Translations under genes and position numbers: made by a program
Shown: positions 1-54,422 of the stretch, piece by piece
Layout: the number at the start of each line of letters is the position of its first letter
How positions within the stretch are numbered: the stretch's first letter is position 1
From: a virus
Taxonomy: Duplodnaviria > Caudoviricetes
Direction: 5' to 3' (one strand)
IMG/VR virus record: IMGVR_UViG_3300022745_000041
Span: 1 to 54,422 of that record
DNA: 54,422 bases
The notes under the pieces: generated by a model
The model's input: the letters and a program-made list of their open reading frames with translations, nothing else
Told to the model about the DNA's origin: nothing
The model's database searches: none

Positions 1-142
1 CTTTGCGATCCAGTCCATGTCGTGATTGCCTGCATCAACTAAATATGCCGCATGTGTTTCGCAGATCATCTCGCCATCGCAATACACTCGCGGCGATAGC
101 ACGCACACAATTGCCTCCCATTCCCCCTGCGTCGTCTTTGCG
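1..142. repeat. Terminal direct repeat, left copy (circular assembly overlap or terminal redundancy)
   Basis: 1-120 is identical to 54281-54400. 121-142 matches 54401-54422 except at 121, 124 and 139. Confidence 0.95.
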
Positions 143-183
143 AATGCCTCACGGACCTCGCTGATGTTGATTGGATCGCTCAC
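1..183 (-). CDS. 5' part of an Ead/Ea22-like protein that continues across the genome join into 53486-54422
   Basis: AAGGAGG RBS, then GTG at 183. Reads MSDPINISEVREAFAKTTQGEWEAIVCVLSPR, in frame with ORF 53486..54388. Confidence 0.75.
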   Translation of the reverse strand, partial: MSDPINISEVREAFAKTTQGEWEAIVCVLSPRVYCDGEMICETHAAYLVDAGNHDMDWIAK

Positions 184-350
184 TTCGCTACCTCCTTCCA
201 TTGCCATTGTCCGGTAGTTTGGCTGTATTCCGCGTGGCCCTGTTTGACGATTTCTTTCATCCAGGCATCCGAGCATTCCACAAATGCAAACCAAGCAACA
301 ATCAATCCCATAATTAAACCTACGACGAAACCTTCTGCTTTATCACTCAC
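180..350 (-). CDS. Small membrane protein (56 aa, not in the ORF track)
   Basis: GTG at 350 overlaps the upstream stop. Reads MSDKAEGFVVGLIMGLIVAWFAFVEC...WQWKEVAK*, with one hydrophobic helix. Its stop overlaps the next GTG. Confidence 0.7.
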   Translation of the reverse strand: MSDKAEGFVVGLIMGLIVAWFAFVECSDAWMKEIVKQGHAEYSQTTGQWQWKEVAK

Positions 351-1087
351 GCCAATACCTCCTCTTCAACTTCGCACGGCCCCCACGGTTGATCGGCGGA
401 TGGTCGCCATTGGCACGATTCAAGCTCGTCGTATTTGAAGCGACGGTCATTGAACCACATGTATGCCGTGGTCCACATTGGGAATCCACGCACTGAGTCT
501 TTCATGAATTGCGGGCACGGAGCCTTGTCTAAATCATCCGCACGCAACGGGCGATTGACGGTCTTGAGCTTGCGACAGGATTTTAGCGAACCACGTATCC
601 CGCCTTGGAGATATGCCACCGGAGACGTCTCGTCGAACCCTGTAATCTCGTACCTATTTCCATCACACTCCACGCGATCCCCTACCTTTAGCACGTTGCC
701 GACAGCGTCGGTGTGCTGCGGGATGAGGCGGTATGTGTCGTTGTTTGTTAGAGAATCAGAGTCGTCGCTCCGTGAGCACCAATCGCCAGTAGTTTTGTTT
801 TTGAACTGAAACAGCCGTCCCTCTTTCACGAGCCGCTCGAACTCTTCTCGGTACTCCGGCCCGCTGAACTCGACTCCCTCAGTGATTGTCGCGGGGAGCG
901 GTCGCAGGTCACGGACGTCATCACGATCGTAAAAGTATTTTCCTTCAGTCGTGAACACGCTTAAATCACCGGTTGCGCAACCGATCACGACAACAGGAAA
1001 GTGATCATGCCTTCGCGTCACGCACACAATTTCGACTTCACTCCCACCACTCAAAAACTTCTGGCCGACTTTGATGTCTTTCATCAC
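347..1087 (-). CDS. Hypothetical phage protein
   Basis: 246-aa ORF tightly coupled to its neighbours; no motif recognised. Confidence 0.75.
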   Translation of the reverse strand: MMKDIKVGQKFLSGGSEVEIVCVTRRHDHFPVVVIGCATGDLSVFTTEGKYFYDRDDVRDLRPLPATITEGVEFSGPEYREEFERLVKEGRLFQFKNKTTGDWCSRSDDSDSLTNNDTYRLIPQHTDAVGNVLKVGDRVECDGNRYEITGFDETSPVAYLQGGIRGSLKSCRKLKTVNRPLRADDLDKAPCPQFMKDSVRGFPMWTTAYMWFNDRRFKYDELESCQWRPSADQPWGPCEVEEEVLA

Positions 1088-1088
1088 G

Positions 1089-1277
1089 TTATGCCCCTTT
1101 CTGTTTATTAACTACCCATTGCATCACGCCAACTTCGCACGTCTCGTGATTCTCTCGCCCGTATTCTAGTAGTTTCTTCAGATTGTTATGTAGTTGTTCG
1201 CAGTCTGACCATTTCACATAATTCAACGCGCGTTCGATCATCTGCAACTCAAGCGGCATTAATGTTAGCGTTTTCAT
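1089..1277 (-). CDS. Hypothetical protein
   Basis: Start MKTLTL at 1277 forms an ATGA overlap with the upstream stop. Confidence 0.65.
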   Translation of the reverse strand: MKTLTLMPLELQMIERALNYVKWSDCEQLHNNLKKLLEYGRENHETCEVGVMQWVVNKQKGA

Positions 1278-1618
1278 CTCTGCCCCCTTTTCTCGCGTCG
1301 CTGTGTCTCCAGCACACTGGCCAACAGGGGTAACCACTCCAGCGGCACCGTGACGAGCCACTGGCTACGATTCTTGCGGTGCAGCACGATTGGGATTTCG
1401 CCAACCGCCGATTCCGCAATTGATTGCCCGACAGCGTTTTCAAGATTGAGCTTCTCGACTCGCTTCACTTCGACGTGAACACCCGTCTGCCCTTTGATGT
1501 CAGGCGAGTCAGCCCCGCCAGCGTGTTGCTGGCCACGGATCATCGGCACGCCGAAAATCTCCGACCATGCCTTTGCCGCCTCCCTCTCGCCCCGACAACC
1601 CTTGTTTCGTGAATTCAT
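1274..1618 (-). CDS. Holliday junction resolvase-like PD-(D/E)XK nuclease
   Basis: MNSRNKGCRGERE...SPDI...HVEVKRVE..., the typical phage Hjc-like pattern. GGAGG RBS upstream of 1618. Confidence 0.8.
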   Translation of the reverse strand: MNSRNKGCRGEREAAKAWSEIFGVPMIRGQQHAGGADSPDIKGQTGVHVEVKRVEKLNLENAVGQSIAESAVGEIPIVLHRKNRSQWLVTVPLEWLPLLASVLETQRREKRGQR

Positions 1619-1655
1619 CACCAAACCTCCCTGTTTGCGATTTAAGCCACTTGAG

Positions 1656-1844
1656 CTACCTGTCTGACACTTCTTCCGTGTTTGATGCCCCGCGTCGCTC
1701 CTGTGCAATCCTATCACTCAGGGCGAGCATTGCTCTCACGTAAGTAGCCGCCTCATCACAGGTCATATCTTCTGCCCAATCGGAGGTCAAAACCGCAATC
1801 GCAAACGTATCAATCCTTGCTTGTTCGTTCTGCTCTGGAGACAT
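1656..1844 (-). CDS. Hypothetical protein
   Basis: 62-aa ORF with an AAGGA/GAGAG purine-rich RBS. Confidence 0.55.
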   Translation of the reverse strand: MSPEQNEQARIDTFAIAVLTSDWAEDMTCDEAATYVRAMLALSDRIAQERRGASNTEEVSDR

Positions 1845-1904
1845 AATCTCTCTTTCCTTAGTAAGACCACTAAAACATACTACTAAAAACAGGAGACACT
1901 CAAG

Positions 1905-2058
1905 ACAGGGACTAAAGAACTAAAGTCTTTTTTATTATCATTAACTCTTATTATTAAAGAACTTAACTACTGTTGGACTTTAGGCCCTTTTGTGGACTTT
2001 AGGCCGGGCCTAAAGTCTTTTCGCGATTACTTTAGGCCCTTTAGGCCCACTTTAGTCC
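1905..2058. other. Putative replication origin (iteron-like repeats plus AT-rich tract)
   Basis: Eight CTTTAG/CTAAAG-core repeats in both orientations around an AT-rich stretch (~1928-1970), directly downstream of the primase-helicase gene. Confidence 0.65.
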
Positions 2059-4259
2059 TAGACCGACAACGACTGCTCTGCCAGCCGTTTGGTCCATTGG
2101 TCTCGCGAATAATACAGCACTCCGGGACGCCCACCGCTTGAGTTTTGCGGCTCAACGAACAGGCTTCCGGATTCTTGGAGCGTCGCGAGCACGTCTTTTC
2201 TTTCATTGGGTTTCAATTTCTTCAGCGGACTAGGGGAATGCAACATTTCATAACCCGTCACAATTCCCCGCTGTTCAACAAAACGTATCACCCTCAAACA
2301 ATCTCTCTCGAAATCTGACTCTGCGACATATAGGCCAACTTTCACGAGCATCATGTTCGTGAGCCAGTTAGATGTTTTGATTGCTAGGTTGACGTCGTCT
2401 AGTGTAATCGAAGGAGCATGTTGACCGCCACTCCTGGAGCACGCAAACAACAGTGCCAACTTATTGGTACGTTCTGCCGTCCGCTTCCAGATAGCGGCAC
2501 GGAAGTCGTCTTCGCCCGCCATAACCTTCTTATTGATATTGTCTCGATGTTCCGACGATCGTTCCCATGCCTCCAGCGTGTGCATCACAATCAGCGGTGT
2601 ATGTGCTTGGCCAGCCGTTCCGGCAAGGTCGCCGCTATGCGTCTTCAGGTCTAGCCAATGCGTCGCTTGGTCGAGAATGGATTGCGGCACTGATTGCTGG
2701 CTCGGTTCCTGACTGGCGACGTAGCCCCGGCCCTCGAATACCATGCACCGCCCCAGCAATCCCCCTTCGATCAACTCTCGTGTGATGTTCTCCCAAAATC
2801 CGTTCGTTGTGCATGTCCCATACAGCACAACGTTCGGGTATCGGATCGTGACTCGCTTAGTGCTGGCCAGCAATTTCGTCTTATAGAACGTTTGCGATGC
2901 CGGAAACAACGTTAGCAACTCACGCCCGACCGCCACCATGTGCGGTTGCGTCTGTGTGTTACGCATCGATACCAGCATGTGATGAATTTCGTCGATCTGA
3001 AGTAAGCAATTCGGAACTTCCGCAATGTATTTCGTGAGTCCTGAGTCTGAGCCGACATTGTCTTCGGTCAGGTCTTCTTTCTGAATCGCTGTCAGTATTT
3101 TCTTGTTCGTCATGCGTGCCGCGTCTTTACCGGCGCTGGTCTTCTCGACTCCAATCACGTAAACGTTCGGTCGTGTGTTTCGTTTATCAACAACCTTCTG
3201 ACCACAGAGTAGGCTCATCATCGCGATTGCGCCGCTCAACGCGAGTTCCGGCTGCGGGTCGTAAGCCGTGGCCAGCGTGTAATCGACGATCTCGCCAATC
3301 AGTCCTGGCGGACGGAGACAATCAGCGGGAAAGACGTTCGCGAGTTGTTTCGGATCCGGCTTGATCGGCTCAATCACTTTCGGCTGACTCAATAATCCGC
3401 TGATATCGACGTTGCTTGGCTGCTTCTCACGGTTATCAACCAGCAACCATCCTTCCGGCTTATCGCATGGTGTGGTTGCCGCTTGGTTCACTTTGCGAAC
3501 GACTTCGGATTCTGGCCAAGGAGGAAGGCAACTGAGGTTCCACTCTGTGAGATACCCCACCGCCTCCGCTTCGCTCAGATTGAATCCAGTCACGAGGCAA
3601 CGCGCCGCCCATAGCAAGCGATCGTGGCCATGCTGGCCACTAATTGAAACATCGAGCCGAGCCATATAGGAACGGATCCGTTCGTCTAACGGCGTTTGGA
3701 TTGTGTGCTGATAACTCAGTGAGCTTTTCGGAGAACTTGTTGCGGTTTGCTTTTTCTTGTGGTGTTTTGCAAATAGTCGCTGGAGTGCATCACCGGCAAC
3801 ACGTAACGCAGTCGAATCACTGATTTGGTTGCTAGTGAACGTAAAATACCGCTCATGATTGTAGACCTCGACTCCAGGCTGTTTCGATCCGTTTGTTGGC
3901 TTCTCGCCGATCTTAATTTTGTGCCATCCATTCGCTGGCCAGTCTCCTTTGCAAAAAATATGAACACCAGTTCCGCTCGGCGAAATTTCTGTGTAACTCG
4001 CGAAGTCTTCGACGATCTCTTGCGCCCAATCGGCTAACGAGCTGCCGACAATAGCCCCATCTAGGTCGATGCCGACCAATCCATCTTCTTTGCGGAACAT
4101 GAAACCGATGCGGTCGAACGCCTTCACGTCGTCAAACCGTGCCCACGTCGTCGGGTCGTTCGACCTCGCCCGCGTAATACCGTCAGCCTGAAGTGGTACT
4201 TTATTTTCATCCCAGCGCACCCAATTCGGGAGCGAGGCTAATTCTGGCGGGACGTCCAT
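2058..4259 (-). CDS. AEP-type primase-polymerase fused to a DUF3987-like P-loop helicase domain
   Basis: N-terminal GIDLD, EISPSGTGVHIF and VEVYNHERYFTFT motifs; PriCT-like WNLSCLPPW segment; C-terminal SAGKD and LLQIDE. Confidence 0.85.
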   Translation of the reverse strand: MDVPPELASLPNWVRWDENKVPLQADGITRARSNDPTTWARFDDVKAFDRIGFMFRKEDGLVGIDLDGAIVGSSLADWAQEIVEDFASYTEISPSGTGVHIFCKGDWPANGWHKIKIGEKPTNGSKQPGVEVYNHERYFTFTSNQISDSTALRVAGDALQRLFAKHHKKKQTATSSPKSSLSYQHTIQTPLDERIRSYMARLDVSISGQHGHDRLLWAARCLVTGFNLSEAEAVGYLTEWNLSCLPPWPESEVVRKVNQAATTPCDKPEGWLLVDNREKQPSNVDISGLLSQPKVIEPIKPDPKQLANVFPADCLRPPGLIGEIVDYTLATAYDPQPELALSGAIAMMSLLCGQKVVDKRNTRPNVYVIGVEKTSAGKDAARMTNKKILTAIQKEDLTEDNVGSDSGLTKYIAEVPNCLLQIDEIHHMLVSMRNTQTQPHMVAVGRELLTLFPASQTFYKTKLLASTKRVTIRYPNVVLYGTCTTNGFWENITRELIEGGLLGRCMVFEGRGYVASQEPSQQSVPQSILDQATHWLDLKTHSGDLAGTAGQAHTPLIVMHTLEAWERSSEHRDNINKKVMAGEDDFRAAIWKRTAERTNKLALLFACSRSGGQHAPSITLDDVNLAIKTSNWLTNMMLVKVGLYVAESDFERDCLRVIRFVEQRGIVTGYEMLHSPSPLKKLKPNERKDVLATLQESGSLFVEPQNSSGGRPGVLYYSRDQWTKRLAEQSLSV

Positions 4260-4284
4260 GTCCGGATTCTTTCTATCGCGTTAG

Positions 4285-5760
4285 TTATTTGCTTAATGAC
4301 ATCTGCTTAAACATCCGTTCTTGCTGCTCAGTGTCACACTGAATACGTTTCGCCTTTTCAAGCACTGTCTGAATCATCGGAACTTCGATTTCCGTGACCG
4401 GAATATGAACATTGAGCGGTCGAGTTGATCCGATTCGGTTGGAGCGTTTCACGGCTTGCCAAAACTCCTCGTAACTGTCTTGCAGACCGGAGAATACTTG
4501 TCGAGTTGCGATCTGGAGATTCAGCCCAAAACCCAGGATTTTTGGTTTGCTGATCAGGACCTTGACGCGACCCGTTTTGAAGTCATCAATCAATCGCTGG
4601 CGTTCTTCAATCGGAGTGTCGCCGTTAATGGTTGCGGCATTCGGAAACACTTTTTCCATCGACTCCTGCTCGGCGTTGTAGTGGCACCAGATCAGCGTTG
4701 ATTCGTTTGGCCACGACGCCACGAGGTTCCGAATGAACTCCGGCTTCTCGGTCGCGATGTCTTCACCTTTCGACCGCCCCTTCGCGAGTTGCGACAACTT
4801 GCCACGCTGGCCAATGCCGCCGATGCCGTTGACGAACAATCCGCCCGTGATGTTTTGAACTTCCTTGCGTTGCTCGCACGTCAATTCAATGTGGTCGATG
4901 TGAATATTGATCGGTGGAATTGTTTCGCAGTTGTCTTTCCATCCGTAGACCGCTGGATTACTGAGAAACAGGCACCAGTGAGACAGATCTCGATAGAACG
5001 GCCCGATAGCGTGCGGCTTGATCTCCCAGCGGTTCTGAGTCTCACCACGGTTCACAAAGTACCTGGCAAGAAATTCGTTGACAGTCCGAAAGTGATCGCA
5101 AAACACCGCATGATTCGCATACTCAATTCGATCATTTGGCGCAGGTGTCCCGGTCAATGCGAGCTTCCATTCCAGTCCTTTGCCGAGTTCGATCAGTCTT
5201 GTGCCCCATGCCCCGTAATGGCTCTTAAGTAAACTCGATTCATCCAGCATCAGCCCGCCAAGATTTCCGACTTCAATGTCATCGCGGATCGCTTCATAGT
5301 TCGTAATCGCGATGCCTTTCTCGTTAGTCATCCACGATTGCAGCTCAGCAGCCCGAATCTGATTGATGACGAGGTCAGGATAGAAACGTTTAGCTTCTGC
5401 TAACGTCTGTGAAATGACCATCAGCGGAGACACGATCAAGACGAGCTTGTCCGGCATCGCCTGAGCCGCTGCTTGTGCGACCTCCAATAAAATCGAAGTC
5501 TTGCCGAGTCCGCATTCCGCGAAAACCGCAAACTTCCGCTTCCGGATCGCCATTGCGACGATGTCGCGCTGGTAGTCGAATAGGTAATCAGATGGCAACC
5601 ACTCACACTGACGCTCGGCATGTTGTTCGCCGCCGATCGCTTCCGCGTATTCATCGGGAACAACGGCTGTGGTCCCCTTCCATTGGTACGTCGGCACTTT
5701 TTTCAGCCGCAGGAACTTGCGATAGTCCGCCATCGCAGACGTGTTGAAATCAAGCAACAT
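4285..5760 (-). CDS. SNF2-like superfamily 2 helicase
   Basis: LFDYQ, ECGLGKT, LDESS, LTGTP, GFGLNLQ and QAVKRSNRIG motifs. Likely start MLLDF at 5760. Confidence 0.88.
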   Translation of the reverse strand: MLLDFNTSAMADYRKFLRLKKVPTYQWKGTTAVVPDEYAEAIGGEQHAERQCEWLPSDYLFDYQRDIVAMAIRKRKFAVFAECGLGKTSILLEVAQAAAQAMPDKLVLIVSPLMVISQTLAEAKRFYPDLVINQIRAAELQSWMTNEKGIAITNYEAIRDDIEVGNLGGLMLDESSLLKSHYGAWGTRLIELGKGLEWKLALTGTPAPNDRIEYANHAVFCDHFRTVNEFLARYFVNRGETQNRWEIKPHAIGPFYRDLSHWCLFLSNPAVYGWKDNCETIPPINIHIDHIELTCEQRKEVQNITGGLFVNGIGGIGQRGKLSQLAKGRSKGEDIATEKPEFIRNLVASWPNESTLIWCHYNAEQESMEKVFPNAATINGDTPIEERQRLIDDFKTGRVKVLISKPKILGFGLNLQIATRQVFSGLQDSYEEFWQAVKRSNRIGSTRPLNVHIPVTEIEVPMIQTVLEKAKRIQCDTEQQERMFKQMSLSK

Positions 5761-6649
5761 GAACGGCCTCGCTTTCAGTGTCGTCAAATAGTGTTTTCGC
5801 TTTCGTCTGGTTCTCTGCGACACTGCGCAGGTTCTTTTCGGCGGTCTTCACGTACTCATCTTTGAGTTCGCACCCGTGGAAACATCTCCCGAGCTTCAAA
5901 GCCATATAACCCTCTGATCCGATGCCAGTGAACGGCGAGAACACTAGCTCGCCCGGATTGCTGTAGAGGCGAATGCACCGCTCAATCACGTCGAGCTGAA
6001 GAGGGCAGATGTGCTTCGTATCGTCCTCGCCTTTCGTGCCTCTCACGTTGAGCGTGTTTGTTTCTCGAATATCCATCCAAGCCGCTTCCGCCCAATCAAT
6101 CCACTGATTGCGACTCACTTGTCCAGACGCATCAATCGGAGTTGCGTTCTCGCCCGGCGCACGGAACTTGATGATGTAGTCAGCGATTGTTCCCCGTTGT
6201 TTCGCTCGATCTGATTCTAGTCCCGCGAACTGCAACTCTCGTGACCGTGTCCTGATCGCTTGGGCCTGTGGGTTCTTGCGAATGCACCAATCATATTCGT
6301 AGATCAACCCAGCCCGTTCTCCGATCCGAATGTTGATTCCCCTGAAGTCACACAAGCCAACTCCGCCTGATCGCTTCATCCTTGGTATCTGGCAGACGTG
6401 GACGCAAGCAACTCGCCCTGGCTTCAGCACGCGTGCCAACGCTTTGTAAAAAAACGAAAGATGCACTTTCGCTTCTGTGCCACATGTGTCTGTGTTTCCG
6501 ATGTCCGCCTCGCTTGACGTGTAGGCATATAGCGACGGGAACGGCGGAGAAAAGACCGCCATATCTACGCTGTGTGGAATCATTTCCTCCGCCATGTGCG
6601 GAATGCAGTCTCCGTGGTGAATCGACCAATTAGTAACACTCGCAACCAT
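5750..6649 (-). CDS. N4-cytosine/N6-adenine DNA methyltransferase (beta class)
   Basis: Catalytic FSPPF precedes HICP and the SAM-binding FSPFTGIGS motif. Confidence 0.9.
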   Translation of the reverse strand: MVASVTNWSIHHGDCIPHMAEEMIPHSVDMAVFSPPFPSLYAYTSSEADIGNTDTCGTEAKVHLSFFYKALARVLKPGRVACVHVCQIPRMKRSGGVGLCDFRGINIRIGERAGLIYEYDWCIRKNPQAQAIRTRSRELQFAGLESDRAKQRGTIADYIIKFRAPGENATPIDASGQVSRNQWIDWAEAAWMDIRETNTLNVRGTKGEDDTKHICPLQLDVIERCIRLYSNPGELVFSPFTGIGSEGYMALKLGRCFHGCELKDEYVKTAEKNLRSVAENQTKAKTLFDDTESEAVHVA

Positions 6650-6708
6650 AATACTACCCCTTCCTTGAGTTAAAACGACAAATCCACACCGCCAATAGTA
6701 TTAAACAC

Positions 6709-7356
6709 TTAATACGCCTCAGCCTCTTCCCTGGTCACGAAGAAGTGAATTCCTCCAGTGCATTCAATCATGAAATCGTCACACCACTGATCGCAATGAA
6801 CCGTTTCACCGACGCGATATTCTGTCTTGCCGTCGTGTTGACTAATTCCGACTTCGCCGCCAAAGAGTTCCAGCACCTCCACGAACTCAGCGCGACACTT
6901 CCGGCCAAATGCGTTTGATCGCTTGGCGGCCTCTGGTACTTTCAGCTTGACGATCACGCCGTCGTTGCATTTTTTCCAACCGATCACGGAACCCTCTCGC
7001 GGTGCAACGCGAGTTTTCGCGATGGCCAGCTCCACGCCTACCGCCCCGCGTAGGTTCGCATCGAGTAAGTCCGCATCGAGTAAGTTCGCCCCGCATAAGT
7101 CCGCCCCGCATAAGTCCGCCCCGCGTAAGTCCGCATCGAGTAAGTTCGCCCCGCATAAGTCCGCCCCGCGTAAGTTCGCCCCGTGTAAGTTCGCCCCGCA
7201 TAAGTCCGCCCCGCGTAAGTTCGCCCCGTGTAAGTTCGCCCCGCGTAAGTCGGCCCCGCGTAAGTCCGCATCGCATAAGTTCGCCCGAATTCCCGTCGTA
7301 ATTCCTCGCAACCACTCCAGATGTTTTTGTAACACTTCCTTCAAATCAATAACCAT
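6709..7356 (-). CDS. Pentapeptide-repeat protein with DUF5758-like C-terminal domain
   Basis: 16 A(D/N)Lxx repeats, then GWKK...KCRAE...CTGGIHFF. Start MVIDL at 7356 with an AAGGAG RBS. Confidence 0.9.
7045..7284 (-). repeat. 15-bp tandem repeat x16 encoding the pentapeptide repeats
   Basis: Units such as GCGAACTTACGCGGG and GCGGACTTATGCGGG. Confidence 0.95.
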
Positions 7357-7372
7357 AATCTCGCTCCTTGAG

Positions 7373-9970
7373 TTAAAACGGAACCTCTGCCCCAAACTGC
7401 AACCCTGCGTAATCAAACCCGCTCTCGTCATACGCTAACGCGACCGCCTCCTGTTCGTCTGCCCATGTTTCCGGAACGTCGTCAAGCTCTTGCTTGATGA
7501 TCTTGTTGAACCGGCCTTGCGGCACCACCCAAATACGATTCGCAATCGCTACGGCCCCGCGTTTCCAGAAACTAATAGCGCTATCAATTCGGGATTCGTT
7601 AAGGTCTTCTTCGAGCATGGCTTTCGATCGTTCACGCCACCATTGGTCAGCATTGCGCCGAGCAAAACCATCATGGTCTAGGCATACCCATTCGCTAATT
7701 GTCTTAACTGTCAGATTGCCGCCACCTTCTGCTAACTGGCATACATAGTCTATGCGAAGCGTGTTTGGAGCGTCAGGCGCGTTGCGTTTTTCGTGACGGC
7801 TGAACGTCGCGGACTCAACCAGATACTCTGTCGGCTCGACTTGGCTTTCAAGAATTGCTGACGTCGTGTCGGCGTTGGCTTCGTGTTTTGGTTTCGGGGG
7901 ATAGGCGAATTGACATTCCGGACAAACAACAGCGCTGATCGGAATTGCTTCTCCGCAGGCGGGACATTCCTTGGTCGGCATACCGCCGCCGGTTTCCTTC
8001 TTGGGTTTCTCTGGTGGGATTCCGTATGTTGGAGAGTCTATGGGGCCGTGACGTTTAACGTTTTCGCCGAAATCTAGGACCGCACAATCTCGCTTATCAG
8101 GATGAACTCGAAAGCCTCGCCCCACGATCTGCGCGAACAATCCCGGTGATGCTGTGGCGCGGAGAACGCAAATGCAGTCGATTTGCTTCGCGTTGAATCC
8201 GGTCGTGAGAACATCAACGTTGACGAGCCATCGCAATTGGCCGCCCTTGAATCGTTGCAGTGTGTTGGATCGTTCAATTGCTAACGTTCCGCCCGTGACC
8301 AGCCCAACGTCTTCGCCCGACAAACTGGCCAGTCTATCTGCCACATGTTCGGCATGTTTCACGCCGCTACAGAACACAAGGATTGACTTTCGGCCCGTGG
8401 CCTTTTCAATGATTTCAGCAACTGCCGCGTTAACGTTGTCGTCAGTATCGAACAGCGATTCTGCTTGTCCCGCGTCGAACTCGTGAGTTCGTGCCACGAT
8501 CTTGAGACTGCTTGTGTCAAGCTCCGACGTCATCGGCTTATTGACGATCTGGCACAGATATCCTTCGCTCATCAAACGACTAACGCTGGCCGTGTAGCAA
8601 ACTTTTGTCAGCAAGTTTTCAGGTCCGCACAGTGCGCCGGTTCCCGTGCGGAATGGAGTCGCCGTGAGTCCGCCGATAACCATGTGCGGGCACAGAGATT
8701 TCATTCCTTGGAAGAATGTACGGAATCGGCCTTCGCCATCTGGCGGCAAGAGGTGGCAATTGTGAACTAACACGCCGCCAGCAAAGTAAGAAGGGTGTCC
8801 GCTGACTTGCAGATTGTAGACAATTCGCGTGCCTTCTTGTTCGTTACGCGAATCACCTTCCAGCCAAACGAACTCAACAAAGCATCCTTCTTGATGTCCT
8901 GCTGCTTCCGGTTGCCCACATGCCCCGTTCCGTCCACTTCGATTCCAATCTTCAGTTTTTGGTTCCCGATGTCGAGCTTGTAGCAGTGCGGATATCCGTC
9001 CTTCGGCTTTAATTTCGTCGGTATCGCTACCTCTAGTTGCCAGTCCGGCCCCAAGATTTCTGCCAGTAGCGTTACTGGAACGGGAGTTGGTTTTCCGTTG
9101 CCGCCTTGAATGATCGGCTTGTGCCCTTTCCGCTTTTGCGTATCGCTGATCTTTTGTCGGACTTCCGGGCGGCTCGCTGGGTTGTCGTGGAGCTTTGCGC
9201 AGCGAATCGAGCAAAACCTCGTTCGCTCCCAGGTTCTTCGTCCCTGTATTTTCATCACCGGACTTTCTGGGGATCGGCGATAAGCCTTGGGATGAAACAT
9301 CTCGCCACATTTCAGACACAGTTTCGATATCAGCGAGATATTCGCCAACGTGTAAGGAACCAGCGGCAACCCACCCTCTTGCGGTAAAGACTGGATGATT
9401 TGAGGTACATTTGAGACGCAGTCCATTGCTTAATCCAATCGTAATAGGTTGTTTTACTGAAACACTTATGGCATCAACAACACCAACACCACTAGCGTTA
9501 TATACTACATCACCTACGCGAACGAATTCAAGACATTTATTGCCTGACGGAGTTGCGATTGGTGTGTCACCCGTAAAACATTCGTCAATTAAGCAAACAT
9601 CTCGACGTCCAAACAAATGCGACTTATCGAAACAGGACTGAATGCCCGCGAATACAACATCTTGGTCGGTATGCCGCTTGCCGAGTCCTGCGGAGTACAG
9701 CCCGACATCAACGCCCGGCATCAAGGCGCGGCACTCGTCTGCGTTCTGTTGAATCAATTCCTTCGACGGCTGTAACACCATCGCACGCCCGCCGAACGCT
9801 AAGACTTTGCGGAGCACTGCCGCTATCACGAGAGACTTCCCCGCACCGGTTGGTAAAACCACACACGGCGATTCGGTACGCATACCGGCCCATAATGCGT
9901 TAGCCGCTTCCTCTTGGTAGTACCTCAGCGTGATTGCTGATTGCTCGGAGCCGAACGGTAGCGACTGCAT
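7373..9970 (-). CDS. DEAD/DEAH-box SF2 helicase (RadD/YejH-like) with zinc ribbon, interrupted by an intein
   Basis: LRYYQ, PTGAGKS, DE[intein]CH, GLTATP, LTTGFN and QIVGRGFR motifs; CPAC...CPEC ribbon. Confidence 0.92.
8759..9580 (-). mobile_element. Intein (274 aa) inserted in the helicase Walker B/DECH motif
   Basis: Starts CFTGDT, has block B CTSNHPVF, ends VYNLQV...[10 protein letters not shown] followed by +1 Cys. Splicing restores IDE-CH. Confidence 0.93.
8767..9426 (-). CDS. Zn-finger/NUMOD3-like plus DUF559 (Vsr-like) endonuclease nested in the intein in the +1 frame; start uncertain
   Basis: CLKC...[19 protein letters not shown] and KLDIG..IGIEVDG..H...QQDIKKD..L...GWKVIRVTN motifs. 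Confidence 0.85.
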   Translation of the reverse strand: MDCVSNVPQIIQSLPQEGGLPLVPYTLANISLISKLCLKCGEMFHPKAYRRSPESPVMKIQGRRTWERTRFCSIRCAKLHDNPASRPEVRQKISDTQKRKGHKPIIQGGNGKPTPVPVTLLAEILGPDWQLEVAIPTKLKPKDGYPHCYKLDIGNQKLKIGIEVDGTGHVGNRKQQDIKKDALLSSFGWKVIRVTNKKARELSTICKSADTLLTLLAAC

Positions 9971-10198
9971 TTATTCAATCCTCCAAACGCTAACCGTGTT
10001 GCCGTTTGTCCGTGTCGTGAATCGTTTGCCCGCTTGCTTCAGCGATGGCTTGCGGCAACACGCCGCAAGCGTTTGCTGAACTTTGCGAACGCTTTGGTTT
10101 TCTGGAACTGTGATTGTGCGGCACTCCATAACACCCAGCGTGTTGAGTTTGTATTTATCCACTGAATACATCGGGGGAGGAATTGTTGCTTGCATCAC
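9971..10198 (-). CDS. Small basic hypothetical protein, possibly DNA-binding
   Basis: 75 aa ending FTTRT..VSVWRIE; abuts the helicase start. Confidence 0.7.
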   Translation of the reverse strand: MMQATIPPPMYSVDKYKLNTLGVMECRTITVPENQSVRKVQQTLAACCRKPSLKQAGKRFTTRTNGNTVSVWRIE

Positions 10199-10386
10199 TC
10201 CACCTCCTCTCTTGCTTTCGCAACGTCGTCATAGTGTTCGTCCTCGTCTTTTACTGTCGTCATCCGTTGCCGTCTGGCACTGGCCACCATTCGGCGCTGT
10301 TTGTCGTCACAGTCGAGCGTGTCGTGTTCGCGTTCCATCGCGGGGATTCCTGAGAAAGAGGGGAAGAAAGAAAACGCAAACGACAT
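10195..10386 (-). CDS. Hypothetical protein (start uncertain)
   Basis: Stop overlaps the next start; no motif. Confidence 0.4.
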   Translation of the reverse strand: MSFAFSFFPSFSGIPAMEREHDTLDCDDKQRRMVASARRQRMTTVKDEDEHYDDVAKAREEVE

Positions 10387-10475
10387 CTCGCAACTGTGCT
10401 GCCGTCGTTGACCGGCCTAGTCGCGGAGTTGGGACATCGCCATTCGTCGCGATAGTCGTTTGCGTTTGTGAGAGA

Positions 10476-10555
10476 TTCGCAGGCAGTGCGTGGTAACAGC
10501 CTCGTCCGGTGCGAAAGGTCATAACCTACGGGGTTGGCTGCACACTGCCTGCGAA
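10476..10555 (-). ncRNA. Long-stem structured RNA candidate immediately 3' of the tRNA-like element
   Basis: Perfect 13-bp inverted repeat (10476-10488 / 10543-10555), extended by a G-U pair on the minus strand, plus an inner CAGCC/GGCTG helix. Confidence 0.45.
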
Positions 10556-10557
10556 AT

Positions 10558-10626
10558 TGAATCGGGCGGGAGTCGAACCCGCATTGGAAGCTGTCGCTTC
10601 CGTGATACCAATTACACTACCGACTC
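10558..10626 (-). tRNA. tRNA-like element with a 4-nt (GACA) anticodon loop; cannot decode as written
   Basis: GAGTCGG-TA-GTGTAATTGGTATCAC-G-GAAGC GACA GCTTC-CAAT-GCGGG TTCGACT CCCGC-CCGATTC-A. No encoded CCA. Confidence 0.8.
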
Positions 10627-10633
10627 ACTTGAA

Positions 10634-11125
10634 CTAAGCCGTTGCCCACGGTGCCGATTCGGCTGCCGCAACTGGTGGAACTGACTCATTGGCCAGCGTG
10701 TTGACAGGAGGCGTCGGCATTGCGGTGCCGCTGATCGCCTTCGGCTTTTTCAGGACGTTTTGCAAACCTTCATCAGTCTCGCGGATATCGATGTATCCCA
10801 TGAACGGCTTGCTGATTTGGCCACCAGGACCGTTTAGCAACTGGTTTGAGTCCGTGATCTTGCTAACACCGATCGCCTCACAGATTTTCTTGAGCAAGTT
10901 CTCGCTGATTGCCTGCGCAGTCGCGTTTTTGTTCTTGATGTTCAAGCCTTCAAAAAACGATCGGTTGGCGTACTGTCCCCCGCATACCGTGAATTTCAAG
11001 TTGAGCCGAAGCCCGTCGTTCGCTTTCGTCGGTTTCAGTTCGACGCTACTGATCACGAGTCGTTGTTCCCCTTTCGGAATAACGTCGCTCACAACCTTGC
11101 TTGTGTCAAAATCTAACGCTGCCAT
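10634..11125 (-). CDS. DUF669-like single-stranded DNA-binding protein
   Basis: IPKGE...VELKPTKANDG..LNLKFTV..GQYANR; Pro/Ala tail ending PWATA; lies next to a Sak4-like ATPase. Confidence 0.75.
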   Translation of the reverse strand: MAALDFDTSKVVSDVIPKGEQRLVISSVELKPTKANDGLRLNLKFTVCGGQYANRSFFEGLNIKNKNATAQAISENLLKKICEAIGVSKITDSNQLLNGPGGQISKPFMGYIDIRETDEGLQNVLKKPKAISGTAMPTPPVNTLANESVPPVAAAESAPWATA

Positions 11126-11182
11126 AACGTTGCCCTTTCGGAGCTTGAGCCGGTGCCTGTGCGTCTCGACAGAGAACGTCAG

Positions 11183-12013
11183 TTACCCGGCGACTGAGAG
11201 AACGGGAGTTGTCGCGGCCTGTGGCAAATACTGGCCAATCAGGTCGTGATAGGTTGATGTCTTCAAGACCGGGATTTCTTCGGGCAAGTTTCGGATTCGA
11301 GACTTCGCTACGTAGCCCGGTTTCTTCACCGTGAACAAACTGCGATTACCTGACTCCACCGCAACGCCCCGCTGGCGGTTGAAGCCCTCGTCTTTCTGAA
11401 TAACCATCGTGTGATAGTTGAAGAAGAGAAACTCGTCACACCAATCGCGAATGAGTGCCGAAGACTTGGCCTGCAATCGCGGACTGTAGTAGTTGTAAGA
11501 CTCGCCAAGCGGGTCTTGAAACTTTTCGATCTGATAGTGCGACAACAACACGATCTCAAGATTGCGGTTGATGTTGAGCCACTCAAGCGCGTTCAGGATC
11601 GTTTGCCAGACGTCGCACATCAGCCCGACGTCTTTCCCGTAGCCACGGTCTGCGTCTGAATATCGTTGATGTACGTGGGCTTCGACCTTCTTGTGCAGCC
11701 CGTCGATCGTATCAACAACTAACGTTTGGAATGGCAACGTCTGTTGCGACGCCATTCCGCCGATCAATTCCGCGAGCGACAACCCGCTGCCGATTCGGCA
11801 ACCGTTTCGCATATCGCCTATCTCGGAAATCATCGGGAACGATTGCACTCCCTCAATATCTCGCAAACCGTCTTCGGTTGGCAGGAAAACAGGGTTTGGC
11901 CACTTCGCGCCCAGTGATGACTTGCCGATCCCTTCCGGTCCGTAAATCCCTGTTCGTCTCGCCCGCTTCTTAGCGTTCGGATTAAACAGGAGGTCGAGAA
12001 TACTTTCAGACAT
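11183..12013 (-). CDS. AAA_24 / Sak4-like recombination ATPase
   Basis: IYGPEGIGKS, TEDG, LVVDTID, LLSH, DWCDEFLF and AKSR motifs. Confidence 0.88.
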   Translation of the reverse strand: MSESILDLLFNPNAKKRARRTGIYGPEGIGKSSLGAKWPNPVFLPTEDGLRDIEGVQSFPMISEIGDMRNGCRIGSGLSLAELIGGMASQQTLPFQTLVVDTIDGLHKKVEAHVHQRYSDADRGYGKDVGLMCDVWQTILNALEWLNINRNLEIVLLSHYQIEKFQDPLGESYNYYSPRLQAKSSALIRDWCDEFLFFNYHTMVIQKDEGFNRQRGVAVESGNRSLFTVKKPGYVAKSRIRNLPEEIPVLKTSTYHDLIGQYLPQAATTPVLSVAG

Positions 12014-12054
12014 AACATACCCCTTCTTAGTTATTGCGTTCGTGAGTGTATCAG

Positions 12055-12285
12055 TTAAACCGCTTGATGTGTTGTTACTGTGTGCGTTTCGAGTTGTTGT
12101 CGTTGCTGACTAAGTCGTTCGAGGAAGCCGTAATAATGCGACTCGATTGCCGCTGCGCTAAGATCATCCAGTGCGTCAAGCTCTGCGATCGCTTCGTCAA
12201 TCACCGCGAGCGACTCTTCGCGGACCTTGCGTCGTTTCTCGTGCATCGCATTGCGCCATTGTTGCGCTTCAGTGCATGTGAACAT
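12055..12285 (-). CDS. Hypothetical coiled-coil protein
   Basis: 76-aa ORF with a GGAG RBS. Confidence 0.6.
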   Translation of the reverse strand: MFTCTEAQQWRNAMHEKRRKVREESLAVIDEAIAELDALDDLSAAAIESHYYGFLERLSQQRQQLETHTVTTHQAV

Positions 12286-12490
12286 CTTTCGTTACTCCGT
12301 TAAATGTTAGTGAAACAAAAGTTGATGCGTCCGTGGTATGGCTCCCGTTGCATCCTGCGGTAGGAAATCTCGCGGCACGTTGGCCACGCACCAGGCTCAT
12401 GTGGACCTGAACTTCCCGGTACTCACGGCTTTCCGGCAATCGAGACACTTGCGAACTCGTTAAGGCTATAGCGAGCCTGTTGCGTAAGTG

Positions 12491-12742
12491 TTATTTATTG
12501 CGTGCGGCAATCATCGCGTCAGCCATGCGGTAGTACATTTCCGCCATGCCTAACAGGGTGTCATCAGTGATAGAACTTCCGATCACTCCAACGTCACTAC
12601 TCTGCGCCGCCCAATCTCCCTGCATGGCCTTCGCGGCGAAGTAATCGCGAAGAGACATGCCTTCTTGCCCGTTGTTGCGGGCGTCGTTCGTGACCGGAAA
12701 CGCAAAGCCACCCGCATTAAGCACTGTGTAGTCGCTACGCAT
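12491..12742 (-). CDS. Conserved phage hypothetical protein
   Basis: GGFAFP...GMSLRDYFAAKAMQ...YRMADAMIAAR, a widespread phage motif. Confidence 0.85.
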   Translation of the reverse strand: MRSDYTVLNAGGFAFPVTNDARNNGQEGMSLRDYFAAKAMQGDWAAQSSDVGVIGSSITDDTLLGMAEMYYRMADAMIAARNK

Positions 12743-12744
12743 AC

Positions 12745-13641
12745 TCAGCCTGCCTTTCTTCTTTTCTTCTCAACCCCCAACATGGCATCAACGCAATGCC
12801 ACACATGAATCTCGTCAGCCTCGCCGCTGATGAACTGGCTGAAAGAGACGCAAAAGTCCCGGAATAAATCCGGGCAATCCTCTGACGTAACTGCCGACGT
12901 GAACCACTTCTTCAGCGCCGCCATTGTCATTGTGCGGCCTGACTCGCCCGCTTCTTTGCGTGACTTATCGACGGTTGCCTTAACGTCTGCGGTCGTGACT
13001 TTCGGATCGACGTCGCCTGTTTTGAGCCACTCGTTTTCCAGCCAATTCAATTGGCCAGCATCATCCAGCGAACCAAGCTCCTCCGCAGCCGTTGAACTCA
13101 ATTTGCCTTTGGCCACGAGGTTCTTGATCGGCTCAATAAGATTTAACAGTCGTGATAACTGCCGCACTCGACTGTCGCTCATGCGGTAATGCTTACCGAT
13201 CTCGGCAGATGTCATCTTGTGGACGGATCGCATTACCTCTTGATTGGTCGCATCGTCTAACGGTGTTGTTTGTCGTCGGTGGACGTTCTCAATCACGGTT
13301 CGCAAGAATGCCTGCTTTGCATCGAGCACCTTTTCACTAACGACACTGACCCACAACGGAATCTTGTCGAGGTTGGTACGAGTCTTATTGAGCAACTCAA
13401 TCGCGGCGAACCTCGTGAAGCCACTCAGTAGAGTCAGCGTTCCGGCACTATTACGACTACAAACCACCGGCTGTTGCTGGCCAAAGACGTCGATTGACTC
13501 TGCCATTAACTCAACCGCAAGTTCATCGTTCTGGTCAACACGCCCGCGTTTCGAGCGATCTACTATCAGTTGCGATGTATCGTGCAACCGAAAAGTATCG
13601 TGCCTCTCGGCCTCATAGACTGGATTGATGGTCGGCAACAT
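12745..13641 (-). CDS. ParB/Srx-like protein with HTH
   Basis: SIDVFGQQQPVV, LLSGFTRFAA and ENVHR motifs, then an HTH (SAEIGKHYRMSDSRVRQL). Confidence 0.8.
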   Translation of the reverse strand: MLPTINPVYEAERHDTFRLHDTSQLIVDRSKRGRVDQNDELAVELMAESIDVFGQQQPVVCSRNSAGTLTLLSGFTRFAAIELLNKTRTNLDKIPLWVSVVSEKVLDAKQAFLRTVIENVHRRQTTPLDDATNQEVMRSVHKMTSAEIGKHYRMSDSRVRQLSRLLNLIEPIKNLVAKGKLSSTAAEELGSLDDAGQLNWLENEWLKTGDVDPKVTTADVKATVDKSRKEAGESGRTMTMAALKKWFTSAVTSEDCPDLFRDFCVSFSQFISGEADEIHVWHCVDAMLGVEKKRRKAG

Positions 13642-13949
13642 TACTCATCATCTCCCATATCGAACTCGAAGCCGTCGTATTCATAGCCGCTGTCGTCTTG
13701 CGTATTGCCAGACGCGTTAGCAGCGATCGTGGCACTGATTGCCGCGCTCGTGCTGCATGGATCGCTTGAGACTGGCCCACGTGGTTCACCGAGTTGCCGC
13801 CTGGAGTTGCGATCACCCGGATGAAAGATCGGGCAGTTGTTTTCGAGCCGCTCAATCATCAGGTTGACCTTCTCGACCGATCCTGGTTGCAGGTCAGTTG
13901 GTTGGTAGTCGTAGCCAGAAGTTTTTTTAGCTTGGTTGCATAATGTCAT
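13641..13949 (-). CDS. Hypothetical protein with acidic tail
   Basis: PTDLQPGSVEKV..MIER...PIFHPGD motif; likely start at 13949. Confidence 0.65.
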   Translation of the reverse strand: MTLCNQAKKTSGYDYQPTDLQPGSVEKVNLMIERLENNCPIFHPGDRNSRRQLGEPRGPVSSDPCSTSAAISATIAANASGNTQDDSGYEYDGFEFDMGDDE

Positions 13950-14098
13950 GCTCGCATCCTTGCGAAATGAGCTTGAAACGTTAGTGTGGAAAGAGAACAG
14001 AAACCAAACAGCGTGCGCCGTGGGGATCAGCCGCACACTTGCATCCGTGCCAGCGTGTTTTACAACGTCACGCTGTTTGGTTTAGTGCGGTGATAAGA

Positions 14099-14467
14099 TT
14101 ATGCGTTGCAGGCCATTGAATCTTTCATGTCTTGCAACGCGGCACGTCGGGACTCGGAGCGGAGCTTCTCAGTCTTGAGTTGAGCATCTAACGATCGCAA
14201 GCAGCCCCGGATTCTCTTGTTCTCTTTGCGGAGCTTCTCGATTTCCGCCGCTTGAAAGCGAATCGTTTCGACGACGCTTGCCATCTCGGTATTTAACCCA
14301 CTCGGCTGCGGACATTGTCGGCCATTGTTCATCGCGAACTCTGGCCAATTCGGCTGACTCAATTGCGCAGGCGTCTGGATGACAGAATCTAAAAGCATCA
14401 ATTGGCTCCTGATAAGCAAGTTTGTGGCGGATATCGTTATTGAGGAAATAATCGTTAGCGGCGTCAA
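14099..14467 (-). CDS. Hypothetical coiled-coil protein (start uncertain)
   Basis: C-terminal heptad-rich region. Confidence 0.55.
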   Translation of the reverse strand: MTPLTIISSITISATNLLIRSQLMLLDSVIQTPAQLSQPNWPEFAMNNGRQCPQPSGLNTEMASVVETIRFQAAEIEKLRKENKRIRGCLRSLDAQLKTEKLRSESRRAALQDMKDSMACNA

Positions 14468-14608
14468 TCACATACTGAGGCGACGACAACATTTTGCGAG
14501 CCTCCGTTGAGTCTGTTTGCGGTGTCGTTCGAGTTCGCGCTGTAGCGAGCGTTTCGATACGACCCTGGCAACGTGTGACCAATAAGTCTTGAGGCGTAAG
14601 TCTTCCAT
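14468..14608 (-). CDS. Small basic hypothetical protein (46 aa, not in the ORF track)
   Basis: AGGGAG RBS, then ATG at 14608. Reads MEDLRLKTYWSHVARVVSKR...RRLSM*. Confidence 0.5.
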   Translation of the reverse strand: MEDLRLKTYWSHVARVVSKRSLQRELERHRKQTQRRLAKCCRRLSM

Positions 14609-14609
14609 A

Positions 14610-14942
14610 ACGTTCGCTCCCTGTTAGTTGCTGACGCTGAGGTCAATCAGAGATTCTGACTCAACCTCGCCACGGTATCGGCACCACGCCGCAAGAAACG
14701 CCTTGGCTTCTGTCTCTGGAATGTAAATCGCATTCGCCCAATCGTTAGCATCAAAGTCCCAACGAGTCTTCGACGTGATGACGCTCAGCCCGTTTGGCTC
14801 AGATTCTGTCATCCTCGGCGGATACGGCCCGCATCTCAGTTTGACGCAGTGCTGCACGTCAGCGAGTGCGACGATGCACGATTTTCCGTCGTAAATTGAT
14901 TCAGTCACAGTCTTCATACGTTCGCTCCCTGTTAGTTGCTGA
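14610..14942. repeat. 25-bp direct repeat (14610-14634 and 14918-14942) bracketing gene 14624-14917
   Basis: ACGTTCGCTCCCTGTTAGTTGCTGA is present in both copies. Confidence 0.9.
14624..14917 (-). CDS. Hypothetical phage protein
   Basis: 97-aa ORF with an AGGGAG RBS. Confidence 0.75.
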   Translation of the reverse strand: MKTVTESIYDGKSCIVALADVQHCVKLRCGPYPPRMTESEPNGLSVITSKTRWDFDANDWANAIYIPETEAKAFLAAWCRYRGEVESESLIDLSVSN

Positions 14943-15192
14943 TGGCGACAGATTGCGTGAAGGCTTTCGGCTGTCGCGTTGCGGTTCGCTGGCCACGGTT
15001 CGGCGGCTCTTTCGCGAGTTGCTCACCGAGGTATCGCAACCACTCTGATCCAAGGAAGTATTTGCGACTCCCCACCCAGCTAGCTCGCAAGCCGTTGTCT
15101 TCCGCGATTCGGATTGCGTCGCGGCCTAGCCCTGTGATTGCCGAGAACACCTTTGGCTCATACGCCTCATTGGCGTTAATGACTCCGCCCAT
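14932..15192 (-). CDS. Small excisionase/MerR-like HTH DNA-binding protein
   Basis: FSAITGLGRDAIR...GLRASWVGSRKYFLGSEWLRYL; first gene after the long non-coding gap. Confidence 0.6.
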   Translation of the reverse strand: MGGVINANEAYEPKVFSAITGLGRDAIRIAEDNGLRASWVGSRKYFLGSEWLRYLGEQLAKEPPNRGQRTATRQPKAFTQSVAISN

Positions 15193-15263
15193 GATTGTTT
15201 CCCCTTTCCCTGTTTCGCGGTTTCGCGGTCAGTCGCGTCTCAGTCGCATGTCTGACACGATGA

Positions 15264-15292
15264 ATTAGACCCAGTGGCGAAAATAAAAACAA
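15264..15292 (-). promoter_or_regulatory. Possible sigma70-type promoter for the early/replication operon
   Basis: TTGTTT-17 bp-TCTAAT inside the 275-bp non-coding gap 15193-15467. Confidence 0.3.
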
Positions 15293-15467
15293 GCTAAAGC
15301 TGAATGATAGCGCCAAAGAAAATCGACTGATTCAGTTGCAAATCGTTGTCGGCGTTGGGATAAACGATTTTGATAATTTTCAAAAATGTTCCCGGAATGC
15401 CAACGTTTTCGTCGAAGTTAGCGACCTGAAATCGACTATCTGTCAGCCGCACAGTAGACGCAATTGA

Positions 15468-16028
15468 TCAAATCTGCGTGAACGCCGGAACTGGATTTGG
15501 AAAGCGGCCTAGCAATTTCGCCGCGTGATTGTTGTTGTCGGCGTTAAACGGCACGCTTGTGATTGGCCTGTCGTCAGTGCATTTGCCTTGGATCATCGCG
15601 TCACGCAGCACCGTCAGCGAACTGATTGCTTTCGTGACGTGGCTCAGCCCGCTTTCAATATCCGTATCCTCGCCCTCCCACCATTGCGCAAGGTGTCTCA
15701 TCGTGGCGTCGAAATAGACGCTCGCCCGCACGCCGATCGCACGCCAGTTGTGCCGCCCGTACTTCAACCCGCCTTCCATCAAGGCTAGTCCAATCTCTTG
15801 CATGACCGGCATTGGCACGCACGACAGCGGCACTTTCGCGATGCCGATAGCGTCCTTCGGGTTCGATGGCTTTTCGACTTTGTCGTGCGTCACGGTTGTC
15901 GTGCGTATCTGCGGCGCTTCGGTTGCGGTGTAGTCGTCGTTGAGTTGCGTCACGGTGTGACTTTTTCGTCGGCTTGCCGCGATGTCTGCCGCTTCCGCGT
16001 GAATGTAGTTGATGCCTTTGGGTGTCAT
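15468..16028 (-). CDS. dATP/dGTP diphosphohydrolase (DUF5664 family)
   Basis: NPKDAIGIAKVPLS, EGGLKYGRHNWR, ATMRHL and D.ESGLSH motifs. Confidence 0.85.
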   Translation of the reverse strand: MTPKGINYIHAEAADIAASRRKSHTVTQLNDDYTATEAPQIRTTTVTHDKVEKPSNPKDAIGIAKVPLSCVPMPVMQEIGLALMEGGLKYGRHNWRAIGVRASVYFDATMRHLAQWWEGEDTDIESGLSHVTKAISSLTVLRDAMIQGKCTDDRPITSVPFNADNNNHAAKLLGRFPNPVPAFTQI

Positions 16029-16357
16029 ATTGAAAGCTCCTTGCAGGTTGTGGCGTCAATGAATTTCAGGCCCAAGAATTTGCCCAATGCGACTTCAACC
16101 GCGCAGCCTTTGGAGTTCTCCCATCCGGGCATCAACGCAATCGTGTCGCATTGGTCGATGATGGCCAGAACGTCTCGCCGCATACACCCGCGAACGTCAG
16201 GCGTTGTGGTCGCTGTTGGATCAAATCCGTGGTCACGGTCGAGCTCAGCGGGACTGATAACGCTGTAGCCATGTCCGCGCAGGTAAGCCGCGCACGTATC
16301 GAACGCAGGGAAGTTGTACAGTGGAATTGACCTCATAGGTCCAGCCAGATAAATCAT
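16025..16357 (-). CDS. DUF4406 / nucleoside 2-deoxyribosyltransferase-like protein
   Basis: MIYLAGPM...NFPAF, VISPAE and CDTIALMPGWENSKGCAVE motifs. Confidence 0.85.
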   Translation of the reverse strand: MIYLAGPMRSIPLYNFPAFDTCAAYLRGHGYSVISPAELDRDHGFDPTATTTPDVRGCMRRDVLAIIDQCDTIALMPGWENSKGCAVEVALGKFLGLKFIDATTCKELSI

Positions 16358-16560
16358 CGCCCCGCCCCTTTCAGAAGTTCATCCATCCAATTGACGCTCG
16401 GAACTTTCTTCGCGTCGTTCCAAGTCTTAGCCAGCATCCGCCTGAACTCTTCAATCGACAGGCTGAGCCGGTCGGCAGACCTCAGTGATGGATTGCTGGC
16501 CACCAGTGATTGCCAGTAGGAATTGAAGTCGCTCACGATTACCTCGATTGCAGAAGCCAC
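16354..16560 (-). CDS. Hypothetical protein
   Basis: 68-aa ORF coupled to both neighbours. Confidence 0.55.
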   Translation of the reverse strand: MASAIEVIVSDFNSYWQSLVASNPSLRSADRLSLSIEEFRRMLAKTWNDAKKVPSVNWMDELLKGAGR

Positions 16561-17222
16561 GGCTCAAAATACGCTTGTTTTCCGTCACACACGACACCGC
16601 AACCGAGAACCGGCTTGGCTGCGAATCGCTTGCCATAGTCGAACTGCAACTGGCCAGCATCAATTCCGCAACCGACCGATAGGCCGAACACCCGGAACTC
16701 CGGATTCGCCCACCAACGCACGCCCGCTTGGCTGTGGAAATGTCCGACGACCGTTGATCGGAAATTATCTTTGCATTGCAGGAACGCCGCGTTTTGTCCA
16801 CCTTTGCCGCAATCGCCGTGTGAGTACAGCACGCCATCAATCGGGAGCTTGCTAAAGCGTGGGTGTGCCTTCCAGCCGCCGACTTCCCAAACCTCTTCAT
16901 ACGATCGCAGGAGCGTTGTTGGTATGCCCGCCGTCGTGGCTTGTCGTTCCGTCAGCGCGTCGTGATTGCCGATCATCCAATCGACTTTCGGAAACGCTGC
17001 ATGGAGTTGATCGACTTGCTTCTGCGCCCGCTTGAACTCTTCCATCGTGCCTTTGATGTGCGGGCTTTTCTCGTGATAGCTGATTGATGCCCAATCGACC
17101 AAGTCGCCGATGTGAACAACTTTATCTACGCCCCAGCGATCCGCGATACGTTGTAAAAAATCAACGTATCCTTTCCGCATTCCGGGGCAGTGCGTATCAC
17201 CGATCACGAGTACAGTCGCCAT
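16539..17222 (-). CDS. Calcineurin-like metallophosphoesterase
   Basis: GDTH, GDLVD, GNHD, SHGD and GHFH motifs. Confidence 0.9.
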   Translation of the reverse strand: MATVLVIGDTHCPGMRKGYVDFLQRIADRWGVDKVVHIGDLVDWASISYHEKSPHIKGTMEEFKRAQKQVDQLHAAFPKVDWMIGNHDALTERQATTAGIPTTLLRSYEEVWEVGGWKAHPRFSKLPIDGVLYSHGDCGKGGQNAAFLQCKDNFRSTVVGHFHSQAGVRWWANPEFRVFGLSVGCGIDAGQLQFDYGKRFAAKPVLGCGVVCDGKQAYFEPWLLQSR

Positions 17223-17502
17223 CCGTGGCCTGTGTGCTTTCGTTGGTGTAACCGAGCTTTGTGAGTATCCTCGCGGCATCCTCCGCGAATTCTTGCACTA
17301 ACTCTTCTGAGGCGTCCCAATGTGCGGCATGAAGTATTTCATGCAACAGGATTTCAAGTCGATGCTGGCCACTTAGTCGGGAGTCAATGCGGATATGCTT
17401 TCCGGGCGTTGTTGGTGCATCACAGAAGCCCCAGGAGTTGAGACCGTCGCGGATGCGTTCAAAGACTAGCTTCCAGCGTTTACCCCTAACAGTGACATTC
17501 AT
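17197..17502 (-). CDS. Small HEXXH zinc-metallopeptidase-like protein
   Basis: WGFCD...IRIDSRL...ILLHEILHA...EELV. Confidence 0.7.
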   Translation of the reverse strand: MNVTVRGKRWKLVFERIRDGLNSWGFCDAPTTPGKHIRIDSRLSGQHRLEILLHEILHAAHWDASEELVQEFAEDAARILTKLGYTNESTQATDGDCTRDR

Positions 17503-17693
17503 GAGAGGCAATACCCCGTCGCCATACGATCGTTCGGCCCTCTTATATCAGATTTAGTGAGTGGTAGCGAATCGAGAAGCCGCAATAACGTGCGTAACGG
17601 CAGTCCAGTGAGTTGCCGTAACTGTTCTGCTGTGCGTGGCACGTTGAGCCAACGGCGAAGCAGCGTGATGTTGTTGGTGATGAGTTTTGGCAT
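17499..17693 (-). CDS. Small winged-HTH-like protein
   Basis: PRTAEQLRQLTGLPLRTLLRLLD. Confidence 0.5.
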   Translation of the reverse strand: MPKLITNNITLLRRWLNVPRTAEQLRQLTGLPLRTLLRLLDSLPLTKSDIRGPNDRMATGYCLS

Positions 17694-17704
17694 TTTGTGT
17701 TATG

Positions 17705-18520
17705 TTAATAAATTGGCGTCGCTGATGCAGTTGGGGCAAAAACCAAACTACCGCTCGTTGCTCCCGATACTGGAAACCACCGAAATGAGTCACTGCCGCG
17801 AAACTGAAGCGTTCTACGTGAACAGAATCGATAAGTTCGACTCATGCCACCATCTGTTTCAGGAGATGAAACATCTTGGCACATAGGCAACCCTTTATCT
17901 ATGAATGCCATCATTCCCAATGCGTTATCATACGCTAATTCATCAACATTTCCTCCGTGTATCCATCCAAAATTTACCCTCGCTGTGTATTCCGTTCCGT
18001 CAATCTCTAAGCCCTGATAGATCAGGAGTTCAACAACCGCAGTGTCGTACCCACTACCGCAATTGGGGGCGAATCCCGTTCTTCGCCAGTGGCCAACGAA
18101 CGTTCCTCCTAGACCTGACGGAGCAACGACTCCGCTAGGGTAGTCATTTGGACCATAAGGAACACGCTCGGCGATGTGTTCGCCTTCAAAATACTGCCAC
18201 ACAGCATCATATGTTCCACCGCATTCATAGCCGATATATCCTCCGTGCGATGAGCCCGGTAAATAATCTGAAAAAGGAAACAATGAATCTATGTGTATCC
18301 GCCATTGCTGAGGCGCGTTATACATCGGCCAATCGTTGATTCCAGTCGCAGGATCAAAAGGGAGTTGCGTTAAATCGCGACCATCAAATAACACCGCCTC
18401 CCCTGCACTTTCCCGCCTCGGTTGCTGAATAAACCTCGCGACATCTGTTTGCAAGCGAAGCAACTCACGCTCTTTCGATTGCAGCCACATTTCAAATTTT
18501 GGGCAAGGATTTAGGCTCAA
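17705..18520 (-). CDS. Putative fibre/receptor-binding-type protein
   Basis: TTG start overlaps the upstream TGA. N-terminal motif is shared with 21349..22008. Gly/aromatic-rich body; visibly more AT-rich than its flanks. Confidence 0.55.
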   Translation of the reverse strand: MSLNPCPKFEMWLQSKERELLRLQTDVARFIQQPRRESAGEAVLFDGRDLTQLPFDPATGINDWPMYNAPQQWRIHIDSLFPFSDYLPGSSHGGYIGYECGGTYDAVWQYFEGEHIAERVPYGPNDYPSGVVAPSGLGGTFVGHWRRTGFAPNCGSGYDTAVVELLIYQGLEIDGTEYTARVNFGWIHGGNVDELAYDNALGMMAFIDKGLPMCQDVSSPETDGGMSRTYRFCSRRTLQFRGSDSFRWFPVSGATSGSLVFAPTASATPIY

Positions 18521-20043
18521 GCGGCACACATCGCTTTCCGCATCTCCGCGATTGCCCAAACTCGCATATCGTCAGGGAAGTCTTGCTTGAGCGGGTATTG
18601 CGTGAATGTGCCGTCAGGATTTCTGCCAACCGCGAACAAAGCATACTGGCCAGATGTAATGCATTTCTTCATGCTGTCGAGCCAGAAGAAAAGAGCGTCG
18701 GTTTCGATCGGTTCTTCGAGCTTCGCCGGTTTAGACGGCTTCGTTTCATAGTGCTCACACATCAATCGCGCAAACTCCATCGCGCCCGCATCCATGAATG
18801 GCGTGAGCTTGCGTCCGTGTTGGTCGGTCGCATCACCTTGTTCCGCCGCTCGGTCGTAATAGAGTTGGCCAGCCGTGCTATAGGCCGAAGCGTTGCGGCA
18901 GTTCTTACCCGGAGCCGACGACCAGCGGTATCCATATTGCGGCGTCGTGAATTCGCAATAGTCGCCGGGAGGTCCGGCGCATTCCATTAACCGCCGACCG
19001 AACTCCAAGTCGAATCCATCCATTGCCTCTTCGGGATAGCCTCCAACCTCTTCCCATAGGTCGAGATGGAACGCCCACGAGCCATGTAGGCCAGTTGGTA
19101 GCGGGTTTATTTCTTCGCGTAGGTCGGACCATTCGAGCAATCCAACCGGATGCTTCCGGTGACAATCAACAACTTTTCGCGACGGCACACTGTAGCGGTG
19201 ATTTACGAGAACCTTTGCGTGTGCGTCCACGTGGTTCGGTAAATATACGTCATCATCTTCAAGGATCACGACAGCGTCATAGCCTGCGTTTTTTGCAGTG
19301 CGGCATAGGTAGTTGAACTTCTGGCCGAACGTTGCGAAGCGTTTCGGAACGCATAGCATCGACCATTTATCGCCATTTTGCGAATCCCATGACCCGCTGT
19401 CTTCTAGCATAAACAAATGCGTCTCGTGTTCCGTGACTTGTGCTTGGAACTGCGCCAGCGTTGTTTGCAGGCATTCAGGTCTTCGATAGCTTGGGCAGAT
19501 GCAGGCAATGCGGAGCTTCTTTTGTGGCTCAATGCGTTCCATGACAATCAGTCCGTTGTTGTTTTCGTAGCGTTCCACGATCGACCATTCCGGGTGTTTC
19601 GCGTGCCACCGGTTGATCCCGTCTAGCAATCCTGGCCCGCCATCTTCGCCGACAGTTCCAAATGTTTCTGTATCGTGGAACACGAGGTACTTGCGAACCT
19701 TGTCGGCATGTTGCGAGAGTTCCTCGAAAACCTGATAGGACGTGTGTAGCGTGTCAATGAAAAGCATGTCGAAAGGATCTTTGAACATGAGTGCGAGCGT
19801 GTCGCGTTGCATAAACGTGACAGTTTTCGACTGTAGTTTGTCCGCATAACCACTCGCTGGATTGATGTCGAACGACCGGACATAAGCTCCGCTCGCGGCG
19901 AATGCTGTCGTACTCACCGCGTCCCGCGTCCCGAACTCAACAACCTCTTCGCACCTTGACGCAAGCCTGCGCAGCGTTGGCAAATGCTCATTAATGTCTG
20001 ACGGTGTTTCGCACGCGATACGATATAACTCTTCAATCGTCAT
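18517..20043 (-). CDS. Class I SAM methyltransferase (Methyltransf_24-like) fused to a GT2-like glycosyltransferase
   Basis: EFGTRDAVST, DMLFIDTLH and FHDT, then CPSYRRP and ILEDDDVYLP. Confidence 0.85.
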   Translation of the reverse strand: MTIEELYRIACETPSDINEHLPTLRRLASRCEEVVEFGTRDAVSTTAFAASGAYVRSFDINPASGYADKLQSKTVTFMQRDTLALMFKDPFDMLFIDTLHTSYQVFEELSQHADKVRKYLVFHDTETFGTVGEDGGPGLLDGINRWHAKHPEWSIVERYENNNGLIVMERIEPQKKLRIACICPSYRRPECLQTTLAQFQAQVTEHETHLFMLEDSGSWDSQNGDKWSMLCVPKRFATFGQKFNYLCRTAKNAGYDAVVILEDDDVYLPNHVDAHAKVLVNHRYSVPSRKVVDCHRKHPVGLLEWSDLREEINPLPTGLHGSWAFHLDLWEEVGGYPEEAMDGFDLEFGRRLMECAGPPGDYCEFTTPQYGYRWSSAPGKNCRNASAYSTAGQLYYDRAAEQGDATDQHGRKLTPFMDAGAMEFARLMCEHYETKPSKPAKLEEPIETDALFFWLDSMKKCITSGQYALFAVGRNPDGTFTQYPLKQDFPDDMRVWAIAEMRKAMCAA

Positions 20044-20053
20044 CCCTGACTCC

Positions 20054-21328
20054 TTACGCAGACAACCACGCAGACCCCGGCACAACTGCCATATTTAATT
20101 CTTTCGCAATGGCTGCGATAGATTCAAACGATGGCAGATGACACTCAATCGCATTATCAACATTATGTGTATCGCGACAAGCCTTCATCCATAACATATC
20201 ATTACGAAGTCGGTCGGCTCGGTGCTGTTCCGTGATCTCTGGCGGACAATAAGCCGCGCCTCGATTCCAAAAGTCATGCCATCCGCTCACGTCGCGAAGA
20301 CACACAACCTCGCGTCCCAACGATTTGAATAACCGGCCAATCCATTCATCACCGCCATAGCCTCGCAAGCCCTGCGGAATCTTGCCGCTTGGCCATGCCG
20401 ATCGACGACAAGCGAAGAACCACGCACCGCACATCTCTACCGGGATCGCAGCGAGGTTGCTTGGGTTCGGTTCAATGCTCCACTGGCCAAAGGCATTACC
20501 CCAAGTTGGTTTCATGCCGGTTGCCATCACCTCGCCGCCATCGCTCAGCAGTTTTGCCGTGGCCAGCCCGTCGAAATCGAGATTGTCGGCAAACCATTGA
20601 ATGAGCCTGAACAACGCACCCGGTTCGATCAAGACGTGAGAGTCAATTACGATAACAATCTCGCCCGCCGCGTGATCGAATACCGCCGCCTTGGGCGGGA
20701 ATGTTCCGCGTTGCGTGCATTCAACAACGCGAACAACGCCCGGATTCTGTCCGGAGATGTGGTCGAGATGTTTACGTTGTTCCGCGTCTGATCCATTATC
20801 GACGATAATGATTTCGGTGTCGGCCATGACCTCCGCGTGAAACATTAACAGCGATCGCACCACCCATCGCACCCGCATTGCATCATCCACTGACGCCATT
20901 CCGATTGTCAATTTTTTCGTCGGCAACTTGTGTGGTTGGCGTAGCGTGCATGTCGAGCACGCTATCGGAGCTTCCGTCCCGTCTGCTGGAGTCACGGGCA
21001 AGATTGTGCATAGTGAACCAACCTGCGAACCATGCTGGCATTGAAACAACGGCATCATCCGCCCGCCGTTAGCTTTCTCCTCTGGTGTCGATGCGCAGGT
21101 CTTGCACTTGATTTCTCCGTTTGGCTTGCGGTGAATACAGCGGCAACCGTCTAGTTGCGCGGATTGCATCGCCCACGAACGCCGGTATTGCTCCAACGTC
21201 GGTTTTCCGGTGTATGGTTTTGTTTCCGTTTCGTCGTGCGGATCAATGCCGTTATAGATACGGAGCACGCCATCGCTTGGCGGATAGAAGCCGAACTCTT
21301 CTCTGAAATGTGCTTTACCGAGTTGCAT
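20054..21328 (-). CDS. GT2-family glycosyltransferase with a Cys-rich N-terminal domain
   Basis: EIIIVDNGS, VIDSHV and GYGGDE motifs; multiple CxC/CxxC in the N-terminus. Confidence 0.85.
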   Translation of the reverse strand: MQLGKAHFREEFGFYPPSDGVLRIYNGIDPHDETETKPYTGKPTLEQYRRSWAMQSAQLDGCRCIHRKPNGEIKCKTCASTPEEKANGGRMMPLFQCQHGSQVGSLCTILPVTPADGTEAPIACSTCTLRQPHKLPTKKLTIGMASVDDAMRVRWVVRSLLMFHAEVMADTEIIIVDNGSDAEQRKHLDHISGQNPGVVRVVECTQRGTFPPKAAVFDHAAGEIVIVIDSHVLIEPGALFRLIQWFADNLDFDGLATAKLLSDGGEVMATGMKPTWGNAFGQWSIEPNPSNLAAIPVEMCGAWFFACRRSAWPSGKIPQGLRGYGGDEWIGRLFKSLGREVVCLRDVSGWHDFWNRGAAYCPPEITEQHRADRLRNDMLWMKACRDTHNVDNAIECHLPSFESIAAIAKELNMAVVPGSAWLSA

Positions 21329-21348
21329 CCTTGCTTCCCCTGTTTTGT

Positions 21349-22008
21349 TTAACTATTGCTGCAAGTTCCGTTGTATGTTTGACCCATAAACGTTCCTGTT
21401 GCGACAACGGTTCCCGTCAGCGTGCTATAAAGTTTGTCGTCAGTATCGCCAAACGCCGATCCATTCGCATAAGTAATGCTGCAAGCAAGCGTACATCCAG
21501 AGCATGTGTCGTTTATCATCGCCCAAAAGCCTGCAAAATAAGTCCAATCACATGCACCGGAGCAACCCCCGGAGGTCGATGATGAGCTGGACGTAGACGA
21601 GGAACTGGACGAAGATGAACTGCTGGACGAAGATGAGCTGGAAGTCGTTGTCGTGGTTGAGGTTGTGGACGACGACGATGATGACGACGAGGAACTGGAC
21701 GAAGATGAACTACTGGACGAAGATGAGCTGGAAGTCGTTGTCGTGGTTGAGGTTGTGGACGACGACGATGATGACGACGAGGAACTGGACGAAGATGAAC
21801 TGCTGGACGAAGATGAGCTGGAAGTCGTTGTCGTGGTTGAGGTTGTGGAACTTGTCGGCCCCGGCTTCTTTTGCAACAACGCTTGACCGCTCGATTCGGC
21901 CCGTGGTGCCGTTGATATCGCGTTGAAGACATCTCGCTTGAGTGCCGCGAAGCCATGCTCCAGGCGTTCCATGCGTTGCTGTTGAGTTAGTCCAGTGATG
22001 TTGTACAT
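21349..22008 (-). CDS. Ser/Thr-rich (mucin-like) protein with a Cys-containing C-terminal domain; probable virion fibre
   Basis: Roughly 95 consecutive Ser/Thr residues between a helical N-terminus and CSGAC...CSGC..AC. TAATG overlap with the tail gene. Confidence 0.75.
   Translation of the reverse strand: MYNITGLTQQQRMERLEHGFAALKRDVFNAISTAPRAESSGQALLQKKPGPTSSTTSTTTTTSSSSSSSSSSSSSSSSSSSSSSTTSTTTTTSSSSSSSSSSSSSSSSSSSSSSTTSTTTTTSSSSSSSSSSSSSSSSTSSSSSTSGGCSGACDWTYFAGFWAMINDTCSGCTLACSITYANGSAFGDTDDKLYSTLTGTVVATGTFMGQTYNGTCSNS
21596..21849. repeat. 90-bp tandem repeat, about 2.8 copies
   Basis: Copies start at 21601, 21691 and 21781, with a single substitution at 21712. Confidence 0.95.
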
Positions 22009-24356
22009 TAGCCTTGACGCTCCCCTGTTTGGGGATCGAAGTAGCCGACGAATGTGGTCCGTGTTCCACTCGCGAAATCTCGACCAAGCAACGCTTGTTG
22101 TTGATCGGTCAGGCCGTGCGCTCTCGCCGCGTCTGGCAAACTCCTTGGCGTGAATTCCACGAATGACGTCGTGCGATAAGTCGGCACCAACGGCTTGATC
22201 TTCAATGCTTTCTTGAGTGCGTCAACATCTTGCCCCATGATCTGCAATTGATCGGAACTCATAACGAGCGTTGTCGTCTGATCGGTGAAGTTGTATTCCG
22301 TTTCCGTGAGCCATGCCCCGGCGGATTCCCAGCCCGTTGTGAGCGTTGCTCCGTCAGCGTCAACAGCTTCGATGTTGATTCGCTTCGAGAGAAACAGATA
22401 GTCCCATTTCATCCCTGAGATATTACACCCGCCCGCGAAGATAATATCACACAGTTGAGCGTGAAGGTTAGTGGCCAGTGCCGTATATTGCGCAACACGG
22501 TCTAAGCCCCACGATATAGCATCGCCTGCGGTATGCGTTGCTGTTGCTGCCGATGTTGTCCATGTCAAACCGCTAATGCCTGTCACCGTTAGCGTTTCGC
22601 TGCCAATCAATGCCGTGAATGGCGTTGCCGGGAAGCCGATTGAACTTGTGACAGCGAACGACGTCGCGCCGATAGAAGTGCTGGCCGTGATAGTTGTCAT
22701 CTGTCCTGACAGTGACGGATTCCGCATGTATTCGAGCGAAAGCAACTCATCGTTGATGCGTTTTGTCTTGCTGATGTTAGCCACGCTGTATGCGGTCCCG
22801 CTGTAGCCGCTTGACGGATAGCGGACCATCAACGGATTTCCAGGCGTGCAATAAATCAACTTCACGTCATCGGGCACTTCGCTATGCGGCCCCGTGAGTC
22901 CGCCCACAAGTGGCGGGTTTGGGTTGTAGCGATTGGCGTAGACGCCATCCGGCCAATAGATAACGCCATCACGATAGTCGAAAGACGCCCCACGCACGGT
23001 CTGCCACCGACCGTCGCCCATGTTGTTATGTGGCCAGCGTGCTAGAAAACAAGGTTGATAGGTCGTTTCGTAACCTGTGCTATGGATCGTGTAGCCGGTA
23101 CTCGGTGAACCCGATATCGCGTCCACGTTCGGCGCGGTGTACGGGTCTTTCATAAGCGGGAGAATCCGCCGTTTGTTGGTATCAGTGACTTGGTATCGGT
23201 TCTTGCCGTAAACGAGCACGCCCGCACCCCAGGACTCCAGAACCGGCCCCGTCGATATGTCCGTGAGTCCGCCGTTCAACAGCGTGCATTCGGCACCGGG
23301 ATAGATCGTCGCTCCGCTTGCGTGCGCGTACTGTGTTGCAACCACGGTCAGTGTTGTGCCGCTGATGCCCGTGATCTCGATAACCTCGCCGTCACAGATT
23401 GCGAAGCCGGGATCAGTGAAGCCGGTTGCGGACGTGACGCTCAGTGTTGTGGCACCGGCGGAAGCACTACTGGCCAGTGTGGTCGAGATTGTCGGGTGAG
23501 CGTGGTATTCATCCCATTGAATCGCAACTGGCGGACCATAGATTTCAACAGCCGTGTAGCGATCCTCAACCGACCGATGCAATTGAAACGATAACACAAC
23601 GTCCGTCGCGGTCGGATCGTTCAACGTCAAGTCGACTTCGGTTGCCGACTTCAGATTGACGATCCGCCAGTAGCGTGTTCCCGGCTCCCATACTAGCCGA
23701 TGCGTTGGGTAGTATTGCCTCAAGAGTCTTTGAATCGCGGAACGAACGCCCTCAGATTCACAGACGAACTTCTCTTGCGGGATCGTTGTGAGGGCGTTCA
23801 AGTCGCCGATGACATACGGCACGTCACCATAGTTGCAACTGTATTCAGACCGCAGCGCCACAGTCTGGTAGTCGAGCATCAATTTAATGATCTTGCCGAC
23901 CGTCAGGCCGTAATCGGCTTGCCATATCCAGTCTTGATCATTATCCACCCAGCAATTGACCGCAAAGAATGGTCGCCCGCCCGTGACAGGAACCGGCAAG
24001 CCACCACTGAGTTCCCAGCCATATGACATTAGCGGGAAGTTGGTGTAGCCAGTGGGATCAATCGCGGTGAACTTCACACCGATCGAATCGCTGCCGGGTT
24101 CGATATGCACGATCCCTTCAAACAACGGATCGACGCCACTCGCGTAATCGTCGGCGCGTAGCCGAATCAGTACGTGATCAGCCACGTTACCGATCGTTGA
24201 ACCGCTGATGATGTGCTGCGGCACCTGAGCCGAGAACGTCAGCGTGTGCGGGTTCGTCATCGACGTTTTCAAGACAATGTCGCAAATGCCAGCGGCGTCA
24301 ATGTCGATCGACTGCCAAGCAGAACCATCCCAGCGATCGAGATACGGAATAGACAA
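22008..24356 (-). CDS. Minor tail / tail-tip protein
   Basis: 782 aa, downstream of the tape measure. Two inserted copies of a TTLA/TTIT..GATT/S..VTS..GF...E module. Confidence 0.65.
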   Translation of the reverse strand: MSIPYLDRWDGSAWQSIDIDAAGICDIVLKTSMTNPHTLTFSAQVPQHIISGSTIGNVADHVLIRLRADDYASGVDPLFEGIVHIEPGSDSIGVKFTAIDPTGYTNFPLMSYGWELSGGLPVPVTGGRPFFAVNCWVDNDQDWIWQADYGLTVGKIIKLMLDYQTVALRSEYSCNYGDVPYVIGDLNALTTIPQEKFVCESEGVRSAIQRLLRQYYPTHRLVWEPGTRYWRIVNLKSATEVDLTLNDPTATDVVLSFQLHRSVEDRYTAVEIYGPPVAIQWDEYHAHPTISTTLASSASAGATTLSVTSATGFTDPGFAICDGEVIEITGISGTTLTVVATQYAHASGATIYPGAECTLLNGGLTDISTGPVLESWGAGVLVYGKNRYQVTDTNKRRILPLMKDPYTAPNVDAISGSPSTGYTIHSTGYETTYQPCFLARWPHNNMGDGRWQTVRGASFDYRDGVIYWPDGVYANRYNPNPPLVGGLTGPHSEVPDDVKLIYCTPGNPLMVRYPSSGYSGTAYSVANISKTKRINDELLSLEYMRNPSLSGQMTTITASTSIGATSFAVTSSIGFPATPFTALIGSETLTVTGISGLTWTTSAATATHTAGDAISWGLDRVAQYTALATNLHAQLCDIIFAGGCNISGMKWDYLFLSKRINIEAVDADGATLTTGWESAGAWLTETEYNFTDQTTTLVMSSDQLQIMGQDVDALKKALKIKPLVPTYRTTSFVEFTPRSLPDAARAHGLTDQQQALLGRDFASGTRTTFVGYFDPQTGERQG

Positions 24357-24361
24357 GTTGG

Positions 24362-24382
24362 CATCTCAGTGCCCCTGAGATG
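24362..24382 (-). promoter_or_regulatory. Hairpin over the translation-initiation region of the tail gene
   Basis: CATCTCAG GGGCA CTGAGATG ends 5 nt before the TTG start. A related hairpin lies at 48922-48943. Confidence 0.45.
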
Positions 24383-24407
24383 TTGTGTGGTTGTGTTATT
24401 CAAAAAA

Positions 24408-24650
24408 TCAGTTTGCTGCCGGTTCGTATCGCCTCTCGAAAACGTCGGCAGCACACGGGTAAGCTCGCGTTCCGTCGCCGGGAGGGTCTTCAAGAATGAC
24501 GTACTCGCCAGAATTCACGTCCACCTCTTGCCCTTGGATCGTGACGACGTATGCGGTCCCGTCTTCTCGCGTTCGCACACCAATTGGCGATGTTGCTGGA
24601 TGCTCGAAGCGGTTTGCTTCAACGATGACTGTCTTGCTTCTGTACTTCAT
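24408..24650 (-). CDS. Small conserved phage protein (PGDYG-like)
   Basis: MKYRSK...VEA...TIQG...GEYVI...AYPCAADVFERRYE. Confidence 0.8.
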   Translation of the reverse strand: MKYRSKTVIVEANRFEHPATSPIGVRTREDGTAYVVTIQGQEVDVNSGEYVILEDPPGDGTRAYPCAADVFERRYEPAAN

Positions 24651-24750
24651 GTTATCCCCTTATCGTTTCGGCGGAGACCAAGGAGGCGGAGGCATCGGAG
24701 GTCTGTCTGAATTGCGTGGCAACGGTTGTTTTGAACCCATACAGAACCAC

Positions 24751-27700
24751 TTATACCCCAGCCGAACTAATGGCGCGCAGTCTAGCAGAATTATCTTCTC
24801 GTGCGAACTGCGCTGCCGTGTTATTGATATGACCTGTGATCTGAGCCACTACGTCATGCAGTGCAACATGCCGATTCGCTTGGTCGGTGACTAGCTTCGT
24901 GAGCGATCCCAGCGCTGCGACAACTTCCGCGTTCGCTTGTGCCTGAGCGTTAGCCATTTTGGCCATCGCGGACTCTGCGTTTTTCAGTGCTGCCGCCGAG
25001 GGGTCTTGTCCGCTCGGCGTCCGTTTAGTATCCGCTACACGATCAACATCTTGCTGGCCAGTGATCTCGGCCCGCTTCTCAGTTCTAGCCGTAACAACAA
25101 CTTCACGAGGTTTCGTCAGGTCATCAAGCTCCGCTTTTGCGTCCGCGTCGTCGATCTCGACCGGCATTGCGATCGTATCACAGCCACCGGCTCCGTTGAG
25201 TGCTTCGGGTTGCTGTGGTTGCGGGTCGGGTTGATTGTCTTCACCGAACAACACCGGTTCACGCTTGCGAACCAACGGTTGATTGTCGTCGAACAGCGGT
25301 TGCAACGGTTTCGGCAATTTCGGGCCGACAGGACGCCTACGAATCTCGGCAATTTCTTGCTCAGCCTTACGCATCCTGTGAATTAAAGCCGCCATCTCTT
25401 TGCCGTTATTTGGCAGCGGAATATCGTTTTGCTCCGCGTACTGAATGGCTTTGTCTTCGGCGTCAATCGGGTCGGCTTCTGGCTCGATTTCAACCGGCTT
25501 GGCTGGTTGCTCAAGTTTTTCTTTCGCTTTACGGAAGTCGATCGCGTCCCGATCTTGGTGTTGCCTTCGGTTCGCGTCGCCTTCCGCTTGTCGGTCAGCT
25601 TTTCGGTTCTCTACATCTTGCTGCTTGGCCCGTGCGGCATCGCGACGACGTTGCGCCACCTCGGCGGCATCACGAGGCGGATTAAGGTCATTAAGCCGCT
25701 TCTCGGCATCTGCTTTCTCGCGGTCGGCGTCCGCTTTCTGCTGAGCCATTAACCGCAATGCCTGCGCGGCCTGTGGATCAATTTGGCCACGGCGTTCGGC
25801 ATCATCAACAGCACGCTGCGCAATGCGGTTCCTGGCGTCTGCAAGTTGCCCGCCAGCTTCGCCGCGTTGTTTGTCTTGCTGGAATTTATCAAACGCATTC
25901 CGCCGAACGTCTTTGACGTCTTCGGGCTTCACGTCACGCCCGGCTTTCTTCTCGGCATCGCGAAAATTCTTTTCTGCGTCGTCTTGGACCTGCCTTGCGG
26001 CGTTTCGCTCGATGTCCTTTGGCTTCACGTTCTCGACAAGTTTTTCGCCAATCGCTGCCATGCGAGGGTCAGCTTTGAGCGCTGCTTGAAGCCTCGCGAT
26101 TCTGTCGGCCTCTTTTTGTTCCGCGAGCCGCTTTTCAACTGCGTCAGCGTCGAGCAATGCTTTCTCGCGAGCTTTACCGACCGCTTGTTCTGCCGTGATT
26201 CGCAATTGTCGTAATCGCTCGACATCTTCCACCGCTTGCCGCTGTTGTCGCGTCCGATTCTCAATCGCCTGTTTTTGCAAGTCAGCTTCTGCCTTCAGCC
26301 GCTCTTGCGTGGCTGCCTGCCATGCTGCCTGTGTCTCCTTGCGTGCTGCCACGTCTTTAGCGGTTACTCCAGCGTCGGCCTTAGCGTCCGCGTCTCTCGC
26401 GATTTGTTCACGTTTTTTAGCTTCACTCAGTGCGGCTTGCTTGTCGTCCATCAACCGTTGATCAAGGCTGGCCAGTTTCTCTGCCTGCGATTTTTGCAAT
26501 GCTTCTTGCTCAGCGATTGATTGTCGTCGCGTGGCAGCCTCGGTCTCGATTTGTGTCATCACGGCTGCGTTGTAATCATCGCGAGCTTTCTTCTTTTGCT
26601 CGTCTGTCAAGGCCGTGTTTGATTGCGCAGCATCAGCGACAAACTTCGCGACCTCAACCGCTCGATTGGCGTGTTCGTTGAGCCTCTCACGGTTGAGTTC
26701 TGCATTACGGCGATCTTGCTCAGCTTGCGGGTCATCGGTTCCTTTTGTGATACGTGATCGCTCTTGCTCGATTGACAGAATCTCTTGGAGCAAACCAGCC
26801 TGCCTGCGAAATTCGGTGTTTTGCTCACGTTGCTTCGTGAGCGATATATCAACCGCTTGTACGTTTTCAGTAATTAGGTTTTTGTGATCTTGTTCCACTT
26901 GACGTCGATCATCTGCGATGCGTTTTTTTTCGCGGTCAAGTTCCGCCTCTTGTTTAGGTGCCGATCGTTGCATGACCTGCAATCGTTGTCGCGCTTCAGC
27001 AAGCTCTCGCTCGGCATCCTGAATTTCCGCGATAGTTCTGAGCCGTTTTCGATGTTGTTCCTCATATTGGATTTGTTCAGCCAATGCGGTTGCTTTATTT
27101 TTTGCAACGATTGAATCAACCTGCGCCTGCGCTGCCTTCAGTACCTCGATTTCCTTTTCGCGGTTCTTCTTTAATCGTTCCGGATCGGCCCCATCCGCAA
27201 TTGCTTCCTTCGGCACAAAGTTGCCAATGTTCTTTCCGCCGTTTTCGATATCGAACTCAATATCGCTAATGAGTTTTTTGATCTCAGATAGCGATGTGAT
27301 TTCTTTCAAATGTTGCTGCTGTTTGCTGACCGCTCTCGCGGCATCGGCATCATCTAACGACTCAAAGGCTTTCTTTCGTTCCGCTACTTTTTCAATCTGA
27401 TCGGCAAGCTGTTTTGCTTCCGCTGTTGCAGCAAAAAAGTAATCCCCCATCTTTGCGAAAACGCCGAAACGTTGCTCAAGTTGATTCAGTCCCACTGCCA
27501 GAATAGAAACAACGCCAGCAAGACCAGCGCCGAGTCCCAGCGATTGCAAAAGCCCAGGGATGTTGTTCACGATCCCGCGTAGGCCATACTGTAGGTCGTC
27601 GGCGGCATAAGCAAGCTGCATTATACCTTGGCCGGATAGCCCGCCCGCCTTATTGATCTGACCACCAGCCGTATTCATCGCCGATCCGGCGCGATGCGCC

Positions 27701-28878
27701 GCCGCACCGACGGCATCTAAGCTGGCCACTGATTGTTGATTCGCCTTAATGAGCCGCTGAGCCTCTTGGCCAGCCTGTCCCTCTTGGTTTGCCAGATATC
27801 CAAATTCATGAGCAGCACGAAGAGCGGAACGGGCAACGTTCTCTTCCTCGGTCGCAAGATGCCGAAAATCAGCCGCCACGGAATCAAATCCGTCTGCCTG
27901 AGCAAGCAGGCTGGCGATTTGCGATCGTGCCGCCTCGGAATTGTTTCCCGTCTTGCGGATCGCTTCAGCGGCCTCGCGCGCCTTGCTTGCTAGATGATCG
28001 TTATTGTCGGCTGATGCCCAAAACTCAGTCGCTTTCGTTGCCGCCGTGACAGCCTCTTCTGATACCTTGCGAAATTCGCTAAGCGTCTTTTCAACGCCAG
28101 CCGCTTCGATAGTCGCGGTCGCTTTGACGGCGTCAATCTCTTTGATTTTGGCTTCAAGTATCTCGACCGCATTCGAGCCGCGCAGAACGTCTTTCGTGAT
28201 GTTGTCGGCAATCAAACCGAGCGGTGCCGCGTTCGGATTGATGTCCGCCGCGTCACGTAATGAGTCTGCAAACTGGAGCGCCGCGACTTGATCCTTACGA
28301 AGCACGTCTTCGATCCGCTTCAGCATCGCGAGTTCAGATTCGCTGAATCCTTTCGCGTGATCAGCCGCAAGCGATCGCATCGCCTCGTGAAGAATCTCGG
28401 TTGATTTCGCGAGCTTTGCCGTAAGCGCATCGGCTTGCTTCAGTGCCGCTTGCCGCGCGGTGTCGTCAACGGGCGGCACTGCTGCCGTGTCAATCGGCTG
28501 AACATCATTGACAACCTTTTGCACAACCGGCGGAGGCGTGTCGCGAATGATTGCTTGAGCCGCTTCCGCCGCTTGTTGTTGCCCTGGCGTTAGCGGCTTG
28601 GTCGCGTTGTCGAGAAACTTCGCTTCGGCGGCTTTGTGGCGTTGCTGGAGTTGCTCAAACTCAGCCGCCGTTTTCGCGAACTTCTCATGTTGAATATCGA
28701 GAAAGATTGCCGCGTTGTCACGTGCGAACTTCTCTTCAATCGCACGTTGTTGCGCCAGCATCTCTTGATGCTTTTGGTCAAGCGTCTGTTTTGTGGACTC
28801 CGCACCGGCCACAACACTGGCGTTGCCCGCTTGCGTTTGATCGTCAACACCAACTTGAATATCGACACGATTAGCCAT
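24751..28878 (-). CDS. Tape measure protein
   Basis: 1375 aa, Ala/Gln/Glu/Lys-rich helical. Contains QLAYAADDLQYG..GIVNNIP plus a Gly/Leu hydrophobic segment typical of TMPs. Confidence 0.85.
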   Translation of the reverse strand: MANRVDIQVGVDDQTQAGNASVVAGAESTKQTLDQKHQEMLAQQRAIEEKFARDNAAIFLDIQHEKFAKTAAEFEQLQQRHKAAEAKFLDNATKPLTPGQQQAAEAAQAIIRDTPPPVVQKVVNDVQPIDTAAVPPVDDTARQAALKQADALTAKLAKSTEILHEAMRSLAADHAKGFSESELAMLKRIEDVLRKDQVAALQFADSLRDAADINPNAAPLGLIADNITKDVLRGSNAVEILEAKIKEIDAVKATATIEAAGVEKTLSEFRKVSEEAVTAATKATEFWASADNNDHLASKAREAAEAIRKTGNNSEAARSQIASLLAQADGFDSVAADFRHLATEEENVARSALRAAHEFGYLANQEGQAGQEAQRLIKANQQSVASLDAVGAAAHRAGSAMNTAGGQINKAGGLSGQGIMQLAYAADDLQYGLRGIVNNIPGLLQSLGLGAGLAGVVSILAVGLNQLEQRFGVFAKMGDYFFAATAEAKQLADQIEKVAERKKAFESLDDADAARAVSKQQQHLKEITSLSEIKKLISDIEFDIENGGKNIGNFVPKEAIADGADPERLKKNREKEIEVLKAAQAQVDSIVAKNKATALAEQIQYEEQHRKRLRTIAEIQDAERELAEARQRLQVMQRSAPKQEAELDREKKRIADDRRQVEQDHKNLITENVQAVDISLTKQREQNTEFRRQAGLLQEILSIEQERSRITKGTDDPQAEQDRRNAELNRERLNEHANRAVEVAKFVADAAQSNTALTDEQKKKARDDYNAAVMTQIETEAATRRQSIAEQEALQKSQAEKLASLDQRLMDDKQAALSEAKKREQIARDADAKADAGVTAKDVAARKETQAAWQAATQERLKAEADLQKQAIENRTRQQRQAVEDVERLRQLRITAEQAVGKAREKALLDADAVEKRLAEQKEADRIARLQAALKADPRMAAIGEKLVENVKPKDIERNAARQVQDDAEKNFRDAEKKAGRDVKPEDVKDVRRNAFDKFQQDKQRGEAGGQLADARNRIAQRAVDDAERRGQIDPQAAQALRLMAQQKADADREKADAEKRLNDLNPPRDAAEVAQRRRDAARAKQQDVENRKADRQAEGDANRRQHQDRDAIDFRKAKEKLEQPAKPVEIEPEADPIDAEDKAIQYAEQNDIPLPNNGKEMAALIHRMRKAEQEIAEIRRRPVGPKLPKPLQPLFDDNQPLVRKREPVLFGEDNQPDPQPQQPEALNGAGGCDTIAMPVEIDDADAKAELDDLTKPREVVVTARTEKRAEITGQQDVDRVADTKRTPSGQDPSAAALKNAESAMAKMANAQAQANAEVVAALGSLTKLVTDQANRHVALHDVVAQITGHINNTAAQFAREDNSARLRAISSAGV

Positions 28879-29610
28879 TTATTGCAACCAGTCTTTCAGT
28901 ACGATATCAGCCCAATCGCGGCCCGCTGTTTCGGCCTCGATTCGCCACGGGTCGGGCATGTCTGTCGGTAGTATTTGACGCTCAGCATCGAACGCCGCGC
29001 TATAGGTGCGATTATAGCCGATTGTCACCGTGCCCGCATTAACGATAAACAGGTTAGCGCCAAGACTATCGGAAGGAGTTCTTGACCAACTGTTCTCGCC
29101 GCTGTTCGGATCAGTAAAGCCGGGGCTTGCAGAGTTGATTTGCAGGCCAGTATCAACGCCGATTTCGGCTGAGGATTCTTCGTGATCAATCAAGCCTTGC
29201 AGCTTGGCGGACAGGTCTTTTCGTTCGCGTTGGAGTTGCTCAATCGCGTCATCACCGCGAATCTTTTTCCCTTGCCGCGTGATGTGATTTTTGAATCGCT
29301 CCGGGTCTGCAATTCGTCGCTTGATGTCGTCGGCTTTCTTGCGACGTTGCTCCACGATCGCACGCGCAGCCGCCCGCCGTCGCACCCTCGCTTCAAGTGT
29401 CGCTCGCGACAAATCCCGCCAGACAATTCCATCCTCAGACGATTGCTTGCGTGCCTTCGCCCGATACGCTTCCTGCACATTGGCCAGTACGGAAACGCCA
29501 ACCGCCATCGCCATTTCCGGCGCACGCTTGCGGAGTTCCTCAACAGCCCCCTTGGTGGCAAGGCCAGCTTGCTTAGCAAGCGTGTCGAGTGTCCAAATGA
29601 GTGCTGGCAT
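28879..29610 (-). CDS. Phage virion morphogenesis / tail-completion protein (Mu gpG-like)
   Basis: WRDLSRAT, IGVDTGLQINS, VTIGYNRTYS and RQILP motifs. Confidence 0.65.
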   Translation of the reverse strand: MPALIWTLDTLAKQAGLATKGAVEELRKRAPEMAMAVGVSVLANVQEAYRAKARKQSSEDGIVWRDLSRATLEARVRRRAAARAIVEQRRKKADDIKRRIADPERFKNHITRQGKKIRGDDAIEQLQRERKDLSAKLQGLIDHEESSAEIGVDTGLQINSASPGFTDPNSGENSWSRTPSDSLGANLFIVNAGTVTIGYNRTYSAAFDAERQILPTDMPDPWRIEAETAGRDWADIVLKDWLQ

Positions 29611-29613
29611 GTG

Positions 29614-32600
29614 TTACCCCACAGAGAAGAACGTCAGCGTGGGGAGTCCGACCGGCGTTTGGCCGTTGACCTTGATTGCATCGGCTTTGATGTTACCTGC
29701 CTCTGTGAGTGTGTCCGGCAATCGACTCGACAGATTCGCCAACATGCCTGTGACGCTATCGCCGTCAACGCTGATTTGATCATTGACCACAAGACTGTTG
29801 CCGATGCTCATTCCGCCATCAATCTTCAGTGAGTTCGCGAGATGGATATCGTAGGAGGTGTCCGAACCAATCTGAATACCGTCACTCGACACACCGTTGA
29901 TCCAAACACCAACGGCACCCTGAATAGACAAGCCTTTTCCAGTTCCTGACCCAACAATCTTAACACCCTCATTGTCTCCGCTTGCAGAAATATCTAGCGC
30001 GGGCGATCCTGTGCCGCCATAGATGCCAAAGCCGGGATTTGTTCCGCTGGAATACGCGACCAGCCCGTAGCTACCGCCAACTACTAATCCGCAGCCGCCT
30101 GCCTGCGACTCCAGGAACGCACCGTCAGACGTCGCAGACGTGGCATAAATACCTCGCCCTGACGTCGAACCACTGGCAATCTTAAGTCCGTCACCATACT
30201 GGCCAGCGGAAATATGAACGCCTTCGCCAGTCCCATTTCCGGTGATTGAAACCGCCGCAGTATCGGCGATTGACTGCGTGATGTTTAGTCCAGCTTCGAG
30301 GTTCACGGCACCGTCAATTTTCAATCCGTGAACGTGAGCAGCCCACCCTTCACCACCAGAGAGGATGTCGAGACCACAGCCAGCGCCGTTCGTCTGCAAC
30401 GTCACTGCCGATCCTGTTGACTGACCGCCCCATATATGCAGGCCGCTTGAATCATGTCCCGCATAAAGGACAACCGCGTCAGAACTGACAGACTGAGCGT
30501 AGATCGCGTTCTGCTGAGCAAAGATGTCGAACCCGTTTTGGCCAGCATACATCAGCACGCAGTGGCCGCTATCGGAGTGCATATCCAATGCAGGTCCAGC
30601 CCCGTTGCCAACCAGCCTTAATGCCGTGGCGTTCGTGGCGCTCGGCGACACAACGACCGACCCCGTAAACGTGATGTCGTTCGGCTGGGCCGCATTCAGG
30701 GTCACATCAGCAACTACCGGTTTACCGCCAGTCAGCGTCACTGCCGATTCATTGCTACCTGCGTCTTGGAATGCAGCGGTTGCTACGACCGGCAACCCAG
30801 TGCTATCGGAGTTCAATACGGGTTGGCTGTTCCACTTAGACACCTCGACTCGCAGATGCCCATTGCCGTCCTCTGCTGCTGTTTCCCCATTGATTTGCGT
30901 GACGTTCGCTTGGACCGTAGTTCCTTGCGGCATCACATAGTCACCACTCACGAACGAGACGACACCAGCAGTGCCGGTATCTACCGCCACGTCATGCCCG
31001 TTGATTCCCATCAACTCTGCTTGCACGCCTCGCCCGTTATTGACGACTCGGCCAGAGAGGTCAGTCAGTGTGGTCTCGTCAGCAATGTTGTTCGCAGGCA
31101 ACTTGTTGTAGATCGCCGTCAGATTTGTTCGGTCGGTAGAACTAAAAGAAACCGATCCATTAGCATTAACCTGTGGCTGAGTCACTGCCACGAAATTGGA
31201 CGCCACGGAATTTGTCGTTGTCGTTCCAGCGAACTTCATGACGAGCGGCTCAAGCGTTGCATTGCTGGCCACGGTATATGTTGCCGTGTAAGTTCCGGTT
31301 GATCCATGAGTCCATCCGCTGAAATGCGCGCTGCGGTCGGTGCCGACTGCATTGGTGATCGTGCTCGTGATTATCCCGCCGTCAGCATCCTGTAGTTGTC
31401 CGTTTTCATTCCAGATGTACAGAGTCAATGGGTAAGCGGTGTCTGTTCCTTCGACTGGATAAACAAGCGACGTCACAACCAAGGCGTTCGGCATCGACTG
31501 CGTGAAGTTCACGATATCGGCATGAGACGAGACATTGCCGCCCACATTCAGATTATCGAGATACCCACCACGAGCCGAAGTTAATCGACCAAGCAAAGTT
31601 GTTGTTCCCGCTGTATCGGAATTCAGCGTGACAGTGGAATTGATTGCGTTCGCCGTTGTCTGCAACGCTGACACAGCAGACGCAGACGCCAGCGTTGATC
31701 CGGGGTCATGGCCAGCCAGAGTTCCGAGATTCGTTGCGAGCGTCCCTGTCCACGTTGCCGTTGAAAGCGCCGTCGCCGCCAGTGCCGCGTTATCCGTGCC
31801 TCGCATGTCTGTGTTGGTCGTCGTTGTATCCACCAGTGTAACGCGGGCCAGCGTTGCCGCTTTCTGTGTGGTCGTGAAGTCCATTGCCGCGTTGAACGCA
31901 AACGACGACGAATTTAGAGCATACGCCCCACCAGTGACCTGAGCCTGAGTGAGCGTCGAGGTTCCTCGGCTGCTGATTGTCGCATCGAGATACGTTCCGG
32001 TCGCCGAGTTGATCGTGTTTGCCGTTGTCTGCAATGTGGACAGTGCCGTTGCCGTTGCCGCTGCCGCCGTCCCGCCTACGTACACACCGACAGTTACGCC
32101 AGCCGCGCAAGTCACGGTCTGCGTTTTGATAGTCTGCAAATCTGCCGCAACATTGCCGGTGACATCGGAAGCCGCCAGCGTCGCCGGAACCTTACCACTC
32201 GAAAGGTTGACCTGCCCTGTGCCAGTGCCGACCGACAACAACACGCTCGCACCAAGATCACGAGCCGTTTGGGCAGTAGCTGCCCCTGATGGACCAGCCT
32301 TCACCGTCGTTGAATCAACCAGGCCAGACGAGTCAATCACCATATCCTTAGTGTCAGTCCAGATCACACCCTTCGCAGCAACGCTGCTCACTGTCGCTGA
32401 AATCTCAAGATCGACGACATCGCCAACCGCCAACGTCGGAAGCGTCACCTGTGCTTTGTATGATCCCGTTGCCACGTTCGTGACCGTCACGGTCGCCGCA
32501 TCAGCAACGCCATTCACATACAGCGTACCTGTTGGCAGTGAGTCTGCATTCGAGGCGGCACCTGTTGAAAAAACCGATGTCGTGAACTTCTTGGTAATGC

Positions 32601-32622
32601 TTTGGCCAGACCTGACTGACAT
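29614..32622 (-). CDS. Large structural protein (Ig-like domains plus a Gly/Ser-rich beta-helix-like region); probable fibre or spike
   Basis: 1002 aa, Thr/Ala/Gly-rich, with repeated GxGL/VxI turns and an internal LQTTANxINS repeat. Confidence 0.65.
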   Translation of the reverse strand: MSVRSGQSITKKFTTSVFSTGAASNADSLPTGTLYVNGVADAATVTVTNVATGSYKAQVTLPTLAVGDVVDLEISATVSSVAAKGVIWTDTKDMVIDSSGLVDSTTVKAGPSGAATAQTARDLGASVLLSVGTGTGQVNLSSGKVPATLAASDVTGNVAADLQTIKTQTVTCAAGVTVGVYVGGTAAAATATALSTLQTTANTINSATGTYLDATISSRGTSTLTQAQVTGGAYALNSSSFAFNAAMDFTTTQKAATLARVTLVDTTTTNTDMRGTDNAALAATALSTATWTGTLATNLGTLAGHDPGSTLASASAVSALQTTANAINSTVTLNSDTAGTTTLLGRLTSARGGYLDNLNVGGNVSSHADIVNFTQSMPNALVVTSLVYPVEGTDTAYPLTLYIWNENGQLQDADGGIITSTITNAVGTDRSAHFSGWTHGSTGTYTATYTVASNATLEPLVMKFAGTTTTNSVASNFVAVTQPQVNANGSVSFSSTDRTNLTAIYNKLPANNIADETTLTDLSGRVVNNGRGVQAELMGINGHDVAVDTGTAGVVSFVSGDYVMPQGTTVQANVTQINGETAAEDGNGHLRVEVSKWNSQPVLNSDSTGLPVVATAAFQDAGSNESAVTLTGGKPVVADVTLNAAQPNDITFTGSVVVSPSATNATALRLVGNGAGPALDMHSDSGHCVLMYAGQNGFDIFAQQNAIYAQSVSSDAVVLYAGHDSSGLHIWGGQSTGSAVTLQTNGAGCGLDILSGGEGWAAHVHGLKIDGAVNLEAGLNITQSIADTAAVSITGNGTGEGVHISAGQYGDGLKIASGSTSGRGIYATSATSDGAFLESQAGGCGLVVGGSYGLVAYSSGTNPGFGIYGGTGSPALDISASGDNEGVKIVGSGTGKGLSIQGAVGVWINGVSSDGIQIGSDTSYDIHLANSLKIDGGMSIGNSLVVNDQISVDGDSVTGMLANLSSRLPDTLTEAGNIKADAIKVNGQTPVGLPTLTFFSVG

Positions 32623-33735
32623 TTAATCAATCCCCCGTATCATTGAAGTTCCGAGAACCGTTCCGGCTCCACCGCCACCGCCGCCTGCGTCTTGATGCTG
32701 CCAAGCCCCGCCATCGAGATAAGCCGGATGACCAGCCCCACGCACCAACGCACCGCCACCTGACGTATTGTTGAGTGTCAGGTCGGTTGACGACGTGAAT
32801 GGGTCCGCGGTGAGCGTCACTCCGTAGCGGTTTATCCAGTTACCGAGATCCGCATCAGAAACGCCCATATTGCCGATGAAGTTATTAAACTGATTGTTGG
32901 AACTCACTGTCCCGTTGGCGCTATACCACTGCGAAGAGCCACCGCTTCCCCACGCAACATTATTGGCAATGCAATGAAACGAACCAGTTGTTGCGGTTGT
33001 CTTGAGATAATTGTTTGTGATGTTTCTGAAAGAGCATCCAAAAACAGCATTCAGCCCGGTGCTTGCGCCAGACGATGTCACCCCAAATCCTGCATCTTGC
33101 AAAACACACGCGATGACTCGCCCGCTTGCTCCACTTAGATCAACACAACCACCACCGCTTGTATTGCCGGTTATTTTGCACAGATAGATCAAACCAGCCG
33201 CGTTTGATTGAATTGCCTTCGCTGATGAGCTACTGCTTACACACGATATGTCACAGTCTATTAACACCCCCGTTCCTATAGTGATTGCGATTGCGGATGC
33301 GCTCGTTGCATGGGTGTTGGCGATGACGCAACGCCGCACCACCATCGAAGCGTTTCCAACAAGGCTTGTTCCGGAAATAGCTGACGTTAAGCTGATATGT
33401 TCACAAATGCAGTTAGACGGAAGGGTCAATTTTCCGGTCGTGTAGGTGATTGTTGGAAAATTAGTTGTCACCAAAGAACCGCCACGAGTTCTTCCGTTTG
33501 CCTCCAGGTCATCAAGCGCGGAATTGATTCCGCGAATCGACATCGGATTCGCAGTCGTTGCATTGTTCGTGAAAGTGTCGCTATTCGTCGTCCGCGTGAT
33601 CGCCCCTTGAACGTTCGCCCGCTGACCCGCCGACAAACTCGTCAGCATCGTGACCCATGACCAAGCATTTGCGAGCGAAGACCCGTCTGCGGTTCCCGCT
33701 CCTGCGTTGGTCACATATTTTTCAGTGAATGCCAT
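32623..33735 (-). CDS. Right-handed beta-helix (pectin-lyase-like) structural protein
   Basis: YV...GAGTADGSS.ANAW N-terminus, periodic Cys/Asn turns, and a D.GAWQH end. Confidence 0.65.
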   Translation of the reverse strand: MAFTEKYVTNAGAGTADGSSLANAWSWVTMLTSLSAGQRANVQGAITRTTNSDTFTNNATTANPMSIRGINSALDDLEANGRTRGGSLVTTNFPTITYTTGKLTLPSNCICEHISLTSAISGTSLVGNASMVVRRCVIANTHATSASAIAITIGTGVLIDCDISCVSSSSSAKAIQSNAAGLIYLCKITGNTSGGGCVDLSGASGRVIACVLQDAGFGVTSSGASTGLNAVFGCSFRNITNNYLKTTATTGSFHCIANNVAWGSGGSSQWYSANGTVSSNNQFNNFIGNMGVSDADLGNWINRYGVTLTADPFTSSTDLTLNNTSGGGALVRGAGHPAYLDGGAWQHQDAGGGGGGAGTVLGTSMIRGID

Positions 33736-34335
33736 TTACGCCGTTGCCTCAAAAATCAATTCGAGCGTTACTGCGTCGATGCCGCTAACGGAATCGACGT
33801 GAACCGCGAAGATATCGTTCGCCGCAATCGCGGCTGACCATCCGGGTAAAGTGTCTGTCGATGCCGTCTTTGTGTCCGTGAGCGTTGGTTTGTCGTCAGT
33901 GATTGCGTCCGCGATCGTGGGCATTGTTTGGCCGAATGATCGCTTCCAAACATCAACAACAATCGAGCCAGCGTCAGAACTGGCCAGTCTCCAGCCTGTC
34001 AACGTTCCGCCGAACGGACAGATTCCATACGCCGTCGATCCAACCGCAATTCCACCACCCTGGCCATCGAATCGGACAGTGATAACGCGGACGATCGCAC
34101 CGTCGCCGGGAGGTCCGGTTTCACCTCGTGGGCCTTGCTCGCCTTGCGGGCCTTGTTCACCGGGTGGGCCTTGCTCGCCTTGTGGTCCAGGCTCACCATC
34201 GGCTCCCGCCGGTCCCTGCGGTCCAGTCCCGCCGCTCAGTACGATCGTTTGCGACTCAGCGACGGTTGTGACGCCAATCGCGTCATCAACGGGAGTGACG
34301 ACAATCTGAGTGGTTTCAACAACGACGTTCGCCAT
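33736..34335 (-). CDS. Collagen-like repeat protein
   Basis: About 14 G-X-Y triplets ([18 protein letters not shown]...), then a beta-rich C-terminal domain. Confidence 0.85.
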
Positions 34336-34336
34336 G

Positions 34337-34654
34337 TTAAGCCCTCACGCTAATTAGGCCCGAGAGGTACTCCGCACCGTCAACGACGCGCAGGAAATAA
34401 CGCACGATCCCGACAGATAGGCTTGCTGTATCGGCGGATGACAACGCAATCGAAATCGACGTTGTTGCACCCGGCGTTCCGATCGTGATGTTTGTCGGGC
34501 TAACGTATGTCACGAGCGTCGTGTCGCTGAACTGTTCTCGCAGAATCCAACGCACGGTTTTGCCGCTCAGATTCTCCGGGAGCGTGATTGTTTTGCTCCA
34601 CGGATAACCTATGATAATTCCGTTGTCGTCGATGTAGTCATACTTGCCAGCCAT
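34337..34654 (-). CDS. Small Ig-like structural protein (BppU N-terminal-like)
   Basis: NLSGKTVR...ISIALSSADTASL...YFLRV...YLSGLISV. Confidence 0.6.
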   Translation of the reverse strand: MAGKYDYIDDNGIIIGYPWSKTITLPENLSGKTVRWILREQFSDTTLVTYVSPTNITIGTPGATTSISIALSSADTASLSVGIVRYFLRVVDGAEYLSGLISVRA

Positions 34655-34694
34655 AGCGTGACACTTTAGCAGTTATGGTGTGTGAGTGCTATTC

Positions 34695-34985
34695 CTATTC
34701 GCCATCCTCTTCCGACAGCCATCCCCATAACATCCATAGCGTCGAAAGTACCTGATAGATCAGATACAGCGAACCAGGATCGAAGAAGCCGCAACGTTGC
34801 GAAACGGCTTCCTTGCATCGTTCCAGATGCTCTTTTGCATCGCCGCCGCACGGAAACGGGTTCTCGTCAAGCCAATCACAAGCCGCGTCGTGTGACTCGT
34901 TGGCCACCTTGTAGCGTGCATCATGCAGGCCATACGGGGCGCAACATTTCAAGCGTGATTCTTCGCGGGTAGGTCCGTGGCTCAT
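34695..34985 (-). CDS. Hypothetical protein with a C-terminal hydrophobic helix
   Basis: LYLIYQVLSTLWMLWGWL; ATGA overlap with the upstream gene. Confidence 0.65.
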   Translation of the reverse strand: MSHGPTREESRLKCCAPYGLHDARYKVANESHDAACDWLDENPFPCGGDAKEHLERCKEAVSQRCGFFDPGSLYLIYQVLSTLWMLWGWLSEEDGE

Positions 34986-35860
34986 TGCGTTACCTCGAAT
35001 TGAATGTCCGGCAGCCCATCAATCAACACATTTCCGCGAGTCTCGCCAATCACAGCTTTCCGAACTCGCCCATTGAACGAGACATGCGGAAGCGTCGATT
35101 CATCAAATTCAATCACAACATCTTGGCCAGCCTGACTCACACTTGCGATCAGCCCGTGAGTCGGTGCGTTGACGCTCATTCCGTAAGGAAGCCGTAGACC
35201 TTTATCTGACAAGAGTTGTTTGACTTGCTGAACAGTTGCACGAATTGGGAGCTTGGCTCCGCTTGATAAGCCGTAGGCTTGTTGTGATACCGGCGCGGCA
35301 TATGTCGGAAACGATTTCCGCCACATGCGGACGAAACCATCAATGCCCGGCCAAGGCTCTTCTTTGCTTGGCGCAAACGCCACCCACTTGGCTTCAACTG
35401 GCCAGTGAAGTGTCGGCAAAGACGTCACCCATTCCGGCCTCTTGTCGTCGTCGTCTTTGATCTCAACCGTAAACGGCAATTCGTTCTTGCAGGCGTCAAT
35501 TTCTTTCAAGATCGCTTTGCATGGCGCGCACCATTTCGCAGACCAGAAAATAACAGCGGGCCTCTTCTCGACCACTGCTGCTACTTCGTTCGCACATCCG
35601 ATACATTTGCACGACTGGCCACACTGGCAAGCAATTCGCTTGAGCTTGCCGCTTGACCGATCGTTGACATATCGAGAACCTCCACACTGGCAAGCAGTGG
35701 GTTTTGGCTTCACGGGTTCGATGTTCGGTTGCGTCTCTCCGTGAACCATTAACGCCAGTTCGCTTGCCGCGAAGCATTTGGCAGGCTCGATATCGTTTGC
35801 GGTCGCCGGTTTCATGCAACCCGACGTCAGGAACATCAACAGCACTGCTAAGACTCGCAT
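34982..35860 (-). CDS. Lipoprotein with a Cys-rich linker and thioredoxin domain
   Basis: Lipobox LTSG|C; CQC...CQC..SCKC..C; FWSAKWCAPCK; SLPT cis-Pro motif. Confidence 0.8.
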   Translation of the reverse strand: MRVLAVLLMFLTSGCMKPATANDIEPAKCFAASELALMVHGETQPNIEPVKPKPTACQCGGSRYVNDRSSGKLKRIACQCGQSCKCIGCANEVAAVVEKRPAVIFWSAKWCAPCKAILKEIDACKNELPFTVEIKDDDDKRPEWVTSLPTLHWPVEAKWVAFAPSKEEPWPGIDGFVRMWRKSFPTYAAPVSQQAYGLSSGAKLPIRATVQQVKQLLSDKGLRLPYGMSVNAPTHGLIASVSQAGQDVVIEFDESTLPHVSFNGRVRKAVIGETRGNVLIDGLPDIQFEVTQ

Positions 35861-35864
35861 TCCA

Positions 35865-36680
35865 TCACCCTCCCGTCAGCATTCCGCAACGATATTCACG
35901 CACGCGCCATTCGACGATATCCGACAACAACACGACTTCCGAGCCGTGAAGATCAATCCAATGTTGCACAACGTCAGGCGTCGCTGTCCAAAAGCCTCGC
36001 TCATGAACATCTTCACCCCACGAATTGATGCCCTCGAAAGTACCGTCAGCCGCGTAGCCCGTGATCGTCATGCAGTGCATTCCAAGCATTGAGCCGCTTG
36101 AGACAGTTCGCATCGTCCAGTGCGATGAGTCACGCATCGCGGTTGTGATCGGCACGCCGATCATTGCAACGCCCTTGCGTGTCCCGATGTAGTTCCTGAC
36201 GTCGTCAGGATTGCGAGGAATTGAATGTTGCAGGAGCTTATGTTGGCCAGCGTAGGCTTCGTATTCATCAGGAAACGAGCGGGGATACATATTTGAGTAT
36301 GGATAGAGTGATTCAAGCACTCCGCCGCCCAATTGCTCGAGCGCTTTGCGTGCTCCCGATATCGCCGCGCCGTGATCTCCGCCGAAATAACCTGACTGAA
36401 GTTGAGCCGCTAAATACAGCCACAACGGAGACGGATCGACGTCTTGCCCGCCGTCAAGATGGTTGAGGATACGCACCGCCGCCCACGCGCCGTGACCAAC
36501 GCAACTATTCACGTGCGATCCTGTCGGATCGTCACCTTGATTGCGAGGCGTTAGCCAATCGCGTTGGCTGACACTGTCGGGGATAGAGACAGCACCGCAG
36601 AGAGAATCCAATGCGGCAAGATCGCTGGCTTGGCTATGCAGGAATTCAAGGTCTTCAAGATCGTGGCGATAACCAAACAT
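35865..36680 (-). CDS. Papain-like (C1 family) cysteine peptidase
   Basis: RNQG...NSCVGH (Gln and Cys), MHCMTITGY (His) and INSWG (Asn). Confidence 0.88.
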   Translation of the reverse strand: MFGYRHDLEDLEFLHSQASDLAALDSLCGAVSIPDSVSQRDWLTPRNQGDDPTGSHVNSCVGHGAWAAVRILNHLDGGQDVDPSPLWLYLAAQLQSGYFGGDHGAAISGARKALEQLGGGVLESLYPYSNMYPRSFPDEYEAYAGQHKLLQHSIPRNPDDVRNYIGTRKGVAMIGVPITTAMRDSSHWTMRTVSSGSMLGMHCMTITGYAADGTFEGINSWGEDVHERGFWTATPDVVQHWIDLHGSEVVLLSDIVEWRVREYRCGMLTGG

Positions 36681-36685
36681 CTGCG

Positions 36686-37066
36686 CTACTCACTAACGAT
36701 ATCGGCGGTTTCAATCGAGCAATCAATCAAGTCTGGACTATCGAAATCAACCACGAACGCCATCACTTCTTCAACCTCGTGCGGCCCGTCAACAAATCGT
36801 GTGACCGACACTCGGCAGCTCAGTAGTGAATCAAGCCCATCCTCTTCGAGCATCCCTCCGAACTGGCCAAAGAGGCAAGCGCGGGCAACGTCTTTCGCGA
36901 TCGCTTCGTGAATGTCGATATCGTGCGGATCGCACTGATAGCCTTGACCGGCATATAGCCCGCCGATTTGCGGTTGTTGTGCTCTTGCTTCATAGATGGC
37001 CACAATGCCGCCGATCAGCCCATCGGGAATAGAGGTAAGCGAAAACAAACAGCGCTGAGCAGCCAA
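36686..37066 (-). CDS. Hypothetical protein
   Basis: 126-aa ORF tightly packed in the operon. Confidence 0.6.
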   Translation of the reverse strand: MAAQRCLFSLTSIPDGLIGGIVAIYEARAQQPQIGGLYAGQGYQCDPHDIDIHEAIAKDVARACLFGQFGGMLEEDGLDSLLSCRVSVTRFVDGPHEVEEVMAFVVDFDSPDLIDCSIETADIVSE

Positions 37067-37249
37067 TCAGCGATCCCACATCGGCAACCCTTCGCCAAGA
37101 TACTCAAGCGTTGGTTTCAGTCGCTCGTAAGTATCAGAATTTGGCGGAACGTCCGTCATGTCCGACAAAACTCGTTCGTGTAACTGAATGCGAAAATTCA
37201 TGTCGTCGTTCGCGAGATTCAATTCAGCGTCAGTAATTCCGTGCAACAT
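37067..37249 (-). CDS. Hypothetical protein
   Basis: 60-aa ORF with an AAGGGG RBS. Confidence 0.6.
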   Translation of the reverse strand: MLHGITDAELNLANDDMNFRIQLHERVLSDMTDVPPNSDTYERLKPTLEYLGEGLPMWDR

Positions 37250-37264
37250 ATCGCCCCTTCCGTA

Positions 37265-37708
37265 TTAAAGTTCATCAGCCACACCTTGCAACAACGCCAT
37301 TACCTTCGCTCGGAGCTCCGCAGTAAGCGGTTGATCAGACGCTCCAATCGCAGCAATCCAGCGATCGTCCAGATTTTGAGAGAACTCAGCGGTCGCCAGC
37401 GTGTTTGGTCCGGCCATTCGATAGCGATTGAGTCGTCCGACATACTCGGCGGCGTCAACAGTTGATCGCAGTAGAGGCGAGGAAATTGTTCCATCGTAGG
37501 CCACCGCTTTCGCTGCTGTGCTGTAAATCGCCTTCAGTTGCGGGCGAGCTTCTTTTGCAACCAAACTGGCCAGTGTTGATGCCGATTTATCCTGGATTGT
37601 GTGGCTTTGCTTAATGCAGCCGTTGAGCACAATCGGAAGCAACGCCACACTGACCAGTATTGGTCGCAAAAAGAAACGTCGTACCCATTCGGGAACGCAG
37701 TATCGCAT
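37265..37708 (-). CDS. Putative lipoprotein
   Basis: Basic N-terminus, hydrophobic stretch and VLNG|C lipobox; TAATG overlap with the upstream gene. Confidence 0.65.
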   Translation of the reverse strand: MRYCVPEWVRRFFLRPILVSVALLPIVLNGCIKQSHTIQDKSASTLASLVAKEARPQLKAIYSTAAKAVAYDGTISSPLLRSTVDAAEYVGRLNRYRMAGPNTLATAEFSQNLDDRWIAAIGASDQPLTAELRAKVMALLQGVADEL

Positions 37709-38028
37709 TACTGCCCCTCGTGTTTCGGCAACGTTCTTGCCGCATTCCATAAGACGCCAATAGCATTCTTGACATCATCGCCTTCAAGAATTCCGTCAAG
37801 GTGATACAGAGCGTCGATCGTTTTGTTATGTAGATCAGACATCACCGGAGCAACGGACGGAACCGGCACATAGCTTCCGCCGTGAATCAGCCCAATCGCG
37901 GAAACGATCAACGGCAACACCGCTGATTCCTGCACTTCGATCCCGCACATCTTGAGCAATAGCGTGACGATTGCAGCCGCCATTGCGGCCCAACCACTAC
38001 CCTGGGTTGCATACTTGAGCCACTTCAT
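37708..38028 (-). CDS. Two-TM membrane protein (holin-like)
   Basis: Start MKWLK in an ATGA overlap; two hydrophobic helices. Confidence 0.6.
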   Translation of the reverse strand: MKWLKYATQGSGWAAMAAAIVTLLLKMCGIEVQESAVLPLIVSAIGLIHGGSYVPVPSVAPVMSDLHNKTIDALYHLDGILEGDDVKNAIGVLWNAARTLPKHEGQ

Positions 38029-38246
38029 CCGATTGCCTCCAGTAATTCCGCTCGTTTTCGGTCCATCTTTTTGTTGAATCGGTCGAGTCTCTTTTGCAGC
38101 AACTTCAACCGATTCGGTCCCTGTCCAACTATCGGACTCGTCACCGGCCCAGGATTGATTCCGTGTCGTCGGCACCAACGAGCCGAGCGAGTTGATTCCG
38201 CTGATTTTTTGGGTGGTTTTACTTCTTCGATTGCTGCCGGACTCAT
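38025..38246 (-). CDS. Small basic hypothetical protein
   Basis: 73 aa; stop overlaps the next ATG. Confidence 0.55.
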   Translation of the reverse strand: MSPAAIEEVKPPKKSAESTRSARWCRRHGINPGPVTSPIVGQGPNRLKLLQKRLDRFNKKMDRKRAELLEAIG

Positions 38247-38278
38247 ACACTACCCCGATAACCCCTGTGATATAAGAA

Positions 38279-38341
38279 TCCCCGGCAGTCTCTACGTGAT
38301 TGGAACCAGGGGCGTAATTCCGCAACGGAGACTGCCGGGGA
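38279..38341. other. Intergenic 14-bp inverted repeat with a 35-nt interior
   Basis: TCCCCGGCAGTCTC ... GAGACTGCCGGGGA. Confidence 0.7.
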
Positions 38342-38348
38342 ACTATCG

Positions 38349-38564
38349 TTAGGTTGCCGCAATGGCAACCGGAGACTTTCCCTCAATCGCGTCTGCGATC
38401 GTGTCGCAGAGCTTGTCGAGGTCTTCCGCAAACGGCGCGAACGCGCTGTGTAGAGAGTCCGTTTTCGCCTCCTCACCAAGTCGGCGAAGCCCGATGATCA
38501 CGGCCCGCTTGACGAGCGGTTGCAAGATCGGCCAGAAGCGAATCAAGAGATAAGAAACATTCAT
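38349..38564 (-). CDS. Hypothetical protein
   Basis: Start MNVSY with a GGAAGGGG RBS. Confidence 0.6.
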   Translation of the reverse strand: MNVSYLLIRFWPILQPLVKRAVIIGLRRLGEEAKTDSLHSAFAPFAEDLDKLCDTIADAIEGKSPVAIAAT

Positions 38565-38591
38565 AGAAACCCCTTCCGTGGGATAAGGCAA

Positions 38592-38876
38592 TCACTTGCC
38601 TGCAATTCCATTCGCACGTTGTTCGTTAGCCGCACGTTTTTCAGAGCAGCATGAATTAAGTGTTTCTTGGAAACCCTTAATCATCGCTGCTTGTTCCGAA
38701 TGCCGCTCTTTCCACATACCGTCAATCGTTGCAATATGTGTATTGCCGATTTGGTAGACACCCATAAGACCGCAAAGCAATAAGAGCGCGACTGGTCCTT
38801 GTTTGGCCACTTGTTCTATCAAGTAGCCTGATGCCGAAAAGGCTTGACCTGTGCTCTGTGGTGTCTCGTTAGTCAT
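38592..38876 (-). CDS. Single-TM plus coiled-coil protein (holin/BhlA-like)
   Basis: KQGPVALLLLCGLMGVY followed by a charged helix. Confidence 0.55.
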   Translation of the reverse strand: MTNETPQSTGQAFSASGYLIEQVAKQGPVALLLLCGLMGVYQIGNTHIATIDGMWKERHSEQAAMIKGFQETLNSCCSEKRAANEQRANGIAGK

Positions 38877-38899
38877 TATGGTTGATTCCACGCAGATTG

Positions 38900-39811
38900 T
38901 TATATCAGACTCCACGTTTGACCGACAGCCACCGTGGAAGAATTTGGCTTGAGGCAACTCATTGTGATCGGTTGCCAGTTGTAATCGTCGGGCGTCACGG
39001 AATCGTTGGCGTCGATAATTGCGAGGCGATTGAACGACAGCACAACTTGCGTTGCGTTTCCGCTCGCGCCTGTTCCCGCGTGCAATCCAGAGAGAGTCAG
39101 GCTCGCGGTCTTATGTGAGATTGATGATAGCCGTTGCAGAACCGCCATAGCACTGGATGACTTGAGCGGCTTAATCGTTAGTGATTGCTGACAGCCAGTA
39201 GATCGCAATGACGACGGCTCATAACCTGCGTTGTACTTCAGCGAAAGGTTATGTCGGATCGTATAGCTAAATGACTCGATCGGCAGTGACGAGCCGTCAA
39301 ACGTCAGCGCAACATCCGCGAAGAGAAACTCAAGACATTGGCCGCGATTGTCCGGCAACGCGGTACTGAGCACGCTGGCCAGTTCTTTTTTACCAACAAG
39401 CGTCAGCGATAGCGTCACGCCGTTCGGATCGCCGGAAAGCGTTGCTTCATCCACCCGAAGCCCTGCCCACCGTGAGGCACTAACGTTGTCGATCCAATGC
39501 AGTGATTTACTAGACCCGTCGGCGGTTTCGGGAGAACTGAACGCCCACTCAATCAGATATTGCGCGAACGACTGACTAGCCGATGGTGCCCAAAATCCAT
39601 AGAGCGGACACGAGATTGTCCCACCGATCTTCCGCCTGACCTTCTCCGCGTATTTCGGCTGCCGGATGCCCGCGTAACCTTTCGCTTCGCGAGTCTCGAC
39701 ATCGGCCTTCAGTGCAAAATTCGTCAGCGGAATATATCGGTCAACGTCGCCGCCGACCGTCCCCCAGGACGATTCGGATTGAAAGACTGCGAATGATTTT
39801 GCGGATGTCAT
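38900..39811 (-). CDS. Tail tube-like protein, paralog 2
   Basis: ESSWGT, GTISCPLYG, GLRVDEATLSG, LPDNR...EFLFAD and KPLKS; colinear with 39877..40839. Confidence 0.75.
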   Translation of the reverse strand: MTSAKSFAVFQSESSWGTVGGDVDRYIPLTNFALKADVETREAKGYAGIRQPKYAEKVRRKIGGTISCPLYGFWAPSASQSFAQYLIEWAFSSPETADGSSKSLHWIDNVSASRWAGLRVDEATLSGDPNGVTLSLTLVGKKELASVLSTALPDNRGQCLEFLFADVALTFDGSSLPIESFSYTIRHNLSLKYNAGYEPSSLRSTGCQQSLTIKPLKSSSAMAVLQRLSSISHKTASLTLSGLHAGTGASGNATQVVLSFNRLAIIDANDSVTPDDYNWQPITMSCLKPNSSTVAVGQTWSLI

Positions 39812-39825
39812 TTGCTTACCAATGC

Positions 39826-39861
39826 AAAAGCCCGCCACATCCTTCGATTTGGCGGGCTTTT
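39826..39861. terminator. Bidirectional intrinsic terminator between the two tail-tube genes
   Basis: AAAAGCCCGCCA-N12-TGGCGGGCTTTT. Confidence 0.75.
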
Positions 39862-39876
39862 GTCGTTAGTTATTTG

Positions 39877-40839
39877 CTACACCGTATCCCAAACAGGAAC
39901 GCACGTATTATCGCTCGTGTCAGGCTTCAGGAGGTGCATCTTGATCGCCTGGAAGCCGAAATCGTCCAGACCGATATCGTCGCTTGCTTCGTCCAACACT
40001 GACCGGGCAAAAGTGAACTGGCCAGTGGTGTAGGTGTCGGCGGCAGTCCCGCTGTGCAAGCCTTTGATAGTCAGGATGCTTTCAAGTTCAGTATTGTCCT
40101 GCAACCGCAAGTATGCGTCGTAGGTAGCGGCAGTCTTGAGCGGCTTGAACGACAGCGTCTGCTTGTTGTACTGAGCCGAAACTTGATTCGGTCGGTTGCC
40201 GTTGAGAAACAGCGGCTTGATGCCGTAGTCCACTTCCCAACTGAATTCCGACATATCGACAGCCGAACCACCGATACTCAATACCGTATCGGAGAACAGC
40301 ATTTCTAGCAGACCATTTCGATCGTCAGGCAACGCTGACGCTGAGCCTTGCAAGACGATCTGCGTTTTGCCAATACAGTCGAGCGTCAACTCCAGGAAAC
40401 CATCGCTTGCAGAGCCTTTCAGGGTCGCTTTATTGACTCGCAACCCGCTGTCTTCGTGGCCTGTGACAGTCGTGCCGCTGCCGTCCTTGTGGATGTCAAA
40501 CGCGCGGAACGACGGGCGAGGGTCGAGCGTTTCTGGCGTATCGGTCACGAGGTCAAGAAAGTATTGAGCGATCGACACCGCAGGACTCGACAAGTAGGCA
40601 CCGTAGAGCGGCATCACGATCGAACCGCTCACAAGGCTATTCGGCGATTGGCTATGGTGAGACTGGCCACGACCAGCAATCGGTCGATGCTGTGCGGAAT
40701 TGCGCTTCAACGCAACGCCGTAACTCTTGGTCGGAGCGTGAACCAAAACAGGAGTCGAAGGGCGAGTGCCCCAAGCGGCACCAGTGCCGGTTTCTTTCTC
40801 AAAATACTGATAACGCTTAGCGCCTAAGACGTGAGACAT
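39877..40839 (-). CDS. Major tail tube protein, paralog 1
   Basis: E...AWGT.P, GSIVMPLYG, GLRVNKATLKG and LELTLDCIGK; follows the tail-terminator-like gene. Confidence 0.78.
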   Translation of the reverse strand: MSHVLGAKRYQYFEKETGTGAAWGTRPSTPVLVHAPTKSYGVALKRNSAQHRPIAGRGQSHHSQSPNSLVSGSIVMPLYGAYLSSPAVSIAQYFLDLVTDTPETLDPRPSFRAFDIHKDGSGTTVTGHEDSGLRVNKATLKGSASDGFLELTLDCIGKTQIVLQGSASALPDDRNGLLEMLFSDTVLSIGGSAVDMSEFSWEVDYGIKPLFLNGNRPNQVSAQYNKQTLSFKPLKTAATYDAYLRLQDNTELESILTIKGLHSGTAADTYTTGQFTFARSVLDEASDDIGLDDFGFQAIKMHLLKPDTSDNTCVPVWDTV

Positions 40840-40854
40840 AGCATCCGTGCTTTC

Positions 40855-41334
40855 TTAATGCTGGAAAGGAATTCTTAGCACCAATACCATCGTGGTTTTG
40901 ATACACTGAATCTTGTTGGTGTCATCTAGGATGACTGGCTGATAGGTCGTCTGCTGTCCCGCTATGCGCGGGTCATAAGAGGCCATGATTGTCGAGCCGC
41001 TATCGGGACTCATCTTGGCCCGTGCGAAAGCCCGTTTCAGTTTGAACAGGTTTCGCATGGGCGTTAGGACATTCCAGTCCTTTGTATAGGTCACGATTGA
41101 CAGTCGAAGATTGTCTGTGTCTTTCGTGTTGACGGTCGGCTCCATCAGGGAGTCGCTCGGCATAATCCAGATTGAATCGAGGTCGCTGAAGCTTGGCGTT
41201 GTGCCAGCAACTAACGGGCTTTCACCCATGAATTTGAATCTGCGATTGAACAGCGTCGCTGTGTCTTCGTGTTTTTCAATGGCGTTCCACGTGGCGATCA
41301 ATGCGTCAGCTTGTGCGTCGTAATACTCACTCAT
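40855..41334 (-). CDS. Probable tail terminator / neck protein
   Basis: Size and position between the adaptor and the tube. Confidence 0.55.
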   Translation of the reverse strand: MSEYYDAQADALIATWNAIEKHEDTATLFNRRFKFMGESPLVAGTTPSFSDLDSIWIMPSDSLMEPTVNTKDTDNLRLSIVTYTKDWNVLTPMRNLFKLKRAFARAKMSPDSGSTIMASYDPRIAGQQTTYQPVILDDTNKIQCIKTTMVLVLRIPFQH

Positions 41335-41780
41335 GATTCATCGTCGCAGCACTGAAGATTGACGACCGTGATTCCCTTCACGCCATATCCCGGCGTCGCC
41401 ATGTATGGTTGAATCGTGATTTTGGTTAGCCCCGGTATAAGAAGCTGGCCAGCGTGGACTAATGCGAGTTGATCCCTCGCCCGCTTACAGGCAAGCAAAA
41501 AACTCTCAGGTGCCGCGCGTCCACCGTTTTCGCAGACCTCGACGACTGTTATGTCTCTCGCGATATAGTTCAGCCACGCATTGCCACGTGCTAACGTTGT
41601 GTCGTACCACTGCTGAATCGCAGCATCTATTTCTGTATCTGTTCTGAGTATTCCAGGCGTGACGTAGCGAGCGATCTCCGCCGAGGTCACGGTGTCGCCG
41701 CCGTCGCGATTAACAGCCCAATCCAAGCCCGCTAACGTGAGCCGTGATTGCAGGTCAGTGAATGAGCAGTAAGACGACAT
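41331..41780 (-). CDS. Head-tail adaptor (Mu gp36/DUF1320-like)
   Basis: YCSFTDLQSRL...EIDAAI..WY...LNYIARDI...ARDQLALVHAGQL. Confidence 0.7.
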   Translation of the reverse strand: MSSYCSFTDLQSRLTLAGLDWAVNRDGGDTVTSAEIARYVTPGILRTDTEIDAAIQQWYDTTLARGNAWLNYIARDITVVEVCENGGRAAPESFLLACKRARDQLALVHAGQLLIPGLTKITIQPYMATPGYGVKGITVVNLQCCDDES

Positions 41781-41784
41781 ATAA

Positions 41785-41857
41785 GAACCCCGGCGGGACT
41801 CGAACCCACTTCTCCGCGTTAGTAGTGCGGTGTTCTGCCTGTTGAACTAGCTGGGAT
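41785..41857 (-). tRNA. Degenerate tRNA-like element, anticodon ACT, imperfect acceptor stem
   Basis: TA-GTTC AACAGGCA GAAC-A-CCGCA CTACTAA CGCGG-AGAA-GTGGG TTCGAGT CCCGC. The acceptor pairs only with bulges; no CCA. Confidence 0.65.
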
Positions 41858-41865
41858 AAGGAGTG

Positions 41866-41889
41866 CCCCGGCGGAGAGTTCCGCCGAGG
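41866..41889 (-). terminator. GC-rich hairpin after the capsid gene (terminator or stabiliser)
   Basis: CCTCGGCGGA ACTC TCCGCCGGGG; only a weak U-tract follows. Confidence 0.45.
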
Positions 41890-41910
41890 TCTTGCCGAGC
41901 ACGGCCATCG

Positions 41911-43017
41911 TTACGCACTGAAGACGGTTGGCATGTAAATACTATTTGGATTGGCGAACCCAAGCCCGAAGTTGTCACCGAGGTACAGCGAGCATTGAGC
42001 CAGTGGAGTCACCTTCACTTGCGCGAATCCGAACATGCCGACCACTGGCTTCATGGTCGCCAACGCGGATTCGAGATTGTCGAACACGCCGAGCGTGGTC
42101 GGAACGTCTTGAGTCCCTTCAACGCATCGTTTCCAAGGTCCGTTTGGCGGGCAAATGATCGCTTGGCGAAGCGGGATCAGCGGGTACTGAGTGCCACCGG
42201 CGGAAGTCCAGTAACCTTCGACTCCAACAATGTTCCAACCGAAGTAGTTGGTAATCTTGCCGGAGTTGATCACTTGCTCGTTCGTGACCTTGTTCAGCGT
42301 AGCCCACGCTTGGAACTTGGTGTTCAAGAGCAACTTCGGCAATCGCAGGCGATTGATATAGACCGTGTTAGGAGCTTCGCTCCCGGCCTTCACAGAAGCG
42401 TCACGGAAACCTTCCAATTCTTGGAAGATGTCGGTCGTGGTCGTATCCCAAGCGCCCGTCGTGAGCGATCCACAGTTGCCGCGATGCGAGTCCGCAACTT
42501 GGTAGTCAGCCACAACTGCTGCGCCGGTCGTGGTCAGCGCGCCAGTCGTCGCGTGAACTGTCGGCATAATGGGATCGAAATTGCTATCGAGACAACTAAC
42601 GCCGAACGTCATCGCTTGACCGACCAACACTTCGCGAAGCAACTTTTGCCGACGTCCGGCTTCCTCAATGGTCGCTGCAACCCATTCCTGACCAATTTGT
42701 CGAATGCCGGGATCGTTGCTGCGAAGGAATCGCAGAGTGTCGTTAGGCATCGTCAGTTCGTTGAAAGAATTGAACAGACTGAACGACTTTTTAGACGCAC
42801 CGGGACCGTTTTGCCGCTTCGGCATCGATCCGCGAGTATTGGCAGGGTTCGGTACATTGCTGCGAGTCAGCGAGAAGATCGTGACATCGTCGCTCACGGT
42901 CGATTTGACATCAGACCAGAACGTATCGAGCATCGGAGTGCCGACCATCGTTGGCGCGTTGCGATAGCTGGCAGAAATGTCACGGAAGTCCAGCATTGTT
43001 TGGAGAGAATCAGCCAC
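41911..43017 (-). CDS. Major capsid protein (lambda gpE-like HK97 fold)
   Basis: Size and position after the protease and decoration genes; WDTTTTDIFQEL and GLGFANPNSIY motifs. Likely GTG start at 43017. Confidence 0.8.
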   Translation of the reverse strand: MADSLQTMLDFRDISASYRNAPTMVGTPMLDTFWSDVKSTVSDDVTIFSLTRSNVPNPANTRGSMPKRQNGPGASKKSFSLFNSFNELTMPNDTLRFLRSNDPGIRQIGQEWVAATIEEAGRRQKLLREVLVGQAMTFGVSCLDSNFDPIMPTVHATTGALTTTGAAVVADYQVADSHRGNCGSLTTGAWDTTTTDIFQELEGFRDASVKAGSEAPNTVYINRLRLPKLLLNTKFQAWATLNKVTNEQVINSGKITNYFGWNIVGVEGYWTSAGGTQYPLIPLRQAIICPPNGPWKRCVEGTQDVPTTLGVFDNLESALATMKPVVGMFGFAQVKVTPLAQCSLYLGDNFGLGFANPNSIYMPTVFSA

Positions 43018-43035
43018 GGAAGTACACCTTTGCAA

Positions 43036-43057
43036 CTGGCCACGAGTTATGCGGCAA
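43036..43057 (-). promoter_or_regulatory. Conserved hairpin upstream of the capsid RBS
   Basis: TTGCCGC ATAACTC GTGGCCAG; 21/22 identical to 43759-43780. Confidence 0.65.
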
Positions 43058-43111
43058 GGCAGGGTTGATGAAAATCCGCCCTGAGAATCAAGGCGGAGAC
43101 GTGTTCAGGGA

Positions 43112-43744
43112 TTAGAGATTTTGCTGACGATCCGACCAGATGAACGCCGACAGGCGAGCGGCGGTATCGGCACGAGCAGCCGTGAGATCGCCCAAGACGT
43201 TGTCTTGGATCACATAGCCACCTGCCAAGATTGTTCCAGCCTTGTCGTACAGCGTTGAGATGTACGGTTCGCCGGATTGCAGTCGCACGGCAAATTGCAG
43301 AACGCCCTTGCAGGTTTCGTAACCGGCTCCGGCTGTTCCTCGACTGATGACCGCCTCGCCGTCTGCGATCGTTTTTGCCGCAAACGTGATGGCGTCGGTC
43401 GTGTAGTCAATCGTCAGGATCGTGACGTCGTCGCCACCAATCGTGATTAAATCGCCAACCTTGAAGAATCGGCTGTCTGTCAGCACGCAAGTGGTGACGC
43501 CCGTTCCTCCGCCGCTGGCAACCGTGGTCCGCTTGAGCGGTGCCCACTTGCCGCTGGCAGTATTCTGAGCCATCAAGCAACCTGCCCGAAGCTCATCTGT
43601 GCGGCCTGTATTCTTGCCGTCGATGGCGACTGCACTGTCGATCACGACAGGACCGGGCAAGACAATCTTGCCTTCATCGCTCATCAGAATTTCGCGTGGT
43701 GTCACGCCGCTATCAATTGTCCGTTGACCTGGAATGCTAAACAT
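43112..43744 (-). CDS. Head decoration protein
   Basis: IDS..IDGKNT...ELRAGCLMAQ..ASGKW; lies between protease and capsid. Likely start MFSIP at 43744. Confidence 0.75.
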   Translation of the reverse strand: MFSIPGQRTIDSGVTPREILMSDEGKIVLPGPVVIDSAVAIDGKNTGRTDELRAGCLMAQNTASGKWAPLKRTTVASGGGTGVTTCVLTDSRFFKVGDLITIGGDDVTILTIDYTTDAITFAAKTIADGEAVISRGTAGAGYETCKGVLQFAVRLQSGEPYISTLYDKAGTILAGGYVIQDNVLGDLTAARADTAARLSAFIWSDRQQNL

Positions 43745-43758
43745 CTTTGTACTCTTTC

Positions 43759-43780
43759 CTGGCCGCGAGTTATGCGGCAA
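43759..43780 (-). promoter_or_regulatory. Conserved hairpin upstream of the decoration-gene RBS
   Basis: TTGCCGC ATAACTC GCGGCCAG. Confidence 0.65.
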
Positions 43781-43803
43781 AGGAGTCTTGAAATCGTCTA
43801 AAA

Positions 43804-44772
43804 CTACACACCGGCACGAGGCATCAGCTTGACGTCGATACCCTTAGCCTTGAGTCGTGCTTCGATCACGGCATCGGATTCAATAGCGTTGCCTTTGTCG
43901 CCCACGCTTGGCTCGTTAGCGTTTGCCAAGCCTTGCACACCTGATTCACTGGCCAACATAATCAGACCATCAAGCGGAGCGAGAATCGCGAGGTTGTACG
44001 CAACGACGGAACCAAGTTCCTCGTATTGCTTGAGCGTTGCGGCGTTGATCTTCTTGGCGTCAAACAAGCCCTTGAGCTTGCCGCTCCAAGCGTCCTTCGC
44101 TTCATTGGCTTTCTTCGCGACCGTTTCGGCCTTGAACGCTGTGAATTCATTCGACAGCGTGATGATCGTTTCGGCTAACGTCTTGTTAGTAGCCGCAATG
44201 CCTTCAAGAGTCGCCTTCAGCTCAGGTGTCATGTTGTCCTCATCCTCTAGGGATTCATTCGAGAGTGTCAGAAACGGACCTTGGCCCGTTACCACTGGTT
44301 GATCGACAATCGCGACGTGAAGTAGCGCGAGTGCGTATTTTGTTTTGTCACCTGCGGTCCAATCGGGCTGAACGCCAACCGAGACTTGATGGGCAGGGTT
44401 TTCGAGTTGCTTGGCTTGGTCTGCCGTCATGTATGACGAGCAATAGAGCACGCCGTCTTGCGTGAAGACTTGGTCGATCGGTGCGATTGCGTTCTTGGCT
44501 TCGACGGCGTGTTGACCACCGGGGCCGCCGTCAGGACGTGAACCCCAGTAGAGGTTGCACGGAACGCCATTGGCCTTCATGGCCGCAAAGTCGTTAGACA
44601 ACGTCTTGAGCGTGTCTTCAGTGACAACCCAATCCCGTTGACCAGCTTTCCATGTACCAACACGCAACACGTCTTTCACCACTCGCACACCGCGAGACGA
44701 ATCAAGCGGCGTCAGTCCGGATAGCACCGGCTGAGCAACATTTGTCGATTGAGCGAGGGTGTAGAAGATCAA
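43804..44772 (-). CDS. Prohead protease / scaffold (Mu gpI-like)
   Basis: VLRVGTW, QH, VSVGV and LLHVAIVDQPVVTGQGPF, then a helical scaffold. Likely TTG start at 44772 after AAGGAAGG. Confidence 0.8.
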   Translation of the reverse strand: MIFYTLAQSTNVAQPVLSGLTPLDSSRGVRVVKDVLRVGTWKAGQRDWVVTEDTLKTLSNDFAAMKANGVPCNLYWGSRPDGGPGGQHAVEAKNAIAPIDQVFTQDGVLYCSSYMTADQAKQLENPAHQVSVGVQPDWTAGDKTKYALALLHVAIVDQPVVTGQGPFLTLSNESLEDEDNMTPELKATLEGIAATNKTLAETIITLSNEFTAFKAETVAKKANEAKDAWSGKLKGLFDAKKINAATLKQYEELGSVVAYNLAILAPLDGLIMLASESGVQGLANANEPSVGDKGNAIESDAVIEARLKAKGIDVKLMPRAGV

Positions 44773-44880
44773 GAGAAAGCCTTCCTTGGCGGTTATGTAT
44801 TGCATCATGCAATAAGCCAAAGGTCTAAGTCCTGATTGCCAGTGTCAAGCGCTCGTCAAAAATAATTTTGGATTGGTTGC

Positions 44881-44909
44881 TTGACGAGCTTGCGGTAGGT
44901 CGATACAAA
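44881..44909 (+). promoter_or_regulatory. Putative promoter for the two plus-strand genes
   Basis: TTGACG-17 bp-TACAAA; an inverted copy of TTGACGAGC lies at 44851-44859. Confidence 0.55.
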
Positions 44910-44954
44910 TAGAGCCGTGACGGGAATAAAACCACTAACGTAAAGGGAATAAAG

Positions 44955-45155
44955 ATGAACAACGAACAACGGCCACGAGTGCTTGCTGATGGGGTCACAC
45001 CGAAACACGAGCGAGACGCAAGATTGATGGCAGATCGTGGCGTCAAGTCGCAAGCGGCAATCATCGCCGAATACGAGGCTTCGCAGTCTTTTCACGTGGT
45101 GCCATTCGGCCAGTGGCGTGAGTATTTCAGAAAGGAGCAACACGCCAATGGCTAA
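44955..45155 (+). CDS. Hypothetical protein (plus-strand moron gene 1)
   Basis: AAGGGA RBS and ATG; overlaps the next gene. Confidence 0.65.
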   Translation: MNNEQRPRVLADGVTPKHERDARLMADRGVKSQAAIIAEYEASQSFHVVPFGQWREYFRKEQHANG

Positions 45156-45345
45156 GAAGAAAAGCTCCGCTGCTCAAGCCCTCTCGGCACTACGCTGGAA
45201 GGGCAAAACAGCGGCACAAAAGAAGGCACATAGCGAGGCGATGAATGCCGCTCGCATGGCTAAGACAACACCGGAGCAACGGGTTGCAGCGGCGAAGAAA
45301 GCGGTTGCGGCGCGGATCGCGAAGCGGAATAAAGAAGGGCGTTAA
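45148..45345 (+). CDS. Small highly basic Lys/Ala-rich protein (moron gene 2)
   Basis: AAGGAG upstream; MAKKKSSAAQALSALRWKGKTAAQKK...; internal T(A/P)xQ repeat. Confidence 0.7.
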   Translation: MAKKKSSAAQALSALRWKGKTAAQKKAHSEAMNAARMAKTTPEQRVAAAKKAVAARIAKRNKEGR

Positions 45346-46391
45346 GCCCCGTACTTCGCCAGCGTCTCTGGCGGCAACTGATCCACCTGCACCGCCTGAA
45401 GCTCTTTCCGCTGCCGCTTCGCTTCCGTGTACGGAGTGATCGAACAGCGGCAACTGTAGTCGTTCAGCGCCCGCTTGGCGACTGCATAGGCTTCGCTGCC
45501 AACCTCAAACAACAGGCCATCGAGTGGCCTGTGGGTTGCGCGAGTACGGGTGTCATGAGCGGAATGAAATAGCACATACGGAAACTGCGTCTTAACGACC
45601 GGCTTCTCAAGCGTCATCGTTGAACCGTGAATAAACGCTTGATGCGTCGAAGTCCGGAAGGCGTTTTGCAGTTCTGGCTTCGTCGCGTCAATTGTGTCTT
45701 TGATTCGCTTATGGAATTCTGCAAACGATTCTCCGGCTGGGAACCCAATCGCGATCTCATCACGCAAGCGTGTCACCGCTTCCAGCGATTTCCAGCGCGG
45801 CAACTGTTCGCCGCGTGCTTGCTTCTGGATTTCATCCGCGCTGTAAACGTCACGATCCATCAACCAGCGTGCCGCCGTCTCAACCCACGGGAATCGGTTC
45901 TTTTGCAGCGGCCCCAGCGCATCGAGCGTGATGAGCTTCGGTTCGCGAGACTCGCCCCACACCGCGACCGCACCAGCGATCCAGCTTGATAACTCGGATT
46001 GAGCCACCAGCTTGTCAAGTTTTTCCGCAACGAAACCGAGTGGCTGGCCAGCAACTAACGCATCTTCGATCTCTTGATAGAGTCCGTTGAGGTATCGAAT
46101 TGTTTCGTCCGCGAGTTCGTCAGCGTTAGGCGTTTCTGGCGGTGTTGGTTCGCTGTGCGGGCTGTGTGGGCGGTTGATGTTCAGCGTGGGGATGGCGTCT
46201 ATAGAGAGCGATAGTGGCCCTGTCGGTCCAATATCCCAAGCGCCGCTCCCCTTCTCGCGTAACTCGGCAAACGACCAATCGCCCCATAGTTCACCAGGCT
46301 GAACTACGTGTGACCAATCGCCTATAATTCCACCTTGCTCAATACGGGCGCGAAGCGTGACTTGGTTTTCGCTGACGGTTGCATAAATCAA
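45342..46391 (-). CDS. MuF / SPP1 gp7-like minor head protein with an extra N-terminal domain
   Basis: GESFAEF, FRTSTHQAF, FPYVLFHSAHDTRTRATHRPLDG and DYSCRCSITP motifs. Confidence 0.85.
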   Translation of the reverse strand: MIYATVSENQVTLRARIEQGGIIGDWSHVVQPGELWGDWSFAELREKGSGAWDIGPTGPLSLSIDAIPTLNINRPHSPHSEPTPPETPNADELADETIRYLNGLYQEIEDALVAGQPLGFVAEKLDKLVAQSELSSWIAGAVAVWGESREPKLITLDALGPLQKNRFPWVETAARWLMDRDVYSADEIQKQARGEQLPRWKSLEAVTRLRDEIAIGFPAGESFAEFHKRIKDTIDATKPELQNAFRTSTHQAFIHGSTMTLEKPVVKTQFPYVLFHSAHDTRTRATHRPLDGLLFEVGSEAYAVAKRALNDYSCRCSITPYTEAKRQRKELQAVQVDQLPPETLAKYGA

Positions 46392-46678
46392 GCTGCATCC
46401 TCCTTCGGTTCCGCCGCTGCATGTCGCGATAACTTGACGAGCGTTGCCATTGTAGCCGCGTTGCGCAAGTGGTGTTCATACCACATTCGGTCGCCAGCGT
46501 TTTTCGATGCACGCTTCCGCCACGTCTCTGCGGTTGCGAGTAGCTCGTTGAGTATTGCATTAACCATGTTTTCCGAACATCTATCGACTAAATGTCGAAT
46601 CAAACGGCTCTCAACGTAATGCTCTGCCGATCGGTCTTCGATTGCTGCCACGAGCTTGATTGCGTCAATTGCTTTCAT
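46388..46678 (-). CDS. Hypothetical helical protein (candidate inhibitor/immunity protein)
   Basis: 96 aa with ATGA overlaps on both sides; function inferred from position only. Confidence 0.55.
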   Translation of the reverse strand: MKAIDAIKLVAAIEDRSAEHYVESRLIRHLVDRCSENMVNAILNELLATAETWRKRASKNAGDRMWYEHHLRNAATMATLVKLSRHAAAEPKEDAA

Positions 46679-47472
46679 CGTTTTCCCCGTCTTGGCTTCT
46701 GCTCTGCGGTCAGTTCTTTAATCTTCTTAACCGTGTTCGGGAAGGATATCGAGAACTCTTGAGCCGACATAGCTCCTCCACCATGTAAGGACGCAAAGCC
46801 TTCTGCGAACGCCTCGCTGTAACCGGCGTCTGAGGCGTGGAATCGACCGCTCACGGCATTGCGTGCCGGTTGAATGAAGTAACTCATTTTCCCGGCTTCT
46901 CCGTTTAGCGAATAGCCATCGGCCTCAAATTTACTTCCGCTGCCGTGCATGATCGCCAACAAATCCGCTCGATACGCGGTTCTGAAATCGTCTCGCTGCG
47001 ATATGCGATGGTCTAGGAAATTATCATCAACCGCATGACCGATTTCGTGTCGCATCACCCCGGCTGGGTCGCGTGTTTTTGTGCGTGCTGTCGATGGCCC
47101 CTCGTGCTCGGCAACAAAGGCTTGTTTAGTGTGCGGAATATACGCCGCCCCGACTTCGTGTAACGATCCGCTCCAATAACCACGAGGCTTATCGTTCATG
47201 TCGTAATGAGCTGAGAGCACATCGGACGCATCTTTTGCCGCAATCGTCTTCACGCCTTTCGACTTCAAGACGGCAGCTATATGCGGCGGAATTGACTTCA
47301 CGGCCTGGCTAGTTGCCGCAACGAATTGAGGGTTAGGGCTACCAGCACTCTCAACTCCGTGAATCGAACTGGCCGCCCGCTTCACACCCGCCTTGCTCAC
47401 CCCTCGCCGCGCATACTGATTACTCCCAATACCACCGCCCTTGCCTGTGATGCGTTGCCCCGGCTTTGTCAC
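46675..47472 (-). CDS. ATLF/anthrax-lethal-factor-like zinc metalloprotease domain protein
   Basis: KPRGY, MRHEIGHAVD, DFRTAY..D, SYF and SEAFAEGFA motifs; basic Gly-rich N-terminus with GSNQY. Confidence 0.8.
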   Translation of the reverse strand: MTKPGQRITGKGGGIGSNQYARRGVSKAGVKRAASSIHGVESAGSPNPQFVAATSQAVKSIPPHIAAVLKSKGVKTIAAKDASDVLSAHYDMNDKPRGYWSGSLHEVGAAYIPHTKQAFVAEHEGPSTARTKTRDPAGVMRHEIGHAVDDNFLDHRISQRDDFRTAYRADLLAIMHGSGSKFEADGYSLNGEAGKMSYFIQPARNAVSGRFHASDAGYSEAFAEGFASLHGGGAMSAQEFSISFPNTVKKIKELTAEQKPRRGKR

Positions 47473-48917
47473 GACATTACGTCGAGCACCGACCGCAGCG
47501 CGTCCGACTTTTTTTTTACAGCTAGCTCGTAAGGCTCATTCGCTTGGAACAACGGATCAGCGTTCGGACCATACTGCTGTTGTGTCTGCTCGCGCATGGC
47601 CTGCTTATCCGCCTTTACCTGCGCAAACGCAGCATCAAGCCGCTCAACATAATCACGGGCCAGTGGAACGCCAGCATTGGCCAGTATGGTCGCAACGTCG
47701 ATCGCTCCTGACTCTAGCAGCGGCCCCCATTGCGGCATTGCCATGATAGCTTTAACCGTCTCGACCATCAGGCCATCAGTGATGCGTGACGTTGGCGTTA
47801 CCGTGATTTTTGGAGGCTTGCCAGGGTAGTTCGCAGGCCCGTAGACACGATTGACGATCGCTTCAAATTGGCTCGTCAGTTGCGAGCCAAGCGAATCGCA
47901 CTTACTGAGAACAACAAACATACGCACCGTCTGTGATGCGTATGAACCTGTTTCAGTGTCCATAGTAACCGATTCGTGAACGCCGAACGCCCGCGACATC
48001 TTTGCGTCAATCAGATTGTCGATAATCTCCAACGGCTTCGCATCCAGCGATCTCGCTTCGTGCGTGATGTCGATCTGATACTTGCCCTCCATGCCCGGTG
48101 TGCTGTGTGCATCGTTGGGCAGGATCGTCAGACCGCCTGCGGTCTTGTTGGCATGGTATTGCGCTGCGATCAGCTTGTGGTTGTTGACCACTCGGCCAGT
48201 TTCATCAACCGCAGTTGCCGGAGCGTGAATTGTCGGACCATCAACGGCCCAACGCGCAACGAACACCTGGATGAGTTGATCTGTCTCTTTGCGTCGCTTG
48301 CGGACCTCAGCCGGAGCGCCTAAGAATAGCGAACGACCATGCGGTTCAAGCGGTGTGGCACTAATCGCAAACCAGCACGATTGCTCTGGCGGTATCACGA
48401 AATCTGAGCCGTCAATCGTGACTCGAATGCCACCGAACTGGCCAGAACTGTCGAGCACCAATTCCGTCGCTCGTGCTCCGTTGATGTGCTTCGGTAGCTG
48501 TTTGAACTGCTTAATGACCGTGATCGGAACGCCGCTAACCTCATCGTTTTCAATGACTAATTCAAACGGCAATCCTCCCCACGTGAACACGCCGTGTTCC
48601 GGGTCGCAGAACTTTTCGAGAGTCTCAAGCCAAAGACGATTGAGGTCGTCTTCGATCGCCTCGGCGGTTGCGTCACCTTCCGGCGCGTCAACGTTTATCG
48701 TGACATCACCACGTTTGACGCTCGATAGCAACACGTCCTGCGTAATGACCACCATCGGGTCTTTGCGCATGTCGCAGACAAGCTCCGCGAGGTCGCGAAT
48801 CGGCTCTGGCTGTACAACTCCGGCGATAACCGGATCAACGGCTTTTGCCGCATCGGCGCTAGCGGTTTGCTTGCTGCCAAACAGTCTACGGGTTGCGTCT
48901 CGGAGTTCTGCGAGCAT
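47469..48917 (-). CDS. Portal protein (DUF935/Mu gp29-like)
   Basis: Position after terminase; MRKDP, PHGRSLF, IDAKMSRA and TGSYASQ motifs. Confidence 0.85.
   Translation of the reverse strand: MLAELRDATRRLFGSKQTASADAAKAVDPVIAGVVQPEPIRDLAELVCDMRKDPMVVITQDVLLSSVKRGDVTINVDAPEGDATAEAIEDDLNRLWLETLEKFCDPEHGVFTWGGLPFELVIENDEVSGVPITVIKQFKQLPKHINGARATELVLDSSGQFGGIRVTIDGSDFVIPPEQSCWFAISATPLEPHGRSLFLGAPAEVRKRRKETDQLIQVFVARWAVDGPTIHAPATAVDETGRVVNNHKLIAAQYHANKTAGGLTILPNDAHSTPGMEGKYQIDITHEARSLDAKPLEIIDNLIDAKMSRAFGVHESVTMDTETGSYASQTVRMFVVLSKCDSLGSQLTSQFEAIVNRVYGPANYPGKPPKITVTPTSRITDGLMVETVKAIMAMPQWGPLLESGAIDVATILANAGVPLARDYVERLDAAFAQVKADKQAMREQTQQQYGPNADPLFQANEPYELAVKKKSDALRSVLDVMS
47508..47517 (-). promoter_or_regulatory. 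Slippery site (A9 run containing A_AAA_AAG) near the portal 3' end
   Basis: GTA AAA AAA AAG in the portal frame; the -1 frame is open into ORF 46675..47472. Confidence 0.6.
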
Positions 48918-48921
48918 TAGT

Positions 48922-48943
48922 CACTCAGTTTTGCCCCTGAGTG
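48922..48943 (-). promoter_or_regulatory. Hairpin over the portal translation-initiation region
   Basis: CACTCAG GGGCAAAA CTGAGTG ends 4 nt before the ATG. Confidence 0.45.
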
Positions 48944-48954
48944 TTTAGCGTTAG

Positions 48955-49248
48955 TTAATTCACGGAAGCCACAACGTGATCAATCTCACCGCTCGGCATG
49001 GTATCGCCGTCACGTCCGATGGTTCCAATGCTCTGCTCTACGTGCAGTTCAGGCAAATGCTTCTCAGCCTCAATTGACTTCGCGGCAACCTCGCACGCTG
49101 ACGCCAGAACTTTTCGCGACGTTTCACCAACAGCCACTTCCACGATTGTCCCCGGCTCATCGCCCATATCGACCGTGACCTGCATGACAACACCATCAAC
49201 CGGCTCGCCGCCAATGCGACTAATCTTCATTCCACGTTCCAACATCAT
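48955..49248 (-). CDS. Hypothetical protein
   Basis: 97-aa acidic ORF with a GAGG RBS. Confidence 0.65.
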   Translation of the reverse strand: MMLERGMKISRIGGEPVDGVVMQVTVDMGDEPGTIVEVAVGETSRKVLASACEVAAKSIEAEKHLPELHVEQSIGTIGRDGDTMPSGEIDHVVASVN

Positions 49249-49290
49249 ATAACCTCGCTGCGCGGTATTGCGTGAGGCATACGTTAGCGG

Positions 49291-49527
49291 TTAATGATGT
49301 TGAGTGCTAGGCGTTAGTTGCTCTTTCAGCAGCGCATTCTCTGCCAACAACGCCTCCCACTGAGCTTTATCAACCAATGCGTAGCCGTCGCGGCCTTCGT
49401 ATGTCGTGCGGATATCGGTGAGTCGCAGGACGAAACGAGCGAGGCGTCGACCTGCGTCAAATACTTTCCGCAGGTTGTTTGGACCGTTCTGGAGAATGTA
49501 TTCTGCGTCTTCGAGAAATGAATTCAT
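49291..49527 (-). CDS. Hypothetical protein
   Basis: Start MNSFL in an ATGA overlap. Confidence 0.6.
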   Translation of the reverse strand: MNSFLEDAEYILQNGPNNLRKVFDAGRRLARFVLRLTDIRTTYEGRDGYALVDKAQWEALLAENALLKEQLTPSTQHH

Positions 49528-49781
49528 GAATCGCCCCCTATTTCGTTGTCTTCTAGCCACTCGAAAGACTCGTTGTATTCGGCTTGAGCGGCAATGAGGG
49601 TGTCCACAAAGTGAACCGGTTTTAATCCGTGTTCAAAACAGTCGGTAATAAACTCAAGATGTTGCTCCCAAGCTCCGTCTTTCATGCCTTCAAAAACGCA
49701 TGTGAGTTCAATCTCTTCTTGCGACATAATGTAATCGCATGCCCATTCGTAGGCTTGGTCTTTTAGCTCTTCTCTGGTCAT
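49524..49781 (-). CDS. Hypothetical acidic protein
   Basis: 85-aa ORF directly after terL. Confidence 0.65.
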   Translation of the reverse strand: MTREELKDQAYEWACDYIMSQEEIELTCVFEGMKDGAWEQHLEFITDCFEHGLKPVHFVDTLIAAQAEYNESFEWLEDNEIGGDS

Positions 49782-49782
49782 T

Positions 49783-51141
49783 TCATGCTCCTGTGTGCCA
49801 CGTGACCGGCCCTGACTGCATCACCAGCTTATTGTAAGCACCGCTTGCAGCGTCGGCTTGATCATCATGAACTCCGCTCCAACACTGCGTGAGTTCGTCT
49901 ATGAAAGCACGATTCCACGGTGCCCGCAATAGGCGGACTTGCTTTTGCTCAGTCCTGGCCTGTAGCGGACGTGCGCGAATGCTTTTCTCTTTGCTCATCG
50001 TCTCTACACGACAGCCATACTTGGCCCACCGCATGACGTTAATTTCTCCGACCGTCTTTCCAGCCCCTCCCCCTTCACGCTCAATCCATTGTTCGCATTT
50101 CAGGCCATGCTGATCGAAGTCCCGTTTCATCGTGGCTTCAATCTGAGCGTCGCGAGTTGATGCCGTCCACTGCCCGCGAACCACGTCCAGGACGTAAACA
50201 AACCCGTCTCCGCCGTCAGCCATCAACACTCCGACCGTGTAGTCACCATCTTTGCTGCTTGCCGTGTCCCAATACCGCACAACCTTCGCAATCTTGGCGG
50301 GTTCGATATCAACAATCTGGTTAATGTCGTCATGCTTGAAGAACAGCCCGCCTTCCGGAATCGGGTTCCCCATATACATGGCGGACCAAAAGTAACTACC
50401 GAGCAACGCCTTTGTTCTCAGTAGCTTATCGAATGAATGAAGCTCCGGACACAACGCCTCGCCGCGTTCGTTAATTGCTGGCAAGAGCAACTTACGAACA
50501 GGAATCCCTTGATCCTTGCAGACCTCATGCAACTGGCCAGTGAGGTCATTCACATGCCAGCGTGTCTGCATGATGATGACCGCTGAATCTTGTTGCAGTC
50601 GCGTATATGCCGACGATAGGAACTGATTCCAGACCGTCTCGCGAACCACTGCTGAACTGGCTTGCTCGTGATTGCTATATGGATCATCGAAGATGAATAG
50701 GTTTGCCCCCTTGCCTGTCGTTGACGAACTTCCACCTGTGCTCATCTCGCCGCGATGCCCCTCCACACCCCACCAGTCTGACCGCTTCAGTGATTTACTA
50801 ACACGTAGCCCTGTCGTTTCTGACATCGACGCGAAGACGTTGCGAGCTTTCGCGCCCCAGCTTGCCGCGAAGTCGCTTGCGTAACTGTTGAGGATGACCC
50901 TCCTGTCTGGCCAAAGACTCATGAGCCAAGCGGGCGTATATTTCGACATCAATTCGCTTTTGCCGTGTTGTGGCGGAACAGATACCGTCAGAATTCGGCA
51001 ATCGTCAACGCCCATGACGGTGTCAATGATTGCGTTATTGATCGCTTGCAAGTGCGGATACGGTTTCCACTGGCCACCGCTTGCGGCTTGAGCGTAACCA
51101 GCGGGCGTTGCTATTCGGCGGACGGATTCGAGGTCAAGCAT
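49783..51141 (-). CDS. terL: Terminase large subunit
   Basis: VPPQHGKS (Walker A), IFDDP (Walker B), MQTRWH; nuclease YWDTA...DYTVG and HDDQADA. Confidence 0.95.
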   Translation of the reverse strand: MLDLESVRRIATPAGYAQAASGGQWKPYPHLQAINNAIIDTVMGVDDCRILTVSVPPQHGKSELMSKYTPAWLMSLWPDRRVILNSYASDFAASWGAKARNVFASMSETTGLRVSKSLKRSDWWGVEGHRGEMSTGGSSSTTGKGANLFIFDDPYSNHEQASSAVVRETVWNQFLSSAYTRLQQDSAVIIMQTRWHVNDLTGQLHEVCKDQGIPVRKLLLPAINERGEALCPELHSFDKLLRTKALLGSYFWSAMYMGNPIPEGGLFFKHDDINQIVDIEPAKIAKVVRYWDTASSKDGDYTVGVLMADGGDGFVYVLDVVRGQWTASTRDAQIEATMKRDFDQHGLKCEQWIEREGGGAGKTVGEINVMRWAKYGCRVETMSKEKSIRARPLQARTEQKQVRLLRAPWNRAFIDELTQCWSGVHDDQADAASGAYNKLVMQSGPVTWHTGA

Positions 51142-51144
51142 GAA

Positions 51145-51336
51145 TTATTCGATTGGGTCGTGATTTAGCGGCACGTGATCCAATGCGTTGAGCGCTTCTT
51201 GCACGTCGGCAAGTTGCCGCTCGTACTTGTCCGTTGGGATCGCTTGTGCAAAATAGTCGCTATTTTCTTTGCACTTACGGATCAGTGATTTCAAATATGA
51301 TTCACGCTCTTCGAGAATTTCAATCGCATGATTCAT
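51145..51336 (-). CDS. Hypothetical protein
   Basis: 63-aa helical ORF; ATGA overlap. Confidence 0.6.
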   Translation of the reverse strand: MNHAIEILEERESYLKSLIRKCKENSDYFAQAIPTDKYERQLADVQEALNALDHVPLNHDPIE

Positions 51337-51740
51337 CCCCCGATCCTTTCAGTTAGTGCCGCCCGCCCCTCCGGTGTCTTCAGTAACTCAATCGCTACGT
51401 CTCTCGCTGTTGGGCCTGCGTTATTATTGACCGCTAATCCGACATTTACCTGATTTTGCGGTAACGGAGCGTCCAAGTTAGTCACCGCGATGTTAATCTT
51501 GTCGCTGTCTTGCAGTATTTTCATGGCAGCAATGACATCGCCCGGCTTTCCTCCCGATTGCACCATGCGAAACGCTTCTGCGAGTACCGCTCCTCGCATC
51601 TCTGCCGTGACTGGCCAACGTCTACGGATCGCACGCCTTGCAAGCCGAGCTGTTGCGTGATCTGTCAAAACATCATTGCCCTGACCCCGGAATCCGTGCG
51701 ACGGTTGGTGTACTAATTCTGTAGTATTTGCATCTTCCAT
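51333..51740 (-). CDS. Probable terminase small subunit
   Basis: Size and position upstream of terL; ARRAIRRRWPV helix and QVNV-type tail. Confidence 0.55.
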   Translation of the reverse strand: MEDANTTELVHQPSHGFRGQGNDVLTDHATARLARRAIRRRWPVTAEMRGAVLAEAFRMVQSGGKPGDVIAAMKILQDSDKINIAVTNLDAPLPQNQVNVGLAVNNNAGPTARDVAIELLKTPEGRAALTERIGG

Positions 51741-51775
51741 GATGCCACCATCGTATCATGATTGCATCTTCGTGA

Positions 51776-52072
51776 CTATTGCGGACCAATGACCCGCTGC
51801 CATTTGGCCGACTCGAAATAATTGGCGGTTTGACCATCCGAACACGCCAGCCCAACTCCAGGAATCATGAACAGTGACACGCAATCGGGATCATCGTCTT
51901 CGGGCATCTGCATCCACCACCATCCCGGCCCGTCCGGTGCGTCGAGCCACTGGTTGATGAAATGCTTCGCAAGGATTTTCTCAAGGTCGTTCGGATAGGC
52001 CAAGCCCAGCGATTGGCAGAGTTGATCTACCTCTCTGGCCACCGACACGATTCGCTCATTGATTGTTTTCAT
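51776..52072 (-). CDS. Hypothetical phage protein
   Basis: WLDAPDGPGWWW motif. Confidence 0.65.
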   Translation of the reverse strand: MKTINERIVSVAREVDQLCQSLGLAYPNDLEKILAKHFINQWLDAPDGPGWWWMQMPEDDDPDCVSLFMIPGVGLACSDGQTANYFESAKWQRVIGPQ

Positions 52073-52121
52073 GTCATCGCCCTGCCGGATGTTTTACTGC
52101 GTCTGCGCCGTCTAAAAAGCG

Positions 52122-52337
52122 TTAGCCGGACTGCCGCCGCTTCCAATCTCTGAAGCCTTTCGACCGTCGCAAGGCTTCCTCGATCGCTCCCGTCTTGCTT
52201 TCAACGGTCGCGAGGTATTCCGCCAGCTCGAGGTCAACCTTGATCGCGAGTGGTATCTTCACTTCATCGGGGCGGGCTTTTCGGCCCGCCCCTTTTCGCT
52301 TCCCGCCGTGCTTCCCGCCGTGCTTAGTCTGCCGCAT
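52122..52337 (-). CDS. Small DNA-binding protein (GGxRxGAGRK plus ribbon-helix-helix-like)
   Basis: HGGKRKGAGRK...IPLAIKVDLELAEYL...AIEEAL. Confidence 0.7.
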   Translation of the reverse strand: MRQTKHGGKHGGKRKGAGRKARPDEVKIPLAIKVDLELAEYLATVESKTGAIEEALRRSKGFRDWKRRQSG

Positions 52338-52581
52338 GGTATTTCACCGTTGCTCCGACGCCTTTCGCTCGCCATTGGTTTGCCACATCGTCCGCCCCGT
52401 GACCGTCTGCCGCGAAGTAAGCCACTGTCGCAACGTAGAGCCACTGGCGGAATGTTCGCGTCCCGTATTTCTTGAACCCGTTCGGCCTGGCTTCAATCTT
52501 ACTCTTGTCGATGCCCGCGACTTTCAGTGCTGTTTTTGTGCTGGCGTAAACTTGAACGTAGGTGAAATCGAATTGGTTCAT
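52324..52581 (-). CDS. Hypothetical protein
   Basis: AAGGA RBS; first gene after a strong promoter. Confidence 0.7.
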   Translation of the reverse strand: MNQFDFTYVQVYASTKTALKVAGIDKSKIEARPNGFKKYGTRTFRQWLYVATVAYFAADGHGADDVANQWRAKGVGATVKYHAAD

Positions 52582-52626
52582 TTGTCGGTTCCTTGTGTTG
52601 CTGGGTTGGTTTCAACTCTGGTACAC

Positions 52627-52655
52627 AAGTTATCGGCGTGTTTGATTAGCGTCAA
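52627..52655 (-). promoter_or_regulatory. Sigma70-type promoter
   Basis: TTGACG-17 bp-TAACTT. Confidence 0.7.
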
Positions 52656-52846
52656 TACCCTTTTCAAGATTCCGAACGGATTTCGGCTAACAAGTATTTG
52701 GGCCTGACGGAGTACCGCAGGCCAAAACTTGCGTTCTGCGGACAAAATCACCGTCTCTCCGATGTGTCACGACTCAACGAATCCCGCTCGTTAGTGACAT
52801 GCCAGCCAACCGCCGTCGTTCACTGTTGGCCCTCGGCGGGGTAGCT

Positions 52847-53089
52847 TCACTTTCCGGCTGGCCGGCTCCCCAATTCTTTCTCGCACAAGATCGTCGAAAC
52901 ATCGTCAATGTGCAGGCAGTCCACCATGCAGGCGTAATCGTTCGGCGGCTGAATGACTGCGATGTTTCCGTTGCAGTAGTCGTTGCCCGGCGTCGCGCTA
53001 TGAAGGACTCCGAAGGCCACAACCTTGCCGCCGTCGAGCTTCACGATCTTGTCACCGTTCTTGGCCTCGCGGCCGTTTCTGTAGTGCAT
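52847..53089 (-). CDS. Conserved phage hypothetical protein
   Basis: MHYRNGREAKNGDKIV...NDYCNG...CLHIDD; GGAG RBS. Confidence 0.75.
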   Translation of the reverse strand: MHYRNGREAKNGDKIVKLDGGKVVAFGVLHSATPGNDYCNGNIAVIQPPNDYACMVDCLHIDDVSTILCEKELGSRPAGK

Positions 53090-53187
53090 CACCAACTCCA
53101 TTGAACCGCAGAACAAAAAATTCAAAACGACGGGCGGTAACGTCTGTCTCGAATCGCGGGGTCGCTCGCCCGCGTTTTAATTTGGCG

Positions 53188-53482
53188 TTAGACGCAAACT
53201 GCCTCCAGCTCCTTCTGTCGCTCTTCAAGCCGTTCTTCGACGATCAACACGAACGCCTCACGAAATCGCGGCCCCAACTCCTGCAAGATGTCAGCGCTAC
53301 ATGCTCGCTGCAAATTCTTCCCGTCGCTGCCGTACCAGACGGCCCAGTCCACGAAGTCGAACCGCAATGAATTCGTCTTGCGGCCAACGTCGATAGCTTC
53401 CTTCAATCGCCTGATTTCTTGACCGAGTGCCTCGGCTCTGGCCACGATGTCTTTTCACTCTCTGAAGCTCTGCCACGTCCAT
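53188..53482 (-). CDS. Hypothetical coiled-coil protein, apparently split by a 1-nt insertion near 53452-53455
   Basis: Removing one A from GTG AAA A GAC joins MDVAELQRVK to DIVARAEALGQEIRRL. Confidence 0.5.
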
Positions 53483-53485
53483 CGC

Positions 53486-54422
53486 TTAACCCCTTGCGTC
53501 TAACAATTTCTTCTTGCGGATTCGTCCATGAACCGCAAAAGAAAGGCGTTCGTTGATCGTCTTCACTTTGTGCCCCGTCGCTCGCAGCAGGTCGAGCACT
53601 TGGCCGCGTGTTTTGATGCCAAACCAGTCAGCACCCTGCATGTACCATGTGCCAGTTTCGTCAAATCCCCACAGTCTCAGATTCCCGATTTGCTCGTTGT
53701 CATTGCCTTCCGAGTGCGGATAAACATCGTCAGGCACTCGCACGCTTCCGATGCTTCGCAGCCATTCGCGAGTAACCGGCTTCGCACGCTCCGTAATCTC
53801 GGCCTTCGCTGCGGCGATGGCCTCATCACGCAGGTCAAACCAGTTCTTGCCATCAACATCATCGACAAACATACCGAAGTCTTGAATCGACACGGCCTCT
53901 AAGAGAGTTATCAACCGCTCATTCACCGGCTGCGATTGCTGCTCACAAAATGCGTCAGCGATTACTGATTCACTCCAGCCAGCGACACGGTCGAACTCTT
54001 TGGTTGCGTTGGATAGCTCCAGCTTGAGCCGCTCAACTTCTTTTGCCAGTTCGTCACGCTGACCGACCAGCATCTCCGCCACGCTTGGCCCAACCTGCGA
54101 ATAGTTGTTGCCGGTTCTGATCTCATGCAGGTCCGCAAGTCCCCTATCCGAGTCGGCGGTTATTTCCGACTCAATCGCAACAGCGGCTCGCCAGTATTCG
54201 CCAAGTTCGGCTTGTTGTTTCGCGACGGTTTCCCGCAACCGTTCAAGCTCGTCGAGCATCGCGAGATAGTCGTTGTGGACCTTTGCGATCCAGTCCATGT
54301 CGTGATTGCCTGCATCAACTAAATATGCCGCATGTGTTTCGCAGATCATCTCGCCATCGCAATACACTCGCGGCGATAGCACGCACACAATTGCCTCCCA
54401 CTCGCCCTGCGTCGTCTTCGCG
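53486..54422 (-). CDS. 3' part of the Ead/Ea22-like multidomain protein (starts at 183 across the join)
   Basis: TTQGEW...DMDWIAKVHNDYLAMLDELERLR matches the Ead/Ea22 pattern; coiled coils follow. Confidence 0.75.
   Translation of the reverse strand, partial: AKTTQGEWEAIVCVLSPRVYCDGEMICETHAAYLVDAGNHDMDWIAKVHNDYLAMLDELERLRETVAKQQAELGEYWRAAVAIESEITADSDRGLADLHEIRTGNNYSQVGPSVAEMLVGQRDELAKEVERLKLELSNATKEFDRVAGWSESVIADAFCEQQSQPVNERLITLLEAVSIQDFGMFVDDVDGKNWFDLRDEAIAAAKAEITERAKPVTREWLRSIGSVRVPDDVYPHSEGNDNEQIGNLRLWGFDETGTWYMQGADWFGIKTRGQVLDLLRATGHKVKTINERLSFAVHGRIRKKKLLDARG
54281..54422. repeat. Terminal direct repeat, right copy
   Basis: 139/142 identical to 1-142. Confidence 0.95.

Follow-up and report, generated by a model that had tools for sequence, protein, structure and literature searches.

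In the virus analyzed here, the portal protein gene carries near its 3' end a run of nine adenines (A9) that probably is a selected recoding site, giving rise to a minor form of the portal that continues through a linker into a predicted zinc peptidase (zincin) encoded in the -1 frame. The window, that is, the entire stretch of DNA that was analyzed, spans 54,422 nucleotides of a member of Caudoviricetes (Duplodnaviria; IMG/VR record IMGVR_UViG_3300022745_000041); the features discussed below are listed in Table 1.

Around positions 47519-47508 of the minus strand, the sequence reads gct GTA AAA AAA AAG tcg, which in the portal (0) frame encodes V467, K468, K469 and K470, with the portal stop codon 12 codons past K470, so that the run lies about 13 codons before the stop. 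As noted in an initial annotation of this DNA, A9 exceeds every other homopolymer of the window in length; four runs of at least 7 nucleotides were found (lengths 7, 7, 8 and 9). When the positions of these runs were compared with the gene list, the portal emerged as the single case of A_AAA_AAG at the X_XXY_YYZ phase among the predicted genes of the window. Translation bears out the further claim that the -1 frame is open from the A run into the ORF containing the HEIGH motif, with a predicted fusion of 747 aa: read from 47520, this frame begins CKKKVGRAAVGARRNV-VTKPGQ..., is free of stops down to 46675 and extends 263 aa past the portal stop, and the +1 frame is closed before the portal stop is reached. 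The -1 frame opens only at 47535, placing the A9 run at the 5' end of a 64-nt zone in which a shift would be productive. The GTG start codon of the cargo ORF at 47472 overlaps the portal stop as GTGA.

Table 1. Coordinates of the head-module features in the window
Feature	Position	Strand	Remarks
Large terminase	49783..51141	-	Pfam Terminase_6N and Terminase_6C
Portal protein, 482 aa	47469..48917	-	ORF; Mu gp29-like; between TerL and MuF
A9 run	47509..47517	-	With G47508 forms A_AAA_AAG, phase xxA AAA AAA AAG; proposed recoding site
Dual-coding overlap	47473..47507	-	0 frame, SDALRSVLDVMS and stop; -1 frame, VGRAAVGARRNV
Cargo ORF, 265 aa from GTG	46675..47472	-	Predicted M34-type zincin; folded domain, residues 41-256
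Linker motif GKGGGIGSNQYARRGVSKAG	47386..47445	-	Residues 10-29 of the -1 ORF; predicted disordered
Internal in-frame GTG, codon 30	47383..47385	-	GAGGGG..AAGGCGG upstream; duplex -8.0 kcal/mol vs -3.0 at GTG 47472
HEIGH motif (H142, E143, H146)	47035..47049	-	Zinc-binding/catalytic; invariant
96-aa ORF	46388..46678	-	Overlaps the zincin stop (ATGA); within the variable portal-MuF cassette
MuF-like head protein, 349 aa	45342..46391	-	Pfam Phage_Mu_F, E 3.8e-12; 42% identity with MuF of L001
Probable head maturation protease/scaffold, 338 aa	43804..44820	-	43% identical (E 1e-75) to an L001 ORF

The initial annotation had proposed looking among related phages for a conserved slippery site or for in-frame portal-ATLF fusions. 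A comparable site was found in a related locus, L001, in which the portal is 38% identical to that of the window and the head genes are syntenic (MuF and the protease are 42% and 43% identical, respectively). An independent A9 run (positions 6521-6529 of L001) occupies the same codon phase, 8 codons before the stop of the L001 portal, and the -1 frame stays open for 186 aa past that stop, through the next ORF, which encodes a different, 175-aa cargo. At both loci, a slippery heptamer is present in the correct 0-frame phase, namely, A_AAA_AAG in the window and A_AAA_AAA followed by AAC in L001. Thus, the A_AAA_AAG heptamer that had been singled out is indeed present in the window but is not a shared element, and what the two sequences have in common is the A9 run rather than the specific heptamer. 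Both loci also have what transcriptional slippage calls for, a coding-strand stretch of A or T that is about 9 nt or longer, and RNA polymerase slippage is no less plausible here than ribosomal frameshifting.

Chance alone would readily produce an A9 run at some place in the window (mean of 0.99 in dinucleotide shuffles; at least one in 51 of 100 shuffles); it is the place, phase and codon choice of this run that are unusual. GTA accounts for 95 of the 1083 valine codons in this phage, and the probability that VKKK is written as GTA AAA AAA AAG under its codon usage is about 1%. The probability that the SKKN of L001 is written as A9 is likewise about 1% under the codon usage of L001 itself, where 0.12 A9 runs are expected. 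Among 324 ORFs of at least 250 aa from the window and 72 loci, a homopolymer of at least 8 nucleotides within the last 60 codons is found in two, which are exactly the portals of the window and L001.

Another line of evidence comes from the linker. The motif GKG..G(S/T)NQY, which in the window is reached only through the -1 frame, is located in the portal frame in two homologs, P0007 and P0008, with 13 of 16 and 10 of 23 residues, respectively, identical between the window linker and these in-frame portal tails. The motif is present in 4 of the 161 proteins collected, every one from this portal lineage, and residues 1-36 of the zincin ORF are modeled with pLDDT <50. In P0007 (710 aa, 57% identical), portal, linker and cargo are joined in a single frame; the cargo of this fusion is the 175-aa domain found in L001, not the zincin. 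P0007 aligns to the -1 frame of L001 upstream of the ATG of the L001 cargo ORF (SERAKSEMAKAS vs SQRSKSEIAKAS), and the methionine encoded by that ATG is replaced by isoleucine in P0007 and by leucine in P0162. P0007 is known from one 5.4-kb contig and could be an assembly error. A protein search with the linker alone (residues 1-75 of P0010; candidates of 154-492 aa) retrieved only the window's own protein, and the C-terminal part of P0007 used as a query matched only P0162, so that the ORFs downstream of P0002-P0006 were not recovered.

The portal itself produces a match to the Pfam Portal_Mu profile that covers 320 of the 336 profile positions (E 8.7e-5) but at 22.4 bits falls below the cut-off of 23.9; PF06074 is precomputed for four of the eight portal homologs (P0002, P0003, P0004 and P0009). 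The gene occupies the position of a Mu-type portal: within a head module that also includes a Mu Gp36 adaptor, it lies after the large terminase and before MuF. Sequence search identified no relative of the portal with a solved structure. VKKK is kept in all seven close homologs in which the portal terminates (P0001-P0006 and P0163, from separate assemblies), with tails that are otherwise variable in length and sequence, stop codons 10 to 19 residues past KKK, and a conserved 0-frame tail pattern, ..S[VL]..[VL]M. At the DNA level, A9 is seen at two of two loci (the window and L001), and in-frame extensions occur in two homologs; the DNA analyzed covers these two family members, and in P0002-P0006 the VKKK peptide suggests that the A run may be conserved. 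In P0008, the residues aligned to KKK are acidic (LAVDDEDD), and the lysine patch is not conserved.

Searches with the portal protein or the portal alignment detected no close relatives in IMG/VR or GTDB genomes, P0008 as a query retrieved nothing from IMG/VR, and neither the portal nor the zincin had a tblastn match among GenBank phages. A portal HMM recognized this family in none of 71 IMG/VR loci found through the terminase, the nearest of which, L002, has an unrelated portal. No PHROG matched the portal, the zincin or the L001 cargo, and neither Pfam nor PHROG matched the 96-aa ORF. The L001 ORF that corresponds to the 338-aa protein of the window hits the PHROG "head maturation protease", whereas the window protein itself has no family match. 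By gene content, the slot between portal and MuF appears to be a variable cassette, with the zincin and the 96-aa ORF in the window and the 175-aa domain in L001 and P0007.

The start signals of the zincin ORF are compatible with more than one mode of expression. The absence of an evident Shine-Dalgarno (SD) sequence at GTG 47472, noted originally, is confirmed by the duplex energy (-3.0, compared with medians of -2.4 at random and -4.7 for genes) but does not discriminate, because 22 of the 57 predicted starts have an SD as weak or weaker. The internal GTG at codon 30 is a possible independent start, which would yield a product devoid of the linker motif. As for stimulators of frameshifting, the predicted fold of the 91 nt downstream is not more stable than shuffles (z of +1.44 in the window and -1.34 in L001), Rfam yielded no frameshift-element match, and no clear SD-like stimulator was seen upstream by eye. 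Strong stimulators are missing from many known frameshift sites, so their absence here only weakens the case for a -1 frameshift.

Given these signals, the zincin could be read as a gene of its own, expressed with no recoding through termination-reinitiation at the GTGA or by initiation at the internal GTG, with A9 just coding for a lysine patch. GTGA overlaps are a common arrangement for translational coupling, the internal GTG (47385) is preceded by a good SD-like sequence (Table 1), P0013, the closest relative of the zincin, has its start called at about the position of residue 39, an A9 run is likely to occur in the window by chance, and neither folding nor Rfam detected a stimulatory RNA structure. 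Nevertheless, we consider this reading unlikely: it does not explain why the A9 run of L001 has an equivalent location and phase, why the improbable codon choice was made in each genome, why just these two long ORFs of the 324 end with such a run, or why the linker, encoded before codon 30, resembles portal tails that are read in frame, and the acidic residues of P0008 show that a lysine patch is not conserved in that homolog. In any case, independent translation of the zincin and recoding are compatible, not mutually exclusive.

The model of the zincin (pLDDT 86) produced Foldseek matches with E from 5.7e-6 to 1e-3, TM of 0.5 by query and 0.6-0.73 by target, and sequence identity of 12-21%; of the top 36 PDB matches (E <= 0.001), those listed are chains of PPEP/Zmp1 and lethal factor. 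H142, E143, H146, Y198 and E220, that is, the HExxH motif along with the downstream Tyr and Glu, are invariant across 46 aligned relatives. Assignment of the cargo as an M34-type zincin with the PPEP/lethal factor fold and, by prediction, a zinc peptidase is supported at the fold level. The original label "ATLF-like" is supported for the fold; against the Pfam ATLF family, the zincin scores 16.3 bits (E 0.008), under the curated cut-off of 27.4; among 10 long relatives, one exceeds this cut-off (30.7 bits) and three more score from 22.3 to 26.0, below it. In five of the 10 long relatives scanned, the zincin is fused to MuF, in agreement with the statement in the initial annotation that MuF proteins carry such domains; in the window, MuF is a separate gene, with no zincin detected on it by Pfam. 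None of the best 150 zincin relatives has this portal in frame. The 175-aa cargo of L001 can be assigned, by its invariant D57, E98 and K100 only, to a putative PD-(D/E)xK type; its structure model, built from an alignment of 3 sequences, is poor (pLDDT 50).

Under the recoding scenario, most ribosomes would end at the 482-aa portal, and a minority of products would enter the -1 frame at A9, pass the disordered linker (GKG..GSNQY..) and continue into the M34-type peptidase, producing the 747-aa form. The shift could occur by ribosomal slippage on A_AAA_AAG or through addition of one A to the run by RNA polymerase, and the protein would be identical by either route. Because a portal ring consists of 12 subunits, a low shift rate would place a few copies of the cargo on the C-terminal face of the ring, which points inward. 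Cargo that stays attached to its portal subunit could exit the head only after cleavage, and a Mu-type head protease might trim the portal C-terminus, releasing the cargo within the head. In Mu, gp29 is found in the virion without its last 124 residues, which the authors ascribe to proteolytic cleavage (PMC11915804). The minor portal-metalloprotease fusion by a -1 shift that was originally envisaged thus gains strong comparative support from the A9 of L001, the P0007 fusion, the shared linker and the invariant VKKK, and is considered probable. More tentatively, we suggest that, in this freshwater Mu-like lineage, the poly-A site at the portal 3' end is a dosing device that puts a few copies of an exchangeable cassette (M34 zincin or D..ExK-type) on the inward-facing portal tail, to be freed by the head protease and ejected with the DNA; this would be the portal counterpart of MuF polymorphic toxins, with the stoichiometry set by slippage. 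The cargo might then be an injected effector that counters host defense or takes over the host, as the initial annotation proposed.

Recoding might also be real with the zincin being not an effector but a peptidase that serves morphogenesis or processes itself, cutting the portal tail or other proteins of the head during maturation. In favor of this possibility, none of the catalytic residues is lost, the C-terminus of the Mu portal is removed (PMC11915804), and the account of polyvalent proteins in PMC5512222 proposes autoproteolytic processing as a main function of the zincin domains of phage proteins that are packaged. However, L001 and P0007 carry the unrelated 175-aa domain in the same slot together with a separate head protease, which makes a core morphogenetic role of the cargo unlikely, and relatives of the zincin occupy the variable toxin/effector position on MuF; we regard this possibility as quite improbable.

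The length of the run, on which recoding depends, was also checked in contigs from independent sequencing runs; among the runs listed for this locus, none is an RNA run. A 249-nt Logan contig from run X3, built from 151-nt-class records, spans 47359-47607 with 0 differences and 0 gaps, so that the same A9 is seen outside the window's own assembly, at low coverage (word depth of 2-3 in independent runs). The contig from run X4 begins at 47505 and does not bridge A9, and run X5 contains a relative, about 92% identical, in a contig that ends at 47604, before the A run is reached. That A9 is an error in, or a recent mutation of, an in-frame portal-zincin fusion (A10), with one base lost in assembly or by a replication slip, seems very improbable even though homopolymers are error-prone, the coverage is low and the in-frame fusion P0007 exists in the family, given that A9 is the same in the window, the X3 contig and, independently, L001, and that the seven homologs all terminate shortly past KKK, with the 0-frame tail conserved as protein, which is unexpected for an accidental out-of-frame read.

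If recoding indeed occurs, the portal would join the few phage structural genes that rely on it, and a small, fixed dose of an enzyme would be packaged without a separate targeting signal. An enzyme on all 12 subunits may not fit easily under the portal crown, and a low-rate shift would solve such crowding. New injected effectors or counter-defense enzymes of uncultured phages could then be sought in the exchangeable slot that separates portal from MuF; gene callers split such genes, so that the long form is missed.

Several known systems resemble parts of this arrangement. The A_AAA_AAG heptamer of Escherichia coli dnaX reportedly directs -1 ribosomal frameshifting, Thermus thermophilus dnaX is said to rely on transcriptional slippage at A9, and the threshold for slippage is reportedly about 9 or more A or T. 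The portal site is like dnaX in the identical heptamer and phase (window), the A9 length (window and L001) and, as proposed, two products per gene in a set ratio; unlike dnaX, in which the shifted product is shorter, it would add a long extension with a new domain, with no SD-like or hairpin stimulator detected. Frameshifts are also said to occur in lambda G/GT and other tail chaperones, and T7 10A/10B is a phage structural-gene frameshift with a C-terminally extended minor form. In these cases as well, slippage close to the 3' end of the structural gene yields a sub-stoichiometric longer form that is in the virion or assists its assembly, but the added segment is structural or a chaperone, whereas here it would be an enzyme on the portal, with cargo differing between relatives. 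In MuF polymorphic toxins, the effector domain is fused at the MuF C-terminus. These toxins and the polyvalent proteins described in PMC5512222 share with the window an enzyme at the C-terminus of a head-internal protein encoded near the portal and MuF genes, as well as variable cargo, but they are plain fusions with cargo on every copy, whereas the window and L001 need a frame shift. The initial annotation knew of no frameshift loading an enzyme onto a portal; in-frame portal-enzyme fusions have been described (the portal fusions named in PMC5512222 carry PBECR, 2H and InPase domains, not zincin, although its supplementary architecture lists might include portal-zincin), and our literature search found no case of portal recoding nor of recoding joining an enzyme to a portal. 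Finally, the cargo shares with the M34 peptidases (PPEP-1/2/3 and the catalytic domain of lethal factor) the fold and the invariant H-E-x-x-H, Tyr and Glu, and differs from them in the low sequence identity of 12-21%, the sub-cut-off ATLF score, and the context of a phage head as opposed to a secreted toxin.

Near its 3′ end, the 482-aa portal ORF of the window reads GTA AAA AAA AAG (47519-47508), with the portal stop 12 codons past the last Lys. No other homopolymer in the window is as long as the nine A's (47509-47517). The -1 frame, open from 47535, reads ...CKKKVGRAAVGARRNVVTKPGQ... without a stop into the 265-aa zincin ORF, whose GTG start shares bases with the portal stop (GTGA); the predicted product of a shift at the run is 470 + 12 + 265 = 747 aa. 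The codons, homopolymer rank, open -1 frame and 747-aa sum all match the sequence, so that the initial annotation, which described a slippery portal run continuing into an HEXXH ORF, was exact. The window, a virus record, equals an entire contig; the head-module genes are all predicted on the minus strand, and farther on lie a gene for a Mu Gp36 adaptor and a pair of tail-tube genes.

Predicted genes of the head module in the window
Feature	Coordinates	Strand	Match or remark
Large terminase	49783-51141	-	Pfam Terminase_6N/6C
Three small ORFs	between large terminase and portal ORF	-	
Portal ORF, 482 aa	47469-48917	-	Pfam Portal_Mu near threshold (22.4 bits vs 23.9)
Zincin ORF, 265 aa	46675-47472	-	Pfam ATLF weak (16.3 bits vs 27.4)
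96-aa ORF	46388-46678	-	predicted ORF
MuF-like gene	45342-46391	-	Pfam Phage_Mu_F
338-aa ORF	43804-44820	-	next gene after MuF
Two neighbouring paralogous Phage_tube_2 genes (312 and 320 aa)	38900-39838, 39877-40839	-	

An A9 run anywhere in 54 kb is unremarkable (dinucleotide shuffles give 0.99 per window); what stands out is where the run lies, in which phase, and how its residues are encoded. Ahead of the portal stop, the -1 frame is open over 64 nt of a single strand, the productive zone for a shift. Among the Val codons of the phage, GTA is the least used (95 of 1083), and AAA-AAG is the rarest Lys-Lys pair in the predicted genes of the window (3 of 41, against 14 for AAG-AAA), a scarcity that would fit avoidance of this slippery pair in genes other than the portal. 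Given the codon usage of the phage, the probability of VKKK being written as A9 is ~1%, and a hand check of the window found no other A_AAA_AAG in the X_XXY_YYZ phase of any predicted gene. The second longest homopolymer, an A8 (26923-26930, minus strand), falls within the very long 1375-aa structural ORF at 24751-28878.

At the sensitivity used, searches of GenBank phages, IMG/VR and GTDB genomes recovered no relative of the portal; a protein collection yielded eight relatives. The ends of P0002-P0006 (463-485 aa, 59-67% identical to the window portal) and of P0163, from the cluster of P0006, resemble that of the window, with tails of variable length and sequence that comprise [A/T]VKKK, 10 to 19 residues with ..S[VL]..[VL]M. 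and a stop. VKKK is invariant among the terminating close homologues (7 of 7, the window counted). The 0-frame tail, too, is conserved at the protein level, an argument that the short portal form is real and functional. Within a single 90% cluster, P0006 and P0163 have nearly identical bodies and different C-terminal tails (...ETVKKKTVLKSVSQLMQ vs ...LAVKKKSDALAAVLDVMS), the latter resembling that of the window; the combination of a P0006 body with a window-like tail points to recombination around the portal-tail junction and suggests that, at the KKK site or close to it, the tail is exchanged, probably together with the cargo cassette.

P0007 (710 aa, 57% identical) does not stop but reads on in the same frame, through ...AKKKTTTSVSDDRPHGGKGSNQYATKGVSKAK..., to a further domain of ~175 aa; in P0008 (538 aa, 38% identical) the frame stays open into GRGGGKGTNQYGIKGKG and then closes. 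The start of the window's -1 ORF, ...GKGGGIGSNQYARRGVSKAG, contains a linker motif, GKG..G(S/T)NQY, for which pairwise alignment finds 13 of 16 residues shared with P0007 (E 5e-6) and 10 of 23 with P0008 (E 7e-5). Among 161 collected proteins, the motif occurs in four, two of which are the window's own ORF, and was not found in the other relatives of the zincin; being thus confined to this portal lineage, it belongs to the lineage's portal tail. As judged from the reading frames, it could be joined to the portal in the window only via the -1 frame.

The contig encoding P0008 (L001), the sole relative compared at the DNA level, is syntenic with the window (MuF genes 42% and next genes 43% identical), and its gene after MuF matches PHROG 'head maturation protease'. 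The L001 portal ends ...TCA AAA AAA AAC GGC GTG GCA AGC GGA TAG, with an A9 of its own (6521-6529) that shares the codon phase of the window's run and precedes the stop by 8 codons. From this A9, the -1 frame reads KKKRRGKRIEQQQPSERAKSEMAKASATRVD... directly into the next ORF (6584-7111, 175 aa), which is homologous to the P0007 C-terminal domain. L001 and P0007 are also similar upstream of the ATG of this ORF (SERAKSEMAKAS vs SQRSKSEIAKAS), and the start Met is replaced by Ile in P0007 and by Leu in P0162, another protein with this domain, so that at the protein level the -1 frame is conserved in the pre-ATG stretch. Chance predicts 0.12 A9 runs in L001, and from L001 codon usage SKKN would be written as A9 with a probability of ~1%. 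A search of relatives for a slippery site or an in-frame portal-ATLF fusion, proposed in the initial annotation, produced an A9 in L001 and, in P0007, an in-frame fusion with a different cargo. Among 324 control ORFs of at least 250 aa from the window and 72 loci, a set that includes spurious opposite-strand ORFs, only the window and L001 portals contained a homopolymer of at least 8 in the last 60 codons. The -1 extensions are 263 aa (window) and 186 aa (L001), and the +1 extensions -4 and 5 aa. Because the order of slip site and linker motif differs (site first in the window, motif first in L001), the common element is an A9 at the portal 3′ end, not one heptamer.

On the favoured reading, the A9 would yield a minority of -1 products, either through ribosomal slippage on A_AAA_AAG (A_AAA_AAA in L001) or through addition of one A to the run by RNA polymerase; the junction, ...AVKKK-VGR..., would be identical. 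Downstream folds in the window and L001 were not more stable than shuffles, and Rfam searches found no frameshift element; this negative result for a stimulatory structure suits slippage on a long run no less than it suits classical frameshifting. Alternatively, the zincin may be translated independently of the portal: the GTG at 47472, annotated at first as having no evident Shine-Dalgarno, is indeed poor in this respect (-3.0 kcal/mol), yet 22 of the 57 predicted starts are no better, and at codon 30 an internal GTG is preceded by a favourable SD-like sequence (-8.0 kcal/mol). Independent translation alone leaves unexplained the second A9 in L001, the codon choice at the A9 and the presence of the linker motif ahead of this internal GTG.

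The region was also compared with Logan contigs from four other sequencing runs. In X3, a run that shares year and habitat with the probable source and may belong to the same campaign, a 249-nt contig spans 47359-47607 without a difference or gap and therefore carries A9, in agreement with the run length given at the outset. An assembly error, with a true run of A10, is unlikely given this contig, the independent A9 in L001 and the conserved 0-frame tails. The contig from X4, starting at 47505, leaves the run uncovered. Contigs from X5, a microbial-mat metagenome from a different year, are ~92% identical to the portal gene (window 47604-48792; 35 differences in 425 nt, ending 87 nt short of the A run), indicating that a fairly close relative exists outside freshwater samples.

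Portal C-termini face the head interior. In a cryo-EM report on Mu, the last 124 residues of gp29 are missing from the virion, which is attributed to proteolysis (PMC11915804). A head-protease homologue is present in both the window and L001 phages, and cleavage of a slippage-derived fusion in its disordered linker would release the cargo inside the head.

The 265-aa ORF has 261 relatives at E <= 0.001 among 1.84 billion representatives, many with the domain at the C-terminus of a longer protein; Phage_Mu_F is N-terminal in 5 of the 10 long relatives scanned, in agreement with the early remark that MuF proteins carry such domains, and the window's portal family is absent from the best 150 of the 261. 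H142, E143, H146, Y198 and E220 are invariant across 46 aligned sequences. The AlphaFold model (pLDDT 86; residues 1-36 disordered, folded domain 41-256) matches the Pro-Pro endopeptidases PPEP-1/2/3 and the lethal factor catalytic domain (Foldseek E from 5.7e-6). The cargo is an M34-type zincin with an intact active site; the label 'ATLF-like' holds for the fold and not for the Pfam score, which is below the 27.4-bit cut-off. The ATG of the 96-aa ORF overlaps the zincin stop as ATGA. This ORF, for which no family was found in Pfam or PHROG and which is missing from the equivalent slot of L001, could be, judging by position, a zincin partner such as an inhibitor, immunity protein or chaperone. 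For the L001/P0007 cargo, Pfam and PHROG gave no match and the structure model was of unusable quality; a D...E-x-K pattern is invariant in three sequences. The third carrier, P0162 (242 aa, JGI), is called from GTG, with a long basic linker containing a EEEHPRGRAGQF motif ahead of the domain, and may represent the second part of a gene that is recoded or fused.

Recoding at A_AAA_AAG or A9 runs is classical, reportedly documented in the dnaX papers, and MuF toxins are said to have been described previously. Extended structural proteins made by phage frameshifts are well known for tail chaperones (PMC7911831 and PMC2628397), whereas in the window and L001 the extension would be a cargo domain on the portal. 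In-frame enzyme domains on the portal or MuF have been described (PBECR, 2H, InPase on portal) in PMC5512222, where 'frameshift' occurs 0 times, as have portal-MuF fusions (PMC7302621). Enzymes loaded on a portal by in-frame fusion are thus known. The initial remark concerned frameshifts, none of which was known to its author to load an enzyme on a portal, and no report of a recoded portal gene was found in the main text of the open-access literature. Unlike the portal fusions of PMC5512222, the portal-cargo join in the window and L001 would need a -1 shift. Recoding and portal-borne cargo being each known, the putative recoded join would bring the two together in one gene; its support comes from sequence comparisons within a small uncultured phage lineage.
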